Source: Flavobacteriia bacterium
GTDB taxonomy: Bacteria; Bacteroidota; Bacteroidia; Flavobacteriales; Schleiferiaceae
Direction: 5' to 3'
Assembly: GCA_013373425.1 (NCBI GenBank)
Contig: JABXHW010000007.1
Location: 3,429-67,428, forward strand
DNA: 64,000 nt
Each line of letters opens with the position of its first letter. Within the stretch, counting starts at the first letter, position 1. A model generated the notes under the pieces. The model did no database searches and had not been told where the DNA came from. It saw only the letters and a program-made list of their open reading frames with translations. A program made the position numbers and the translations under genes. Shown here piece by piece: positions 1-64,000 of this stretch.

Positions 1-2
1 TT

Positions 3-722
3 TGGGTACAGCTAAATGCCAATCCAGGGGGGATGATTCCGCTTGTTTTGAAGGCCGAGCATCGCGCAATGCCAGGTGGAGATGTTCTTCGGAAATCTTC
101 AGCTGCGCTTTCGGTGTTCAACATCAAGGGCCCGGGGATACATCGTGATTTGAGGATAGCAGACATCTCCAATACCAATCTTCAATTCGAAGGTCGCTAT
201 GACCATAAGCAGCGTAACCGTGAGGGTGTGCACGCCTTTTTCGAAACAACAGATATCCTTCCCATGCGCCTCTCTCTCAAGTCGCTTGACCCTTCGAAAG
301 TGGGTGGAGTGACCCTAGCCATAGTGAGCGATGAAATAAGATCGCTACAAATTACTCTGGAGGAATACCCGAACGCTTGGTGGCTGGAGAATACCCAAAC
401 AGGTGAATGGGTTAATCTAGCTGCTATGCCGTACAAGTTTGAAGTAATGTCTGGAGATACGCTCCGCTTTCGCTTATGGCGGACGAACAAGTTGGATGTG
501 ACCGAAGCTGAGAACGCACTGAATTGCCATGTACCGAGATTGTCAGATCGTGAGGTTCACAATTCAAGCGACGAAACTTGGTACCTATACGACAAGGAGG
601 GAAGGGTGATATTGAAATTGCTACCTCAGGCCACTGCCTTAATCCCTGATTTATTCGGGGTTTATATCTGGCGTACTTCAGAGTGTTTTGAAAAGGTGTT
701 TATCGACTCATCCAATCCATGA
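3..722 (+). CDS. C-terminal part of a hypothetical, probably secreted protein (5' end outside window)
   Basis: Frame is open from the window edge (WVQLNANPGGMIP...), so the ATG at 33 is probably internal. The last ~50 aa (WYLYDKEGRVI...GVYIWR) resemble a degenerate T9SS type A C-terminal domain. Confidence 0.6.
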   Translation, partial: WVQLNANPGGMIPLVLKAEHRAMPGGDVLRKSSAALSVFNIKGPGIHRDLRIADISNTNLQFEGRYDHKQRNREGVHAFFETTDILPMRLSLKSLDPSKVGGVTLAIVSDEIRSLQITLEEYPNAWWLENTQTGEWVNLAAMPYKFEVMSGDTLRFRLWRTNKLDVTEAENALNCHVPRLSDREVHNSSDETWYLYDKEGRVILKLLPQATALIPDLFGVYIWRTSECFEKVFIDSSNP

Positions 723-1403
723 CGCAATACCATACGCACTTGCGGAAGCGATTACCCCGACCAAGGTGGTTTTCAATGCTCCTTTGAATGCAGGTTGGCC
801 AGTGAGTTTACTCTTGCCATATCCAAATGCAAAAAGTGCTAGAATGGTGAACACGACAGAGTATTTAAGTCCTTCGGCGGGAGTGTCGGTAAAGAAGTAG
901 GCAGCTAAGGGAACCAGTCCACCTACGATGTAGGCACCCGCAATGTTTCCAGCACTTCGCTTGGCTTGGTGCAGATGGGGTTCGTCGAGTTCAAGCTCGA
1001 AGCGCATCATGAAATCGACCCATTTGTCTTTGTCCTTGGCGAGGTCTTCTGCCACTTGGTGACTAAGCTTAGAGGAAATCCCGTATTCTTCCATGATTTC
1101 GCGGATTTCCTCTTTTTCTTTTTCAGGGAGGTGGTCAACTTCCCAGTACTCGCGTTTTCGTTCGGCGTGGTAGTGCTCGTATTCCGTGGTGCCTGCTAGA
1201 TATCCGCCGAGTCCCATAGCTATGCTACCCGCTACGATTTCTGCCAGACCAGCTGTTATGATGATGGTATTTGAATCTAGAGCACCACTGAGTCCAGCCG
1301 TGAGTGCAAAGGGCACAGTTAGGCCGTCTGCCATTCCGATAACGATGTCGCGTACGGCCTGTGACCCTTGGAAATGCTCTTCTTTGTGTTCGTGATGTGA
1401 CAT
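708..1403 (-). CDS. VIT1/CCC1 family Fe/Mn transporter
   Basis: RDIVIGMADGL, GLAEIVAGSIAMGLGGYL and MMRFEL motifs; His-rich N-terminus; 15-bp convergent overlap with the upstream ORF. Confidence 0.92.
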   Translation of the reverse strand: MSHHEHKEEHFQGSQAVRDIVIGMADGLTVPFALTAGLSGALDSNTIIITAGLAEIVAGSIAMGLGGYLAGTTEYEHYHAERKREYWEVDHLPEKEKEEIREIMEEYGISSKLSHQVAEDLAKDKDKWVDFMMRFELELDEPHLHQAKRSAGNIAGAYIVGGLVPLAAYFFTDTPAEGLKYSVVFTILALFAFGYGKSKLTGQPAFKGALKTTLVGVIASASAYGIASWIG

Positions 1404-1433
1404 GCTTCAATATCGGATTTTTGAAGCACTTCT

Positions 1434-2564
1434 TTAGTTACTCATTGGAGTGATGCCAGGCAAAGGGTCTGGCTTTGGGAAGTAGGGAACCGTCACCGAA
1501 GGCATCAAGGAGGCGTCGATCGAACATCCATTGGCATCGGTCAACGAAATGAAACTGAATGTGTCGGCCGTGCCTGGCAAGTTCAATCCGTAAGAGCTCG
1601 TTGATATCACTTGAGTTTGAGTTCCGCTGCCGGTGTACTGATATTCCAATGTCCAAGGCCCGGTGCCCGTAAGCGTCAAATCCATAGTGTAGGCTTCTTC
1701 TAAGCATACAGAATCAATGGAGTAACTGACTGAAGGCAAAGGATTGACATGTATAGCCCAAACTACTTGGTTTCCCGTTCCAGCTTCTGTGGCAACAAGA
1801 GAATAATCTCCTGAAATAGTATCGAAGGTCACTTCAACGATAGAGTCATTGGACGTGAGATTATCATCGATGGTTCCTGCTGAGCCTCCTGAGAATGCCC
1901 AAGTGTAGGTCTCTGAAGAAATGTTGTATTCCGCCGTGTACAAGACTGCTTGATCGCCTGAACATACTGTGTCTTGAAAAGTGAAAGTGGCTTCACACAC
2001 TCCAGCGGAGCTTGTGCTTTCGTCGGCTACTTCTGTTCCATCGATTGAGATGTCATCAATAAGTGCGTCGGTATTTGTTCCTGTGGCACTCCAAGAAAAT
2101 ACCACCTGACCATATCCTGTGTAGGTGATATTGATGTTCTCGTTGATTGTAGTCGTTGGGTTACCGTTTGCATTGGCGTTTCCAGAGCGATAGTCGTGAT
2201 CTAGAATGGTTTGGCGCACAGTTCCAGATGGATCGATAATTTGGACCGTGATATTGGAATAGGAGCCCGAAGCATTTCTCAACTTGTGATTGAAGGAAAT
2301 CTGATTTGCAGCGCTGAAGTCCATGTACGGCCCTGTCAGGCTCGCAGTATTTGAACCCCCGGTAAATTCAACCAGACCCAGTTCAAAATCAGTCCCCGTG
2401 TTGATGGACTGTGAGCCAGGTATTTTATCAATTACAATGTTATTGAACTGCCAACAGTTTCCTTCTGACACGCTTTGGTCATCGTGATTGAAGTTCTCCG
2501 TAACCTGCGCGAGGCTAGAAAAACTGAATAACAAAAGCAGAACAACGTAACCTAAGTTTCGCAT
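1434..2564 (-). CDS. Secreted hypothetical protein with a beta-sandwich domain and Ig/PKD-like repeats
   Basis: Signal peptide from MRNLGY (ATG 2564); IDDISIDG-ended jelly-roll-like segment, then DTVCSG..YTWAFSGG and SVCLEE Ig-like segments. Confidence 0.65.
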   Translation of the reverse strand: MRNLGYVVLLLLFSFSSLAQVTENFNHDDQSVSEGNCWQFNNIVIDKIPGSQSINTGTDFELGLVEFTGGSNTASLTGPYMDFSAANQISFNHKLRNASGSYSNITVQIIDPSGTVRQTILDHDYRSGNANANGNPTTTINENINITYTGYGQVVFSWSATGTNTDALIDDISIDGTEVADESTSSAGVCEATFTFQDTVCSGDQAVLYTAEYNISSETYTWAFSGGSAGTIDDNLTSNDSIVEVTFDTISGDYSLVATEAGTGNQVVWAIHVNPLPSVSYSIDSVCLEEAYTMDLTLTGTGPWTLEYQYTGSGTQTQVISTSSYGLNLPGTADTFSFISLTDANGCSIDASLMPSVTVPYFPKPDPLPGITPMSN

Positions 2565-2717
2565 TCGTAGGAATTTCAGTCTGCTCCGGGGGAAGAGTGG
2601 ACAAAGGTTAGACTTTAACAAATCTCTTCAATTTAATTGAAAGACACACGGAAAGTGGTGTCATAAGATTCTGACATCTATGTACCTACGAAAGAAGATG
2701 GAATGCGGTTTTCCGGC

Positions 2718-3125
2718 TTATTTGGCAACGACGAATTCGCGAACTGACTCGCTGTAGATGGTTGCGTTCAGAAGTTGATCTAGATGATCGAAACGTACAG
2801 GCTTTTCGAGCTTTTCTCTAAAGCCGCTCTCTTCCCAGTTGAAGGTGTAAGTGGTATGCGTGCCGTCGGTGAGGGCTACTGTGTGCGTGTTGAGGTTGTG
2901 AAGTGTCTCGTTCATCTCACCCATGAAACTTGCTTCTTGAACCTCAGCAAGGCGAGTATCGAACATCACCATTTTAAAGTCGTGGCGTTGGAGTTCGTAA
3001 ACCGCTGCATCAAAGTTGGATACGGTAATCACAGATATGCCGCGTTTCGACAACATCTTTTCAATGATGAATCTGGAAAGATCGTTGCTCTCAGCGACGA
3101 GGACTTTGATAGTGTGGTCTTTCAT
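2718..3125 (-). CDS. Stand-alone response regulator receiver domain (atypical)
   Basis: VLVAESN, MVMFD (phospho-Asp), ALT and EKP motifs of the CheY fold. Confidence 0.8.
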   Translation of the reverse strand: MKDHTIKVLVAESNDLSRFIIEKMLSKRGISVITVSNFDAAVYELQRHDFKMVMFDTRLAEVQEASFMGEMNETLHNLNTHTVALTDGTHTTYTFNWEESGFREKLEKPVRFDHLDQLLNATIYSESVREFVVAK

Positions 3126-3395
3126 TCTACTCGTTTACTCAATGCAGTGGCTGCGCTTTGAAAGTGTAAAGAAGGACGCAGGGAGCGCCCTTCTTGTACT
3201 TGTGAATCATCTTGACAACGTAATAATCTCTCTCTCGCTCTCTCAATTGCGTTGTCATGCTCTCTCAAACAGTGATGATTGCACGGCAGATTAACTCTGC
3301 AACCTCTCAATTTGCTGAACAAACATCGGGTGTATAACTGAAGTAGAATGGAACATTTCGACGAATGGTTCAGAATCTACGATAAATGGGTAAAA

Positions 3396-5123
3396 TCAAT
3401 AAGCAAACACCATCTTCTTGGTATCAATTACCTCTTCGTTGATAATGAGTGTGTAGAAGAATACACCCTCCACGCCAAAGCCATGTTGGTATAGAATCTC
3501 ATTGATCCCACTCTCAACTGCTTTTGGTATTTCACTCAGTACTTTCCCATTGACATCGGTGATTCGAATGATGGCTCCCTTGCCAGTATATCTTTCCGGT
3601 GCATTGAATCCAATGATGGTGGCATCGTCGAATGGATTAGGTCGATTTTGTAAAAGTGTCGGCATACTCGGGCCATCACTTTCCTCCTCTATACCCACGG
3701 ACAAAAGAGAAATCTCCTCATTCGGTAAGCTCTCAAGTTGATTGCCGTCCACTGCGGCTAGAGAAACAAACATGGCACCACCAACCCCTGGGTCAATAGT
3801 GGCTTGCGTTCCTTGGAATATTATAAGCGTGTCGTAATCCGGACTGTTGGTTCTTACGACAAGACGGTAAGTGCCGTAATTATTTGGGTCTGTAACTTGC
3901 ACTTGAATACCATTCGGTACAGGGGCAGCGGTGAAGCTCGGTTGCTCCGGTCCAAGGGCTAAGACCGCGGCTGCAGTGCCATTGATCACGGCATTGCGAG
4001 ACAAGTAGTTGAAATCAACATAGAAACTGTCAATCTGGTTATCTCCATCGGTATCGACCCCTAGAATGTCTGCGGTTGTGTGCTGTCTGTCGTGATAGTT
4101 CGGGTCGGTTACCCCGGCATCGCCATGCTCATTCGCTGAGGTGAAACGCATTGCTGGGTATCCGCGGAATCGAAATGGAATATGGTCTCCACCTCGTCCT
4201 GTTCTGTCCTCTGCACTCATGATGGACAGGTTCATTGGAACTGCTGCGTTTGGCAACACTTCATCCTCGTACTCCATCTTGATGAAACGAGCTAACATCT
4301 TACTCACACTGTTGAATCCTCCATGTGAGTAGAGACGGGTTTGGGTAGAGTCGATATGATCTGGGAACGGACAACCAGGAGGCGATGCTGTATTTCCACA
4401 AATGATACCTCCAATCACGTCATTGTTTAATACGGCCTCAATTTGAAGATTGTTTTGCTGTGCAAAGATGGCAAAGGACAGGGCGCCGTAAAGTCCTTGT
4501 TCCTCACCGGTTGTTGGCATGAACACTATCGTTTGAGGAAAGCTGTACTGACTCATTACTCTGGCGAGTTCCATAACTAAAGCTGTGCCTGATGCATTGT
4601 CTTCCATGCCTGGAGCATCACACAGTACATCACAAGCCGTTTCACACCTAGAGTCGAAGTGACCTTCAATAATGATGAACGATTTATTGGATGTGTCTGT
4701 GCCCGGAAGAATTGCCATCACGTTTTTGTGACGTGTCATGTTGCACACGTTGATGTCGAATTGGAAGAATCCGGTTTGAAGACGGTTTTCATTCCTCGCG
4801 CTGTAATCTTGAAATTTGGATTCAATCCAGTTTCTCGCAGCGCCGATTCCCGTTGTAGCCGAAAGCGTATCTGATCCGGTGTTTCGATTTTCAAACGACT
4901 CAAGTTTGAGCAGAATCTGAAACAAACTGTCAGCCTGGACACCATTCTGAATTCCTGTTAGAATGGCCGAAGGTGCCGTTATGGGGGAGTTCTGTGTATA
5001 ATCGGCTGGATTGTAGTTGCCCATCAGGAGATTCATCCCATTCGGAACTTGAACTTTGAAGTTGGTTTGACCAAAGCTGAACGCGCTGATCAAAGTGAGC
5101 AGTAGGAGTAGACGTGTTCTCAT
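3396..5123 (-). CDS. M28 family metallopeptidase with T9SS type A sorting domain
   Basis: GHFDSR, GMEDNASG, GEEQGLYG, NNDVIG and GDHIPF motifs; C-terminal LQNRPNPF...G.YFY CTD; signal peptide from MRTRLL (5123). Confidence 0.9.
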   Translation of the reverse strand: MRTRLLLLLTLISAFSFGQTNFKVQVPNGMNLLMGNYNPADYTQNSPITAPSAILTGIQNGVQADSLFQILLKLESFENRNTGSDTLSATTGIGAARNWIESKFQDYSARNENRLQTGFFQFDINVCNMTRHKNVMAILPGTDTSNKSFIIIEGHFDSRCETACDVLCDAPGMEDNASGTALVMELARVMSQYSFPQTIVFMPTTGEEQGLYGALSFAIFAQQNNLQIEAVLNNDVIGGIICGNTASPPGCPFPDHIDSTQTRLYSHGGFNSVSKMLARFIKMEYEDEVLPNAAVPMNLSIMSAEDRTGRGGDHIPFRFRGYPAMRFTSANEHGDAGVTDPNYHDRQHTTADILGVDTDGDNQIDSFYVDFNYLSRNAVINGTAAAVLALGPEQPSFTAAPVPNGIQVQVTDPNNYGTYRLVVRTNSPDYDTLIIFQGTQATIDPGVGGAMFVSLAAVDGNQLESLPNEEISLLSVGIEEESDGPSMPTLLQNRPNPFDDATIIGFNAPERYTGKGAIIRITDVNGKVLSEIPKAVESGINEILYQHGFGVEGVFFYTLIINEEVIDTKKMVFAY

Positions 5124-5241
5124 GACATCTTGGTTTAGGACAGATAACCACAAGTTACACGATTGGTTTAGATTGAAACCATTCAGGATAAATCCTAACT
5201 TAGGTACGTATATTCCTACAACCTAACCTATCGCCGAAAAA

Positions 5242-7155
5242 ATGACCCCACTCAAGAAGTCTATTTTTCTCCTTTTCTCAATTGCTCTCTTCAGCTCTGT
5301 CCGGGCCCAAACACTAGATTCCACTGCGATTTGGGACACACTCAACTACTCGCTTCGAATCGTTTATTCCACTCCAGATGATGCCATGGAGTTGGTTGAA
5401 CTTGCTCAGAGTTCAGCCCAAACTTTGCGTAATGAAAGCTTGATTGCACGTTCCTACAACTTCTTGGGAATTGTGTACGACGTCAAGGGGATGCGACTTG
5501 AAGCATTGGGAGCTTATGGGATTGCACGAGCAAAGGCAGACTCCTTGAACGATACACGACTTTATGCCAGTGCTGTAAACAATATTGGATTGATTCAATG
5601 GCAGCAGGGAGACTATCGAAATGCAGTCATCAATTTTCAAGAAAGCCTCACATTGTTTGAAGAGATCGATGCGCCCAAAGGTGTGGCCAATACGCTCAAT
5701 AATATCGGACTCATATATACGGAGCAAGATCGATTGGAAGAAGCGCTAGAGTACTTCATGCGCGCATTTAAGGCCTATCAAAACATAGACGATATGTATG
5801 GTGAAAGTGCCGCATTGATGAATATCGGTCGAGCGTACGAGCAAGGCGATGTTCTCGACAGTGCGCGGAAATATATGTACCTCACATTAAACTTGAAACG
5901 AGAACTCAACGATCCACGCGGCATATCCATGAGCTATGCAAACTTGGGGGTGATTGCCGAAAAGGCAGGGTCGCTTGATTCGGGCATTTTCTATTTCGAA
6001 AAGGCCTTGGAGTTGGATGAGCAGAATGAGTTCACTTCAATTATGGCGCAGCATATGTCGGCCTTGGGTAACATGTACTTAAAGCAAGGTCGAGAAGAGG
6101 AAGCCGAAGCTATATTATTAGATGGACTCTACTATGCTGAGGAGCTTGGGGATTTGAAAACACTGTGGGGAATACACTATCGCCTGAGCGAGCTGTATGC
6201 AGGTCAAGAACAATGGCAGAAGGCTTATTATCACTCAGGTCAATATACCGCTGAATATCAAAATTGGCGGGATGAGGAAAAGGAACAGGAAATCATCAAT
6301 TTGCAAGAGCGATTTGATGTGGCGATGAAGGACGCTGAATTGGCGGAAGAGCGCAGAGATTCCGCAATTGCCGCAGCGAAGCTCAGAGAACAAAATGCAA
6401 CGATTGTCATAATCAGCGGGGTGGCAGTACTCATTCTGATTTTGGCCCTTTTCTTAGTCAGACGACTTCGCGCGCGTCAGCGTCGCTTGGCGGAAGAGCA
6501 CGCACTGAAGGAGCAGTTGAGCGCCACTTCTCACGAGGCGGAAATGGATGAGCAACGAAAAGGGATATCTCGAGATCTACACGATTCCATTGGATCGCAA
6601 CTCACTTTCCTCTCGAGTACACTCAAGAATTTGACTTGGGCCTTGCGGAATCAAAGTAGGCCTACAGAACAAACGCTAGATCGACTAGAAGAGGTTTCGG
6701 GGTATGCTCAGAAAACCGTAAGCGATTTGCGCGATACTGTTTGGGCGATGAACCGTGATGAAATGACTGTGGGTGAAATAATGCTGCGAACGGAGAACTC
6801 CGTAAATCAATATCGAGAGGCATTCGAAGGTATTCGGGTCGACTTTGAGACGAAAGGGGATGAGTTCGAACTTCTTCCAGCGAAGAAAGCCATGGCCGTC
6901 TATCGAATCCTACAGGAATCGTTGAGCAATATTCGCAAGCATTCCGCTGCCAATCAGGTTGTTATTGTTGCTGAAAGAGCCGATGATTCATGGAAATGGA
7001 CCGTATCTGACAATGGGCGAGGGTTTGATGCGTCCAAGGTTGCTAAGGGCAGCGGGTTAGAAAATCTAAAGGAAAGGGCGGCAAATGCCGACATGATTTG
7101 TACTATTGAATCAAGCATTGGAAAGGGAACTCAAATCCACTTGACTTCTGCATGA
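5242..7155 (+). CDS. TPR-repeat sensor histidine kinase (HisKA_3/NarX-like)
   Basis: Signal peptide, multiple TPRs, one TM helix, ISRDLHDSIGSQL H-box, QESLSNIRKH N-box, DNGRGF and GSGLENL G-boxes. Confidence 0.93.
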   Translation: MTPLKKSIFLLFSIALFSSVRAQTLDSTAIWDTLNYSLRIVYSTPDDAMELVELAQSSAQTLRNESLIARSYNFLGIVYDVKGMRLEALGAYGIARAKADSLNDTRLYASAVNNIGLIQWQQGDYRNAVINFQESLTLFEEIDAPKGVANTLNNIGLIYTEQDRLEEALEYFMRAFKAYQNIDDMYGESAALMNIGRAYEQGDVLDSARKYMYLTLNLKRELNDPRGISMSYANLGVIAEKAGSLDSGIFYFEKALELDEQNEFTSIMAQHMSALGNMYLKQGREEEAEAILLDGLYYAEELGDLKTLWGIHYRLSELYAGQEQWQKAYYHSGQYTAEYQNWRDEEKEQEIINLQERFDVAMKDAELAEERRDSAIAAAKLREQNATIVIISGVAVLILILALFLVRRLRARQRRLAEEHALKEQLSATSHEAEMDEQRKGISRDLHDSIGSQLTFLSSTLKNLTWALRNQSRPTEQTLDRLEEVSGYAQKTVSDLRDTVWAMNRDEMTVGEIMLRTENSVNQYREAFEGIRVDFETKGDEFELLPAKKAMAVYRILQESLSNIRKHSAANQVVIVAERADDSWKWTVSDNGRGFDASKVAKGSGLENLKERAANADMICTIESSIGKGTQIHLTSA

Positions 7156-7802
7156 ACACAACTTCGAACATCCGCTTAGTCATTGTTGAAGACCGGGCCG
7201 ACATGCGCGCGGCACTTGAAGAGAAGATTTCATTCTTCTCCGATTTGCAATGCGTGGGTGTTGCAGAAGATGGTGTGGACGGTGTTGGGCTCGTCAAAGA
7301 GGTTAAACCCGACTTAGTGCTGATGGACATTCAAATGCCCCACATGGATGGCATTGATGCTACTCTAGCGATTAAGTCTGAGCTTCCAAATGTAAAGGTG
7401 CTCATCATGACAGTGCTCGATGACAATGAACACATTTTCCACGCCATCAAGGCGGGAGCGGATGGTTATCTTCTAAAAGATGCTGATCCAAGCATGTTCA
7501 TATCTGCGGTAAACGAAGTGTTGAGTGGCGGTGCGCCAATGAGTCCAAATGTGGCTCGTAAGGCTTTGAACTTACTTCGCTCTGGTTCCGAGCCAGAGCG
7601 CGAACAAGCCAATCCACTTTCAGAGCGTGAACTCGAAATACTCATGGAGTTAAGTCGTGGACACGTGTATACTCAAGTGGCCGAAACCCTCACAATTGCT
7701 CCTTCTACTGTTCGAAAGCACGTAGAAAACATCTACAAGAAGCTTCAGGTCCACTCGAAGATTGAGGCGATTGATCTAGCTCGAAAACGAGGTCTTTTCT
7801 AA
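7152..7802 (+). CDS. NarL/LuxR family response regulator
   Basis: Receiver (VEDR, LMDIQMP, GYLLKD) plus LuxR HTH (LSERELEIL...TVRKHVENIYKKL); 4-bp overlap with the kinase. Confidence 0.95.
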   Translation: MNTTSNIRLVIVEDRADMRAALEEKISFFSDLQCVGVAEDGVDGVGLVKEVKPDLVLMDIQMPHMDGIDATLAIKSELPNVKVLIMTVLDDNEHIFHAIKAGADGYLLKDADPSMFISAVNEVLSGGAPMSPNVARKALNLLRSGSEPEREQANPLSERELEILMELSRGHVYTQVAETLTIAPSTVRKHVENIYKKLQVHSKIEAIDLARKRGLF

Positions 7803-7815
7803 ATCCCAATTTCAG

Positions 7816-7837
7816 AAATACGGCATCTGACGTATTT
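7816..7837. promoter_or_regulatory. Palindromic operator candidate AAATACG-N8-CGTATTT
   Basis: Perfect 7-bp inverted repeat between the response regulator stop and the next gene; assignment to this regulator is inference. Confidence 0.55.
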
Positions 7838-7885
7838 ACTCGCGACCGCTCTTATTCAATATTGCAGGAACAATTCCTACCGATT

Positions 7886-9178
7886 ATGAAAAAGAGATAC
7901 GCCTTACTATTCATAGCCAGCTTGATAGCTAGTGCGCTCACCGCACAATGGACTCCTCTTGGAATCACCGACTCGATTCAAAATCAATCTATAGAATCCA
8001 TTGAGGGAGTTGTGTATCACAATGGCAAGCTCTACGCGAATACCTTCCTGAATGGAATGATGGTCTCCAATGATTTAGGCGATTCATGGGACAGCCTTCA
8101 AGCGGTTGGTATCAATCACTATGTAGTGGAGATGAAATCTTACCGCGGCAGACTGCATGCATTTTGCCATATCAACGGACTCGTGGCGGGGATGTATTAT
8201 CACTCTGACGACGACGGTCTGACTTGGACCCTCGACACAGCGGGAATGCCTGAAAGCGCAATTACGGCGGGGTATCCTGCGAATTTTATCAATGTGGAAT
8301 TTGTAGGAGATTACATGCTGGCTCAAATGGGAACGCCGCTTCAACCATACTATCGTAAACACATTGATTCCACAACTTGGCATCGAATTCCCCTCTTTGA
8401 TAATCAAGGCGCAACCACCTGGTACGTCAAGAATGACACGGTGTGGACTTACAACATCTTCAATGTTTGGTACTCCGTTGATGATGGAAAAACATGGACT
8501 CAAACCCCTCATAATATTCCAAGTTTCGCTCCACGAGCCATGGCGAAAGAGGGAAGTACAATCTATCTCATTGGAGGTGGAGGATGGGGAAACCCAGGGA
8601 AATTGATGAAGAGTACGGACAACGGTGCAACTTGGAATCAAATGACTCAAATATCCACGCTCATTGATACGAGTTGGCTCAATCAACCGGCCGATATTCT
8701 AACCATGCATGTTTCAGGAGATGAGATTTACCTCTGCTCAACCAACGATGCTACCAATTCGGTTTTCAATGTTTGGTATAGTAACGATGGCGGAAATACG
8801 TTTGCCCCAGATACAGCCGGCCTTCACGTAGATCCGCACGGAACTGCGGCTATTGAGAATTGGTTTGAAGCCGAGGGATATCTATTCGCCGTGGCAAATT
8901 TTAAAGATGTGTATCGTAAAGGTGTGAGCATTGGAATCTTCGAGAATCAACAAACGGTTCATGCCTATCCCAACCCAGCTAACGAATGGATAGAGACTCC
9001 AGAAATGGAGGTTGGAACTCCATACGTAATTGTAGGCTTGAATGGTAGAGTGCACCAGGAAGGAAAGCTTCAAGAGAGTCACCGCATCTCGACGAGTGAA
9101 CTCCAAGACGGTATTTATGTGATTAGTTTTCAGACAGGTACTAGTGTGACGTCGTTGAAAGTGGTCGTCTCCCACTAA
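7886..9178 (+). CDS. T9SS type A-secreted beta-propeller protein (BNR/Asp-box repeats)
   Basis: SnDxGxTW Asp-boxes (SNDLGDSW, SDDDGLTW, SVDDGKTW, STDNGATW, SNDGGNTF); C-terminal AYPNPAN...DGIYVI CTD; signal peptide from MKKRY. Confidence 0.85.
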   Translation: MKKRYALLFIASLIASALTAQWTPLGITDSIQNQSIESIEGVVYHNGKLYANTFLNGMMVSNDLGDSWDSLQAVGINHYVVEMKSYRGRLHAFCHINGLVAGMYYHSDDDGLTWTLDTAGMPESAITAGYPANFINVEFVGDYMLAQMGTPLQPYYRKHIDSTTWHRIPLFDNQGATTWYVKNDTVWTYNIFNVWYSVDDGKTWTQTPHNIPSFAPRAMAKEGSTIYLIGGGGWGNPGKLMKSTDNGATWNQMTQISTLIDTSWLNQPADILTMHVSGDEIYLCSTNDATNSVFNVWYSNDGGNTFAPDTAGLHVDPHGTAAIENWFEAEGYLFAVANFKDVYRKGVSIGIFENQQTVHAYPNPANEWIETPEMEVGTPYVIVGLNGRVHQEGKLQESHRISTSELQDGIYVISFQTGTSVTSLKVVVSH

Positions 9179-9289
9179 AAGAGTCGCGTTGAATCGACAG
9201 GTCTTGTCGTCTACTCATCAGGTTTAGGAATTACAGAGAGTAGTTGTGATATTCAACACTATCAACGACCATTTTTTTCAACGGAAAAG

Positions 9290-9319
9290 CCCCATTGTCC
9301 TCCAGCAATGGGGTTTTTT
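9290..9319 (+). terminator. Rho-independent terminator
   Basis: CCCCATTG-N8-CAATGGGG followed by a T6 tract. Confidence 0.8.
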
Positions 9320-9485
9320 ATTTGTCTGAAGTTGAAATTCATACGGCTCATTCGTCATTCACTCCTCGATTTGAGACGTTCATTCCCTTTTCCCTGGTTC
9401 TATCGTGTCAGACTGTTGTGTTTCCCCTATTTTTGGGTTGTTCTCTACAGTCAAACTGATATTCATCGAACTATAACATACGACT

Positions 9486-9875
9486 ATGTCATCATTTGAA
9501 AAGGTGAAATCCTTCCTCCTAGAATTGGAGTATACAATTGTCGACGAGATTGAATCGGAAGGCATTGTTATCATAGAAAACGAAAACGCTGGAATCAGTC
9601 GCCTTATCTGCGATTGCGAAGACCCAATTTTGATTATTGAGTGTCCTCTTTTCCAGATCAACAATCCATCGGTTGAGTTGCTCACAGAGCTTCTTGCAAA
9701 GAACCGCGACATCGTTCACGGAGCATTTGCACTTACAGAAACCAACCTATTGATCTATCGCGACACACTTCAATTGGAGAACCTCGACTTGAACGAGTTG
9801 GAGGGAACATTGGATTCGTTCGAGCTTTTGCTCGCCGAGTACGCAAGTCGTCTAATCGAAATTTCAAAAATTTAA
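9486..9875 (+). CDS. YbjN / CesT-like (T3SS chaperone fold) protein
   Basis: 129-aa acidic protein with LLAKNRDIVHGAF...YRDTLQLENLDLNEL pattern; first gene of the PspA operon. Confidence 0.75.
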   Translation: MSSFEKVKSFLLELEYTIVDEIESEGIVIIENENAGISRLICDCEDPILIIECPLFQINNPSVELLTELLAKNRDIVHGAFALTETNLLIYRDTLQLENLDLNELEGTLDSFELLLAEYASRLIEISKI

Positions 9876-9878
9876 AAT

Positions 9879-10577
9879 ATGAGTCTGTTTCAAAGAATTT
9901 TCAAAATCGGTCAGTCTGAGGCCAACGCCTTAGTCGACAAACTTGAGGATCCTATCAAACTCACCGAACAAGGTATCCGTGATTTGAAAAAGGACCTCGA
10001 CAATAGCCTCAAAGCTCTTGCTGAAGTGAAGGCCATCGCCATCCGCAGCAAGCGCGACATGGAGGAAAACAACAACAAAGCGCGTTCGTACGAAGCGAAA
10101 GCCATTCAACTACTTCAGTCTGCCAAAGAAGGCAAGATGGATAGTGCTGAGGCCGATCGCCTAGCAACAGAAGCGCTCAACCGCAAGGAAGAAGTTTCTC
10201 GCGCAGCCACAGTGAATCAAGAGAATTACACGAAGCTGCAAACACAAATCGACTCTCTCAATACGAACGTTGAGAAAATCAAGTCGAACATTGCCAAGTA
10301 CGAGAACGAGCTCAAAATCTTGAAAGCTCGCGCAAAGGTGAGCTCTGCTACTAAAAAGCTGAACAAGTCGATGACCAACATTGATAGCAACAGTACGGTT
10401 TCTATGCTCGAGCGCATGAAGGACAAAGTAGCTGAAGACGAGGCTTTGGCCGACGCTTACGGCGAAATGGCTCTTCAGAGCCGTAGCATCGATGAAGAAA
10501 TCGACGAGGCTTTGGATTCATCTTCATCTGCTGGCAGCGATGCCTTGGCAGAATTGAAGGCCAAGCTGAACAAGTAA
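9879..10577 (+). CDS. pspA: PspA/IM30 (Vipp1, ESCRT-III-like) family protein
   Basis: Amphipathic MSLFQRIFKIG, LEDP..L.Q.IRDL motif, long coiled coils, terminal DALAELKAKL. Confidence 0.92.
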   Translation: MSLFQRIFKIGQSEANALVDKLEDPIKLTEQGIRDLKKDLDNSLKALAEVKAIAIRSKRDMEENNNKARSYEAKAIQLLQSAKEGKMDSAEADRLATEALNRKEEVSRAATVNQENYTKLQTQIDSLNTNVEKIKSNIAKYENELKILKARAKVSSATKKLNKSMTNIDSNSTVSMLERMKDKVAEDEALADAYGEMALQSRSIDEEIDEALDSSSSAGSDALAELKAKLNK

Positions 10578-10580
10578 GCC

Positions 10581-11117
10581 ATGGTATTCGGCTTCTTCAA
10601 GAAGAAAAAACTGGAGTACGATCCAACGGATCTCTCCGTCAGAGACCTAAAGCCTGGCTTTATTTTCGACTACGACCTCCGCGATTGGGAGGTGAAAGAA
10701 ACCAACACCTACGATTGGGGTGGAGAGTGTTTCTCGTGGGACCACAAGATTACCGATGGGAAGGATACGTTCTTCCTCGGAGTGGAAGAAGATGACGGAC
10801 TGGACATTTGTCTCATGAAACCTATTTCTATTCGCATGCTCAACATCAATCCGATGGATGAGTATGCGTCTAGAGGGACATTACCCAATCAGCTGATTGT
10901 AGATGGAGAACTCTTCGAACTCGATGAGGAAGCTCCTGGATATTTCGGTAGTGGAGTAGAACCCAAAGAATGGACGGAAATGATCAATTACGATTATGTT
11001 TCGGCCAAAGATTCATCGCGCTACCTCTGCATTGAACAATACGGAGGACGCGAATTTGAAGCGAGCATAGGTCATGAAATACAGTCCTATGAAATCTCAA
11101 GAATAAACCCTTCCTAA
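10581..11117 (+). CDS. DUF4178 domain protein
   Basis: DLKPGFIFDYDLRDWEV..YDWG...W..Y.Y pattern and position directly after pspA. Confidence 0.75.
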   Translation: MVFGFFKKKKLEYDPTDLSVRDLKPGFIFDYDLRDWEVKETNTYDWGGECFSWDHKITDGKDTFFLGVEEDDGLDICLMKPISIRMLNINPMDEYASRGTLPNQLIVDGELFELDEEAPGYFGSGVEPKEWTEMINYDYVSAKDSSRYLCIEQYGGREFEASIGHEIQSYEISRINPS

Positions 11118-11119
11118 CT

Positions 11120-11863
11120 ATGTTCCAAGGCGAGAAATTCTTCTCTGTCCTGCTCTTTGTGGGATTCGTAGGAGTCATCGTTTACGTAATCAATCTCAAT
11201 TCGAGTGCCGTAAGCGAAGAAGGCTTAGAAGTCTTCCAAAAACAACATCAAGACGAAAGTGAATACACCATTCTGCTCACAGACATGGATTATCACGACG
11301 ACAAGTACTGGCACAAGTACAAAATGCTCATCGATCGTGGTATTGGCGATGACGGTGAGGTTCGTTTCGATTCAATAGAGACAGCAGACTGGATGAGAGT
11401 CTCTCCACCGTTTTTCAAGAAGTATGAAAATGCGCTTGGAATGGAAATCTCAAGAAGCACCAATGGAATTGTAACGAATTCTGTTGCTCCTCCGGGTTAC
11501 TCAGGATATGTAGGGAATGATCGATATGGAGAATGGAGAACCGATTCACACGGCCACTCCTTCTGGCATTTCTACGGACAATACATGTTCATGCGTCATT
11601 TCTTTATGACCAGCTATTACGGTCCAACTCGCACCAGTTGGAGAAACTACGACGAGGGCTATCGACGAAACCGAAGGGACTATTATGGTCCGACGGGCAC
11701 TTTTGGAACCGGGAGATACACAACCCAGGGTCCAGGGAAGCGATCCACTTGGGGCAATCGCTCTGAGTCGTTTAAGAGCAATGTGCGCTCAAGAGTTACA
11801 CGCTCTTCGAGTAGGTACTCTGGCTCTTCGTCGCGTTCAAGAAGTGGTGGATTTGGTAAATAA
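11120..11863 (+). CDS. Membrane-anchored hypothetical protein with basic Arg/Ser/Gly tail (YjfM/DUF1190-like)
   Basis: N-terminal TM helix, SFWHFYGQYMFMRHFF segment, C-terminal ...SSSRSRSGGFGK. Confidence 0.7.
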   Translation: MFQGEKFFSVLLFVGFVGVIVYVINLNSSAVSEEGLEVFQKQHQDESEYTILLTDMDYHDDKYWHKYKMLIDRGIGDDGEVRFDSIETADWMRVSPPFFKKYENALGMEISRSTNGIVTNSVAPPGYSGYVGNDRYGEWRTDSHGHSFWHFYGQYMFMRHFFMTSYYGPTRTSWRNYDEGYRRNRRDYYGPTGTFGTGRYTTQGPGKRSTWGNRSESFKSNVRSRVTRSSSRYSGSSSRSRSGGFGK

Positions 11864-11871
11864 GAAGCAGT

Positions 11872-12768
11872 ATGGGAGATTCTATTTGGTTGACAAACAC
11901 TTGGCAAACCGCAGTTTATATTCTCGCTGCCTTTGCCCTCATTTTTATAGCTCGCCACTTTTTCATGTTCTTCAAAAAAGGACTTGATTTCAAGCACGAG
12001 CTTCTCGAAGAAGATAATTTCGCCTTTTCCATTTCGGTGGTGGGCTATTTTGTTGCGGTACTTATCTCTGTAGGTAGCGCAATTGTTGGTCCTACGCACG
12101 GTTTCGGATTGGACCTCATGTTCCTCATGGTGTATGGGTTGTTCTCCATCATCCTTCTCACGCTATCTGCGGGTATCAACGACAAGTTTATTTTGAGAAG
12201 ATTTTCGGTTCGCAAAGAGATTCATAAAGATCACAATGCCGGCACCGGTGTGATTGTAGGAGCGAATTACATAGCATCCGCGTTGATCATTTTTGGTGCT
12301 ATGACTGGCGCTGGAAAAGACTTCTTTCCTGATGTAACCCTAGGCTTCTTGTATTCCGGAATGATCACCGCTGGTGTGTTCTGGTTGGCTGGTCAACTGC
12401 TCATGGTGATTTTTACATGGGTTTACGATTTAGTTACCCCGTACAATCTTCACGATGAAGTAGAGAAGGACAATGTAGCCGTGAGTTTAGCTTATGCAGG
12501 TATGATCATCGGCGTAGGTCTGCTCATCTTCAACGGTGTAAGTGGCGACTTTTATTCTTGGGAAGATCACTTCATGTGGCTCGGAATTGAAGTAGCCATT
12601 GGATTGGTCCTTCTTCCAATCATCCGCATGATTGTAGACAAGATTCTACTGCCAGGCAGGAATATTACCGATGAGCTCGTCAATCAAGATAAACCTAACC
12701 TAGGCGTTGGATTGATTGAAGGGTTTGCCTACTTCGGAGGTGCGTTGCTCATCATTCTGAGCATCTAA
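11872..12768 (+). CDS. DUF350 (YjfL-like) multi-pass membrane protein
   Basis: Repeated helix-hairpin units ending in 'EL.E.DN.A' type motifs (ELLEEDNFA, EIHKDHNAG, EVEKDNVA, ELVNQDKPN). Confidence 0.85.
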   Translation: MGDSIWLTNTWQTAVYILAAFALIFIARHFFMFFKKGLDFKHELLEEDNFAFSISVVGYFVAVLISVGSAIVGPTHGFGLDLMFLMVYGLFSIILLTLSAGINDKFILRRFSVRKEIHKDHNAGTGVIVGANYIASALIIFGAMTGAGKDFFPDVTLGFLYSGMITAGVFWLAGQLLMVIFTWVYDLVTPYNLHDEVEKDNVAVSLAYAGMIIGVGLLIFNGVSGDFYSWEDHFMWLGIEVAIGLVLLPIIRMIVDKILLPGRNITDELVNQDKPNLGVGLIEGFAYFGGALLIILSI

Positions 12769-12777
12769 AAAGCACAG

Positions 12778-14319
12778 ATGAAAACGAGGTCGACACTCTT
12801 AAAGGCGGCGCTTTTTGCTACCGGTTTCTCGGGCATTGTTGCGGAGTATGTGCTGGCCACTTTGGCGAGTTACTTCCTCGGCGATAGTATCGTCCAATGG
12901 GCAGTGGTGATTTCGCTTATGCTCTTCTTCATGGGTGTGGGTGCAAGATCTACGCGTAGCATTGAGAAGAACGTCTTTGGCTGGTTGATGGGTACAGAGT
13001 TTATGCTGTCCATCATTGTATCGACCTCCGCATTGCTGACCTATGCCTTTGCGGCGTACAGCGACTATACCGGAATTCTGATTTATGGAATTTCAGCATT
13101 AACGGGTTTGATGATTGGTATGGAATTGCCCTTGGCGATCCGACTGAACAATCGGTATGAAGTGCTGCAAGTCAATGTTTCCAATATTCTAGAAAAGGAC
13201 TACTACGGCAGTTTGCTCGGTGGTGTGTTCTTTGTCTTCGTAGGGCTTCCTTACCTCGGATTGAGCTATACTCCCATCGTCTTAGGGATTATCAATTTGA
13301 TGGTAGGTGTGGCCTTGTTGAACGTGTTCCCGGCCTTTGGCAAGTGGAGCAAGTTGAGGTGGAACGCGCTAGCTGGAGTATTGCTCATTGGGGTGAGTTC
13401 CACTTTTTGGTTCGCCGATGACGTGATTCTCTTCGGAGAGCAGCGCAACTATCGAGATAAAATCGTTCTGGATTTGCAAACGCGCTATCAAAAGATTGTG
13501 ATGACACAATGGAAGAACGATTACTGGTTGTACCTTAATAAGAATCTCCAATTTTCCACATACGATGAGCCGCTCTATCACGAAGTGCTCGTCCACCCCG
13601 CGATGAGCTTGCATCCGAATCCAATGCATGTTGGCGTACTCGGTGGAGGTGATGGGTGCGCCGTTCGTGAGATTTTAAAGCACGAAGATGTTCGTCAAAT
13701 AAGCTTGATAGACTTGGATCCGGAGATGGTCCGTTTGGGCAGGACGAATGATGTTCTGCTTCGAACCAACGACTCGTCCTTCTACGACTCCAAAGTGAGT
13801 ACTTACTCGGATGATGCCTTCCATTTTATGGATACCACAAGGGCGATGTTCGATGTGTTGATAATCGACTTACCCGACCCGCGGAATGTGGAGTTGAGCA
13901 GATTGTATAGCTACGAGTTCTACGAGATGTGCAAACGTCACCTTCGTCCGGGTGGATTGCTAGTCACACAAGCAGGTAGTCCTTACTTTGCTCCAAAGAG
14001 CTTCGCTTGTATTGACACCACATTGAAGAAGGCCGGTTACAGCACACTTTCCATGCACAACAACATCGTCACCATGGGCGAATGGGGTTGGGTGATTGGA
14101 GCCACAGATTCAATCGGTTCCGACCAGATGATTGATAGAATGGAGCAGTTTGATTACGATGAACTGGAGTTGCGCTGGTTGAATGGTTCGGCCATTCGTC
14201 AGATTACTTCATTTGGTAAACAGTACTTCCAAACCTTTGGCGAGGAATTGAAACCAAACCACATACACGACCCGGTTTTGTACCGCTATTATTTGAACGG
14301 AACGTGGGATTTATATTGA
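12778..14319 (+). CDS. speE: Polyamine aminopropyltransferase (spermidine synthase) with N-terminal multi-TM domain
   Basis: About 7 N-terminal TM helices, then TRYQKI, LQFSTYDE..YHE, VLGGGDG, IIDLPDP and GEWGW motifs. Confidence 0.9.
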   Translation: MKTRSTLLKAALFATGFSGIVAEYVLATLASYFLGDSIVQWAVVISLMLFFMGVGARSTRSIEKNVFGWLMGTEFMLSIIVSTSALLTYAFAAYSDYTGILIYGISALTGLMIGMELPLAIRLNNRYEVLQVNVSNILEKDYYGSLLGGVFFVFVGLPYLGLSYTPIVLGIINLMVGVALLNVFPAFGKWSKLRWNALAGVLLIGVSSTFWFADDVILFGEQRNYRDKIVLDLQTRYQKIVMTQWKNDYWLYLNKNLQFSTYDEPLYHEVLVHPAMSLHPNPMHVGVLGGGDGCAVREILKHEDVRQISLIDLDPEMVRLGRTNDVLLRTNDSSFYDSKVSTYSDDAFHFMDTTRAMFDVLIIDLPDPRNVELSRLYSYEFYEMCKRHLRPGGLLVTQAGSPYFAPKSFACIDTTLKKAGYSTLSMHNNIVTMGEWGWVIGATDSIGSDQMIDRMEQFDYDELELRWLNGSAIRQITSFGKQYFQTFGEELKPNHIHDPVLYRYYLNGTWDLY

Positions 14320-14320
14320 T

Positions 14321-14626
14321 ATGAAAGCAGCGATTTATAACTATACCGCCTGGATTGAGGAGTGTGAGCCATTTCGCATTGCACGGGCTATGGATGTGTT
14401 GCTTGATGAAGCTGGCTTTCATGTGCTCCAATTCACCGATCATCATTTTGAACCGCAAGGTTACACGGCTATTTGGCTGTTGAGTGAAAGTCATTTAGCC
14501 GTTCACACCTTCCCAGAAGAAGGGAAGACGTACATTGAATTGAGCAGTTGTAACTTTGAGAAGAACGAGACCTTCGAGAAGGAACTTAGTCGTGCTGAAT
14601 TCACACTAACTACAGCTAGCGAATGA
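14321..14626 (+). CDS. speD: S-adenosylmethionine decarboxylase proenzyme (short, pyruvoyl-dependent)
   Basis: HHFEPQGYT..WLLSE/SHLAVHTFPE self-cleavage motif and downstream SSC. Confidence 0.88.
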   Translation: MKAAIYNYTAWIEECEPFRIARAMDVLLDEAGFHVLQFTDHHFEPQGYTAIWLLSESHLAVHTFPEEGKTYIELSSCNFEKNETFEKELSRAEFTLTTASE

Positions 14627-15663
14627 ATTTTGGGAAGCGCAAATATTGGATATGGGGCGTGTTGACCGCGCTGTTTTTCCTGTTGCTCTATCTCATTCAA
14701 GCTGTAGAATCTCAGGACCCTAATAGCAGCATTAAAAACATGTGGGATGCCTTCTGGTATTCTATTGTTACGCTGACAACTGTTGGTTATGGGGATAGCT
14801 TCCCGGTTACTGTTACCGGGAAGATTTTGGGCCTCATACTCATCTTTATGAGTTTAGGTCTGCTCAGTGTACTCATCGGAAACATCGCATCGCAAATCAA
14901 TCGTTATATGGAACGCAAACGCTTGGGTTTCTTCGGAACCAATGAAACCAATCACATTGTGATCATCGGGTGGAACGACATCGGCCGATTGATTGTGGAG
15001 CAGGTGATTCAAGCCGGGCAATCGGTGGTGGTTGTATCTGAAAAGAAAGAAGCCATTGAGCGCTTAAATGAGGATTATCCCGAGCGCGTCTTCGGCGTTC
15101 ATGGTGAGAAAGTATGGAGTGCCGAATCGGTGGAACGCGCGAAGATGAACGAAGCCTCTTCCATTTACATCAACGTTTCCGACGACAGCGCAGCCTTGGT
15201 TACTTTGATCAACATCCGCCAGCATTGCGCCAACGCTCAGATTGTTGTCCGCCTCACCAATACCGATTTGAAGAGCACATTCTTGAACGCTGGTGCTACC
15301 TATATCATCCCTGAGCAGGAAATCAGTTCCAAGCTTGCCGCGAGTTTCCTCTTTGAACCCGAAGTGGCTTTATTTACTGAGGATCTCATTACAACGGCAG
15401 GGGACGACAATGAGAACTTCGATTTGCAGCAGTACCGCGTTACGGAAAGCAGCCCGGTTGCTGGCTGGGATTACGGTCGCGCTTTCACGGAAATCAAGAA
15501 AGACTACAACGCTATTCTCGTTGGTCTATCCAAAGGCCAGAAGCTTCACAAGAACCCGGCAGATGATACCCGAATTGACAATGGGGATTACTTGCTTTTG
15601 ATTGCCAACGGCGCTAGCCAGGGGCAGTTGGAGAAGGCGTTTGGAGTGAAGCAGGGGAGGTGA
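14623..15663 (+). CDS. Two-TM potassium channel with RCK (TrkA-N/TrkA-C) domains
   Basis: TVGYGD selectivity filter, IIGWNDIG Rossmann-like RCK start, C-terminal HKNP..D..I..GD.LLLI. Confidence 0.92.
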   Translation: MNFGKRKYWIWGVLTALFFLLLYLIQAVESQDPNSSIKNMWDAFWYSIVTLTTVGYGDSFPVTVTGKILGLILIFMSLGLLSVLIGNIASQINRYMERKRLGFFGTNETNHIVIIGWNDIGRLIVEQVIQAGQSVVVVSEKKEAIERLNEDYPERVFGVHGEKVWSAESVERAKMNEASSIYINVSDDSAALVTLINIRQHCANAQIVVRLTNTDLKSTFLNAGATYIIPEQEISSKLAASFLFEPEVALFTEDLITTAGDDNENFDLQQYRVTESSPVAGWDYGRAFTEIKKDYNAILVGLSKGQKLHKNPADDTRIDNGDYLLLIANGASQGQLEKAFGVKQGR

Positions 15664-15669
15664 GTATAC

Positions 15670-15697
15670 AAAACAGCCACACATAGGTGTGGCTGCT
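15670..15697. repeat. Hairpin/terminator, copy A of AAAACAGCCACAC-N4-GTGTGGCTGCT
   Basis: Lies between the convergent K+ channel and methyltransferase genes; arms identical to copy B at 16818-16845. Confidence 0.85.
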
Positions 15698-15725
15698 TGT
15701 TTAATGGCTCTAGCTTTTAGTTGAT

Positions 15726-16583
15726 TTAGAGACCTTTTGAACTAGCTTTTGTTGCGATGGTGAACAAGACGTTTTTCCCACTAAAGGGATCGTCTCCCAG
15801 TACGATGTCATCTTCGAATTCGACATCTCCAAATGAACTCGTGCTAAGAATGTCTTGGATAGAGTTTTCATCGTAGAAGTGATTCCAGAATCGATAGGTT
15901 TTGACACCACCGCTCTCCTCACATATGATGTGTTGATAGAGTATTACATCAGCTTCAGGATAATGAAAACTACTGGAAAGAGTTAGATGGGCCTCATTAC
16001 TCCAAAATCCAGAAGAAGCACAGCCCCAATTTATTGGACTCACTTTAGACGCAATCTCATTTTTTCTGAGAACATCAAAGATGAACTTTCCACCATCATT
16101 CAGAGATTTCGCCACTTTTTCAATTAGAAGTAATCTCTCTTTTGGAAGCAACGGCCCAAAATCGGTGTATATCAATAGCACCAAATCATACTCTTCAGTG
16201 CCTAGGTCAAGATCTAGATAGCTTCCGTGACGGTAATCTATATCTAGCCCTTGTTCAATACTACTTTGCTTTGCGTATTCTATGGAATTTAAGGAGATGT
16301 CCATCCCCGTTACAGAATGCCCAGCATTGGCAAGTATTTCTGAATATAAACCTGGTCCACAGCCTAAGTCTAGAATTTTCAACTTACGATCTGGTGCGTG
16401 TTCATCGAGTATCCAATTGATGGTTGCATGAATTGACTCTGGCTTTCTGCTCGCCAGGTCAATTTCAGGGTTTAGGTGTACTTCTAGTAGTTGTTTTGCG
16501 ATATGTGGGTCAGTCCACATGAATGCGTTGCCCGCTTCATAAAGTGCAGGTTGACTTGATGACTTCAGAATCTCTGATATCAT
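15726..16583 (-). CDS. Class I SAM-dependent methyltransferase (lower-GC cargo)
   Basis: ILDLGCGPGLY motif I; MWTDPHIAKQLLE.HLNP..D.ASR N-terminus; spot counts of three 60-nt lines give 35-42% GC versus about 48% in a flanking line. Confidence 0.9.
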   Translation of the reverse strand: MISEILKSSSQPALYEAGNAFMWTDPHIAKQLLEVHLNPEIDLASRKPESIHATINWILDEHAPDRKLKILDLGCGPGLYSEILANAGHSVTGMDISLNSIEYAKQSSIEQGLDIDYRHGSYLDLDLGTEEYDLVLLIYTDFGPLLPKERLLLIEKVAKSLNDGGKFIFDVLRKNEIASKVSPINWGCASSGFWSNEAHLTLSSSFHYPEADVILYQHIICEESGGVKTYRFWNHFYDENSIQDILSTSSFGDVEFEDDIVLGDDPFSGKNVLFTIATKASSKGL

Positions 16584-16817
16584 GATTGTATAGATTTAGC
16601 CCAATACTAGGAATAGCAAAGGGTCATTTGATGTAAATGGAAATACAAGGGAGGCTAATTATTGAAGTCTTTCAACAATCTGCCAAGTGTCTCGGAAGAG
16701 ACTAAATGATATGGAGTCTAAAGTGCCATCGATGCAAATTTAATATATCTGCACCAACCTACAAGGAAGTAATTGACCGTGATTCCGATAGCACGCTTGG
16801 CTCGATGGCTATAAACA

Positions 16818-16845
16818 AAAACAGCCACACGCAAGTGTGGCTGCT
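16818..16845 (-). terminator. Hairpin/terminator copy B, directly after the duplicated tRNA 3' end
   Basis: Same 24 arm bases as copy A with a different 4-nt loop; U-tract on the minus strand. Confidence 0.8.
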
Positions 16846-16849
16846 CTTT

Positions 16850-16867
16850 CTTGTTGCCCGACTAGGA
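16850..16867 (-). repeat. 18-bp direct repeat of the tRNA-Gln 3' end (att-like)
   Basis: CTTGTTGCCCGACTAGGA is identical to 17049-17066. Confidence 0.9.
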
Positions 16868-17003
16868 TTGACCTCCTAACGTCGGTCCGTCCTTCTAAGG
16901 GGGGCTTTGTACCCAAGTTTTAGAACGTCACTATTCCGCTGCGCTTCATAGTTCGTTTTGCATTTACAACCGTTTCGTTCAAGCAAGCTTGGCTCACAGT
17001 CCT

Positions 17004-17042
17004 AAAAGCAAAACGGCCGCTACACTTTGTGTAACGGCCGTT
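17004..17042 (-). terminator. tRNA-Gln terminator
   Basis: AACGGCCGTTACAC-AAA-GTGTAGCGGCCGTT followed by TTGCTTTT on the minus strand. Confidence 0.85.
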
Positions 17043-17052
17043 CTAAAACTTG

Positions 17053-17124
17053 TTGCCCGACTAGGACTCGAACCTAGACTGACTGAACCAAAATCAGCTG
17101 TCCTGCCAATTAGACGATCGGGCA
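17053..17124 (-). tRNA. tRNA-Gln (anticodon TTG)
   Basis: Cloverleaf: TGCCCGA/TCGGGCA acceptor stem, GCTGA-TT TTG GT-TCAGT anticodon arm, CTAGG-TTCGAGT-CCTAG T arm; CCA not encoded. Confidence 0.97.
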
Positions 17125-17140
17125 TCCTCGATTGGGACGG

Positions 17141-17148
17141 CAAATATA
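17141..17148 (-). promoter_or_regulatory. Bacteroidota -7 promoter element (TATATTTG) for tRNA-Gln
   Basis: Exact TAnnTTTG 16 nt upstream of the mature tRNA. Confidence 0.75.
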
Positions 17149-17190
17149 TAACAAACCGTCAATTCCAAAAAAGTTTGTGCTGGGGTTTTT

Positions 17191-18174
17191 TTAGGGTGTG
17201 CGCCATGCGATGATGCAACGCGCGAAAACCCAGAGGAATAAAGGGTAGGCGAAGAGAAGAACGACAGGTAGCCACGGTTGGATGAGGAATGCCAAAGGTA
17301 ACGTGAGCACTAGCCAGAAGGGTGTACCCAAAATGATGAAGCCAATTTGAAGTGTACTCTTAAAATCGGTTCTGGAGTGCGATCGTACACGATAACGCGC
17401 TAAGAGTAGAATTGGACCGAGTAAGACATACCCGATGGGAAGCGCTACAAAGCTGAGAATCTTCCAGAGCGCCATGCGACCCACAAGCTTCTTAGTGTTC
17501 TGACAATTCCAAATTGCAATTTCGTTGTCGTCATGGACCATCTCAGATAGCTTTTCGTGAGCAAGGTCGGTGAGCTGCTTTACTTTTTGTGCGTCGGATG
17601 TATCGGCACTTTCTGGGAGTACGAGCTCCTCACCAAAATTTACCCGTACATCAGGACCCCAATTCTGCCAGTCGCTGTACTCGATTACGGCAGGAATAAC
17701 GTGCACTTCTTCTCGAGCGGCTTGATGCGCCACGGCCAGCCGAGCCCAGCTCTTTTTCAGTGGACGAATGTCACGTCTGGGCGCCGAGCTTCCTTCAGCC
17801 ATCACGGCTATCGTCCCATCAGAACTTAGGTGCTCCGAAAGCTCTTGCATGGTAGCGGGCAAGTCTTTTTTCAATGACTCACGGCCGTGATCACCGCGAT
17901 ACATGGGTAGGATGCGTAAGAAGCGCAATAGTCGATTCGAAGTAGGGGTGTTGAAGAAATCCGCACGGGCCACAAACACGGGTTTACGCCTTGTGGCGAA
18001 CAGAATAGAAAGTGCGTCGGGAAGATTGTTTTGATGGTTGGTTACTAGGATGGTCGCGCCAGTCTCAGGAACATTCTCTACTCCGCGAACTTCAAAAAGC
18101 CGACAATAGCACTTTGTATACGCCCAACGAGCATAGTGGAACAAGAGTCGATATGCGAAACCGGGGTTATTCAA
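17191..18174 (-). CDS. 1-acyl-sn-glycerol-3-phosphate acyltransferase family (PlsC-like)
   Basis: NHQNNLPD (HX4D) motif, FVARADFF, AEGS; C-terminal TM helices; TTG start. Confidence 0.85.
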   Translation of the reverse strand: MNNPGFAYRLLFHYARWAYTKCYCRLFEVRGVENVPETGATILVTNHQNNLPDALSILFATRRKPVFVARADFFNTPTSNRLLRFLRILPMYRGDHGRESLKKDLPATMQELSEHLSSDGTIAVMAEGSSAPRRDIRPLKKSWARLAVAHQAAREEVHVIPAVIEYSDWQNWGPDVRVNFGEELVLPESADTSDAQKVKQLTDLAHEKLSEMVHDDNEIAIWNCQNTKKLVGRMALWKILSFVALPIGYVLLGPILLLARYRVRSHSRTDFKSTLQIGFIILGTPFWLVLTLPLAFLIQPWLPVVLLFAYPLFLWVFARCIIAWRTP

Positions 18175-19123
18175 CCTTCAGCTTTCTATTTCTCCAATAG
18201 GTCGCTACTGTCAATCCTGATGGGATGTGCCAAATACCCCACCAAGCAGTGATTGCTGCCATTCCCCCAATCGTAAGTTCCGAAGGAAAGATGCTCGGAT
18301 TCAACAGTAGAACCAATCCCAATCCTGTGTTCTGAATGCCCATTTCGATGGAGATAGAACGTCGATCGCGTTGAGGAACGCCCCACAGTCTTCCCCAATT
18401 ATAGCCAGCCAAGAGCACCATTGAATTGTGCGCCAATACAATAAAGAAGATGGCTCCGATGAACTGCAAGAACAAATCAATATTCTTACTAAAAGCCACT
18501 CCGAGAATGGTCAGAAAGGCGAGTATACTCAACCAGCGCATGGGGGCATGCAGCTTGGCGACAAGCTTGGGTTGGTATTTCCTCAAGGCCATTCCCAGAA
18601 GTAGTGGAAGACCAAGTAGGAGGAATACAGATTTTCCGACCTCAATCGGGTCCATGGACAATTGTTGCAACAGCGGATTGTCGGCATTGCTCGTGAAGTG
18701 GGTATACAAACTTCCCCATCCCCAAAAAGTGAGCGGGGTGAGGAAGATCGATCCCAAGGTGCTGAAGGCGGTTAAGCCCACGCTCAGGGCGGAATTCCCT
18801 TTCGCCAAATGCACCATAAAGTTGGAGATGTTTCCACCTGGGCAACTGGCTACGAGTATCAACCCCATGGCCACACCGGCGGTAATGTATTGGTCGAGCG
18901 CCAGGATCATCAATAACGTAAGCGCAGGCAGGACAAGCCACTGTCCGGTAAGTCCAACCCAAACGGATTTAGGACGTTTCACGATGGCTTTGAAATCCTC
19001 GGTGTCGATACCTATGGCGACGCCAAACATGACGAAACCAAGGGTGAAATTGACAGCCGTTAAGCTCCCGGTGCTGAGGTTTAGGTCTACTGCATCGAGT
19101 GCTTCTAGAGCAGCGTTGGGCAT
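18167..19123 (-). CDS. Bile acid:sodium symporter (BASS) family transporter
   Basis: VMFGVA, ASCPGGNISN, SISIEMGIQNTGLG and WWGIWH motifs. Confidence 0.92.
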   Translation of the reverse strand: MPNAALEALDAVDLNLSTGSLTAVNFTLGFVMFGVAIGIDTEDFKAIVKRPKSVWVGLTGQWLVLPALTLLMILALDQYITAGVAMGLILVASCPGGNISNFMVHLAKGNSALSVGLTAFSTLGSIFLTPLTFWGWGSLYTHFTSNADNPLLQQLSMDPIEVGKSVFLLLGLPLLLGMALRKYQPKLVAKLHAPMRWLSILAFLTILGVAFSKNIDLFLQFIGAIFFIVLAHNSMVLLAGYNWGRLWGVPQRDRRSISIEMGIQNTGLGLVLLLNPSIFPSELTIGGMAAITAWWGIWHIPSGLTVATYWRNRKLKVE

Positions 19124-19184
19124 AGGGTTGCCGATTGGTTAAACAACCAAGTAAGCAACTTTCTGCTTTAACCGCAACTTTGAA

Positions 19185-20726
19185 TTACAATGGAATGTTG
19201 CCGTGCTTCTTCTTAGGGAGCTTTACTGCTTTGTTCTCGAGCATCTTAAATGCCTTGATGAGTTTTTCACGCGTTTGCTCTGGGATGATCACTTCATCCA
19301 CATAACCGCGTGCAGCAGCGCGATAAGGGTTGGCGAAATTATCCGCGTACTCCTTCTCCTTCTCAGCTAGCTTTGCTTCAGGATCCTCAGCGTTGGCGAT
19401 CTCTTTTCTAAAGATGATTTCCGCCGCGCCTTTGGCACCCATCACGGCAATCTCAGCGCTTGGCCAAGCAAAGTTCATGTCGGCTCCAATGTGCTTGGAG
19501 TTCATTACGTCATATGCTCCACCGTAAGCCTTACGGGTAATTACAGTGATGCGTGGAACGGTTGCTTCGCTGAATGCATAGAGAAGTTTCGCACCGTTCG
19601 TGATAATCGCATTCCATTCTTGATCGGTTCCTGGAAGGAATCCTGGAACGTCTTCGAATACCAAAAGTGGAATGTTGAAGCTATCGCAGAAGCGCACAAA
19701 GCGTGCACCTTTTTGAGACGATTTGATATCGAGTACACCGGCCAAGAAAGCAGGCTGATTCGCAACAACACCGATAGACTTACCGCCGAGGCGAGCAAAT
19801 CCAACTACAATGTTTTCGGCGAAATCTCTGTGAACTTCGTTGAAGGTTCCCTCATCAACAACCTCAGAAATCACCTCACGCATATCGTACGGTTGGTTGC
19901 TGTTGTCTGGAACGATGTCGTTCAACTTCGGACGCGACTCATCTCCACCTTCATAAGGAAGGGCAGGAGCGTCCTCTTCGCAGTTTTGAGGAACGTAAGA
20001 AAGAAGAGTTTTGATGCCTTCGATACAGGCTACTTCATTCTGGTATGTGAAGTGCGTAACTCCTGATTTAGAAGCATGAGCGCTAGCTCCACCGAGTTCC
20101 TCACTTGTCACTTCCTCGTGAGTAACGGTCTTAACAACGTTTGGTCCCGTTACGAACATGTAGCTCGTATTCTCGACCATCATGATGAAGTCTGTGAGGG
20201 CAGGCGAGTAAACCGCTCCACCCGCGCAAGGTCCCATAATCGCACTGATTTGTGGAACCACACCTGAAGCTTGTGTATTTCTGTAGAAGATGTCGGCATA
20301 GCCACCAAGAGAAACAACGCCCTCTTGGATACGCGCGCCACCTGAATCATTCAAACCAATCACAGGAGCACCATTGTCCATAGCGAGGTCCATAATGCGA
20401 CAAATCTTTTCAGCGTGCGCTTCTGCAAGTGATCCACCAAGAACGGTGAAATCCTGAGCAAACACATAGATCAATCGGCCATTTACGGTTCCGTATCCTG
20501 TTACAACTCCATCGCCGTAGAACTTCATTTTGTCCAATCCAAACAAGTTGGAACGGTGAGTTACAAGGGCGCCAATTTCTTCAAAAGAGCCTTTATCAAG
20601 TAGCAATTCAATTCGCTCTCTGGCGGTTAGCTTGCCTTTCTCGTGTTGGGCGGCAATTCGCTTTTCACCTCCGCCAAGTTTTGACTCTGCTTGAATCTTT
20701 CTCAGTTCGTTGAACTTCTCACTCAT
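19185..20726 (-). CDS. pccB: Acyl-CoA (propionyl-CoA-type) carboxylase beta subunit
   Basis: [37 protein letters not shown] and KKHGNIPL motifs. Confidence 0.93.
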
Positions 20727-20759
20727 GGTAATAGAATTGTGGGGCGTGAAGATACGAAA

Positions 20760-20845
20760 AGGTGTTGAGGTTGGAAGGTTGTAGGTGCTCGGGTTGGTGG
20801 TGCTTACGTGCTAAGGTTGGTATGTGCTCAGGTGCTAAGGTTTTG
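20760..20845 (+). repeat. Degenerate 8-mer tandem array (AGGTGCTN/AGGTTGGN, about 11 units) upstream of the four-helix-bundle gene
   Basis: AGGTGTTG AGGTTGGA AGGTTGT AGGTGCTC GGGTTGGT GGTGCTT ACGTGCTA AGGTTGGT ATGTGCTC AGGTGCTA AGGTTTTG. Confidence 0.85.
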
Positions 20846-20912
20846 AAGATTGTTGATCGAGATTGGGAGGTGTAGAATTTGGTTCGCTTAACTTGATTGA
20901 AAAGTGAAAACC

Positions 20913-21290
20913 ATGGCGACCGTAAAGAATTATACGGAGTTGAATTGCTGGAAAGAGTCAAGACTACTAGTTCAATTGGTCTATTCTTATTCGAACAGGT
21001 TAGCTGAATTCAAACAGTTTAATTTGATTAATCAATTTGAAAGGGCCGCGGTTTCCGTAATGAACAATATTGCCGAAGGATTTGATCGATTGAGTCTAAA
21101 GGAAAAGATCAGGTTTCTCAATATTTCGGTATCAAGCGCTAATGAAGTCGATAGTATGACTTACATATTGCAAGACTTACAACTTCTCTCAGAATCTGAA
21201 GTAATGACCATACGAGAACAAGTGCGAATTACAAAGGCGAGAACATTGGCCTTCATCGTATACTTAAGGTCAAAGCTGAACACACGATAG
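20913..21290 (+). CDS. Four helix bundle protein (23S rRNA IVP / TIGR02436 family)
   Basis: Y.EL.CWKES...NQFERAAVSVMNNIAEGF.R....RFL.IS..SA.EV signature; oriented opposite to both neighbours. Confidence 0.92.
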   Translation: MATVKNYTELNCWKESRLLVQLVYSYSNRLAEFKQFNLINQFERAAVSVMNNIAEGFDRLSLKEKIRFLNISVSSANEVDSMTYILQDLQLLSESEVMTIREQVRITKARTLAFIVYLRSKLNTR

Positions 21291-21346
21291 TTAGCTCAAC
21301 AAGAACTCACACGGCCCGGTCAACTTGCTCATTTACTTGAGAGCGT

Positions 21347-21386
21347 TCCAACCTGAGCACCTGAGCACCCGAGCACCTCCCAACCT
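21347..21386 (-). repeat. 8-mer tandem array (5 units), inverted relative to 20760-20845
   Basis: Reverse complement reads AGGTTGGG AGGTGCTC GGGTGCTC AGGTGCTC AGGTTGGA; abuts the lepA stop codon. Confidence 0.88.
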
Positions 21387-23182
21387 TACTCATTCAACTT
21401 CAACACCGCCAAGAACGCCTGCTGTGGGATTTCCACGTTGCCGAGTTGACGCATGCGCTTCTTACCAGCTTTTTGCTTTTCGAGGAGTTTGCGCTTACGA
21501 GAGATGTCGCCACCGTAACACTTGGCGGTAACGTCTTTTCGGAGGGCAGATAGGGTTTCGCGGGCAACGATCTTCGCGCCGATGGCTGCCTGGATGGCAA
21601 TCATAAATTGCTGACGCGGGATGAGCTCCTTTAGCTTGTTACAGAGCTTTCTACCAATGTCTTGAGCTTTGCTCTTGTGGATGAGCGCGCTGAGGGCATC
21701 AACAGGCTCTGAGTTTAGAAGGATGTCCACTTTTACCAAATCCGACTGACGGTAACCAACAGGGTGATAGTCGAATGAAGCGTATCCCTTTGAAATAGTT
21801 TTCAATCGGTCGTAGAAGTCGAAAACGATTTCCGCCAAAGGCATATCGAATGTGAGTTCAACGCGATCTGCAGTGAGGTACGTCTGACCCACAATTTCTC
21901 CGCGCTTTTCAATACACAAGGTCATTACGGCACCGACGTAATCAGATTTAGTAATGATCTGAGCTTTGATATAAGGTTCCTCGATGTGACTCAAGATAGC
22001 CGGATCCGGGTAGTCACTCGGGTTGTTTACAATGAGTCGCTCATCTGGATTCTTCTTGGTATACGCATAGTACGATACGTTCGGAACCGTAGTAATCACG
22101 GTCATGTTGAACTCGCGCTCTAGACGTTCTTGGATGATCTCCATGTGAAGCATTCCCAAGAATCCACATCGGAAACCGAAGCCCAATGCAGCAGAAGTTT
22201 CTGCTTCAAATGTAAGGGAAGCGTCGTTCAATTGAAGCTTCTCCAGTGAAGCGCGAAGTTCTTCGAACTCCTCGGTGTCAACAGGATAAATACCTGCGTA
22301 AACCATCGGCTTCACTTCTTCAAAACCAGCAATAGCGGTAGTCGCAGGATTTTCTTTTGAGGTGATGGTATCACCCACCTTTACTTCTTTGGCTTCTTTG
22401 ATACCTGAAATGATGTACCCTACATCGCCTGCAGAAATCTCCTTCTTAGGATCTTTCACGAGTTTCAAGGTTCCAATTTCATCGGCATCGTATTCCTTGC
22501 CCGTGTTCATGAACTTTACACGCTGACCTTTCTTGATGGTACCGTTCTTCACACGGAAAATCGCCTCAATGCCGCGGAAAGAGTTGAATACACTGTCGAA
22601 GATAAGTGCTTGTAAAGGTGCGTGTACGTCACCTTCTGGAGCTGGAATACGATCTACAATCGCATCGAGGATATCACCTACACCTTCACCCGTTTTGGCT
22701 GAGGCAAGTAGGATGTCTTCGCGAGTACAGCCGATGAGGTCGATGATCTGATCACCTACTTCTTCAGGGTTCGAACTTGGAAGGTCGATTTTATTCAAGA
22801 TTGGAATAATCTCCAAATCGTGCTCAAGTGCCAAGTACAGGTTAGAAATCGTCTGTGCTTGGATGCCTTGAGTAGCATCTACGATGAGAAGTGCTCCTTC
22901 GCATGCGGCGATGGAGCGAGAAACTTCATAGCTGAAGTCAACGTGACCTGGAGTATCAATCAAGTTGAACTTGTAGGTCTCGTTGTTGTATTTGTGCTCC
23001 ATTTGAATGGCGTGGCTCTTAATGGTGATACCACGCTCGCGCTCCAAATCCATGTTGTCGAGAAGCTGGTTTTGCTTTTCTCGTTCAGTCACGGTTTGAG
23101 TCAAATCGAGCATTCGGTCGGCCAGGGTGCTTTTACCGTGGTCGATGTGTGCAATGATGCAAAAGTTGCGAATATTCTTCAT
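21386..23182 (-). CDS. lepA: Elongation factor 4
   Basis: [31 protein letters not shown] and [15 protein letters not shown] motifs. Confidence 0.99.
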
Positions 23183-23297
23183 CGTAATCCTTCAGCGTAT
23201 CTAAGTGCGCAAAAGTACATTTTTTAAAGGCTTAACGAAGAAATTACTTCGATGGTTCGGCACGAAGATTGAGTCAAATTACTCAAAATCAATTGCC

Positions 23298-23954
23298 ATG
23301 ATTAAACCTATATGCTACTTGCTCTCCATTGGACTCCTCTTCCAATCTTGTGCATCCTCAACAAATCATGCTGTCGATAGCCGATGGCGAGCCATCCCAA
23401 ACGAAGAGTCGCAACTCTCAAGTCCGTTCCACCGCGGAATTTCCTACGCTACTACCGAAGATTATATGCTTACTCTGCAAGTCTACAGTGTAACTTCTGC
23501 GAGCGAACAATTCACCGTAAACTTCATCAATAAGACCAATCATTGGGTGGATGTCAATCCCACTGATTTTTCAATGACCGTGGTAGGAGGAACGACCTCA
23601 AATAAATACTATCCGTTATCCGCTCAGCAATTGAATACCATCAACGAGAACCAGCGCGCAAACAGTGGCGCTCAAGGTTTCTTCTGGACATTGTTGATTG
23701 GCGGCGGACTCATTTGGCTAATGTCCACGGCAGATGGAGACCCATACGCCCTTCAAACCGGTCAGCTCGGAATGCCCGCTCCAGAGAGTATTTTAGGTCG
23801 ACCTGGCCAAATGCTATCCCCAAGTACGATTGCGCCCGGAGACACGCTTCAAGGGTCTCTCTATTTCAAAGCCATGCCGGCCAGCATGCGCACGATACAT
23901 TTTGAAGCACCTGGATTAGAGCCGTCTGAGCTCCAGCTGGAACGAGTGAATTAG
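23298..23954 (+). CDS. Hypothetical lipoprotein
   Basis: Lipobox LFQS-C after MIKPIC; internal hydrophobic Gly-rich segment; beta-rich remainder. Confidence 0.65.
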   Translation: MIKPICYLLSIGLLFQSCASSTNHAVDSRWRAIPNEESQLSSPFHRGISYATTEDYMLTLQVYSVTSASEQFTVNFINKTNHWVDVNPTDFSMTVVGGTTSNKYYPLSAQQLNTINENQRANSGAQGFFWTLLIGGGLIWLMSTADGDPYALQTGQLGMPAPESILGRPGQMLSPSTIAPGDTLQGSLYFKAMPASMRTIHFEAPGLEPSELQLERVN

Positions 23955-23968
23955 TTTACCTTCAAGGC

Positions 23969-24514
23969 ATGGTTGAACCGTCCTCTCGAAACACTTACTT
24001 AGCTGCCATCGAGCAATCTGGAATCTTACGTGATGTAGAAACACACCCGAGGGGCTATCGATTAATTCATCCCGGAGAAACGGAGCGGTATGTGTACTTC
24101 ATTGAGAGCGGTGCGTTCCGCGTTTTCTTCGAACATGAGGATGAAGAGTACATTACCCGATTGGCTTATTCCGGAGATTTGATTACCGCACTCGACAGTT
24201 TTCTCAAAGGTGGTCCGACCACTTTTTATATCGAAGCCCTGCGCTCTTCTAAAATCAAAAGGGCTCTCAAATCTGATTATCTCGAGTTGATTCATTCTAA
24301 CCCAAAACTCCAAGACATTTGGGAGGAGCTGCTCAATGATCTTGTATTCCAGCAATTGGAACGAGAGCGTGATTTGTTGATTCCATCGCCACAGGAGCGA
24401 TTCGATAGAGTCATGAGACGCAGTCCGAAACTTTTTGCCGAAGTGCCCCTGAAATACATCGCGGCGTATCTCCGAATGACCCCCGAAACACTTTCCCGGA
24501 TCATAAATTCTTGA
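23969..24514 (+). CDS. Crp/Fnr family transcriptional regulator
   Basis: cNMP-binding-like domain (YFIESGAFRVF, FYIEAL) and PLKYIAAYLRMTPETLSRI HTH. Confidence 0.92.
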   Translation: MVEPSSRNTYLAAIEQSGILRDVETHPRGYRLIHPGETERYVYFIESGAFRVFFEHEDEEYITRLAYSGDLITALDSFLKGGPTTFYIEALRSSKIKRALKSDYLELIHSNPKLQDIWEELLNDLVFQQLERERDLLIPSPQERFDRVMRRSPKLFAEVPLKYIAAYLRMTPETLSRIINS

Positions 24515-24527
24515 TTTCAATCAAGAA
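24508..24527. promoter_or_regulatory. FNR/CRP-type box TTCTTGAT-TTCA-ATCAAGAA upstream of the DinB gene
   Basis: Perfect 8-bp arms containing TTGAT-N4-ATCAA; overlaps the regulator's own stop codon. Confidence 0.8.
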
Positions 24528-24575
24528 CAGGTTGAAGGCCATGGTCCAATTTTGTCGGTATCAAACATCAAGCAT

Positions 24576-25118
24576 ATGAAAGTTAAGTCTGATATCCTTT
24601 TAACCGAATTGGAGAGGATGGTGAAAAGCCACATTGCAAGGGTCCAGTCGTATTTAGACATGAATGCTTCCACCCTCAACAAGAAGCCTTCACCTGAATC
24701 TTGGAGTGCCCTGGAGTGTTTCGAACACCTCAATAGATATGGCCGATTCTATTTACCAGAAATTGAGAATCGAATTCAGTCGGCCACTCCGGCAAAGGGA
24801 ACTCAATTCAAGAGTTCTTGGCTAGGGGAGTACTTCGCTCAGAGCATGCTTCCAAAAGAGAAGCTAAACAAGATGAATACCTTCAAGAACATGAACCCAG
24901 CAGGGAGTAACTTGAGTGTATCAGCGGTAGAAGAGTTTATCGAACAGCAGAACAGAATGCTTCGACTACTTCACAATGCACGTCAAGTGGATTTGAAGAA
25001 GGTCAAGACGAGCATATCTATTTCAAAGTGGATTAAACTGCGACTAGGAGATACGTTTAGAGTAGTTATCTATCACAACTTGCGTCACCTTGAACAGGCC
25101 AAACGCGCCATTCAATAA
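24576..25118 (+). CDS. DinB family protein
   Basis: WSALECFEHL and YHNLRHLEQA His motifs. Confidence 0.9.
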   Translation: MKVKSDILLTELERMVKSHIARVQSYLDMNASTLNKKPSPESWSALECFEHLNRYGRFYLPEIENRIQSATPAKGTQFKSSWLGEYFAQSMLPKEKLNKMNTFKNMNPAGSNLSVSAVEEFIEQQNRMLRLLHNARQVDLKKVKTSISISKWIKLRLGDTFRVVIYHNLRHLEQAKRAIQ

Positions 25119-25152
25119 AAAGAAAACCCCGCTCGAATCCGAACGGGGTTTA
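25119..25152. terminator. Bidirectional terminator between the DinB and S46 peptidase genes
   Basis: AAACCCCG..CGGGGTTT stem with A/T-rich flanks. Confidence 0.75.
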
Positions 25153-25172
25153 TCATTTGATATAGGTTGTCG

Positions 25173-27326
25173 TTAGAAGATTCCGAGGAACTTCTTACGT
25201 GGGTAAACCAAGTCCATTTCATCCACCAAGTGACCTGCACCTGCGTACTTGTCAACGATGAAGAGAACGTAGCGAATATCAACTGAGATAGTTCTCTGAA
25301 GATCTTGTTCAAAGAAGATATCACCGCTCATTGCTTCCCAGTTTCCGTCGAACGCACAGCCAATTAATTCGCCGTCGCCGTTGATCACAGGGCTACCAGA
25401 GTTACCTCCAGTAATATCGTTGTTGCTGATGAATCCTACTGGCAATTCGCCGTTTGCGTTGGCATACTGACCGTAGTCTTTGTTGTTGTAAAGCTCAACT
25501 AGGCGAGCTGGAACGATGAATTCACGGTCGGTGTTGTCCATCTTCTCCATCACACCTTCAAGAGTAGTGTAGTGGTTGTACATCACACCATCGCGTGGCT
25601 CATAAGCGAGTACGTTACCGTAAGTAACACGCATAGTAGAGTTCGCATCAGGAGCGAAGTCGCGCTCTGGGTGCATCTCACGAATACCGGCAGTCCATAG
25701 ACGGTAGCCTTCAGCGAGTTTAGCTTCAGCACTAGCCGTTGCTCGAAGGGTGCCGATGTATGCGCCCAAAAGACCGTTGGCAACAGTCATCATTGGATCT
25801 TCAGCGAGAGGAGACTGCTCTTCAGCGTTGATCCAAGCTTCCAAACGCTTCTCGTCGGTAAGTGCAGAATTGTCGAATACATAATCTGCATACGCGTTGA
25901 AGTCACCACCAAATGCAGTGTCTACAGTTGTGAAGAAGTCAGGGTGAAGCTCTGAGTCGATGTTCTCGTTGAACAGTGCGAGCAACGCTCCCATCAAACG
26001 ACGGTCTGTTGGCAAGTGCGACTCTTCAAAGTGACCATCTGCCATTGCTGAAAGTTCCTCATTGTCGTTGCCTCTGTTGACTGCATTGTTGAATTGGTAA
26101 GCGAACAATGCGCTGCTGATACCCGTCAATCCTGCTTCCAAAGAGTATACTTCTAGCTCAACGAAACGAGCTCTTTCCGCATATCCTTCTTCCAAAAGTG
26201 TAAGCGTCTGTCCGTATTTTTCGCGGCGTGCAGGGTCAGCTGCAACCCACTCGCTGAATTCAGCTTCCATGGCTTGCTTCTTAGCCAATACATCGTTGTT
26301 GATCAACTGCTCAGTTTGACCCAAAAAGTACTTCCAATAGTTTGCTACTGAAGCGTAATCTGAAGCGAGAAGGAGGTCTACTGCCTCGTCTGCGTCCATT
26401 GCTTCACGCATGATAGAAAGACGCAAGTCGCGTACTTCTACAATAGCTGGGTGGTGAAGGTCGATGGCTTCTTGAACACCGAAAGATGAAAGGTATCGGT
26501 CGGTTGATCCAGGGTAGCCGAAGATCATCGCGTAGTCGCCTTCGTTGCGCTCCTTCATAGAAATAGGGAGGTGGTGACGTGGCTCCAATGGAACGTTAGC
26601 TGCGTCGTATTCAGCAGGCTCACCATTAGCACCCATGTAAACACGGAACATGGTGAAGTCACCAGTGTGACGTGGCCACATCCAGTTGTCGGTATCGCCA
26701 CCGAACTTACCTACACTGCTTGGAGGAGCTCCTACCAAACGAATGTCACGGTATACTTGATAGTTGAAAAGGTAGAACTCGTTTCCGTGATAGAAGCTTT
26801 CAACAGCTGCTTCGTAGAAACGGTCGTTTTTACCTTCCATCGCTTCGTCTTGAATCTTTTGGATTTCAGCAGCGATTGCTTCTTCTCTTTCACCTTCAGA
26901 CATCTCGTCGTTTACAACCGCAAGTACACGATCGGTTACGTCCGACATGTTGAGGAGGAAGCGAACATAAAGACCTTCATTTGGAAGTTCTTGTGTTTTG
27001 TCCATTGCCCAGAAGCCATCACGTAGATAGTTGTCATCTACGGTAGAGTGACCACGAACATAGTCGTAACCACAGTGGTGGTTGGTCAATAGTAGACCTT
27101 GAGATGAGATAATCTCACCTGTACAGAAACCGCCACCCATAGATACAATCGCGTCCTTAAGACTCGCATTGTTGATGTCGTACAATTGCTCTTCTGTAAG
27201 ATTGAGGCCGTGCTCCTTCATGTCTTCATAGGTGCGGCCTAGATACATTGGCAACCACATGCCTTCTCCTGCGATAGAAACAAGAGATACCATGATTGCA
27301 CCAATGGTAAGTATGAACTTCTTCAT
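25173..27326 (-). CDS. S46 family dipeptidyl peptidase (DPP7-like)
   Basis: GEGMWLP, TNHHC, DTDNWMWPRHTGDF and DITGGNSGSP motifs; FDGNWE (Gly at the S1 position, as in DPP7 rather than DPP11 FDRNWE). Confidence 0.93.
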   Translation of the reverse strand: MKKFILTIGAIMVSLVSIAGEGMWLPMYLGRTYEDMKEHGLNLTEEQLYDINNASLKDAIVSMGGGFCTGEIISSQGLLLTNHHCGYDYVRGHSTVDDNYLRDGFWAMDKTQELPNEGLYVRFLLNMSDVTDRVLAVVNDEMSEGEREEAIAAEIQKIQDEAMEGKNDRFYEAAVESFYHGNEFYLFNYQVYRDIRLVGAPPSSVGKFGGDTDNWMWPRHTGDFTMFRVYMGANGEPAEYDAANVPLEPRHHLPISMKERNEGDYAMIFGYPGSTDRYLSSFGVQEAIDLHHPAIVEVRDLRLSIMREAMDADEAVDLLLASDYASVANYWKYFLGQTEQLINNDVLAKKQAMEAEFSEWVAADPARREKYGQTLTLLEEGYAERARFVELEVYSLEAGLTGISSALFAYQFNNAVNRGNDNEELSAMADGHFEESHLPTDRRLMGALLALFNENIDSELHPDFFTTVDTAFGGDFNAYADYVFDNSALTDEKRLEAWINAEEQSPLAEDPMMTVANGLLGAYIGTLRATASAEAKLAEGYRLWTAGIREMHPERDFAPDANSTMRVTYGNVLAYEPRDGVMYNHYTTLEGVMEKMDNTDREFIVPARLVELYNNKDYGQYANANGELPVGFISNNDITGGNSGSPVINGDGELIGCAFDGNWEAMSGDIFFEQDLQRTISVDIRYVLFIVDKYAGAGHLVDEMDLVYPRKKFLGIF

Positions 27327-27358
27327 AATAGAATTTTCCTTGATTTTACTCGTGCGAG

Positions 27359-27366
27359 CAAATATA
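27359..27366 (-). promoter_or_regulatory. -7 promoter element (TATATTTG) for the S46 peptidase
   Basis: Exact TAnnTTTG about 30 nt upstream of the ATG. Confidence 0.7.
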
Positions 27367-27411
27367 AAGAACAGAGGCTTTCAAAAAGGTGTTTGATGTT
27401 GCGAGTTTGAG

Positions 27412-27556
27412 ATACGTGAACACGGATGCACGTGAGCACGTAGGCACTTCAGCCCACATACCTCTTGGTGATAACAGCCCGTGCAAGTGAACATATCGTT
27501 TGCAGCCCAAGTATCCAGTATCCAGTATCCAGTATTGAGTATCAGTATCCAGTATT
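27412..27556 (+). repeat. Composite repeat element, copy 1: 8-mer array + 37-bp core + 7-mer array
   Basis: GCACGTRR-type units 27412-27447; core 27472-27508; CAGTATY-type units (about 7) 27509-27556. Confidence 0.85.
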
Positions 27557-28345
27557 ACTAGCTATCTTCTTGGTCCCAACTTTATATATCGAGTCCCAAA
27601 GCTGAAGTCGAGCTTCTAACGCTTCAACGCATGCTTCCTCAGCCTCAAGCCATTTGCTTTCGTCGTTACCGCAGAGCTCGGTGATCATCTTCAGAGCCAT
27701 AGGACCGTGCTCGTCGCCATCGAGTTCAATGTGACGATCGAGGTAATAGACGAAGGCATCTAATTGTCCAGGGAATTTGGCGTGGAGCTCTTTCACGATT
27801 TCAGTGAACATGTCCGGAATCAAGTCTTCTCTCCCAAAGGTAAAAGCCGCCGCCATCTCGTGGGTTTTGCCACGTTTGATGATGGTGTGATTGGCACGAA
27901 GGAATTCGAGAACTCCCTCTTCAATTTCAGCCAAATTGTACTTGAGAATATCCTTCAACTTGAAGCGACGATTTACCGTCTTCAAAAAGTGAATGATAGG
28001 TCGTGTATTCGCCCCAGCCTGACGCATGGCATCCATGTACAGCTCATAATGACTTGCTGGGTTTCCCGCCGCATCTTCATCGCTTTCCTCGGCTAAGACA
28101 ATTTCGTTGATCAACCGGCGAGCCAACTTGCTCTCGGTTGGAACCCAGGCTTCGTCAACTGAAGTGAGTCGAATTTGAAGTGCCTTCAACAAACTCATAA
28201 AATCCCAAACTGCGAAAATGTGGTACTCCATGAAGCGCTTGAGGTCTTCAATGTCATTTAGGGCCTCGTATAGAGGGTGCTCTAGGATTTGTTTTCTGAG
28301 AGGTTCAATTCTTCGCTCAATGGCGATGATGTGTGAATCTTTCAT
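27542..28345 (-). CDS. DUF3050 family protein (heme oxygenase-like fold)
   Basis: FMEYHIFAVWDFMSLLK.LQ, EIVLAEESD, SHYELY, FTFGREDLIP and YLDRHIELDGDEHGP motifs. Confidence 0.88.
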   Translation of the reverse strand: MKDSHIIAIERRIEPLRKQILEHPLYEALNDIEDLKRFMEYHIFAVWDFMSLLKALQIRLTSVDEAWVPTESKLARRLINEIVLAEESDEDAAGNPASHYELYMDAMRQAGANTRPIIHFLKTVNRRFKLKDILKYNLAEIEEGVLEFLRANHTIIKRGKTHEMAAAFTFGREDLIPDMFTEIVKELHAKFPGQLDAFVYYLDRHIELDGDEHGPMALKMITELCGNDESKWLEAEEACVEALEARLQLWDSIYKVGTKKIASNTGY

Positions 28346-28393
28346 GGGGATTAAAGGACTTGGGGGAATCTAAAGGCTCAGGTAGGGGCGAGT

Positions 28394-28445
28394 CTCGTTA
28401 CTCGAAACCAGTTACCCGTCACTCGCAACTCGTTACTCGCTACTC
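28394..28445 (+). repeat. 7-mer tandem array CTCGNNA (7 units)
   Basis: CTCGTTA CTCGAAA CCAGTTA CCCGTCA CTCGCAA CTCGTTA CTCGCTA; contains the DUF2480 stop codon. Confidence 0.85.
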
Positions 28446-28952
28446 TTTTGGCTTCTTATAAATAGGAACGGTGGAACACGCCTCTCCATACATTAAACTC
28501 TGAACCACTGGCGTGAGCCGTTCCGTGAGTTTTATATACGCTTGAATAGGCACAGGTAGATTTGAACAACCCTTAACAATCACCTTTTTGCCATGGTATT
28601 CGTAGATGTCAATCTGGTCGATTACACTTTCAAAAACCATTGCCTCCAGCGCTTCACGGTCGCCAAATACGGTGCGTACAGCGCGGCCATTGAGTGCGCG
28701 GGCGACTAGTATCCACGCCCATTGTGGGATGATGGCATCTTCAGAGCAAAAGACGTGAACGTAGGCGTCGTTGTATTGCGACCAATCGTGATTTTTAATG
28801 TGCTCGCGAAAGTCTTTTTCGCGAAGCATCACACCTTCGAAAAGCCAAGGTGAAATGTCGAGTGACATTCTCTTGGTCCTGGGATAAAGCTGCTCGAGGT
28901 CGATGGTGACCAAGCCGCTTTTCTCGACTTTATTGATGATTTCGTCTGCCAT
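28440..28952 (-). CDS. DUF2480 family protein
   Basis: EIINKVEKSGLVTIDLE, CSEDAIIPQWA and S.MYGEACSTVP motifs. Confidence 0.9.
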   Translation of the reverse strand: MADEIINKVEKSGLVTIDLEQLYPRTKRMSLDISPWLFEGVMLREKDFREHIKNHDWSQYNDAYVHVFCSEDAIIPQWAWILVARALNGRAVRTVFGDREALEAMVFESVIDQIDIYEYHGKKVIVKGCSNLPVPIQAYIKLTERLTPVVQSLMYGEACSTVPIYKKPKE

Positions 28953-28967
28953 AATTCAGAGCAAGTC

Positions 28968-29306
28968 TTAGAACATACCGAGCTCGAGACGTGCCTCTTC
29001 ACTCATCATGTCTTTTGTCCAAGGTGGGTCGAATGTAATTTCGACTTCGGCTGTAGTCACGATGTCGATGGTTTTCACCTTTTCCTCTACTTCTACGGGA
29101 AGCGATTCAGCCACCGGGCAGTTCGGCGAAGTGAGTGTCATCAAAACATGCACATCTCCTTGGTCGCTTACATTAACATCGTAAACGAGACCGAGTTCGT
29201 AAATATCTACTGGAATCTCAGGGTCGTAAATCGTGCGTAGCACATCCACGACATCTTCTCCGAGCTTCTGCATCTGTTCTTCATTCAATGCCATAGCTGT
29301 ACTCAT
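28968..29306 (-). CDS. sufT: SUF system Fe-S assembly protein (DUF59/SufT)
   Basis: L.TIYDPEIPVDIYELGLVY...MTLTSPNCP...FDPPW. Confidence 0.92.
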   Translation of the reverse strand: MSTAMALNEEQMQKLGEDVVDVLRTIYDPEIPVDIYELGLVYDVNVSDQGDVHVLMTLTSPNCPVAESLPVEVEEKVKTIDIVTTAEVEITFDPPWTKDMMSEEARLELGMF

Positions 29307-29731
29307 GCTTGTTTAGATTGAAAAGCGAGGGCGTAAAACTTCATTTGTTTGATCATGGAAACGAGACCATTGGCGCGGGTAGGCGACAAGTGCTCTTTCA
29401 ATCCAATCTGATCTACAAACGATAAGTCGGCATCCACTATAGCCTGAGGGGTTTGATCACTCAAAGCGCGAATCATCAATGCGATGATGCCCTTCGTGAT
29501 GATTGCATCGCTGTCGGCCGTAAACTGAACTTTTTCACCATCGTAATCTGCGTGCAGCCAAACGCGACTTTGGCAACCCTTGATTAGGTTATCCTCTACC
29601 TTGTACTGCTCATCGATGAGTGGAAGCTCTTTGCCCAAAGAAATGATGTGATCGTACTTATCCATCCAATCCTCGAACATGTCGAATTCGTCGACAATGT
29701 CATCTGTTCTCTCTGCTATACTCTCGCTCAT
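29303..29731 (-). CDS. sufE: Cysteine desulfuration protein SufE
   Basis: IKGCQSRVW, DSDAIITKG and LSPTRANGL motifs. Confidence 0.95.
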   Translation of the reverse strand: MSESIAERTDDIVDEFDMFEDWMDKYDHIISLGKELPLIDEQYKVEDNLIKGCQSRVWLHADYDGEKVQFTADSDAIITKGIIALMIRALSDQTPQAIVDADLSFVDQIGLKEHLSPTRANGLVSMIKQMKFYALAFQSKQA

Positions 29732-29735
29732 ATCC

Positions 29736-30971
29736 TTATTTCAACATTGGGATTACACGGTTCAATCCCGCTACCAAAGTGTCGATTTCTTCTTTTGTGT
29801 TGTATAAACCCATGGATGCACGAATGGTTCCTGGAACTTCCATTCGGTTCATCAAGGGTTGCGTACAGTGGTGTCCTGTTCTAACGGCGATTCCTAATTG
29901 ATCGAGTAGGGTGCCAATGTCGTAGTGATGCAAGCCATCAATATTGAAACTGAACAATGCTGATTTGTTCGGAGCGGTGCCGTGAATTTTCAAACCTTCC
30001 ACGGACAAGAGGGCTTCAGTTCCGTACTCGAGGAGCTCTTGTTCATAGGCAGAGATGTTCTCCATGCCGAGCTCGTTCAGCCAGTCGATAGATGCGGCCC
30101 AGGCGATTACGCCTTCGATGTGTGGTGTTCCCGCTTCGAACTTATGAGGAAGTCCTGCGTAGGTGGTTTTCTCAAAAGTGACGGTGTCAATCATTTCTCC
30201 ACCACCTTGATAAGGAGGGAGCTTGTTGAGCCACTCTTCTTTGCCGTACAATGCGCCAATGCCGGTCGGACCGTACATTTTGTGTGCACTGATGGCGTAA
30301 AAATCAACATCCAAATCACGGACATCCACATTTAAGTGAGGCATGCTTTGCGCGCCGTCGATTACAACTGCGGCATCGACTTCATGCGCTAGAGCCGTCA
30401 TTTCTTTCACCGGGTTGATGGTGCCAAGTGCGTTGGAGATATGGTTGAAAGCGACCAAGACCGTCTTTTCATTCAGCAGAGCTTTGAAAGCTTCCATATC
30501 GAGTACGCCGTGATCATCCATCGGAATCACCTTCAACGTGGCGCCCTTTCGTTCACATAGCATTTGCCATGGAACGATGTTGCTGTGATGCTCAAGAGTT
30601 GAGATGATGATTTCATCCCCAGGCTTCACCAATTCGCCAAAACTCCAAGCAACCGTATTGATGCTATCCGTAGTTCCCTTCGTGAAAATGACTTCATAAC
30701 TATGCTCAGCATTGATGTGAGCACGAAGCTTTTCACGTGTGAGCTCAAAAGCATCTGTAGCACGCTGACTTAGGTGGTGTACACCTCTGTGAACGTTGCT
30801 GTTGATGGTCTCGTAGTACGAAGTGATAGCGTTGGTCATGGCTTTCGGCTTGTGCGTCGTCGCGCCGTTATCCATGTAAACCAATTTGCGTCCGTTTACC
30901 TCGCGTTCCAAGACTGGAAACTGCGAGCGAATCGCTTCTATATCAAATGGTGAAGTTGAAGTATTGCTCAT
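29736..30971 (-). CDS. sufS: SufS family cysteine desulfurase
   Basis: YMDNGATT, NVHRGVH, EHHSNIVPW, SAHKMYGPTGIG and VRTGHHCTQP motifs. Confidence 0.97.
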   Translation of the reverse strand: MSNTSTSPFDIEAIRSQFPVLEREVNGRKLVYMDNGATTHKPKAMTNAITSYYETINSNVHRGVHHLSQRATDAFELTREKLRAHINAEHSYEVIFTKGTTDSINTVAWSFGELVKPGDEIIISTLEHHSNIVPWQMLCERKGATLKVIPMDDHGVLDMEAFKALLNEKTVLVAFNHISNALGTINPVKEMTALAHEVDAAVVIDGAQSMPHLNVDVRDLDVDFYAISAHKMYGPTGIGALYGKEEWLNKLPPYQGGGEMIDTVTFEKTTYAGLPHKFEAGTPHIEGVIAWAASIDWLNELGMENISAYEQELLEYGTEALLSVEGLKIHGTAPNKSALFSFNIDGLHHYDIGTLLDQLGIAVRTGHHCTQPLMNRMEVPGTIRASMGLYNTKEEIDTLVAGLNRVIPMLK

Positions 30972-31002
30972 TGCGGTGCAAAGTTCGTAAATGATTCTTA
31001 CA

Positions 31003-31021
31003 AATTAGAATGAGTCTAGAC
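31003..31021. promoter_or_regulatory. Putative iron-regulator operator upstream of sufS
   Basis: AATTAGAATGAGTCTAGAC, imperfect 9-1-9 palindrome, 14/19 identical to the site at 32349-32367. Confidence 0.45.
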
Positions 31022-31036
31022 AAGGTTTGGGAAATA

Positions 31037-31196
31037 GTACTAAGTACTGGGTACTTAGTACTGAGTACTGAGTACTGGGTACTGGGTACTGGATACTGGG
31101 GCTGCAAATGATAATTTCACGACAGTGGACTGTTAGCATTAGAAGAACGGCCCAGTCACCGTGCCCACGTGCAGTCGTGCCTACTTGCCTGCCTAC
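31037..31196 (-). repeat. Composite repeat element, copy 2 (inverted relative to copy 1)
   Basis: GTACTGR-type x9 at 31037-31099; core 31099-31135 (27/37 gapless identity to copy 1); nnnCGTGC-type 8-mers 31157-31196. Confidence 0.88.
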
Positions 31197-31690
31197 TCAA
31201 TCTTTCTAGGATGTCCTAGTATTTCCGTGAACATGTGATGCAGTTCGAAAGTTTGCTCGGCACCTATTTTTTGACCGAATTGGGCGATGATGTAGAGGAT
31301 GAGGGCTATAATTCCGCAAGCGCCCATCGCGAAGAATGCCCAGTACTGCTCTTGAACCATCGCCTGCGACATGCCGATGATCGCCAAGAAGGTGCCCAGT
31401 ACGCCCATTGCGGCGTAGCCGTAGAAGAAGATTGACCAGACATTGGGATGTGGTCCGTATAAGCCGCGCACAATCGTGCCGTCTTCGGTTTCTTCTGCTG
31501 AAAGTTGAAGTTGTGGCGACCAGTAATGGCGCAAGGGTTCGTTGAACTCCACGATGAGTAGATGTCGCCTTTCAATGAGGTGTACCTTATCGGAGTGCTG
31601 CTTGAATCCATCTACTAACTTTTGATGAATCTCTTTAGCGGAGCCTTCCACTTCATGCTTGAATCGGGGTCTTACTCGTACGCTGGTCAT
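31193..31690 (-). CDS. Hypothetical membrane protein (2 TM)
   Basis: RVRPRF...HYWSPQLQLS...VRGLYGPHPNVW followed by two TM helices; start placed at MTSVRV because the longer ORF runs through a repeat array. Confidence 0.8.
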   Translation of the reverse strand: MTSVRVRPRFKHEVEGSAKEIHQKLVDGFKQHSDKVHLIERRHLLIVEFNEPLRHYWSPQLQLSAEETEDGTIVRGLYGPHPNVWSIFFYGYAAMGVLGTFLAIIGMSQAMVQEQYWAFFAMGACGIIALILYIIAQFGQKIGAEQTFELHHMFTEILGHPRKIE

Positions 31691-31704
31691 GGTGGTAAGA
31701 TAAT

Positions 31705-31742
31705 GAGTTTCGAGTTTCGAGTGGCGGGTTTTGGGTGGCCGG
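31705..31742 (-). repeat. 7-mer tandem array, inverted relative of 28394-28445
   Basis: Reverse complement reads CCGGCCA CCCAAAA CCCGCCA CTCGAAA CTCGAAA CTC. Confidence 0.7.
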
Positions 31743-31794
31743 CAATAGGGTTTTTGTTCGCGGTCACTTGCTTGCATATCGCTACTTTTGCCCC

Positions 31795-32274
31795 ATGGAA
31801 CACCACAAGCCCTTTATTCAGAAGTGTATCGAGTTATCTCAATCGAGTTTAGATAATGGTGATGCGCCTTTTGGATCTATCGTTGTAAAGGACGGGGAGA
31901 TTATCGCCGAATCGACCAACTATGCCGCTTCTAGAGTGAGCGATCACGCTGAGGTGGTAGCATTGCACATGGCACATGAAAAGTTGGGAACCTCCAATTT
32001 AGAGGGAGCCATTCTCTATTCGAATTGCGAACCTTGTCCGATGTGCTCCTTCATGGCACGCGAATACAAAGTAACCGAAGTAGTTTATGCCCTGCCATCA
32101 CCGTACATGGGTGGACACAGCAAGTGGAACATTATGGAGGATGATGAACTGGAGCAATTCCCTCCTTTTTTTGGCAAGCCACCCAAGGTCACCCGTGGTG
32201 TTCTGGAGGCAGAAGCAAAAGCTGTTTTCGACCAAACGCCACTCTGGATGTTTGGGTCGAATGCCAGAAGATAA
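31795..32274 (+). CDS. Nucleoside/guanine deaminase family protein (Zn-dependent)
   Basis: HAE and CEPCPMC motifs; TACTTTTG promoter element just upstream. Confidence 0.9.
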   Translation: MEHHKPFIQKCIELSQSSLDNGDAPFGSIVVKDGEIIAESTNYAASRVSDHAEVVALHMAHEKLGTSNLEGAILYSNCEPCPMCSFMAREYKVTEVVYALPSPYMGGHSKWNIMEDDELEQFPPFFGKPPKVTRGVLEAEAKAVFDQTPLWMFGSNARR

Positions 32275-32335
32275 ACGGAGTCTATGAGCCGCCTAGGAAG
32301 TGCGTAATGAACTATCTCATGTCCTCGATAGTTTG

Positions 32336-32343
32336 TACTTTTG
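32336..32343 (+). promoter_or_regulatory. -7 promoter element (TACTTTTG) for the sufA-B-C-D operon
   Basis: Exact TAnnTTTG 30 nt upstream of the ATG at 32374. Confidence 0.7.
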
Positions 32344-32348
32344 CACAG

Positions 32349-32367
32349 AATTAGACTGATTCCAAAT
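32349..32367. promoter_or_regulatory. Putative iron-regulator operator at the sufABCD transcription start
   Basis: AATTAGACTGATTCCAAAT, imperfect 9-1-9 palindrome immediately downstream of the -7 element. Confidence 0.5.
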
Positions 32368-32373
32368 AGTAGT

Positions 32374-32703
32374 ATGATCAACGTATCCGAAACAGCATTA
32401 GTAAAGCTGCAGAGCCTGATGGCGGAGGAGGGGAAGACTATCGATACTTCCTACATCCGCGTTGGCGTAACAAGTGGTGGTTGTTCAGGGCTTTCATACA
32501 AGATGGAAATCGTGAACGAACAAGTTGAAGGCGACAAGGTTTTTGAAGATAAAGGAGTCAAGATCCTCGTCGATAAAAAGAGCCTACTTTATCTATTGGG
32601 AACCACATTGGAGTACAGTGGTGGTCTCAATGGCAAAGGCTTCGCGTTCAACAACCCGAATGCATCCCGTACCTGTGGATGTGGCGAGAGCTTCGCCGTT
32701 TAA
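32374..32703 (+). CDS. HesB/IscA/SufA family Fe-S assembly protein
   Basis: GGCSGLSY and NPNASRTCGCGESF motifs. Confidence 0.95.
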   Translation: MINVSETALVKLQSLMAEEGKTIDTSYIRVGVTSGGCSGLSYKMEIVNEQVEGDKVFEDKGVKILVDKKSLLYLLGTTLEYSGGLNGKGFAFNNPNASRTCGCGESFAV

Positions 32704-32723
32704 TTTGAAGGATAGATATTCCC

Positions 32724-34166
32724 ATGAGCAATAGCGATCAGATATTAGATGACGTAACCAAGAAGGAGTACGAATACGGTTTCTACACAGAAGTAGAATC
32801 GGATCGCGCTCCCAAAGGGTTGAACGAAGACATCATCCGACTCATTTCTACTAAAAAGAATGAGCCGGAATGGATGCTCGAATGGAGATTGGACGCTTAT
32901 CGCAAGTGGCTTGAAATGACTGAGCCGACTTGGTTGAAGCCGAAATACGAGAAGCCGAATTTTCAGGATATCACGTATTACGCAGCACCAAAAAAGAAGA
33001 AAGGTCCAGATAGCCTAGATGAGGTAGACCCTGAGCTATTAAAGACATTCGAGAAACTAGGAATTTCTCTGGATGAGCAAAAGCGACTCACAGGAGTGGC
33101 TATGGACGTCGTGGTCGATTCAGTTTCGGTTGCGACTACTTTCAAAAAGACACTTCGTGAGTTGGGAATTATTTTCTGCTCAATGTCTGAAGCCATTCAA
33201 GAGCACCCAGAATTGGTGAAGAAGTACTTGGGCACTGTTGTTCCTAAATCTGACAACTTCTACGCAGCATTGAACTCTGCAGTATTCACAGATGGTTCTT
33301 TCTGCTACATTCCGAAAGGCGTGAAATGTCCAATGGAGCTTTCAACCTACTTCCGAATCAACGAAGCAGGAACAGGTCAGTTTGAAAGAACACTTGTTGT
33401 AGCCGACGCTGGAAGTTACGTGAGCTACCTCGAGGGGTGTACAGCACCGCAACGTGACGAGAACCAGCTACACGCAGCTGTGGTAGAATTGGTTGCCCTC
33501 GACGATGCGGAGATTAAGTACAGTACAGTTCAGAACTGGTACCCTGGCGATGCGAATGGCAAGGGTGGGGTTTACAACTTCGTAACTAAGCGCGGTATTT
33601 GCGAGAAGAATGCAAAGATTAGCTGGACTCAAGTTGAGACTGGTTCAGCGGTTACTTGGAAGTACCCGAGCTGTATCTTGAAAGGAGATAATTCTATCGG
33701 TGAGTTCTACAGTGTTGCTGTAACGAACAATCATCAGCAAGCCGATACGGGAACCAAGATGATTCACTTGGGTAAGAACACCAAGAGTACCATCATTTCT
33801 AAAGGTATTTGTGCCGGATCATCCGACGGCAGCTATCGCGGATTGGTGAAAATTGGTCCGCGTGCGCACAACGCCCGAAACTTCTCGCAATGTGATTCGC
33901 TTTTAATGGGCGACGGCTGTGGAAGTCACACTTTCCCGTATATCGAGACTCAAAATAAGACGGCCAAAATCGAGCACGAAGCAACGACTTCGAAAATTGG
34001 CGAGGATCAAATTTTCTATTGTAACCAGCGCGGTATCGGAACAGAAGAAGCTGTTGCCCTCATCGTGAACGGTTACGCGAAAGAAGTCCTCAACAAGCTC
34101 CCAATGGAGTTTGCAGTAGAAGCTCAAAAACTACTTGCCATCTCACTCGAGGGTTCAGTCGGATAA
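32724..34166 (+). CDS. sufB: Fe-S cluster assembly protein SufB
   Basis: [31 protein letters not shown] and EHEATTSKI motifs. Confidence 0.98.
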
Positions 34167-34211
34167 TTCAATTGTATCAATTAAAGCCACACGGGCTAAA
34201 GAAGCACATCA

Positions 34212-34967
34212 ATGCTGGATATTAAAAATCTACATGCAAGCATCGAGGAGAAAGACATCCTCAAAGGCATCAATTTGCAAGTAAAACCTGGTGAAGTTCA
34301 CGCCATCATGGGACCAAACGGTTCGGGTAAATCTACACTTTCAAGTGTGATTGCGGGTCGTGAAGACTACGAGGTAACCGACGGATCTATCGATTTCTTA
34401 GGTGAGAATGTTCTCGACTTAAGCCCAGAGGAAAGAGCACAGCTCGGCATCTTCCTTTCATTCCAATATCCAATCGAGATTCCTGGCGTAAGCGTTTCAA
34501 ATTTCTTGAAGACTTCTATCAATGAGATTCGCAAAGCGAAGGGGGAAGAGCCTATGGGTGCAGCAGACTTGCTGAAGAAGATGCGTGAGAAGTTGAAAGT
34601 CTTAGAGATGGACAAGGCTTTCCTTAGCCGCTCATTAAATGAAGGTTTTTCAGGCGGAGAGAAGAAGAGAAATGAGATCTTCCAGATGGCGATGCTCGAG
34701 CCGAAATTGGCCATCCTTGATGAAACCGATTCAGGTTTGGATATCGATGCACTTCGCATCGTTGCACAAGGGGTGAACAAGTTCCGCAATAAGGACAATG
34801 CCGTTGTTGTGATCACACACTACCAGCGCTTGTTGGACTACATCGTTCCAGATGTAGTTCACGTGTTGATGGACGGTAAGATTGTGAAGACAGGCGACAA
34901 GAACTTGGCGCTTGAGCTAGAAGACAAAGGATACGATTGGATCAAGAAGGAAGTAGCTTCCCTCTAA
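34212..34967 (+). CDS. sufC: Fe-S cluster assembly ATPase SufC
   Basis: GPNGSGKST, FQYPIEIPGV, NEGFSGGEKKR, LDETDSGLDIDAL and THYQRLL motifs. Confidence 0.98.
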   Translation: MLDIKNLHASIEEKDILKGINLQVKPGEVHAIMGPNGSGKSTLSSVIAGREDYEVTDGSIDFLGENVLDLSPEERAQLGIFLSFQYPIEIPGVSVSNFLKTSINEIRKAKGEEPMGAADLLKKMREKLKVLEMDKAFLSRSLNEGFSGGEKKRNEIFQMAMLEPKLAILDETDSGLDIDALRIVAQGVNKFRNKDNAVVVITHYQRLLDYIVPDVVHVLMDGKIVKTGDKNLALELEDKGYDWIKKEVASL

Positions 34968-34979
34968 AAGACCATTTCT

Positions 34980-36302
34980 GTGGAAGAATTCAAAGATAAA
35001 CTGGAGTCTAACTACATCGTTTTTGAGAACGAACTCAATGGCGAGGCAGATACTGCTGTGCATGGAATGCGCCGCGATGCCTTTCGCAACTTTGAGAAGT
35101 TAGGATTCCCTACGAAGCGCAATGAGGAGTGGAAGTACACCAACTTGAAGCCTATCCTCAAAGCCGATTATAAACTCTTTCCAAAGCGTGAAGATCATAT
35201 CGAGTTTAAAGATGTGAAGCGCTTTTTCTTGAATGAAATCGATAGCTATAAGGTCGTTTTCATCAATGGAGTATACAGCAGCTGGTTGAGCGAAACCACG
35301 CATCAAGGTTATGACGTTTGCACTTTTGGCAATGCGTTGAGAAAGTATCCCGAGGCGATTGATGGTTACTTCAACAAAGTGGCTAAAACCGATGAGCAAG
35401 CGATGGTTTCATTGAACACCGCGTTTGCATCAGAGGGTGCATTTATTCGCGTTCCGAAGAACAAGGTGGTGGATAAGCCTATCCAAATCATCTTCTTCAA
35501 TACTTCGGATGACCGTGAAATCATGGTGCAGCCGCGAAACTTGATCATCTTGGAACAAGGCGCGAAGGCTGAAATCATCGAGCGTCACCAATCGCTAACG
35601 GATACACCGGTTTTGACGAACTCCGTATCTGAAGTGTCGGTTGGAGCGAATGCAGAATTACATTACTACAAGCTGCAAAACGACGTACACACTTCTTCGT
35701 TGATCGACAACACGTGGATCAATCAGTATAGAGACTCGGTGGCGAAGTTCAGCACTTTTAGTTTCGGAGGTCGATTGACGCGCAATAACCTCCACTTCGC
35801 CATGAAGGATGAGAACTGCTTGACCTATATGAATGGGGTGACCATCTTGGATGAGAACCAACATGTAGATCATCATACTGTTGCCGATCACTTGGTACCG
35901 CACTGTGAGAGCCACGAGCTGTACAAGGGTATTTATGATGATACATCAACAGGTGTGTTCAATGGTAAAATCAACGTGCACAAGGATGCGCAGAAGACCA
36001 ATGCCTTCCAGCAGAATGACAACATTTTGTTGAGCGATAGAGCTACAGTAGACACTAAGCCGCAGTTGGAAATTTATGCGGATGACGTTGCGTGTTCTCA
36101 CGGTTGTACCGTTGGTCAGCTCGATGAAGAAGCCCTCTTCTACATGAAGAGTAGAGGTATTGCAGATAAAGAGGCGAGAGCTCTCTTGATGTATGCTTTT
36201 GCTTCTTATGCATTGAGCGAGGTGGGTATTCGCGAGCTCAAGCAGAAAGTGAACATGCTTATCGCAAAGAAACTAGGAGTGGATCTCGACTTTGAGTTGT
36301 AG
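34980..36302 (+). CDS. sufD: Fe-S cluster assembly protein SufD
   Basis: EEWKYTNL, GVFNGKI, TKPQLEIYADDVACSHGCTVGQLD; GTG start. Confidence 0.97.
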   Translation: MEEFKDKLESNYIVFENELNGEADTAVHGMRRDAFRNFEKLGFPTKRNEEWKYTNLKPILKADYKLFPKREDHIEFKDVKRFFLNEIDSYKVVFINGVYSSWLSETTHQGYDVCTFGNALRKYPEAIDGYFNKVAKTDEQAMVSLNTAFASEGAFIRVPKNKVVDKPIQIIFFNTSDDREIMVQPRNLIILEQGAKAEIIERHQSLTDTPVLTNSVSEVSVGANAELHYYKLQNDVHTSSLIDNTWINQYRDSVAKFSTFSFGGRLTRNNLHFAMKDENCLTYMNGVTILDENQHVDHHTVADHLVPHCESHELYKGIYDDTSTGVFNGKINVHKDAQKTNAFQQNDNILLSDRATVDTKPQLEIYADDVACSHGCTVGQLDEEALFYMKSRGIADKEARALLMYAFASYALSEVGIRELKQKVNMLIAKKLGVDLDFEL

Positions 36303-36333
36303 ACATTCTTTATCGAAATAGTAAATTACCGTC

Positions 36334-36792
36334 ATGAAACACTTCATGGCGGTTTTTTTATATCTGATTACTGGGCTTGGAGCCTTCGCTCAGACGGTTG
36401 ACGAAGTGCTAGATGATTGGCATGATGCCGCGGCTCAAGCGGATTACGATCGGTACTTCTCGCATTTCAAGGACGACAATTCGATATTCTTGGGAACAGA
36501 TGCTACAGAGCGATGGACCGTTGCTGAATTTGCGCCTTGGGCTAAACCTTACTTTGATAGAGGAAGCGCTTGGGAGTTTATCCCGGTAGACCGTTGGGTA
36601 TACTTTAGTGAAGATGGAAATACGGCCTGGTTCGATGAAACTTTGAGCTCCGAACACATGGGACCATGCCGAGGCTCGGGCGCGCTAGTTCTTACGGAAG
36701 AAGGCTGGAAGGTTACTCATTATAACCTGACCGTGCCTATTCCCAATGCCATACTTTCAGATGTGGTAGAACAGATATCGGAAGTAGAATAG
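36334..36792 (+). CDS. Nuclear transport factor 2 / SnoaL-like exported protein
   Basis: Signal peptide; WHDAAA.AD...YF, FLGTDATERW, AWFDE.L and GWKVTHYNL motifs. Confidence 0.85.
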   Translation: MKHFMAVFLYLITGLGAFAQTVDEVLDDWHDAAAQADYDRYFSHFKDDNSIFLGTDATERWTVAEFAPWAKPYFDRGSAWEFIPVDRWVYFSEDGNTAWFDETLSSEHMGPCRGSGALVLTEEGWKVTHYNLTVPIPNAILSDVVEQISEVE

Positions 36793-36814
36793 ATCCATCT
36801 CATAAACGCTCTCC

Positions 36815-37816
36815 ATGAAAACATTCAAGCACACCGAAGGCGAATTGGCCTTAGGTGAAGAAGGTATTTTTATAACACACTCCAAGGCTGAACTCAACAT
36901 TCATCGGTCAGTATCACCATCCTATTGGAGTCGCCGGCAGCGAATATTGCATGTATGCGCTATAATCTTCACTATTCCAGTTTTGCTGCCCCTTGTAAAT
37001 ATCGAAGTATCCAAGTCAATAGCAATTGGCTCGATATCCGGAATTATTCTACTCGGTGCTGTGGGGTTGTATTTCTATTTCAATTTTAAAAAATCAACTG
37101 TGCTCTATTCTTGGGAAAGCATTGGTCAAGTGCGTTTATATCCATCGGGATTGCTTGAGTGGCTGGAGAATCAGCATGACTGGAGAGGGAAACGAGTTCA
37201 GTGTAAGCCAAGAGACATGTCTAGCATACTTGCGCTCGTGCGAGAGGTCTTTCAAGACGACAAGATAAAGGTTCCCAATGCTTGGGATGGTCGCAGCGAT
37301 GCTACCTCTGAATTGAAAGGGTACAACGGAACACGAGTCAGGTTAGATAAGGAGGGCCTCTCCGTAGGCTCCATTTGGTTTTCTAGCTCTACAGAGCTTA
37401 AGCTGCAAAGTGCGCCACCTAAATTAGAATTAAAGCCGAATCAGTCAGTTCCATGGATATGGTGGCCTTTGATAATTTTATTTTTCTTGATAAATGGATA
37501 CGGTCCTATTCATGATATGGTCATGACCTCACTTCCATTTGCAGATTATTACTTGGGGATAGGGTTGTTGATTTTGGGGTTACTTCCAGCGGCTTGGCTA
37601 CTTTTCATAGTAACCACGGGAAGCGTCCTAGGTGGGAATTCCTTTATCGTGAAAAGTGAGGACATCCAGTACATTGAAATCACGGGACCCCGTGTCATAT
37701 TTGGCCTGACCTACAAGGATGGTATGGTGGTAGACTTTGAAGCGACAGCACGGGTGAAGGAAGAATTGGAGTCTCTCGATGAGGTGTCAAAAAGCCTTAA
37801 GCCAGTGACTTTCTAA
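36815..37816 (+). CDS. Hypothetical membrane protein with apparent internal duplication
   Basis: Two halves, each with a beta-rich start, two TM helices and a beta-rich end. Confidence 0.6.
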   Translation: MKTFKHTEGELALGEEGIFITHSKAELNIHRSVSPSYWSRRQRILHVCAIIFTIPVLLPLVNIEVSKSIAIGSISGIILLGAVGLYFYFNFKKSTVLYSWESIGQVRLYPSGLLEWLENQHDWRGKRVQCKPRDMSSILALVREVFQDDKIKVPNAWDGRSDATSELKGYNGTRVRLDKEGLSVGSIWFSSSTELKLQSAPPKLELKPNQSVPWIWWPLIILFFLINGYGPIHDMVMTSLPFADYYLGIGLLILGLLPAAWLLFIVTTGSVLGGNSFIVKSEDIQYIEITGPRVIFGLTYKDGMVVDFEATARVKEELESLDEVSKSLKPVTF

Positions 37817-38198
37817 AGCGTCCGTCTATGGAGTACTTTCCAGGGCCAGAAAGGAACAGAACCACGTACATCAGGCCGTAAAGCATCGACTTTTCCATTC
37901 TGGAGAATTCATCCGCGATATGGATGTCGAAAAAGGCGAATCCCATGGTGATGAGTAGGGGCACTAAGGCAAGCCGTGTGAGCCAACCAATGGAGATTAA
38001 TGCGGAACACACAACTTCTGCAAACACTGCCAGAGCTAAAGAGGCAGTTGCTCCAACGCCAAAGGGATCTGGAAAGGAAATCTCTTCTCCGGAAAACAAT
38101 CGTTCCATCTTCGGAATTCCGTGCGCAATCAACATGGTGAGCCCAGCAGTTAAACGAAGAATGAGTAATCCGAGGTCGATATGATTTTTCTGGAACAT
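37797..38198 (-). CDS. DoxX family membrane protein
   Basis: LGLLILRL..GL.M..HG.PK and AEVVCS.LI.IG..TRLA motifs. Confidence 0.92.
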   Translation of the reverse strand: MFQKNHIDLGLLILRLTAGLTMLIAHGIPKMERLFSGEEISFPDPFGVGATASLALAVFAEVVCSALISIGWLTRLALVPLLITMGFAFFDIHIADEFSRMEKSMLYGLMYVVLFLSGPGKYSIDGRFRKSLA

Positions 38199-38890
38199 TA
38201 CTTTTCTCTTCTTTCGTCTTTCTCAATCATACCGTCGCGCAAACGAATGATTCGATGCGCATGTTGAGCGATATCTTCCTCATGAGTGACCAATACAATG
38301 GTATTCCCTTGCGCGTGAATTTCATCGAAAAGGCGCATGATTTCTACCGAAGTCTTCGAATCGAGGTTACCAGTTGGCTCATCTGCGAGAATGAGAGAGG
38401 GGTTATTGACCAAGGCACGAGCCACAGCTACACGCTGTCTTTGTCCACCCGAAAGCTGACTTGGCTGGTGATCCATCCGATCACCAAGTCCAACATGATT
38501 GAGTACCACGGAGGCTTTCTCGCGACGAGTAGTCTTGTTCACGCCGGCATAAACTAGAGGCAAAGCAGTGTTGTCCAGTGCAGTTTGACGCGGTAAGAGG
38601 TTAAAGGTTTGGAAGACAAATCCAATTTCCTTGTTTCGAATATCTGCAAGTTCATTGTCAGTAAGTGAGCTCACATCCTGACTGTTCAGGTGATATTTAC
38701 CTGCGGTGGGCGTATCCAAACATCCCAACAGATTCATCAAGGTAGATTTACCTGAACCTGAAGGTCCCATCAGAGCTACGTACTCATTCTGTTCAATGGT
38801 TAGATCGATGCCTTTTAGCACCTTCACCGTATGCGTTCCCATTTGGAAATCGCGACGAATACCTTCAAGTTGAATGATGGGCTTGGCCAT
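38198..38890 (-). CDS. ABC transporter ATP-binding protein (LolD/MacB-like)
   Basis: [35 protein letters not shown] and ADEPTGNLD motifs; no adjacent permease. Confidence 0.95.
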
Positions 38891-38932
38891 GAGGAGTTTT
38901 AGTTTAGAAGAACAAGATACGATGTTGCGAGA

Positions 38933-39370
38933 CTACTCGTCCCATTCACAACCTGGAATCACTTTCGCTACAATCAATTTGGATTGAAAGGTCCAAGCCT
39001 TAAAGAGAATGCCCTCTTTGTCATACCATTCCCATTCGCCGTCTGGTGTATTTGGAGGACCGAGTTTCTCGGCAAATTCATCTCGAAGTTGCTCATCCTT
39101 AAACTGCATGATGACCTCATACAGTCTCGGGTTCATTCCGTCTTCAATGTCGAAATAATAGATAACTGAGCTGATATTTTCATGAGGATTCTCCTCCATA
39201 TAGAGGTGTCGGAAACCAGCATCGTAGACAAACTCAACATCGCTGCGCAATTGCATCAAATCGCCGGGACCCATTTCCCATTCCACCTTTTCGAGGGAAG
39301 AATGCAAGTGATTACCACCTGCGCAAGCGCCGAGGATGAACAGGGATAGGAGAGGTAGGATACGTTTCAT
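38933..39370 (-). CDS. Hypothetical lipoprotein
   Basis: MKRILPLLSLFILGA-C lipobox; acidic body. Confidence 0.7.
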   Translation of the reverse strand: MKRILPLLSLFILGACAGGNHLHSSLEKVEWEMGPGDLMQLRSDVEFVYDAGFRHLYMEENPHENISSVIYYFDIEDGMNPRLYEVIMQFKDEQLRDEFAEKLGPPNTPDGEWEWYDKEGILFKAWTFQSKLIVAKVIPGCEWDE

Positions 39371-39524
39371 AGTCGGTGGGTTCTCTTTGTAAGAGGAAAT
39401 TACATCAAAAAGGTGAGAGCACATTGCTTAGATCGAGTGAACCTGAAGTGTGGGCGTAAGTATAGACCCTAAAAACTGACAATGCCTGAAGTATTTACAG
39501 ACAAGTTTTTGAAGTAGGGCCACA

Positions 39525-39532
39525 TACATTTG
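39525..39532 (+). promoter_or_regulatory. -7 promoter element (TACATTTG) facing a region with no plus-strand gene
   Basis: Exact TAnnTTTG match. Confidence 0.5.
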
Positions 39533-39538
39533 TCGCAT

Positions 39539-39803
39539 ACCTAAAAGGGTAACGCGTTTCTTGCGTTCTACGCTTTAGAGGTTAGTAGTTAGTAGGTAGG
39601 AGGGAGAATGGAATGCAATGTTGATCCATTCTCCCAACTTACCACTCAGAAGATAAAGTGTGAATAGAACAAACTCTCGGTCGGGCTATAATTAGGTCTG
39701 TAGCTCGACATCAGGTTTAGTTGTCTGCCATCCCACAAGGCGACCGCAAAACCGACCTCTCCCAATTGCTTAGGTGGTCTCAGAGCAGGGGAGAGGTTTT
39801 TTA
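39539..39803 (+). ncRNA. Candidate small RNA (unassigned)
   Basis: Promoter-like element, three stem-loops and a terminal GC stem with a T tract; one stem needs G-U pairs that form only on the plus strand. Confidence 0.35.
39755..39802. terminator. Terminator-like hairpin at the 3' end of the ABC-F gene
   Basis: ACCTCTCCC...GGGAGAGGT followed by T5 on the plus strand. Confidence 0.65.
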
Positions 39804-41672
39804 TGCTATGTACTCACTGAGTTCCAGCCATCGCATCTCGGCTTCATCTAGTCTTTCTGAAACCTTGTTCATCTCAATCGACAGTTCAGCAATTTCTTCG
39901 GGTGAAACATCGGGCGATTCAAAGATTCCCGCAATCTCAGCTTTCCTGTTCTCAAGCTGTTCTATTTCCTCCGTCAGTGCCTCGAATTCTCGTTCTTCCT
40001 TGTAACTGAGCTTGGTCTTCTCGCGTTTCGGACGTGTATCCTTTTCCTTAGGCTCTGCGTAGAGCTTCTTCGCTTCCCGCTTTTTTTCTTGCTCGATTTT
40101 CAATTCAGCGCGGTACTCCAAGTAGTTGCCGTTGAAGTCTTTCACTTCTCCTTTTCCCTTGAAAATGAAGAGGTGATTGGTTAGCTTGTCGAGGAAGTAT
40201 CTGTCGTGACTGACGATAATCAAACATCCTTGAAACTCAAAGAGGAACTCCTCAAGGACATTCAAAGTGAGTATGTCCAAGTCGTTGGTAGGCTCATCCA
40301 GTATGAGGAAGTTCGGGTTAGCCATCAACAAGGTGAGAAGATAAAGTCGACGCTTTTCACCTCCGCTCAGCTTGCTCACATACGTGTACTGTTGATCGCC
40401 TTCGAAGAGAAATCGCTCCAAAAGCTGACTCGCCGTCATGGTCTTACCCTTCGCCAAAGGAATCACTTCAGCGATTTCTTTGATGACTTCAATAACACGC
40501 TTGTCATTGTTCAAGGTCATTCCATCCTGACGATAGAATCCAAAGCGAACGGTTTCACCGGTGATGATTTTACCACCATCAATCTCTTCTGCACCGGTGA
40601 TCATACGCAAGAAGGTAGATTTACCTACTCCGTTCTTGCCCACCAATCCGATGCGGTCACCTCTCTTAAAGGTGTAGCTAAACTTGTTGAGAATCGGTAG
40701 CTCTCCGTATGCTTTCTTTACATTGTGAAGCTCCAAGATTTTACTTCCCAAACGCTCCATCTTCACGTCGATTTCCACCTGCTTGTTCTGCACTTGCTTG
40801 TGGGCATCCGACTTCACTTTCTTGAAGGCGTCGATACGCGATTTACTCTTCCCCGTTCGGGCTTGAGGCGTACTTCTAATCCAGTCGAGTTCACGACGGT
40901 AGATGTTCTTGGCCTTTTCAATATTAGTGCGTTGAGTTTGAACACGCTCTTCCTTCTTTTCTAAATAGTAAGAGTAGTTCCCTTCGTATTTGTACAGCTC
41001 CCCCTCATCCAATTCGTATATCGTATCACATATCGCCTCTAGGAAATAGCGGTCGTGTGTTACCATCAACAAAGCAAAAGGGGCTTCTTTCAACCACTCT
41101 TCGAGCCATTCAATCATGTCGAGGTCGAGGTGGTTGGTGGGCTCATCAAGAATCAAGAAGTCGGGTTCAGTAAGCAGTAAGCCCGCCAAGGCCAAACGTT
41201 TTTTTTGTCCCCCGCTCAACAAATCAACCTTTGCGTGAATATCCTTCAAGTCGAGACGGTCGAGAATTGCGGTGAGCTTCGACTCAGTATCCCATGCATT
41301 TAAGCGCTCCATCTCTGCAAGGCTCGCCGTCATTTCCTCTCCTTTATCAGGGTGGAGAAGGGAATCTTTGTATCGAAGTACAGCTTTGAGAAGTGGATGG
41401 TCGAGCGTGAGCAACCACTCCATGACTTCAACTCCCTCAGGAAAGACTGGCTCCTGCTTCAGATAGCCAACCTTCAGATCTTTTCGAGTGACTACCCGCC
41501 CAGAATCGGGCATCTCTTCGCCCGATAGAATCCGAAGCAGTGAAGTTTTCCCCGTTCCATTTCTCGCAACGAGGGCAACCTTCTCTCTTTCTGATAGTCC
41601 AAAGGTGAGACCATCGAAAAGCGAGCGCTCTCCAAAGCTTTTTGCGAGTTGTTCAACGGATAGAATATTCAT
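39801..41672 (-). CDS. ABC-F family ATP-binding protein (Uup-like)
   Basis: Two NBDs (ARNGTGKT/LSGGQKKR/DEPTNHLD and GKNGVGKST/LSGGEKRR/DEPTNDLD), no TM, C-terminal coiled coil. Confidence 0.95.
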   Translation of the reverse strand: MNILSVEQLAKSFGERSLFDGLTFGLSEREKVALVARNGTGKTSLLRILSGEEMPDSGRVVTRKDLKVGYLKQEPVFPEGVEVMEWLLTLDHPLLKAVLRYKDSLLHPDKGEEMTASLAEMERLNAWDTESKLTAILDRLDLKDIHAKVDLLSGGQKKRLALAGLLLTEPDFLILDEPTNHLDLDMIEWLEEWLKEAPFALLMVTHDRYFLEAICDTIYELDEGELYKYEGNYSYYLEKKEERVQTQRTNIEKAKNIYRRELDWIRSTPQARTGKSKSRIDAFKKVKSDAHKQVQNKQVEIDVKMERLGSKILELHNVKKAYGELPILNKFSYTFKRGDRIGLVGKNGVGKSTFLRMITGAEEIDGGKIITGETVRFGFYRQDGMTLNNDKRVIEVIKEIAEVIPLAKGKTMTASQLLERFLFEGDQQYTYVSKLSGGEKRRLYLLTLLMANPNFLILDEPTNDLDILTLNVLEEFLFEFQGCLIIVSHDRYFLDKLTNHLFIFKGKGEVKDFNGNYLEYRAELKIEQEKKREAKKLYAEPKEKDTRPKREKTKLSYKEEREFEALTEEIEQLENRKAEIAGIFESPDVSPEEIAELSIEMNKVSERLDEAEMRWLELSEYIA

Positions 41673-41708
41673 GCGGCGAAGATACTGCAAGAACGGGGCA
41701 CAACCTCC

Positions 41709-42779
41709 TTAAAAGGGACTCTGAAAATCTGGGTTGTTTACAAAAGTGGTGTCGGTAAGCGTTCGGAGAAAGGCAATCAAATCCGATTTCTGTTGCTGAC
41801 TGAGATTCAAGCCAAGACGAATCCCGTGCATGTTCGGATCTAGATTTGGACTGTTATTCTCCACTTCTGAATCATAGAAGTCGATTACTTCAAAAAGTGT
41901 ATTGAAGCGCCCATCATGCATATATGGACCACTCAATTCGATGTTTCTCAGGCTTGGAACTTTGAACTTGCCCTTGTCTTCCTCATTCCCTGAAACGAGA
42001 AACAAACCGAGGTCGGATAAAGCAGAATCAAGGCCGTTATTCATGAATTTGTTGTTGGAAAATACCGACTGGCCATGGCAGTGAAAACAATCGGCCGCGG
42101 GACCACTTGATCCATTCTCAATATCTCCATTGAAAATCTCCATTCCCCTTTGTTCCGACGCTGTAAGTTGGGCAGTTCCTAGCATGAATCTGTCGAACTT
42201 CGAGTCGCCAGAGATGAAGGTCAGCATGAACTGCTCTAGGGCCAGGCCAATTCTATCTTCTGTGATACCTGTGGTTCCGAATGCTTTGCGAAATTCTTCG
42301 GGATAGAATGAGCTTCCTTCCAACTTCTGAATGACATTGGAAAGTTGATCATCCATTTCTAAAGGATCCTCAATAGGCATCAATGCTTGATGATGCAAGG
42401 TTTGTGCCCGCCCATCCCAGAAGAAAGAAGTGCTGTACATCAAATTCATGATTGGCATGCTGTTTCTTGTACCATTTTGCCCACGAATCCCTGTGCTCGT
42501 GGCAAGGCCGTTGTCGGTGAACGCGAATTGTGGAGCATGGCAAGAGCCGCAGCTTTGTGTTGAATCAGCGGACAGAATCGGGTCCCAAAACAACTTCCGA
42601 CCTAATGCCACGCCCTCGACAGTGAGTGGGTTGTCACTCGGAAAAGCCACTTGTGGCAATGAAGGCGGAATGGTGAGTCCAAGTGGGGTAGGAACGTAGT
42701 CTGAACGCGTATTATCTATTTCAGGCTGACAAGCCCAGACCAGTCCGATAAAAGCGAAAAGGATGAACGCGCGTTTCAT
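41709..42779 (-). CDS. mbnH: Di-heme cytochrome c peroxidase family lipoprotein (MbnH/MauG-like)
   Basis: CGSCH and CFHCH heme motifs, FFWDGRA, FKVPSLRNI and PYMHDGRF; lipobox VWA-C. Confidence 0.85.
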   Translation of the reverse strand: MKRAFILFAFIGLVWACQPEIDNTRSDYVPTPLGLTIPPSLPQVAFPSDNPLTVEGVALGRKLFWDPILSADSTQSCGSCHAPQFAFTDNGLATSTGIRGQNGTRNSMPIMNLMYSTSFFWDGRAQTLHHQALMPIEDPLEMDDQLSNVIQKLEGSSFYPEEFRKAFGTTGITEDRIGLALEQFMLTFISGDSKFDRFMLGTAQLTASEQRGMEIFNGDIENGSSGPAADCFHCHGQSVFSNNKFMNNGLDSALSDLGLFLVSGNEEDKGKFKVPSLRNIELSGPYMHDGRFNTLFEVIDFYDSEVENNSPNLDPNMHGIRLGLNLSQQQKSDLIAFLRTLTDTTFVNNPDFQSPF

Positions 42780-43540
42780 TCAGGGCGAATCGAGTTAAAG
42801 CTGAAGCTCGCTGCGATATTCTCAGAAACCAATTCTGATAAGCCGCCGTCTGTATCTCCGCTATGCGAAAACCCTCCATCTCTTTCAGGCTTGTATTCAT
42901 TCGGTGAAGAGAACAACCCATCCACGGCATAATCAATTTGAACAATTGAGTTCTCTTCTACTTTGAACGAATTATTGAGATAGATGGCTCTGCGGTTCTT
43001 TTCAAAAGCCACGTGAACTAGAATGAGATCTTCGTTTCCACTAGAGTTGATAAATCGACCTTCCAAAGCGGTGAAGACGTATCCATCCGCCCATCCCCAA
43101 TGTAGCCCGTTCACCACCGGATTTAGTGGATGTCCAGCTGCCCATTGATTGGGATTTGATTTATTGATTCTATCCTCGAGTCCTAGGTCGAAGCCGATGC
43201 CGATAAAGTCGCCGGTCAGAATTTCTCCAAACTCCCAACGGCCCATGCCATTTTCACCTTTCACAAATGCATAAGCATTCTTGGAAATCGCACGAACAGT
43301 GTCACCATTCGCCTTAATTAGAAAGGGATTTGATAGCAAGTAGTCCAATCGGGAAAGTTTGATGGAATCCCCAGCATCGCTGATGTACCATTGCTGCATC
43401 CCAAACATCTGCCCATCGAATTCATGATGGAACTCAAGTGTGAGCTGAGCAGGAGACGGATTATCAACCGGAGGATCTGGGTCCTCCCGTGTGCAACTCA
43501 ACAATGCGAATACCGCCAGAATGTAGATAGGAAATTTCAT
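42776..43540 (-). CDS. mbnP: MbnP family copper-binding lipoprotein
   Basis: LNP..NGLHWGWADGYVF (WxW motif), lipobox LLS-C, overlaps the MbnH-like gene. Confidence 0.82.
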   Translation of the reverse strand: MKFPIYILAVFALLSCTREDPDPPVDNPSPAQLTLEFHHEFDGQMFGMQQWYISDAGDSIKLSRLDYLLSNPFLIKANGDTVRAISKNAYAFVKGENGMGRWEFGEILTGDFIGIGFDLGLEDRINKSNPNQWAAGHPLNPVVNGLHWGWADGYVFTALEGRFINSSGNEDLILVHVAFEKNRRAIYLNNSFKVEENSIVQIDYAVDGLFSSPNEYKPERDGGFSHSGDTDGGLSELVSENIAASFSFNSIRPE

Positions 43541-43663
43541 AGCGCTCAAATGTGTTTCGAATTTACGAAACAGAGTTCATGCACTGATTGCTAGACTATT
43601 TAACGCGATAAACTTACCCCTTTTTCGTGTGTTTAATTTCTAGCGAAGCAGGATATTTGCACC

Positions 43664-44338
43664 ATGGGAAATACAATGTTGAAAAAGGCTGAGATTATCA
43701 AAATTGGAGCACTCCTAACCGTATTCATTGCCGGAGTGGTTGTAGCCTATCAAATTCAGAAACCAGAGCCTACCTTACCCATTTTGAATCCGGCAGACTT
43801 GAACCCTGCAATTGTAGCCGACAGCTTGGAAGGTGTTGGAGCGAATCATACGATAACTGATTTCAACTTGGTGGATCATCATGGAGTGGAGAGAAGCAAG
43901 TCGGATGTAGAAGGAAAGGTATTGGTAGTTGATTTCTTCTTCACAACCTGCCCGAGTATTTGCAAGGATATGACCAGCAACTTGAGAAAGGTTCAAGAGG
44001 CCTTTGCTGAACGAGAGGATGTCCAAATTCTTTCCCATACCGTTCAACCTACTTACGATACAGTACCTCTTCTCAATGAGTATGCGGAAGTGAACGGAGT
44101 GAACTACGACCAATGGTGGTTGCTAACAGGCGACCCCTATGAAATCAATCGATTGGCATTTACCTCCTATTTCGCGGTGATGGAAGAAGGTGAAGGCTGG
44201 GATGAGCACAGCTTTATCCACACTGAGAACATTATTCTAGTGGATCAAAGAGGTCGACTTCGAGGATTCTACGACGGGACAGATGCTATTGCTATGCAGC
44301 AGCTCATTGAGGATATTCCGCTGCTTTTGAAGGATTGA
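43664..44338 (+). CDS. SCO family copper chaperone
   Basis: DFFFTTCPSIC (CxxxC), HTE His ligand, LVDQRGRLRGFYDG. Confidence 0.93.
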   Translation: MGNTMLKKAEIIKIGALLTVFIAGVVVAYQIQKPEPTLPILNPADLNPAIVADSLEGVGANHTITDFNLVDHHGVERSKSDVEGKVLVVDFFFTTCPSICKDMTSNLRKVQEAFAEREDVQILSHTVQPTYDTVPLLNEYAEVNGVNYDQWWLLTGDPYEINRLAFTSYFAVMEEGEGWDEHSFIHTENIILVDQRGRLRGFYDGTDAIAMQQLIEDIPLLLKD

Positions 44339-44349
44339 GAGTGTTTTAG

Positions 44350-44381
44350 AAAAAAAGAAAGCCGCACAACGAATGTGCGGC
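44350..44381 (-). terminator. Rho-independent terminator
   Basis: GCCGCACA-N5-TGTGCGGC with a long A run on the plus strand (U tract on minus). Confidence 0.7.
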
Positions 44382-44482
44382 CACCTTCAAAATAATCAAC
44401 AAAAACTAAAACACAAAAATGAAAAAACTACAAAAGCTCTTCCAAGACGAATATAATTCCTTCTCGTGAGAAGTCCAAGCGC

Positions 44483-45553
44483 TTAGTGTAAATTCGACTC
44501 AATGTGTTTCATATGGTTCACAAAGTCTTCAATACTTAACGGTGAATCAATTTGCGGTAACTCGGCCGCGCTAATGTTCGATTTGAACTCTAATTGACCT
44601 TCCGCGTCATAGTAGCGAACATGCCCCAACAGTCTGCCATGCATTGGTGTGGTGAAGTATGCAGACCATTGCGCGCTGAACTCTTCAGAGTCCTGTCGTT
44701 GTTCGATAATTTCAAAGATCTGAACATCAAAATTCCTTCCTGAAACGGTCATTAATGGAATTGCATTTCTCTGCATGTAAAATGCATTTAGTGTCCCGCT
44801 CTCTGCCTGTGTCCGCAGGGCTTCGAGCTGGCGTTCAACTTCATCCCATTCTCCGAGTTCGCTGTGTATCTGAATGGATTGTAGTCGGTATTTTGCGACC
44901 TCCGGTTTCAGCTCGACGAGTTCATCGGCAAGATTGGCCGCAGCTAGCGTGTCACCCGCAAACTCCCAGTACAATGTCACCAGCTGCTGGCGAGCCATCT
45001 CACGTATTTCAGGTTTTTCAAAAACGTTGAGATTCCGCTCCCAACAGTGAATGGCGCTATCGACATAACCTTCCTGTGTAGGTAACATGCAAGTCTTTAC
45101 TAGAGCAACTCCTTTATCGTCAAAATGATCTACAGTAATCTGATAGACATGCACGGCTGAATCCAATCGCCTCATCATTTCATAGGCGTCGGCTTCAGCG
45201 AGGTAGGCTAAGAGCATGTCCGGATTCGATTTACGTGCTTCACGGAACCACTTTGCGGCATTTTCAAACTTACCAACGCCGTAATAGCTTCGGCCTAGTT
45301 CAAACTTGGTGGTGGCTGTAGCTCTAACTGTACGCACTACTTGTCGAAGAACGGACGTGCTGAGCGAATCCCTGCGCAAAGCATGAGCAGCTCGGGCAAA
45401 CATATGCACGTCTTCGATAGGTGCATCGGCAATGGTATCAATGCTTCTTAAAATCGTTGTAAAATCTCTTTGCTCGTACAATTCCTGGATGGATTGCGCA
45501 GAGGAGAAAGTGCTCCAGAATAGGGCAATTAAGAGGACCAACGGTTTCATCAT
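44483..45553 (-). CDS. Exported TPR-repeat protein
   Basis: Signal peptide, helical TPR-like repeats (FELGRSYYG.GKFENA..WF), TATCTTTG promoter element upstream. Confidence 0.75.
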   Translation of the reverse strand: MMKPLVLLIALFWSTFSSAQSIQELYEQRDFTTILRSIDTIADAPIEDVHMFARAAHALRRDSLSTSVLRQVVRTVRATATTKFELGRSYYGVGKFENAAKWFREARKSNPDMLLAYLAEADAYEMMRRLDSAVHVYQITVDHFDDKGVALVKTCMLPTQEGYVDSAIHCWERNLNVFEKPEIREMARQQLVTLYWEFAGDTLAAANLADELVELKPEVAKYRLQSIQIHSELGEWDEVERQLEALRTQAESGTLNAFYMQRNAIPLMTVSGRNFDVQIFEIIEQRQDSEEFSAQWSAYFTTPMHGRLLGHVRYYDAEGQLEFKSNISAAELPQIDSPLSIEDFVNHMKHIESNLH

Positions 45554-45600
45554 AAGGCAAAGATAGCGCGCAAACTGTATCTCATTCGTACATTAGAATT

Positions 45601-46377
45601 ATGAACGAGATAAAAGTCGCATTGTTACAATGTCCGCTCCATTGGGAGGACCCCGAAGCGAATCGTGAAGCTTTTGAGATCCGGTTGAATTCAATGGAGA
45701 AAGTCGACGTTGCATTCCTCCCTGAAATGTTCTCTACAGGTTTCTCTATGGACCCATCTTCTTTAGCTGAAACTATGACTGGACCTACCTTGGAGTGGAT
45801 GAGAGACATGAGTTCAAAGCTGGATTGCGTGTTATCGGGAAGTGTGATTATTAAGGAGGATGGAAACTACTTCAATCGCCTGCTCTGGGTTGAGCCAGAA
45901 GGGGAGGTGAGGTATTACGACAAGCGACATCGATTTAGCTATGCAGGAGAGCACGAGGAGTATACAGCAGGAGTAGATCGACCTACTTGGGAGTGGAAGG
46001 GGTGGAGAATCCGACCTCAAGTTTGCTATGATCTTCGCTTCCCTGTTTGGAGTAGAAATGATGATGATTACGACTTGCTCTTCTACGTGGCTAATTGGCC
46101 GGAACGTAGAAGTTTCCCATGGAAGTCGTTACTCACAGCCAGAGCCATTGAGAATATGTGCTACGTTGTGGGGCTCAACAGAGTAGGCGATGACGGGAAT
46201 GGAATTGCGCACTCGGGTGATTCACGCGTCCTCGATTCTTTGGGCGAATCGGTGGCAGAAGCTCAGCCAGGTAAAGAAGAGATAATTTATGCAATCCTTA
46301 CTAAGGGTCACTTGAGCTCAACGCGGGAACGCTTTCAGTTCTTGGCAGACCGAGATAGCTTCGAGATCAAGGAATAA
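45601..46377 (+). CDS. Nitrilase-family amidohydrolase (omega-amidase YafV-like)
   Basis: LPEMF, YDKRHRF and VCYDLRFPVW (E-K-C triad) motifs. Confidence 0.93.
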   Translation: MNEIKVALLQCPLHWEDPEANREAFEIRLNSMEKVDVAFLPEMFSTGFSMDPSSLAETMTGPTLEWMRDMSSKLDCVLSGSVIIKEDGNYFNRLLWVEPEGEVRYYDKRHRFSYAGEHEEYTAGVDRPTWEWKGWRIRPQVCYDLRFPVWSRNDDDYDLLFYVANWPERRSFPWKSLLTARAIENMCYVVGLNRVGDDGNGIAHSGDSRVLDSLGESVAEAQPGKEEIIYAILTKGHLSSTRERFQFLADRDSFEIKE

Positions 46378-47953
46378 TCCAAGTTTCATCGATTTCCCAA
46401 TTGGCTCTGAGCTCAATCGTTTTATCTAGATAGATCACTCGTTCGGGCTGAGTTCGATTAAAGTAGCCACCGGTGTCCCACTTGCCGTTCCCGTTTCGGT
46501 CGTATATCACACGAACATGGTACTTCTGAGGCTCAATATCAAACAAATCGATATTGATCTGCTGGGTAAACCCTGAACGGTAAGCTACATTTCCTTTATC
46601 GTTGTAAATCTCAACCACGCGCGTCGTCAAAGAATCGCTCTTCACGACTAAGTGGAATATGGAAAGCTCATTGTCAGCAAGAAATCTCAAACCTTGCGAA
46701 GTACTGTCGTTCCATCGTCCGTGTAAATCTTTTACCGCGCCTGAGTCGAGCACCCAGCGAAGTCGGTCGTTGTACTGCGCATCTACGGAAAGTCGAATCC
46801 TACGCGGACCAGATTGCGTAACGGTAAATGGAATTGGGACAGAGTCATTACGATAGACGAACACGCGACTTTCATCGAGTTCTGTTATTGGTGTACTAGC
46901 TATAGAAATAATGGAATCTGCAGGGGAAAAAGCTGAAGTCTTTTCTAAATTCAGCTTGAACTTCACTGTATCCTTTTCGATGAATCGGATAGTCATTGTG
47001 TCAAGCGATGAAGTAGCCTCGTCATAAACCGACCAGCTGGCTTGTTCTCCGTCTTTCCACTGATTCGTGTAGAAGAAAATCGTGTCGCCGTTTTCGGGAT
47101 ATTCAACAAAATGTTGAGCATTGGAAGTGTCGAGACGAGTGAATTCTACTCCTTGAGCGGGCGAACTGAAATACGCTTCAATTTTTCCAAAGCTCAGGAG
47201 TTTGCCTCGGTAAAAGCGATAGGCGGCCGGAAGTTTGAAGAGTTCAAAGTCCACTTCGGGATCGCGTTCAGAAGTGATGATTTCATCTACGAAAGCCATT
47301 CTTTCACTAGGTCCAGACCACAGATAGTTGAAATCATTGTCTTGAATGGCGAAGATTTTATAGTTCCCTGGAGCAACGTTTTCAATGGTGTAGCTACCGG
47401 TAGCGTTTGTGAGACCGTAGTACAAAGGAACTTCTTTCATGAAGACCGAATCCTCAGAATCGGGTTCGTACATGGCTACCATGATTCCCTTTTGGGCTTC
47501 ATTGGTAAATGCATCTGTCACTCTTCCTCGAACGATTTGCGAGTCGAGCACAGCCCCAGTTGAAAAGACGTATTTGAATTCAGTTTGGGCGTTGTTCTCC
47601 GTGATGTCTTTGATCGCATTTCCGAAGGAGAACGTGTACGTGGTGTTTGGGCGAAGGGTGTCCTGGAACTCGATTCGCAAGGTTTTGCCTCTCAAGCTGT
47701 GTTCAACCTTGTATTTCAATGGTGGAGATGAAATGAATTGAGATGTGAATCCGTCCACTTTCACGTATTCATCGAAGGTGATAGCCACCGACTGCCCCTC
47801 GAAATTCGTAGTACGATTAGGTGGTTCAACGCGCACCGCTTCTGGAGGCGTCGTGTCTTTTGCACCGCCATCTGGGCTGCTCTGAACGGCACAGGCCGTC
47901 ATGATGATACTCCAGGTTAGGAGAATGATGTATTTCAAACCTCTTTTCAACAT
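46367..47953 (-). CDS. Ig-like (Big_5) domain lipoprotein
   Basis: Lipobox MTA-C, P.GG.KD.TPP, FDEYV, NTTY...F..AIKDITE.N and D.NGNGKWDTG motifs. Confidence 0.85.
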   Translation of the reverse strand: MLKRGLKYIILLTWSIIMTACAVQSSPDGGAKDTTPPEAVRVEPPNRTTNFEGQSVAITFDEYVKVDGFTSQFISSPPLKYKVEHSLRGKTLRIEFQDTLRPNTTYTFSFGNAIKDITENNAQTEFKYVFSTGAVLDSQIVRGRVTDAFTNEAQKGIMVAMYEPDSEDSVFMKEVPLYYGLTNATGSYTIENVAPGNYKIFAIQDNDFNYLWSGPSERMAFVDEIITSERDPEVDFELFKLPAAYRFYRGKLLSFGKIEAYFSSPAQGVEFTRLDTSNAQHFVEYPENGDTIFFYTNQWKDGEQASWSVYDEATSSLDTMTIRFIEKDTVKFKLNLEKTSAFSPADSIISIASTPITELDESRVFVYRNDSVPIPFTVTQSGPRRIRLSVDAQYNDRLRWVLDSGAVKDLHGRWNDSTSQGLRFLADNELSIFHLVVKSDSLTTRVVEIYNDKGNVAYRSGFTQQINIDLFDIEPQKYHVRVIYDRNGNGKWDTGGYFNRTQPERVIYLDKTIELRANWEIDETWIIP

Positions 47954-48010
47954 TCCAAAGTTGCCCGCAAAGTAAATCAATTGAAGGCGAACCACACCGA
48001 TAACGTTGTA

Positions 48011-48679
48011 TTAAGCACTTGCGTATCCTAAGGCAGCAATGGAAATACTTGCAGCACCTCCATGGAGAAGTTGTTCGGCACAGGCTTCAAGCGTGGCTCC
48101 AGTGGTAAGAGTGTCGTCTACTAGTAGAATGTGCCTATTGCTGACTTGCGGGTCTTTGAGTTGAAATGAATCTGCGACATTCTCCCACCTTTCTTTCCGA
48201 TTCAGCAGAGTTTGGCTGGAGGTATTCTGGACTTTTTCCAATGCCGTGAGAAGTGGAAGTTGGCTCGATTCGCTTATACCTAGCGCAATTTCTTCAGCTT
48301 GATTGTAACCGCGAACCTTTATTTTATCTAGATGAATGGGGACAGGGACTATGCAGTCGAAGTGCATTTTAGCGGCCTGACGACGGTAGAGAATGGCACC
48401 TAGCGTTTGAGCAAGTTGCTTATTGCCTTGGTATTTTATGGCGTGGAGAGCTTTCCGAAGCGGACTATGGGTATGAAATGTCGCTAATAAGTGAGTAGAT
48501 GAAATAGGTATTCGGTCGCCGAACAACTCTTGAGCTAGAAGTTCAGGATTGAATTCAGTTGGCCAACCGGCAGCGGTGTCAAGGCAATTGAAGCACATTC
48601 CTGGTTCGTTGGGAATCAGGAGATTTGAGCACGATATACAGCGGTTCGGGAATACCCAGTTTATCCAATTTGTAAGCAC
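48011..48679 (-). CDS. ComF family phosphoribosyltransferase
   Basis: N-terminal CxxC..CxxC, VPVPIH..K..RGYNQ and LLVDDTLTTGATL motifs; GTG start. Confidence 0.92.
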   Translation of the reverse strand: MLTNWINWVFPNRCISCSNLLIPNEPGMCFNCLDTAAGWPTEFNPELLAQELFGDRIPISSTHLLATFHTHSPLRKALHAIKYQGNKQLAQTLGAILYRRQAAKMHFDCIVPVPIHLDKIKVRGYNQAEEIALGISESSQLPLLTALEKVQNTSSQTLLNRKERWENVADSFQLKDPQVSNRHILLVDDTLTTGATLEACAEQLLHGGAASISIAALGYASA

Positions 48680-48757
48680 ATTCTTATAGATTTATATATA
48701 CTGTGTTAGATAAAATACAGTTACTTTGTTCAGACCTCAATTAAATAACTCGTTGAT

Positions 48758-49651
48758 ATGAGTGAAAAGAAGAAAAGCAACAAGGGCCTAGTAGCCATCA
48801 TCATCCTTCTCCTGATCGGTTTGGCCGGCATGGGTTACATGTACATGGAGAAAGATAAAACAGTTGAAGCGAAAGATGTTGAAATTCAAGCTTTCCTTCA
48901 GGACTTAGAAGCAAAACGTACTGAGATTTCATCTATGGAGTCGCGCAACGATAGCTTGGATGAGTTCATCGTGAATCGCGAAGCAGCATTGCTTTCTTTG
49001 ATTGATAGCGTTCAAGATGCACAGCGAATGACATCAGAAGAACTCGCTCGTTACAAGAACAGCTACTACCGCATGGATGCGCAAATCAAAGAGCTAGAGG
49101 CTTCTGTTCGTGCTTGGGAGGCGCGATACGATAGCTTGGATGTTGCCAACCAACAAACCAAGATGGAATTGGCTGGTCAGATTGAGATGGGTCAGGTTCT
49201 AGAGGCTCAAAATCAAAACCTCACTAATGAAGTAGCTGCAGGTTCAGTATTGAAACTCACATCAATTTTTGCTGGAGCCTACAAGGTGTCTAGCGGTGGT
49301 GAGGAAGATGAAACTAGCCGCACTCGCAGAGCTGAGCGTGTTAAAACGTGTATCACAATTGGTGCAAATGCCATCGCATCGAAAGGAAATCGCGACGTAG
49401 TGATGCGTGTGATGACTCCTTCTGGCAACGTGCTCGTAGCGAATCGCGACAGCACAGCGGATGGTTCTAACATGTTCAATGTAAACGGCAATAGCCTCGG
49501 CTTTACTGCACGTAAGGACGTTTGGTACGAAGGTGAAGAAACCAATGTTTGCTTGAGCTTCGACCACGAAGAGTGGGACGAGGGTACGTACACTGTAGAG
49601 ATCTACATCGATGGTAAGTTTGCAAACGAAGCACGCTTCATCCTCGACTAA
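48758..49651 (+). CDS. Membrane-anchored coiled-coil protein with C-terminal beta-sandwich domain
   Basis: N-terminal TM, ~150-aa heptad region, then beta domain ending GTYTVEIYIDG. Confidence 0.8.
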   Translation: MSEKKKSNKGLVAIIILLLIGLAGMGYMYMEKDKTVEAKDVEIQAFLQDLEAKRTEISSMESRNDSLDEFIVNREAALLSLIDSVQDAQRMTSEELARYKNSYYRMDAQIKELEASVRAWEARYDSLDVANQQTKMELAGQIEMGQVLEAQNQNLTNEVAAGSVLKLTSIFAGAYKVSSGGEEDETSRTRRAERVKTCITIGANAIASKGNRDVVMRVMTPSGNVLVANRDSTADGSNMFNVNGNSLGFTARKDVWYEGEETNVCLSFDHEEWDEGTYTVEIYIDGKFANEARFILD

Positions 49652-49676
49652 GAGAAAAGGATAACCTCCTGTGGAG

Positions 49677-49708
49677 CCCCCTTCGAGAAATCGGAGGGGT
49701 TTTTTTTT
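49677..49708 (+). terminator. Rho-independent terminator
   Basis: CCCCTTCGA-GAAA-TCGGAGGGG followed by T9. Confidence 0.88.
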
Positions 49709-49948
49709 ATGTGGGGGCGCAGGGAAGTGCGGACGTGGGTGGTAGGGATGCAAGTTGAGGTGATAGAAGCGAAGAGATACCCTTGCAGATGTTTGAAGCT
49801 GTAGATAGACTTTTCCCTCTATCGAGAAGCTCATGCGCCTATTTTTCCCCACGTAGGCTATTAACAATCCTTAGTTGAGTACTTCTCGCGAATCCCCATT
49901 TATCCAATACCATACAATGTACTTTCGTTATTGGCTACAAATACAATA

Positions 49949-50935
49949 ATGAAAATGATACGAATTGTTTCGGCGGCCATTTTGGCCCTCACGCTTACGG
50001 GGTGCGTTTCTTCGAAGGTTCACCAAGAGCTTCAAACCAAATACGACGAGCTGTTAGCAGATAACGAATCGTTGCGAGCTTCCAATGAGGAGTGCTCATC
50101 CGACCTTACCGAAGCTCAGGCAATGCTTGAGCGATGTGTAGAGGCAAGAGATGCTCTCGTTCAAGATACTTTGGCGCAATTCCAATTAGTGAATCAACTT
50201 CGTCAGAGTTACGACGATTTGAACAAGAACTATGAATTCCTTCTAGAGAATAACAATACCATGCTTGCGCGCAACGCCCGTGAGAACCGCGAATTGCTCG
50301 ACCGTATGGAGGAGTTACAAGACCAGTTAGAGGGCAAGGAAGATAGCCTTCGTCGTGAGCAGAATCGCTTGAGCGACCTCAGTGTGATGCTTGAGTCGAG
50401 AGAGCGCCGAGTGAACGAGTTGGAAGGCGTAATCGCTCGTCAGGATAGCGTTGTTCGCTTCGTGCAGGAACGTGTCTCAGATGCACTTCTAGGGTTTACT
50501 GATAAAGGTCTTTCTGTTGAGATGAAGAACGGTCAGGTGTATGTATCACTTGAGAACCGTCTCCTCTTTGCATCGGGTTCTTGGACTGTTCAACAAGAAG
50601 GTAGAAATGCCCTCAATGAGCTGGCTCAAGTATTGGCCGAAAATGAGGATATCAAAATCATGGTGGAAGGGCACACGGATGATGATGCTTATCGCGGAAG
50701 CGGACAGGTGAGCGACAACTGGGATCTTTCAGTGATGCGCGCAACAAGCGTTGTGAAAATCCTTCAAGAAAATACCGGTGTTGCTCCAGAGCGTATCACC
50801 GCAGCAGGCCGTGGAGAATACATGCCAGTTGCAGACAATGAAACTGCCGAAGGCAAAGCGAAGAACCGCCGTATCGAGGTGATTCTAACTCCCGATCTTG
50901 GTGAGTTGGTAGACATCATCGGTACATTGAGATAA
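49949..50935 (+). CDS. OmpA/MotB-family peptidoglycan-binding lipoprotein with coiled coil
   Basis: Lipobox LTG-C, long coiled coil, LLFASGS, VEGHTD, NWDLSVMRA and NRRIEVIL motifs. Confidence 0.92.
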   Translation: MKMIRIVSAAILALTLTGCVSSKVHQELQTKYDELLADNESLRASNEECSSDLTEAQAMLERCVEARDALVQDTLAQFQLVNQLRQSYDDLNKNYEFLLENNNTMLARNARENRELLDRMEELQDQLEGKEDSLRREQNRLSDLSVMLESRERRVNELEGVIARQDSVVRFVQERVSDALLGFTDKGLSVEMKNGQVYVSLENRLLFASGSWTVQQEGRNALNELAQVLAENEDIKIMVEGHTDDDAYRGSGQVSDNWDLSVMRATSVVKILQENTGVAPERITAAGRGEYMPVADNETAEGKAKNRRIEVILTPDLGELVDIIGTLR

Positions 50936-50956
50936 CCGAATTAAATTCGACTAAAT

Positions 50957-50992
50957 AAGTCCTGGTGGCGTTTGTCATCAGGACTTTTTATT
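50957..50992 (+). terminator. Rho-independent terminator
   Basis: AGTCCTGGTG...CATCAGGACT followed by a T-rich tail. Confidence 0.75.
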
Positions 50993-50993
50993 T

Positions 50994-51494
50994 TTGAATA
51001 TGATGAAACAGATACTCATAGCTTTGCTTATATCGGCGAGTGCAACATGCTTTGCTCAGTCCTTTGTTTTGGGCGACGTCAATACCGATTGGTTTGAAAC
51101 CGAAGAAGGGGCCAATGGTGAATTATATGATTACCTCAATGCCAATGCGAATCCAGTGAGTGGCAGGAAGGTTATTGCCTTTTATGACTTTGATCTAAGA
51201 GAACACCCTTGTCACTATGGTCGCTCTTACGAGGGGGGAGTGTATTATGAGATGAATTCTTGTGAAGAGGAAGGTGGGGACAATGAAAAACTGTTCTTGC
51301 CCGCTGATACGGATATCGATAAGCTGAAGGCTTGGATTGAGACATTCGCTGTACTGCGCGAGGAATACTACACCTCCGAAAATTTCTCTTGGCAAAATGG
51401 CACATATGCGCCACACGGCGAAGCTGGATGCTATTACACCATCTCCGAGGATCAATATGGTCGGAAGGTCGTTGAGATTTACTGCGGATGTTAA
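50994..51494 (+). CDS. Exported acidic hypothetical protein
   Basis: Signal peptide; Cys-containing body ending YCGC. Confidence 0.7.
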   Translation: MNMMKQILIALLISASATCFAQSFVLGDVNTDWFETEEGANGELYDYLNANANPVSGRKVIAFYDFDLREHPCHYGRSYEGGVYYEMNSCEEEGGDNEKLFLPADTDIDKLKAWIETFAVLREEYYTSENFSWQNGTYAPHGEAGCYYTISEDQYGRKVVEIYCGC

Positions 51495-51497
51495 AAT

Positions 51498-51529
51498 AAA
51501 AAGGGGAGCAATTTGCTCCCCTTTGTTTT
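51498..51529. terminator. Bidirectional terminator
   Basis: AAAAAGGGGAGCA-AT-TTGCTCCCCTTTG between convergent genes. Confidence 0.85.
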
Positions 51530-53372
51530 ATTCAACGGTCACCGACTTGGCCAAGTTTCTCGGCTGGTCGACGTTACAGCCTCTCATCACAGCGATGTGA
51601 TAGGAGAGAAGTTGTAGTGGGATTGTAGTCAATAGTGGGGAGAAAGCTTCACTGCTATCTGGAATCTCCAGTGTGAAGTCTGCCATTTCAGCAATCTCTT
51701 TATCACCTTCACTCACAATGGCGATAATCTTACCATTACGAGCCTTAACCTCTTGGATGTTGCTCACAATCTTGTCGTACTGACCGTTTTTCGGTGCAAT
51801 AACAAAGACAGGCATGTTTTCATCGATAAGCGCAATCGGACCGTGCTTCATCTCAGCTGCGGGGTACCCTTCAGCATGGATGTAACTGATCTCTTTGAGC
51901 TTGAGCGCTCCTTCCAATGCAACTGGGAAGTTGAAACCACGACCGAGGTATAGACAGTTCTGTGCGTCTTTGTACTTCTCACTGATGGCTTTCACTTTAC
52001 TGTCAGATTGAAGCATGTACTCAATCTTGTTTGGAATACCGTGAAGCTCTTCCAGCAATTGCTGATAGCGAGATTCTGTCAATGTTCCTTTCATCTTCGC
52101 AATCTCGATGCTCAAGAGTGCGAGTACCGTTACTTGTGCAGTAAAGGCTTTAGTCGATGCTACACCGATTTCTGGACCTGCGTGAGTGTAGGCTCCTGCG
52201 TGTGTTTCACGAGCGATAGAGCTACCTACTACGTTACAGATTCCGAAGATCATTGCCCCCTGCTGCTTAGCCAGTTTGATGGCCGCTAACGTGTCCGCCG
52301 TTTCGCCTGATTGTGAAATTGCAATAACAACGTCTTTGTCGGTGATCACCGGGTTACGGTATCTAAATTCTGAAGCGTATTCTACTTCTACCGGGATTCT
52401 TGCCAGGTCTTCGAAGAGGTATTCTCCAACGAGGCCTGCGTGCCATGAAGTTCCACACCCTACGATGATGATACGATTGGCATTCAAGAATCTATCCTTG
52501 TATTCGAACAATCCGCCCATCTTGATCATGTGCTGATCAGGGAGCAATCGACCTCTAAATGTGTCGTAAATCGCCTTAGGTTGTTCGTAGATTTCTTTCA
52601 ACATGAAGTGCTCGTAGCCACCTTTCTCGATAGAAGCAAGGTCGAGCTGAAGTTGCTGAATGTATGGATCGATGGTCTTGTTGTCGACAATCGTTCTCAA
52701 GCTCAATCCAGAGTTGAGGTTGATGGTAGCCATCTCGCCATCCTCTAAATAAACAGCGTCCTTAGTGTATTCGAGGAATGGAGTAGCGTCTGAAGCGACG
52801 AAGTATTCGCCTTCTCCAACACCAATCACCAACGGGCTACCCATCTTAGCCGTTACAATCACTGAAGGATTGTCTACTTCAAAAACACAGATTGCATACG
52901 CGCCAATGACTTGGTTCAAGGCGATGCGAACGGCGTCCTCAAGATTGGTGTTTTCCTGATCCTTTACATCTTGGATGAGGTTGACCAACACTTCTGTATC
53001 GGTGTCGCTATGGAAGACGAACCCGCGATCTTTCAATGCTTCTTTGAGCGCTGAATAGTTTTCGATGATTCCATTGTGAATCAGAGCGATTTCTCCGTTG
53101 TTGGAGATATGAGGGTGTGAGTTTTTATCACTAGGGGGGCCATGTGTTGCCCAACGGGTATGTCCGATTCCGAGATGTCCAGTGACATCCTTACCAGCGG
53201 CTTCGCCTTCGAGATCTGAAACTTTCCCTTTTTTCTTATAAACGTTGAGGCTGCCGTCAGCAAGAAGCGCAACTCCGGCGCTGTCATAGCCTCTATATTC
53301 TAGTCTTTGTAGCCCCTTAATCAAGATAGGATAAGCATCCTTAGGGCCAATATATCCTACAATTCCACACAT
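51528..53372 (-). CDS. glmS: Glutamine--fructose-6-phosphate transaminase (isomerizing)
   Basis: MCGIVG, LEYRGYDSAG, HTRWATHG, SQSGETADT, EMKHGPIAL and PRNLAKSVTVE motifs. Confidence 0.99.
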   Translation of the reverse strand: MCGIVGYIGPKDAYPILIKGLQRLEYRGYDSAGVALLADGSLNVYKKKGKVSDLEGEAAGKDVTGHLGIGHTRWATHGPPSDKNSHPHISNNGEIALIHNGIIENYSALKEALKDRGFVFHSDTDTEVLVNLIQDVKDQENTNLEDAVRIALNQVIGAYAICVFEVDNPSVIVTAKMGSPLVIGVGEGEYFVASDATPFLEYTKDAVYLEDGEMATINLNSGLSLRTIVDNKTIDPYIQQLQLDLASIEKGGYEHFMLKEIYEQPKAIYDTFRGRLLPDQHMIKMGGLFEYKDRFLNANRIIIVGCGTSWHAGLVGEYLFEDLARIPVEVEYASEFRYRNPVITDKDVVIAISQSGETADTLAAIKLAKQQGAMIFGICNVVGSSIARETHAGAYTHAGPEIGVASTKAFTAQVTVLALLSIEIAKMKGTLTESRYQQLLEELHGIPNKIEYMLQSDSKVKAISEKYKDAQNCLYLGRGFNFPVALEGALKLKEISYIHAEGYPAAEMKHGPIALIDENMPVFVIAPKNGQYDKIVSNIQEVKARNGKIIAIVSEGDKEIAEMADFTLEIPDSSEAFSPLLTTIPLQLLSYHIAVMRGCNVDQPRNLAKSVTVE

Positions 53373-53382
53373 GGTAGTTGGT

Positions 53383-54717
53383 CTATTGGGTTTTCGTATA
53401 GTAGAGCTTCAACTGTGCCTGTTCGGCTGTGCCTAAGTTACCATTAATAACGGCTCGAGATTGATCGGGAAGACCGATTTCTGGAACCACTAAAAATCTC
53501 ACCGCGCTGTCTTTACTGTCGAGATATCTTTGAAGCTGACGTGTAATTACAAAGCGGTAATTGTTGTCGCGTAAATCGCCTGTTGTCAGACGGCCACCTA
53601 CTGCTGTTTCACCTGCAGCAGCTGGATTGTAATCAAAGATGAGTCTTCTACCCTCTTCGTCATCACGGATGATTTGCATCTTCTCCGGTAGTCGGTATCC
53701 ATTAGCGGATCCTTCTCTAACAGGAAGAAGTAGTTCAGCTCTGTTTAGAAGCCAATTCGAGTCTTTGTAATCCTTGATAAATGGAATTTCGATAGCTAAT
53801 GCAGCACCGCCCATCGCTTGGGTGTAAACAGCAGCTTCACCATTCACCACGTCTTGATTGTCGAGGTCGAATGAAGCCATGCTATAATCGAACGAGTTGA
53901 CGTTCACGATTTCGGAGGCAGCTCCAATACGAAGGTCATATTCTTCCGATTGGCTGTCATCGTTGTGGAAGTACATGCGAAGCTTTGTGTCGTTCGACGG
54001 CATGAGAAGGCCAATAATGGCCTCTGCACTCGCATCACTGCTCAACGCAATTCCGAAAATGTTCTCGATGAAATTGTCGCTTGATTCAAAGGCTGAACTT
54101 CCCTCGAGTGGGAAGATTACGTTTTGAATGAAGTTCTCATCAATAGGAATCTTGATGAATGGACGAGGTACCACGGTGTGCGTGTACAACACATCCTTTA
54201 ATGGTCGGATAGGAACGATAGCATTCGCGATTTCTTGATCTACTGCAAAGTCGCGATTGTTGTAGTAGTTGCTATCTGGATCAAGGTAGTTCGACAGGGT
54301 GTGGACGTAGATGTTAAACGGCGCTGTTGTGTCGCCATACCATGAAACGCGGCTAGCGGTGTATGGGATGAACAGGAAAGCGCTATCGCAAACGGGGTTG
54401 TCTCCGAATTGTGGAACACCACTTGGGATGAGATGGGCTACGACCTTGGCGTCGTGGCGACCAAATTCTGGATCGGTATATCCTCCAACTAAGCCAACTC
54501 CGGTGGTCGGATTATTGGAGCGTACCGAATCGTATGTGGTAGTGTAGGTTCTGATGGGTGTCATTTCCAACTGACCGAACTGAAGTTGGTCGTTGTCGAC
54601 ATAATCTAGACCCAAATCTGCATCTTCTCTATCGCAGGCTACAAAAACAACTAAAGCCATTGAAACAATGGCCTTAGTAGATATCGTGAAGAGTTTTTTT
54701 CTCATTCTGTTTGCCAA
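53383..54717 (-). CDS. DUF4270 family lipoprotein
   Basis: Lipobox FVA-C, LVGGYTDPEFG motif, terminal LKLYYTK; usual position between the GT5-like gene and glmS. Confidence 0.82.
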   Translation of the reverse strand: MANRMRKKLFTISTKAIVSMALVVFVACDREDADLGLDYVDNDQLQFGQLEMTPIRTYTTTYDSVRSNNPTTGVGLVGGYTDPEFGRHDAKVVAHLIPSGVPQFGDNPVCDSAFLFIPYTASRVSWYGDTTAPFNIYVHTLSNYLDPDSNYYNNRDFAVDQEIANAIVPIRPLKDVLYTHTVVPRPFIKIPIDENFIQNVIFPLEGSSAFESSDNFIENIFGIALSSDASAEAIIGLLMPSNDTKLRMYFHNDDSQSEEYDLRIGAASEIVNVNSFDYSMASFDLDNQDVVNGEAAVYTQAMGGAALAIEIPFIKDYKDSNWLLNRAELLLPVREGSANGYRLPEKMQIIRDDEEGRRLIFDYNPAAAGETAVGGRLTTGDLRDNNYRFVITRQLQRYLDSKDSAVRFLVVPEIGLPDQSRAVINGNLGTAEQAQLKLYYTKTQ

Positions 54718-55530
54718 TTAGGCGGTCACGTCTTCAAGGACTACATTCTCATAGAATGATTTGAATGCTGCCTTGTCTATTTCTTCGCTGGCATCGAATA
54801 TCGGAAGTCCTTTTTCTTCTGCAAAAGAAATCAGTGATTCTGGCACTTCTGGATGACCTTTTACAACCGCGTCGCAATATTCCATTGCTCCTTTGTGTAG
54901 GTTGTCGAAGTTTGGTTCGTTGAAGTGCGTAGTATCTTTTACTCCGTCGAATTTCATACCTGCAGCTAGATTCGGACCTAACTCGCCGTCGAACGTTTTG
55001 TTGTACAACGAGTAAACGATCTTAGCGTCTGCAAAGTGTGGGTCGTCAGAGTTAAATTCACGCAAATACATTGGCACAGCAGAACACATCCATCCGTGAA
55101 CGTGAATGATGTCTGGTTTCCAGCCTAGTTTGCGAACGGTTTCAATAACACTCTTTGAGAAGAACAATGCACGTTCGTCGTTGTCTTTGTGCAATTGCTT
55201 CTTATCGTTGAGCAAAGTCGATTTGCGCTTGAAGTACTCTTCGTTGTCGATGAAGTACACCTGCATTCTCGCTTGAGGAACAGAAGCCACCTTGATAATC
55301 AACGGTTGATCCATGTCGTTGATGACGATGTTCATACCACTGAGTCGAATCACTTCGTGAAGTTGATGTCTTCTTTCGTTGATAACGCCGAAACGAGGCA
55401 TGAACACTCGAACTTCGTGTCCGGCTTCATTCATCTTCTTCGGCAACTCCAAACTTGGTTTGGAAATAGGTGATTCCGGTAAGTACGGGCGAATTTCCTG
55501 AGATATGTAGAGTATGCGCTTTTTTTCCAT
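54718..55530 (-). CDS. Glycogen/starch synthase N-terminal (GT5) domain-only protein
   Basis: RILYISQEI.PY, VRVFMPRFG, YFIDNEEYF and PDIIHVHGW motifs; ~270 aa, no second GT-B domain. Confidence 0.88.
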   Translation of the reverse strand: MEKKRILYISQEIRPYLPESPISKPSLELPKKMNEAGHEVRVFMPRFGVINERRHQLHEVIRLSGMNIVINDMDQPLIIKVASVPQARMQVYFIDNEEYFKRKSTLLNDKKQLHKDNDERALFFSKSVIETVRKLGWKPDIIHVHGWMCSAVPMYLREFNSDDPHFADAKIVYSLYNKTFDGELGPNLAAGMKFDGVKDTTHFNEPNFDNLHKGAMEYCDAVVKGHPEVPESLISFAEEKGLPIFDASEEIDKAAFKSFYENVVLEDVTA

Positions 55531-55563
55531 CTTCGTTAATGCCTTTTCACTTTCAGTAGCTTG

Positions 55564-55611
55564 CAAAGGTACGATTTTTAGTGAGATGTTTCAAGCGAAA
55601 CTGTAGCTTTG
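55564..55611. promoter_or_regulatory. Divergent -7 promoter pair
   Basis: TACCTTTG on minus (55564-55571) and TAGCTTTG on plus (55604-55611). Confidence 0.7.
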
Positions 55612-55632
55612 CCCTACGTTAGCAGTAGATTC

Positions 55633-56466
55633 ATGCATATTTTTAGAGCGGTTGAATCGCTTTCTCAATTTCTTGAAGAGAGCGAAGGGCGAGTTGGGTT
55701 TGTGCCTACCATGGGTGCGCTTCATCAAGGTCATTTGGAGTTGGTGAAGGAAGCAAAGTCGAAATCAGACATTGTCGTGGTGAGCGTTTACGTAAACCCA
55801 ACACAGTTCAACAATCCCGACGATTTGAAGAATTATCCTCGCGATGAGGAAGGCGACCGTTCCAAGCTTGAGAGCGCGGGCTGTGATGTGCTGTGGTTTC
55901 CGCAGGAATCAGATATGTATCCTGACGGTGTGCATTCCGAGCAATTCGATCTAGGAATACTTGAGAATGTAATGGAAGGTAGTTTTCGTCCAGGTCACTA
56001 TCAAGGCGTAGCTACCATTGTCGATCGCCTCTTTTCCGCAGTTCGTCCCGATGTGGCCATTTTTGGTGAAAAGGACTTCCAGCAGGTGGCGGTTATCCGC
56101 AGAATGGCAGAGCTCAAGTCGCACCCAACCGAGATATTTACTGCTAGTACTATTCGTGAAAAAGATGGACTTGCAATGTCCTCGAGAAACTTGCTGCTTG
56201 AACCAAACTATCGCGAAGCTTCACCTGTTATTTACAAGGCGATGAAGCGTGCTGGGGAAGATCGTGAAAACATGTCCCCAGATCATGCGAAAGCCGCGGC
56301 TATCCGAGAAATTCAATCGTCAGGTTTGGATGTGGAATACGTCGAGATAGTAGATTCTAGCACACTGTCTTCCATTGTTAAATGGGATGAAAGTGAGGAG
56401 CCTAGAATATTTGTAGCCGCCTATGCAGGTAAGGTTAGATTGATTGATAACTTGAAGTTGAATTGA
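55633..56466 (+). CDS. panC: Pantoate--beta-alanine ligase
   Basis: [40 protein letters not shown] and VRLIDN motifs. Confidence 0.98.
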
Positions 56467-56480
56467 CTACTTTTGCCCCC

Positions 56481-56831
56481 ATGTTTATAGAAGTTGTCAA
56501 GAGCAAAATCCATCGTGTGAAAGTCACGGGTGCTGACCTCAATTATGTAGGCAGCATCACGATTGATCAAGATTTGATGGACGCCTCCAATTTGATGGAA
56601 GGCGAGAAGGTCTCTATCGTTAACATCAACAATGGTGAGAGACTCGACACTTATGTGATTACAGGAAAGCGAGGATCGGGTGAGATTACACTTAACGGTC
56701 CAGCCGCTCGACGTGTTCAAGCTGGCGATATTATCATTATTATCGCTTATGGAATGATGACTCAGGAAGAGGCAAAGAGCTTCAAGCCAACCATCATCTT
56801 CCCGAATGAAGAAAATAACACGCTCTCCTAA
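56481..56831 (+). CDS. panD: Aspartate 1-decarboxylase
   Basis: [19 protein letters not shown] and LNGPAAR motifs. Confidence 0.98.
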
Positions 56832-57831
56832 TCACTTGAATCGCACCGTAAAAAATATCCTCAAGTACATCATCTTCGTAGGTGTAGCTGTTGGACTCCT
56901 TTATCTGGCTTTTCGTGAAACTGATCCGCAGAAGTTGTGGGAAGATTTGCAGAAGGCTAAGTACGGCTATGTTCTCGCTTCAATGGCAATGGGTTACGCG
57001 GCGATTATTTCCCGAGGTGTTAGATGGAAGTTGTTGCTCGAGCCACTTGGATATCATCCTAAAACCTGGAACAGCATCCATTCTGTTTCTGTATTGTACT
57101 TCGTCAATCTAGCTATTCCAAGAGCGGGCGAGTTAGCGAGATGTACTTCCTTAAATCAGGTGGAAGATATTCCCGTAAACAAGTTATTTGGAACGGTTTT
57201 GTTGGAGCGGACCATTGATTTCGCATTCTTAATTCTCGTCTTCCTCATAACCCTCGGACTCAATTTCGATTATATTGTTCAGCTGTTTGACTTAACCTCA
57301 CAAAATGGAGGTGAAGAGTCGGGGCCCAATTACTTGCTCTACACATTGGGAGGTCTGTTCGTGCTGTCAATACTCATCTACTTTGCATTCCGCGAACGTA
57401 TTCAGGCCACAGCTCTTTTCGCAAAGATTCGCGATTTCTACATGGGCTTGAAAGAAGGCTTTAAGTCGGTTGTGAAAATGAAGAAGCAACGCGCATTCTG
57501 GTTGCACAGCATCTTCATTTGGGCCAATTACTTTTTCATGGTTTACATCTGTTTCTTCGCAATGGAGGAAACAAGCGGACTCACCATTTCTGATGGATTC
57601 TTTGTTATGGTAGCGGCGAGTTTGGGCATCGTAGTTCCTGTTCCTGGCGGGATTGGTGCTTATCACTACCTCGTAATGATGGCCATGTTTGTACTTGGCT
57701 TCGCGAATGAAATCGGATTGGCATTTGCTACAATTGTGCACAGTGCACAGACATTAATGCTCTTGGTCACGGGTGCAATAGCTTCCTTGATTTTGTACCT
57801 TGAGCGTCGCCGCAAAAGTAAGCAGGCGTAA
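56806..57831 (+). CDS. Lysylphosphatidylglycerol synthase TM-region (UPF0104) protein
   Basis: [31 protein letters not shown] and [10 protein letters not shown] motifs; true start may be a few codons downstream. Confidence 0.88.
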
Positions 57832-57848
57832 TTCATCAATACATCGGC

Positions 57849-59204
57849 ATGGCCAAAGTGAAAAAGGCATGGTTCTGTCAGAACTGTGGCGCACAACATA
57901 GTCAGTGGATGGGACAATGTTCCCGTTGTAATGAGTGGAATACTCTCGTTGAAGAGGTCCTTTCAAAACCGGATAAACGGGCCGTTGCACGTTCCGCACA
58001 GCCAGAGCGCAAAAGTCCCACGCCAATTAGATCTATTGAATACGATCAGACCAAGCGCACTTCAACCCAGGATGGAGAACTCGACCGTGTTCTTGGCGGA
58101 GGAATCGTTCCAGGCTCATTGATTCTTCTAGGAGGTGAACCGGGCATCGGGAAATCCACCTTGATGCTCCAAGTGGCCCTTCGGTCTAAGCAATCGGTAC
58201 TTTATGTTTCTGGGGAAGAGTCCGACCATCAGGTTCGAATGCGTGCTGAGCGTATTGGTATTGAGAATGAAGATTGCTTGGTTCTGACTGAAACTCGTAC
58301 TCAACATATCTTTCAACACGCAGAGCAGGTTCAGCCAGGTCTCGTTGTCGTGGACTCGATTCAAACCCTCAGTACGGAACATATTGATGCTTCGCCAGGA
58401 AGCGTTTCACAAATTCGTGAGTGTGCAGCTGAGTTTTTACAATTTGCAAAGACTACCGGCATTCCCGTGGTCTTGATCGGACATATTACCAAGGAAGGAA
58501 GTTTGGCAGGCCCTAAAGTCCTCGAACACATGGTGGATGTGGTTCTTCAATTCGAAGGCGACCGTCACCATATTTACAGATTGCTCCGAGGCCAAAAGAA
58601 CCGCTTTGGATCGACCTCGGAATTGGGGATTTATGAAATGAGGGGAGAAGGGCTCCGCGAGGTTCCTAATCCATCCGAAGTTCTGATGTCGAATGGAGAG
58701 GATAAATTATCTGGAACTGCTATCGCCGTAATGGTAGAAGGAGTTCGCCCGATGCTTGTTGAGATTCAAGCCTTGGTGTCGACAGCAGTGTATGGCACTC
58801 CTCAACGGTCATCTACCGGTTTCGACGTCCGTAGACTAAACATGTTACTGGCTGTGCTAGAGAAACGATGTGGCTTCAGGCTTGGCGCTAAGGACGTTTT
58901 CTTGAACGTGACAGGCGGCGTTAAAGTGGATGATCCAGCGATTGACTTGGCAGTAGTTGCTGCTATCCTATCAAGCGACCAAGACATCACGATTGGAAAT
59001 GGGGTGTGCTTCGCTGGTGAGGTGGGGCTAGCGGGAGAGATTCGCCCATCTAGTCGGATCGACCACCGAATCAATGAAGCCGCTAAATTGGGCTTTGATC
59101 AGGTGTTTGTATCCAAATCCGCTCAAATCGAGAAGTCGCCTGCAGAAACCGATGTGGTGAAAGTGGCGAAGGTGGAAGATTTGGTCAGAGGGTTGTTTGG
59201 GTAG
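57849..59204 (+). CDS. radA: DNA repair protein RadA/Sms
   Basis: CxxC..CxxC Zn finger, GGEPGIGKSTL, KNRFG and GEVGLAGEIR motifs. Confidence 0.98.
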   Translation: MAKVKKAWFCQNCGAQHSQWMGQCSRCNEWNTLVEEVLSKPDKRAVARSAQPERKSPTPIRSIEYDQTKRTSTQDGELDRVLGGGIVPGSLILLGGEPGIGKSTLMLQVALRSKQSVLYVSGEESDHQVRMRAERIGIENEDCLVLTETRTQHIFQHAEQVQPGLVVVDSIQTLSTEHIDASPGSVSQIRECAAEFLQFAKTTGIPVVLIGHITKEGSLAGPKVLEHMVDVVLQFEGDRHHIYRLLRGQKNRFGSTSELGIYEMRGEGLREVPNPSEVLMSNGEDKLSGTAIAVMVEGVRPMLVEIQALVSTAVYGTPQRSSTGFDVRRLNMLLAVLEKRCGFRLGAKDVFLNVTGGVKVDDPAIDLAVVAAILSSDQDITIGNGVCFAGEVGLAGEIRPSSRIDHRINEAAKLGFDQVFVSKSAQIEKSPAETDVVKVAKVEDLVRGLFG

Positions 59205-59605
59205 TGCTTAGAGGCAGAGCGTGTCTATTCTCGAGAAAAGGCGGGGGTAAAGCAGAGGAGAGGAGGCGTCGTTGCCCGGGGCGAGTACCCTCGTCCCCGA
59301 GATCAAGGTAGGTAATCGTTTCTCGCTAGTCGTGTGGTAAACGTTTACTTACGCCTCGAAAATCGACTTTAACGTGATTCACACATCTGCTTCACGAGAT
59401 TCCAGATTTCGCTTATTAATTAACGAACTTGAAAGTGGGGTCAGCGGGCTGGCCCCATGGGGAAATGGCCCCAGGATTTCTTCAATCCTTTCATTAGTGC
59501 CTATTACAAAAGCAAGTGTACTTGTCCTGTTTTAGGAACGAGATATTCAGCATAGCTTGACTAATCAAGGTGTCAATTGGAAAGGAGAGAAATGAAAAGA
59601 AGAAA

Positions 59606-60166
59606 TCAGCCGTTGAACTGATTCATGGTGATTTGCGGACCGGCTAACGCAAAGCTCTTGATGGCTTCCGTCGCCTTGTCGATACGAGGCTGTAGGTCAA
59701 GCCACTCTTTGTCGGTCCACTGACCGAGCACGAAATCAACTTGCTGACCGCGAGAAAACTCATTGCCAATACCGAAGCGGAGACGAGGATAGTCGGCTCT
59801 TCCGAGGAGCTGTTGAATGCTCTTCAAGCCATTGTGTCCGCCATCAGAACCTTTCATCTTGATGCGAATGGCTCCGAGGGGTAGGGCGAGTTCATCGACT
59901 ACCACAAGAATATTCTCGAGCGGAACTTTCTCTTGTTCCATCCAATAGCGCACAGCTTTTCCGCTCAGGTTCATGTAGGTGTTGGGCTTAACGAGAATGA
60001 GTTCTCTACCCTTCACACGAACTCGAGCTACATCGGCGTAGCGTTCGGAGGAAAAAGAAGAGGTGTCGGACGCTAGAGCATCCAACACCTCAAATCCAAT
60101 GTTGTGACGAGTGCGGTTATATTCCGCACCTGGATTACCCAAACCGAAGATCAAGAACTTCTTCAA
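59606..60166 (-). CDS. pth: Peptidyl-tRNA hydrolase
   Basis: [24 protein letters not shown] and GGHNGLKSI motifs. Confidence 0.98.
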
Positions 60167-60189
60167 AGTCGATCTCCTTTAGGGTTGTC

Positions 60190-60825
60190 TTATTCAGCTG
60201 AAGCTTCTTCAGTCGCTGCTTCTGCTGCAGCTCCCTCTTCACCTTCTGCGCCTTCTTCATCTTCTTCCTCTTCGTCAACTGCGTTACGAGCAGTTTTGAT
60301 GGTTACGATGACAGCATTAGCAGCGCTAAGGATATCAAACCCTTTAGCTTCTACAGAAGATACACGAATAGACTGACCGATACGAAGGTCGGTGATGTCC
60401 AATTCGATGCTTGCTGGAATATTTTCTGGTAGAGCTTTCACGCGAACATAACGCATGAAATGCTTTAGTTTACCACCGTTACGTACACCACGAGCGTTTC
60501 CGTTCAAGCGTACAGGTGCGTTAACTGTTACTGGCTTACCATCCACCAATTGAATGAAGTCGATGTGGGTGATTGCGTCAGTTACAGGATCAAACTGGAT
60601 GTCCTGCATAACGGCTTCTACCTCTTTACCGTCCAATTCAATTTTCGCGATGTGTACGGTTGATGTGTACACCAAATCGCGGAAGCTCAGCGTAGGCGCT
60701 GAGAAGTGGATTGTTTCTTCTCCACCGTAAACTACGCATGGCACTTGACCTTCACGGCGAAGGTGCTTAGCGTATTTTGTACCTAGATCGGTGCGAACCG
60801 TACCCTTGATAGCGATTGAGTCCAT
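60190..60825 (-). CDS. rplY: 50S ribosomal protein L25 / general stress protein Ctc
   Basis: LRREGQVPCVVYG, QFDPVTD.I.HIDF and GVRNGG motifs; acidic tail. Confidence 0.97.
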   Translation of the reverse strand: MDSIAIKGTVRTDLGTKYAKHLRREGQVPCVVYGGEETIHFSAPTLSFRDLVYTSTVHIAKIELDGKEVEAVMQDIQFDPVTDAITHIDFIQLVDGKPVTVNAPVRLNGNARGVRNGGKLKHFMRYVRVKALPENIPASIELDITDLRIGQSIRVSSVEAKGFDILSAANAVIVTIKTARNAVDEEEEDEEGAEGEEGAAAEAATEEASAE

Positions 60826-60851
60826 TGCTACTATCGATTAAGATTCCCTGA

Positions 60852-61784
60852 TTACATTACAAAGTGTCCGCTTATTGACTCGTGGTGGTGCACCTTCTTC
60901 ATTACTGCTGCGAAGATTGGTGCCACGCTCAATACTCGGATTTTATCGCTCTCCTGTCTTGGTGCAAGTGTGTCGGTAATGACTAACTCTTCCAAAGCAG
61001 AATTTTCTATTCTCTCATAGGCGTTACCTGAAAGTACTCCGTGTGTACAGTACGCACGAACACTCTTAGCGCCCTTATCCATCAACATATCTGCAGCCTT
61101 GGTCAAAGTGCCTGCAGTGTCTACCATATCATCAAGCAAAACAACGTTGCGGTCTTGTACATCACCGATAACCGTCATCTTGTCGATTACATTCGCCTTT
61201 TTGCGCTGCTTGTAACAGATTACAACTTCAGCTCCCAACTTGTTGCCATAAGCGTTGGCGCGCTTAGAACCTCCCATATCAGGAGATGCAATAGTTAGAT
61301 TATCAAGATTCATCGCCTCGATATCCGGAATGAACAAGCTGCTCGAGAACATGTGGTCAACCGGAACCTCGAAGAATCCCTGAATCTGGTCAGCGTGCAA
61401 GTCCATCGTCATGATGCGAGTGGCACCAGCCGCTGTGAGTAGGTTCGCTACCAACTTTGCCCCAATCGGAACACGTGGTTTGTCTTTGCGATCCTGACGA
61501 GCCAATCCGAAATAAGGAATGACTGCTGTGATGTGCTTGGCTGAAGCGCGCTTCGCGGCGTCACACATCTGAAGCAATTCCATTAAGTTATCCGCAGGAG
61601 GGTTAGTGGATTGTACGAGAAATACTCGACCTCCTCTAACGGTCTCTTCAAAAGATGGCTGAAACTCACCATCGCTGAACTCTTGGAAAGCTACTTTACC
61701 AAGTGGCTGTCCGTAAGCTTCCGCGATTCGCTCTGCTAGAGCACGTGAACCTCTTCCTGCAAATATCTTAGCTGATGGAACCAT
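60852..61784 (-). CDS. prs: Ribose-phosphate pyrophosphokinase
   Basis: FSDGE, PYFGLARQDRK, MDLHADQIQGFF, SPDMGG and DDMVDTAGTL motifs. Confidence 0.99.
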   Translation of the reverse strand: MVPSAKIFAGRGSRALAERIAEAYGQPLGKVAFQEFSDGEFQPSFEETVRGGRVFLVQSTNPPADNLMELLQMCDAAKRASAKHITAVIPYFGLARQDRKDKPRVPIGAKLVANLLTAAGATRIMTMDLHADQIQGFFEVPVDHMFSSSLFIPDIEAMNLDNLTIASPDMGGSKRANAYGNKLGAEVVICYKQRKKANVIDKMTVIGDVQDRNVVLLDDMVDTAGTLTKAADMLMDKGAKSVRAYCTHGVLSGNAYERIENSALEELVITDTLAPRQESDKIRVLSVAPIFAAVMKKVHHHESISGHFVM

Positions 61785-61840
61785 ACTTAATTATTAATCC
61801 CTTGAAACTGTAGTCATTCGACACTCAGTCAAAAGGGCTG

Positions 61841-61848
61841 CAAATGTA
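61841..61848 (-). promoter_or_regulatory. -7 promoter element (TACATTTG) for prs-rplY-pth
   Basis: Exact TAnnTTTG followed by CAGCCC. Confidence 0.7.
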
Positions 61849-62000
61849 TAAAACTTTAGTGTAACAGCAGGGCCTAAATACACTAATCCAAATTTTTTTT
61901 CATCGAGTGCTTGGTTTGGCGAAACTCTTTGTTGTAATTTCGCCGCCTCAGACGCTGGATAGGGTTCCACAAAGGTAACTTTAAAAGGCTTCAACGCACG

Positions 62001-62081
62001 GCCCAGGTGGCGGAATTGGTAGACGCGCACGACTCAAACTCGTGTACCACTGGTGTGCGGGTTCGACTCCCGCCCTGGGCA
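62001..62081 (+). tRNA. tRNA-Leu (anticodon CAA)
   Basis: GCCCAGG/CCTGGGC acceptor stem, GCGGAATTGGTAGACGC D arm, CACGA-CT CAA AC-TCGTG, long variable arm, GCGGG-TTCGACT-CCCGC. Confidence 0.97.
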
Positions 62082-62085
62082 CTTC

Positions 62086-62121
62086 AAAAAGCCTCTTCGA
62101 TATTCGGAGAGGCTTTTTTTT
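62086..62121 (+). terminator. tRNA-Leu terminator
   Basis: AAAAAGCCTCTTCGA-TAT-TCGGAGAGGC followed by a T tract. Confidence 0.88.
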
Positions 62122-62126
62122 GTTCC

Positions 62127-62166
62127 AGGTAACCAGGTCACGAGGTTACAAGGTGACCACGTTACT
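62127..62166 (+). repeat. Degenerate 8-mer array AGGTNACN (5 units)
   Basis: AGGTAACC AGGTCACG AGGTTACA AGGTGACC ACGTTACT. Confidence 0.7.
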
Positions 62167-62227
62167 CAAAATATTACCTTTGGAAGCTTCTTGCTCGAAC
62201 TGACACAATTTCAAACCGTTTACTCCT

Positions 62228-62656
62228 TTGACAAACAAGCAGCGTAAATACGATTCAGCCTACCTTCGAATGGCGAAAGAATGGGCGAAACTCTCGTATT
62301 GCAACCGCCGTCAAGTAGGCAGCCTCATCGTAAAAGATCGAATGATTATAAGCGATGGTTACAACGGCACGCCTTCGGGCTTTGAGAATATTTGTGAAGA
62401 CGAAGAGGGATACACCAAATGGTATGTACTTCATTCCGAAGCGAATGCCATTACCAAGGTGGCAGCGTCTAACCATTCTTGCGATGGTGGCACACTTTAT
62501 CTCACCCTTTCTCCTTGCAAGGACTGCAGCAAGTTGATTCATCAAGCCGGGATTAAACGTTTGGTATACATTGAGCGTTACAAAGACACTTCTGGACTCG
62601 AATTTCTCGAGAAAGCAGGAGTGGAAGTGTGTCAGCTGAATCCAGACGAAGAATGA
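62228..62656 (+). CDS. dCMP deaminase (ComEB-like)
   Basis: S.C.RRQVG, DGYNGTP, HSEANAI and SPCKDCSK motifs; TTG start. Confidence 0.95.
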   Translation: MTNKQRKYDSAYLRMAKEWAKLSYCNRRQVGSLIVKDRMIISDGYNGTPSGFENICEDEEGYTKWYVLHSEANAITKVAASNHSCDGGTLYLTLSPCKDCSKLIHQAGIKRLVYIERYKDTSGLEFLEKAGVEVCQLNPDEE

Positions 62657-64000
62657 AAGCATCACAGATTTATTTGCCCATGGCCCTCGCGGCCGCAGTG
62701 GTGATTGGTATGTTTATCGGCTCACGATACGACTATCCAGCGCGCCCAGCAACCATGCATAGCGAGGAAATTAAGGAGCAAAAAATCCGTCAAATCATCA
62801 ACTACATCGACTATGATTATGTGGATGATGTGAATACAGATAGCCTGCTCGACCTCACCATTAGAGACATGCTTCGCCGACTTGATCCTCACAGTACGTA
62901 CATCGCGCAGCAAAACGTACAAGCGAGCGAAGAGAGTATACAAGGACATTTCGAGGGGGTAGGTATCGAGTTTCACATGCATAAAGACTCCCTTAATATC
63001 GTGAGGGTTGTGCAAGACGGACCTGCCTTCAAAGCAGGTCTCCGCGGAGGCGATAGAATCGTTTCTATCGATGGAGAATCCGTAGTTGGCGACTATGAAA
63101 CGACAGGTCCAATTATTGAAACTCTAAGAGGTCAGTCTGGAACTAAAGTGAATGTAGAGCTCGCCCGACGTGGTTCCGATGAAATTCGAACCGCAAATAT
63201 TACCAGAGGACCGATTCCAATCCGAAGTATCGATGTCAGCTACATGGTCAACGATAGCGTTGGACTCATCAAGATTAATCGCTTTTCTGAGACTACAACC
63301 AATGAGTTTGATGAAGCGGTTATAGCCCTCAAGAGACGAGGTATGTCTCACATGATCCTCGACCTCAGAGATAACCCAGGCGGATTGCTGCGCATCGCAG
63401 AAGAAATTTGTGATGAATTCTTGCCAAAGGGTACTCGTATCGTTTATACCCAAGACAGAGAGGGCAATAGAGATGAATCGTATGCAACGAATGGCGGCTC
63501 ATTTATCAATGGTGAAGTAGTAGTTCTCATCAATGAAAACTCTGCCTCTGCGGCTGAAATCGTTGCCGGTGCATTGCAGGATAATGATAGAGCAACAATC
63601 ATAGGTCGACGTTCTTTTGGTAAAGGCCTTGTCCAGGAGGAAATGCTCTTAAGTGACGGTTCTCGCATGCGCTTGACAACCGCTCGATATTATACTCCAA
63701 CTGGAAGAAGTATTCAGCGTTCATACGAAGATGGATATGAGTCTTACCAGCGCGATTATTACAAACGCATGGAGAGTGGCGAGCTCTTCCAACCCGATAG
63801 TTCTCAATTTGATGTGAAGGATCGATACATCACTCCAGGTGGAAAAGTGGTGTACGGTGGCGGTGGAATTATGCCGGATATTTTCGTTCCTGTCGATAGC
63901 TTGGTTTACTCCAATGAGTGGTTATACTACCACTTCGGCACACAGGCCATTACCGGATTTGCTTTTGAATGGGCCGATCGACATCGAGGAGAGTTGGAAG
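62653..64000 (+). CDS. S41 family carboxy-terminal processing protease (3' end outside window)
   Basis: Not in the ORF track because it runs off the window. Translation from ATG 62653 gives LDPHSTYI, a PDZ domain (FEGVGIEF), DLRDNPGGLL, SASAAEIVAGALQD, GRRSFGKGLVQ and TTARYYTPTGRSIQ. Confidence 0.95.
   Translation, partial: MKASQIYLPMALAAAVVIGMFIGSRYDYPARPATMHSEEIKEQKIRQIINYIDYDYVDDVNTDSLLDLTIRDMLRRLDPHSTYIAQQNVQASEESIQGHFEGVGIEFHMHKDSLNIVRVVQDGPAFKAGLRGGDRIVSIDGESVVGDYETTGPIIETLRGQSGTKVNVELARRGSDEIRTANITRGPIPIRSIDVSYMVNDSVGLIKINRFSETTTNEFDEAVIALKRRGMSHMILDLRDNPGGLLRIAEEICDEFLPKGTRIVYTQDREGNRDESYATNGGSFINGEVVVLINENSASAAEIVAGALQDNDRATIIGRRSFGKGLVQEEMLLSDGSRMRLTTARYYTPTGRSIQRSYEDGYESYQRDYYKRMESGELFQPDSSQFDVKDRYITPGGKVVYGGGGIMPDIFVPVDSLVYSNEWLYYHFGTQAITGFAFEWADRHRGELE

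Follow-up and report, generated by a model that had tools for sequence, protein, structure and literature searches.

Heptamer repeats are known in Xanthomonas (unit GGGAATC) and Nostoc (GGGGAYT), where the G-rich strand is the coding strand at or after stop codons but the non-coding one where the repeats precede an ORF (Rehm et al. 2015, PMC4692102). Assemblages of heptamer repeats have also been detected in intergenic spacers of Flavobacteriia, including Gramella, Aequorivita and Elizabethkingia, in which close relatives are without them, and a role in rearrangement has been suspected for such repeats and for those of the STRR/TAACTGA type (MacGregor 2015, PMC4679880). In Flavobacterium suf operons, 7- and 8-mer arrays are located within the sufC-sufD and sufT-DUF2480 spacers, together with four-helix-bundle insertions that carry flanking arrays. 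The cyanobacterial STRR/TAACTGA-type repeats and the above assemblages resemble the arrays of this report in being intergenic and lineage-specific, with mixed types per spacer; they are likewise absent from close relatives with the same gene neighbourhood, and contigs break there. The STRR units differ in sequence from the arrays here, even though a CAGT core is common to both (the STRR1 unit is CCCCAGT), and the TAACTGA arrays of Beggiatoaceae are mostly located directly upstream of start codons, in contrast to the arrays here, mostly at 3' ends.

Composite elements on both sides of the suf block

Two composite elements lie on opposite strands of the window, the whole 64,000-nt stretch of DNA under analysis, and bracket a block of five genes (Table 1). 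Their placement and the order of their modules agree with the preliminary description, as does the absence of any gene within them. In both copies, GCACG-type 8-mers are followed by about 60 nt of unique sequence and then by CAGTAYY 7-mers, and alignment of the two copies gave inverted repeats of about 150 bp with about 75% identity. The suf arrays are head-to-tail repeats of 8-nt or 7-nt units (TRF), in agreement with LSSR/STRR repeats, in which a unit of 5-11 nt is present in at least three copies; TRF gave no call for the 8-mers of copy 2, which are degenerate. Palindromic AGTACT units are included in the heptamer array of copy 2, for which the fold of the + strand showed a z of -3.9.

Table 1. 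Positions of the repeat modules, the bracketed genes and the four-helix-bundle cassette in the window
Feature	Position	Strand	Basis or remark
Four-helix-bundle cassette (reference unit)	20783..21378	+	Inverted 8-mer arrays on both sides
Cassette arm, (AGGTGCTN)n	20783-20842		
PF05635 gene	~20913-21290		Within the reference unit
Cassette 3' subterminal region	21280-21350		
Cassette arm, (GAGCACCT)n	21351-21378		
Copy 1, whole	27412-27556	+	
Copy 1, about four GCACGTRR-type 8-mers	27412..27447	+	TRF period 8/16 at 27414-27447
Copy 1, spacer	27448..27471	+	Alignment of both copies; without similarity to copy 2 spacer
Copy 1, 37-nt core, TAACAGCCCGTGCAAGTGAACATATCGTTTGCAGCCC	27472..27508	+	Pattern match; 27/37 against copy 2
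Copy 1, CAGTATY (A-type) heptamers, 6.7 units	27510..27556	+	TRF period 7
Bracketed block	27542..30971	-	ORFs and Pfam
DUF3050	27542-28345	-	Pfam
Degenerate GAGTAAC/GGGTAAC heptamers, DUF2480-DUF3050 spacer	28394..28445	-	TRF
DUF2480	28440-28952	-	Pfam
sufT-like	28968-29306	-	FeS_assembly_P
sufE	29303-29731	-	SufE
sufS	29736-30971	-	Aminotran_5
sufS upstream region, ..TAGAC..TTCTA..TTTACGA.CTTTGCA..ATG	30972..31036	-	Upstream-region comparison
Copy 2, whole	31037-31196	-	
Copy 2, CAGTATC then CAGTACC/CAGTACT (B-type) heptamers, 8-9 units	31036/31037..31100	-	TRF period 7
Copy 2, 37-nt core, TAACAGTCCACTGTCGTGAAATTATCATTTGCAGCCC	31099..31135	-	Pattern match; sigma-70-type scan CTAACA-17-TATCAT
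Copy 2, spacer	31136..31165	-	Resembles reverse complement of cassette 3' subterminal region
Copy 2, degenerate GCACG-type 8-mers	31160..31196	-	Sequence and alignment; 3 nt past orf194 stop codon
orf194	31193-31777		No Pfam match

Comparison of the DUF3050 C-termini with those of the congeners indicated that the last four codons (NTGY) and the stop codon TGA, on the minus strand, are supplied by the copy 1 array. At the opposite end of the block, the region between copy 2 and sufS is kept in all five genomes of the genus and is a probable native promoter/operator, as judged from this sequence comparison. A further degenerate array within the block, in the DUF2480-DUF3050 spacer, is of the unit type that forms the arms of a four-helix-bundle gene on contig C61.

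In the 3.1-Mb genome, TRF detected 122 arrays of period 7 and 129 of period 8, compared with 28 for period 6 and 21 for period 9. This period-7/8 family of about 250 arrays fills about 180 intergenic sites, with CAGTACC (44) and CAGTATC (22 or more) as the dominant units, and many contigs terminate in such arrays. The arrays are enriched at 3' ends and between convergent genes, and 66 of the 70 CAGTAYY arrays are intergenic (crude ORF calls). One composite order is recurrent, that is, CGCAGGAR 8-mers, GCACG 8-mers, CAGTAT 7-mers, a 56-nt core (28 profile matches) and GTACCCA 7-mers. Arrays of four CAGTAYY units gave 63 matches in this genome and none in four congeners, and the array family is species-specific. 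As with LSSR/STRR repeats, the excess is genome-wide and mostly non-coding, and it is lineage-specific, being absent from the orthologous spacers of the congeners.

For arrays at most 50 nt from a stop codon, the sense strand was the G-rich one in 21 cases versus 6, and at the same distance from start codons it was the C-rich one in 5 versus 1, all on crude ORF calls, in agreement with the polarity rule of the Xanthomonas and Nostoc repeats. Copy 1, which overlaps a stop codon, obeys this rule inside the 50-nt window; copy 2 carries the favoured strand, but 65 nt upstream of sufS and thus beyond that window. The inverted orientation of the suf copies, which the general rule predicts, probably reflects strand polarity and is not the signature of a transposon or an inversion: the G-rich strand is sense just past the DUF3050 stop in copy 1 and antisense upstream of the sufS start in copy 2. 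The arrays share with the Rehm heptamers their dispersal in non-coding DNA, overlapping stop codons or 3' of them, and (GGGTACT)n, to which the B-type unit is complementary, fits the G3N4 quadruplex motif. In contrast, the A-type unit has only GG runs; copy 2 contains only three CCC runs plus the CCCC of its core, and copy 1 again GG runs only, whereas a quadruplex-forming repeat would have four or more G3 tracts. A further difference is that several 7- and 8-mer types are concatenated here in a set order, together with non-repetitive cores (37 or 56 nt).

The 37-nt core and the origin of the pair

The ungapped match between the cores was reproduced at 27 of 37 positions with an offset of 0 from the 7-mer array. 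In 2000 shuffles the mean was 16.8 and the maximum 22, and all the other 105 segments that precede CAGTAYY arrays in the genome matched either copy at 21 positions or fewer. The pattern TAACAGNCC-N6-GTGAA-NN-TATCNTTTGCAGCCC was found exactly twice in the window, once in each core, and never in 100 shuffles. A dispersed MITE family with this core was not supported by the genome search, in which only these two copies were present even at 6 mismatches, the count being that of an assembly of 76 contigs, many ending in arrays, where core copies between long arrays could be lost. The genome yielded no further copy by blastn-short, and none was detected in 20 relatives (4 of them congeners), in the 8 relatives searched by BLAST or in a metagenome scan; the profile of the common 56-nt core does not detect the 37-nt core.

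Structure does not support identity as a MITE either: each copy runs from 8-mers at one end to unrelated 7-mers at the other, in direct order and without terminal inverted repeats, and no target-site duplication was seen when the filled sites were compared with the empty sites of the congeners. MITEs, REP/BIME and pneumococcal BOX elements are likewise short, non-coding and modular, with enrichment at 3' ends and between convergent genes. They differ from the suf copies in these terminal features and in that the suf core exists in two copies only and the bulk of each copy is microsatellite-like arrays evolving by slippage.

The suf elements are absent from both orthologous sites in all four congeners, and in other species of the genus the two sites hold other repeat arrays: other 8-mer arrays are present in the pepS46-DUF3050 spacer of one congener and (GGGTGAC)n upstream of sufS in another. 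Both suf copies postdate the divergence from the four sequenced congeners. We lean toward the view that the suf pair represents sister copies within a species-specific composite intergenic repeat family of the LSSR/STRR kind, made of ordered 8-nt and 7-nt arrays. Since the private 37-nt module is located at an identical offset in both, one copy was probably templated from the other, either as a local duplication or through gene conversion between nearby arrays. The effects of the elements on suf are probably incidental: copy 1 gives DUF3050 its last four codons, its stop and a 3' UTR, and copy 2 lies upstream of the conserved, probably native sufS promoter/operator.

Inversion, transcription and RNA pairing

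It had also been suggested that the pair could allow the 3.5-kb block to be inverted or mobilised, in which case the inverted copies would be recombination sites. The length and identity of the inverted repeats are in line with this suggestion, and the neighbourhood is prone to rearrangement, sufBCD being inverted with respect to sufS both here and in one congener, and the gene upstream of sufS being different in every congener. The genes pepS46, DUF3050, DUF2480, sufT, sufE and sufS, however, follow each other in a single arrangement and direction throughout the congener loci, to the extent that each locus reaches (the G002 locus ends within sufT), and the block is found in the same orientation next to pepS46 in 5/5 genomes of the genus, the four congeners without elements included. 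The sufBCD breakpoints fall at other positions than the element pair, no recombinase was found by Pfam among ten neighbouring ORFs, the unique part with 73% identity is a poor substrate for homologous recombination, and inversion of the block would separate sufS from its conserved upstream region. Recombination between the copies is thus extremely improbable, and we found no evidence for the elements mobilising, inverting or switching the suf genes. Within both arrays, the Logan contig that holds the block is interrupted.

The conserved positions of the core are clustered in three blocks, TAACAG, GTGAA and TATC.TTTGCAGCCC, with a 17-nt geometry like that of -35/-10 elements. This block-wise conservation and the promoter-like end could point to selection for function rather than descent alone. 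If the core were an outward-facing promoter, copy 2 would provide a second promoter reading through its heptamer array into sufS, and copy 1 would drive antisense transcription into the DUF3050 3' end. The core ends as noted in the preliminary description, and this end, TTTGCAGCC(C), proved typical of -7 promoter regions in this genome: TAnnTTTGC(A/G)(G/C)CCC makes up the -7 region of what are probably strong promoters, some of them immediately upstream of tRNA genes, and 12 of 26 TTTGCAGCC sites are intergenic compared with about 9% of the genome. In both cores TATCnTTTGCAGCCC is exact and TAACA is located 17 nt upstream of TATC. The box itself, however, is misspaced by one base, TATC(G/A)TTTG giving TA-N3-TTTG instead of TA-N2-TTTG, and no TTG is present 19-21 nt upstream. 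In many elements GCAGC(C) is, in addition, the usual point at which GCACG 8-mers give way to the heptamer array, and therefore the match of the core to the promoter box may come from the array. Moreover, the conserved native upstream region of sufS is still present downstream of copy 2. A promoter within the core is thus considered unlikely. The primary-sigma consensus of Bacteroidota is reportedly TTTG at -33 and TAnnTTTG at -7 (Bayley 2000; Chen 2007); as a candidate for this canonical promoter, the core was rejected for the wrong TA-TTTG spacing and for the lack of TTG at the proper distance.

The two copies could instead pair in a read-through transcript composed of orf194, copy 2, the suf genes and the antisense of copy 1, forming a long imperfect duplex to be processed, for instance by RNase III. 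The stems around rRNAs and 23S intervening sequences with a four-helix-bundle ORF are a model for such processing, and the four-helix-bundle genes in this genome are likewise located between inverted arrays. The calculated duplex energy was -148 kcal/mol, and the gain upon cofolding was -57 kcal/mol against -7 +/- 3 for shuffled partners, so pairing of the mRNA ends is thermodynamically possible in this model. Neither the orf194-sufS interval nor the region that follows DUF3050 yielded an intrinsic terminator. Comparable energies are, however, expected of any inverted repeat, and the variable core positions follow no compensatory logic because both arms carry the same sequence. The same operon exists in congeners without the elements, co-transcription of orf194 is an assumption, and the loop of 3.5 kb is far above the 0.4-0.6 kb of the cassettes. 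Processing through such a duplex thus appears very unlikely.

Relation to the four-helix-bundle cassettes

Inverted arrays flank all four PF05635 (23S_rRNA_IVP) genes of the genome, each with one unit, AGGTGCTN, CGCAGGAR, CAGTATY or GTRACGR. In the window, GAGCACCT 8-mers are indeed present beside the four-helix-bundle gene and ACGTGCTA in its left flank, as first described. Because the same unit types form the arms of these 4/4 genes, the suf elements are plausible as gene-less relatives of the four-helix-bundle unit; the MITE part of the earlier wording is not supported. The shared unit types also make it plausible that the gene-less arrays are solo or decayed cassette arms. The link between arrays and cassettes is correlative.

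Local alignment showed a weak resemblance of the copy 2 spacer to the subterminal sequence at the 3' side of the cassette, 10 kb away (z 4.05). Of the dinucleotide shuffles 7/2000 scored as high, as did 0.07% of random segments from the genome; after about 16 comparisons this likeness is only suggestive, and copy 1 showed no similarity to the cassette at the corresponding end. Like the PF05635 cassettes and the ORF-bearing 23S rRNA intervening sequences, the suf segment is bracketed by inverted arms. The two arms of the suf pair are inverted arrays of the same units, and their unit types are common to the arms of the C21 and window cassettes. In contrast to the cassettes, the 3.5 kb between the suf copies hold five housekeeping genes but no PF05635 gene (Pfam). 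The arms also have the opposite polarity: the CAGTAY strand, which is C-rich, runs into the suf block but away from the gene in the C21 cassette.

It is conceivable, if quite unlikely, that the 7- and 8-nt arrays serve as cis sites of the four PF05635 proteins, one unit type for each paralogue, that the ordered composites (CGCAGGAR, GCACG, CAGTAT, core, CAGTACC) are arms of several paralogues in concatenated form, and that inverted pairs are joined as DNA or RNA. If this were true, the inverted arms at suf would define a processed or insulated unit around the operon, as in the excision of 23S intervening sequences.

Paired elements at the suf block

The preliminary description had proposed that paired inverted elements surround the sufS-sufE-sufT-DUF2480-DUF3050 block, and this pair is real. 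Copy 1 (27412-27556, + strand) and copy 2 (31037-31196, - strand) each consist of an 8-mer array, a spacer, a unique 37-nt core and a heptamer array, in this order. The core pattern was detected exactly twice in the window and never in 100 shuffles. The unique parts of the two copies, located at equal offset from the heptamer array, are identical at 27 of 37 positions, against a maximum of 22 in 2000 shuffles and a best value of no more than 21/37 for the other pre-array segments of the genome (n=105) when compared with the suf cores, indicating that the pair is genuine and beyond chance. An Rfam scan of the window detected two tRNAs only, with no match at either suf element.

Features of the suf block, its bracketing elements and the PF05635 cassettes (window positions unless a contig is named)
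Feature	Position	Strand	Basis or remark
Copy 1, GCACGTRR-type 8-mers, ~4 units	27412-27447	+	TRF/sequence
Copy 1, spacer, 24 nt	between 8-mers and core	+	sequence
Copy 1, core TAACAGCCCGTGCAAGTGAACATATCGTTTGCAGCCC	27472-27508	+	core pattern
Copy 1, CAGTATY heptamers, 6-7 units	27510-27556	+	TRF
Copy 2, degenerate 8-mers	31196-31160	-	sequence
Copy 2, spacer	between 8-mers and core	-	sequence
Copy 2, core TAACAGTCCACTGTCGTGAAATTATCATTTGCAGCCC	31135-31099	-	core pattern
Copy 2, heptamers, 8-9 units, CAGTATC shifting to CAGTACC/CAGTACT	31100-31037	-	TRF
Peptidase S46 gene (pepS46)	beyond copy 1		Pfam
DUF3050 gene	27542-28345	-	Pfam
Degenerate GAGTAAC/GGGTAAC heptamer array	28394-28445		fills DUF2480-DUF3050 spacer within operon
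sufE, sufT-like FeS_assembly_P gene, DUF2480 gene	between sufS and DUF3050	-	Pfam
sufS	29736-30971	-	Pfam
orf194, 194-aa ORF	31193-31777	-	beyond copy 2; no Pfam hit
sufB, sufC, sufD	from 32724	+	Pfam
Window PF05635 gene	~20913-21290 (cassette 20783-21378)		arm unit AGGTGCTN / GAGCACCT
C10 PF05635 gene	C10:5743-6129		arm unit CGCAGGAR
C21 PF05635 gene	C21:29353-29727		arm unit CAGTATY; right arm continues into 56-nt core
C61 PF05635 gene	C61:98091-98393		arm unit GTRACGR

Copy 2 begins 3 nt past the orf194 stop codon, and 65 nt separate its other end from the sufS ATG. The 3' end of the DUF3050 gene lies inside copy 1, its last four codons (N-T-G-Y) and TGA stop being array sequence, and the C-terminal 13 residues of the protein differ in each of the four same-genus genomes (congeners).

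Two copies of the 37-nt core were found in the genome, both with six mismatches allowed and by blastn-short, and none in 20 relatives including the four congeners (up to three mismatches), so that the MITE-like element suggested earlier is not borne out. Since the assembly breaks at arrays, core copies between long arrays could be missing from this count. BLAST gave no copy in eight relatives, and the exact core pattern no match in the metagenome collection. An exact-protein look-up for other strains gave as sole match a 3573-nt Logan contig, identical to the suf block and broken in both arrays. Run SRR11434624 is indicated as the source sample by a Logan contig.

An ordered repeat system throughout the genome

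Several bacterial phyla commonly carry short tandem arrays of 7-8 nt units. In this genome (3.09 Mb, 76 contigs, 46% G+C), TRF arrays of at least 2.8 units include 122 of period 7 and 129 of period 8, whereas periods 6 and 9 account for 28 and 21. The commonest units are CAGTACC (44 arrays) and CAGTATC (22 or more); arrays of four CAGTAYY units number 63 here and zero in the four congeners. As (CAGTACC)n forms many contig ends (C1, C2, C11, C29, C36, C37, C39, C44, C45, C55, C56, C57 and C61), this repeat fragments the assembly. On the complementary strand, (GGGTACT)n fits the canonical G3N4 quadruplex motif by sequence.

A common composite of fixed order recurs in the genome, often starting beyond the upstream gene's terminator: CGCAGGAR 8-mers, GCACGNNN 8-mers, CAGTATT-GAGTATC heptamers, a core of about 56 nt (TTGTTCAGAAC..CACCCC..ACCCC..GTGCTAGTTT) and GTACCCA heptamers. 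An nhmmer profile built from 19 cores detected 28 copies of the 56-nt core. In a metagenome scan with a 16-mer of this core, the matches listed were chance ones, with arrays or a core in 0 of the 80 loci retrieved from among them. By eye the suf core looked similar to some members of this family, but the profile misses both suf cores, even when those two segments alone are searched, and membership was rejected. The suf pair thus carries a private unique module, together with arrays and a GCAGCC junction before the heptamers as in the common-composite family.

Another module, AACCATCATTGTCCAGCCCT, occurs three times beside arrays, at C45:186 (-), C45:20846 (+) and C35:89744 (+). The two copies on C45 are inverted and about 20 kb apart, and may be another instance of sister copies lying close together. 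The likeness of this module to the 37-nt core comes down to the ordinary 8-mer/heptamer junction GTCCAGC / GCAGCC and was not counted as homology. The genes between closely spaced arrays are an ordinary assorted set including no transposase.

The arrays follow a strand polarity. By crude ORF gene calls, CAGTAYY arrays no more than 50 nt from a stop codon have the G-rich strand as sense in 21 cases versus 6, and those equally near a start have the C-rich strand as sense in 5 versus 1. The same rule, stop-codon overlap included, was described for the G-rich heptamer repeats of Xanthomonas and Nostoc (Rehm 2015, PMC4692102), which the arrays of this genome resemble in this respect. Copy 1 at the 3' end of the block and copy 2 at its 5' end are both in the favoured orientation, copy 2 at 65 nt from the sufS start being just beyond the counted 50-nt window. 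Under this rule, arrays of this type at both ends of an operon come out inverted relative to each other. Among neighbouring elements across the contigs, every relative orientation occurs.

For the suf pair, the reading that fits best is a species-specific intergenic repeat built of arrays, of the LSSR/STRR kind (short tandem repeats with units of 5-11 nt), present as two sister copies, one of which would have been templated from the other. The work of Mrázek in 2007 is said to be a further reference point in the literature for such repeats.

Relation to four-helix-bundle cassettes

The genome contains four PF05635 (23S_rRNA_IVP, "23S intervening-sequence protein") four-helix-bundle genes, each located between inverted arrays of one 7- or 8-nt unit that differs by gene. 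Three of the four arm units match or closely resemble array types of the composites and suf elements. The fourth, that of C61, is present as the solo array at 28394-28445, which is closely similar to the C61 cassette's left arm. The suf GCACGT-type 8-mer and GAGCACCT of the window cassette are one base apart. These shared unit types support the link to a four-helix-bundle unit drawn in the preliminary description.

The copy 2 spacer is similar to the window cassette's 3' subterminal region in reverse complement, in the same place beside a related 8-mer arm. Its score (z 4.05, reached by 7/2000 shuffles and by 0.07% of random genomic segments) and one short match between copy 1 and the C21 cassette are the two that stood out in about 16 comparisons of cassette ends with suf copies, and as a signal of kinship these sequence matches are suggestive only. 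The suf-type repeat is plausibly derived from cassette arms.

Suf operons of Flavobacterium also contain 7/8-mer arrays, located in the sufC-sufD and sufT-DUF2480 spacers and including heptamer arrays in pairs (loci L010, L054, L028, L049, L060 and L034). These pairs end some 10 nt ahead of the start codon, and some are mutually complementary, for instance (GTTTCAG)n(AACCTGA)n. In two of these loci, such arrays enclose a four-helix-bundle gene that has inserted between sufC and sufD.

The suf locus in related genomes and alternative readings

SufS identity is 83-87% in the four congeners and about 63% in the next relatives. Over the stretch available at each congener locus (that of G002 stops within sufT), pepS46, DUF3050, DUF2480, sufT, sufE and sufS keep one order and orientation. 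Inversion of the block, and likewise mobilisation of the ~3.5-kb block, both raised earlier, are not supported by these relatives, and a Pfam scan of ten neighbouring ORFs detected no recombinase.

Both orthologous sites in the congeners are without the element; the two suf copies postdate the split from these species. The pepS46-DUF3050 spacer is short in two congeners and in one contains about 650 nt of other repeats, (GGAGGGTT)n plus a 13-mer array; one congener has (GGGTGAC)n upstream of sufS. In this genus, both suf sites are prone to acquiring repeats of this kind.

The gene immediately upstream of sufS is different in every species, and sufBCD, inverted with respect to sufS here and in one congener, is colinear with it in two others (window 31193-36302 versus L101, L103 and L104), indicating a rearrangement-prone neighbourhood. 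The deaminase-like gene adjoining sufS in two congeners is located here at 31804-32271 (+). Despite this, the bracketed block itself appears fixed across the loci compared.

About 60 nt immediately upstream of the sufS ATG (30972-31036), downstream of copy 2, are kept in 5/5 genus genomes and read ..TTAGACCTGTTCTA..TTTACGACCTTTGCA..ATG. This region is a candidate native promoter and operator for the unit from sufS to DUF3050, whose leader would be very short. An extended -7 box, TA(TA/TC/CA)TTTGC(A/G)(C/G)CCC, is common to probable tRNA promoters and other strong promoters, for example at C28:124525, C48:23664, C50:31337 and C43:55. The 37-nt core is itself a possible promoter, as its end resembles TAnnTTTGC(A/G)(G/C)CCC, a mark of probable strong promoters here, some just before tRNA genes; the cores, however, read TATC(G/A)TTTGCAGCCC, with TTTG at 27499-27502 (+) and 31105-31108 (-) and one extra base between TA and this TTTG, and TTG 19-21 nt upstream of the box is absent in both. 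A sigma-70-type scan flagged CTAACA-17-TATCAT in copy 2, a consensus other than that of the Bacteroidota primary sigma factors, which to our knowledge do not use it.

Conserved RNA structure within a single copy was rejected (z about -1.2, with small hairpins not common to both copies), an exception being the AGTACT units of copy 2, which are palindromic (fold z -3.9). Between copies, sense copy 2 and antisense copy 1 could form a strong RNA pairing, with a predicted duplex of -148 kcal/mol and a cofold gain of -57 versus -7 +/- 3 for shuffles; such energy is, however, expected of any inverted repeat, and the pairing requires co-transcription from orf194. Promoter function and end pairing are minor, testable rivals to the reading as sister copies of an intergenic repeat.

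In practice, the bracket is no evidence for a mobile or invertible suf island. In annotation, the DUF3050 stop codon is to be expected within the repeat, as are breaks in assemblies. The ordered composite architecture and the correspondence between arms and genes are a variation on repeats in the literature (Rehm 2015, PMC4692102; MacGregor 2015, PMC4679880). The arrays of this organism are ordered composites with cores of conserved length, and array sites are junctions that are rearranged between the species of the genus.
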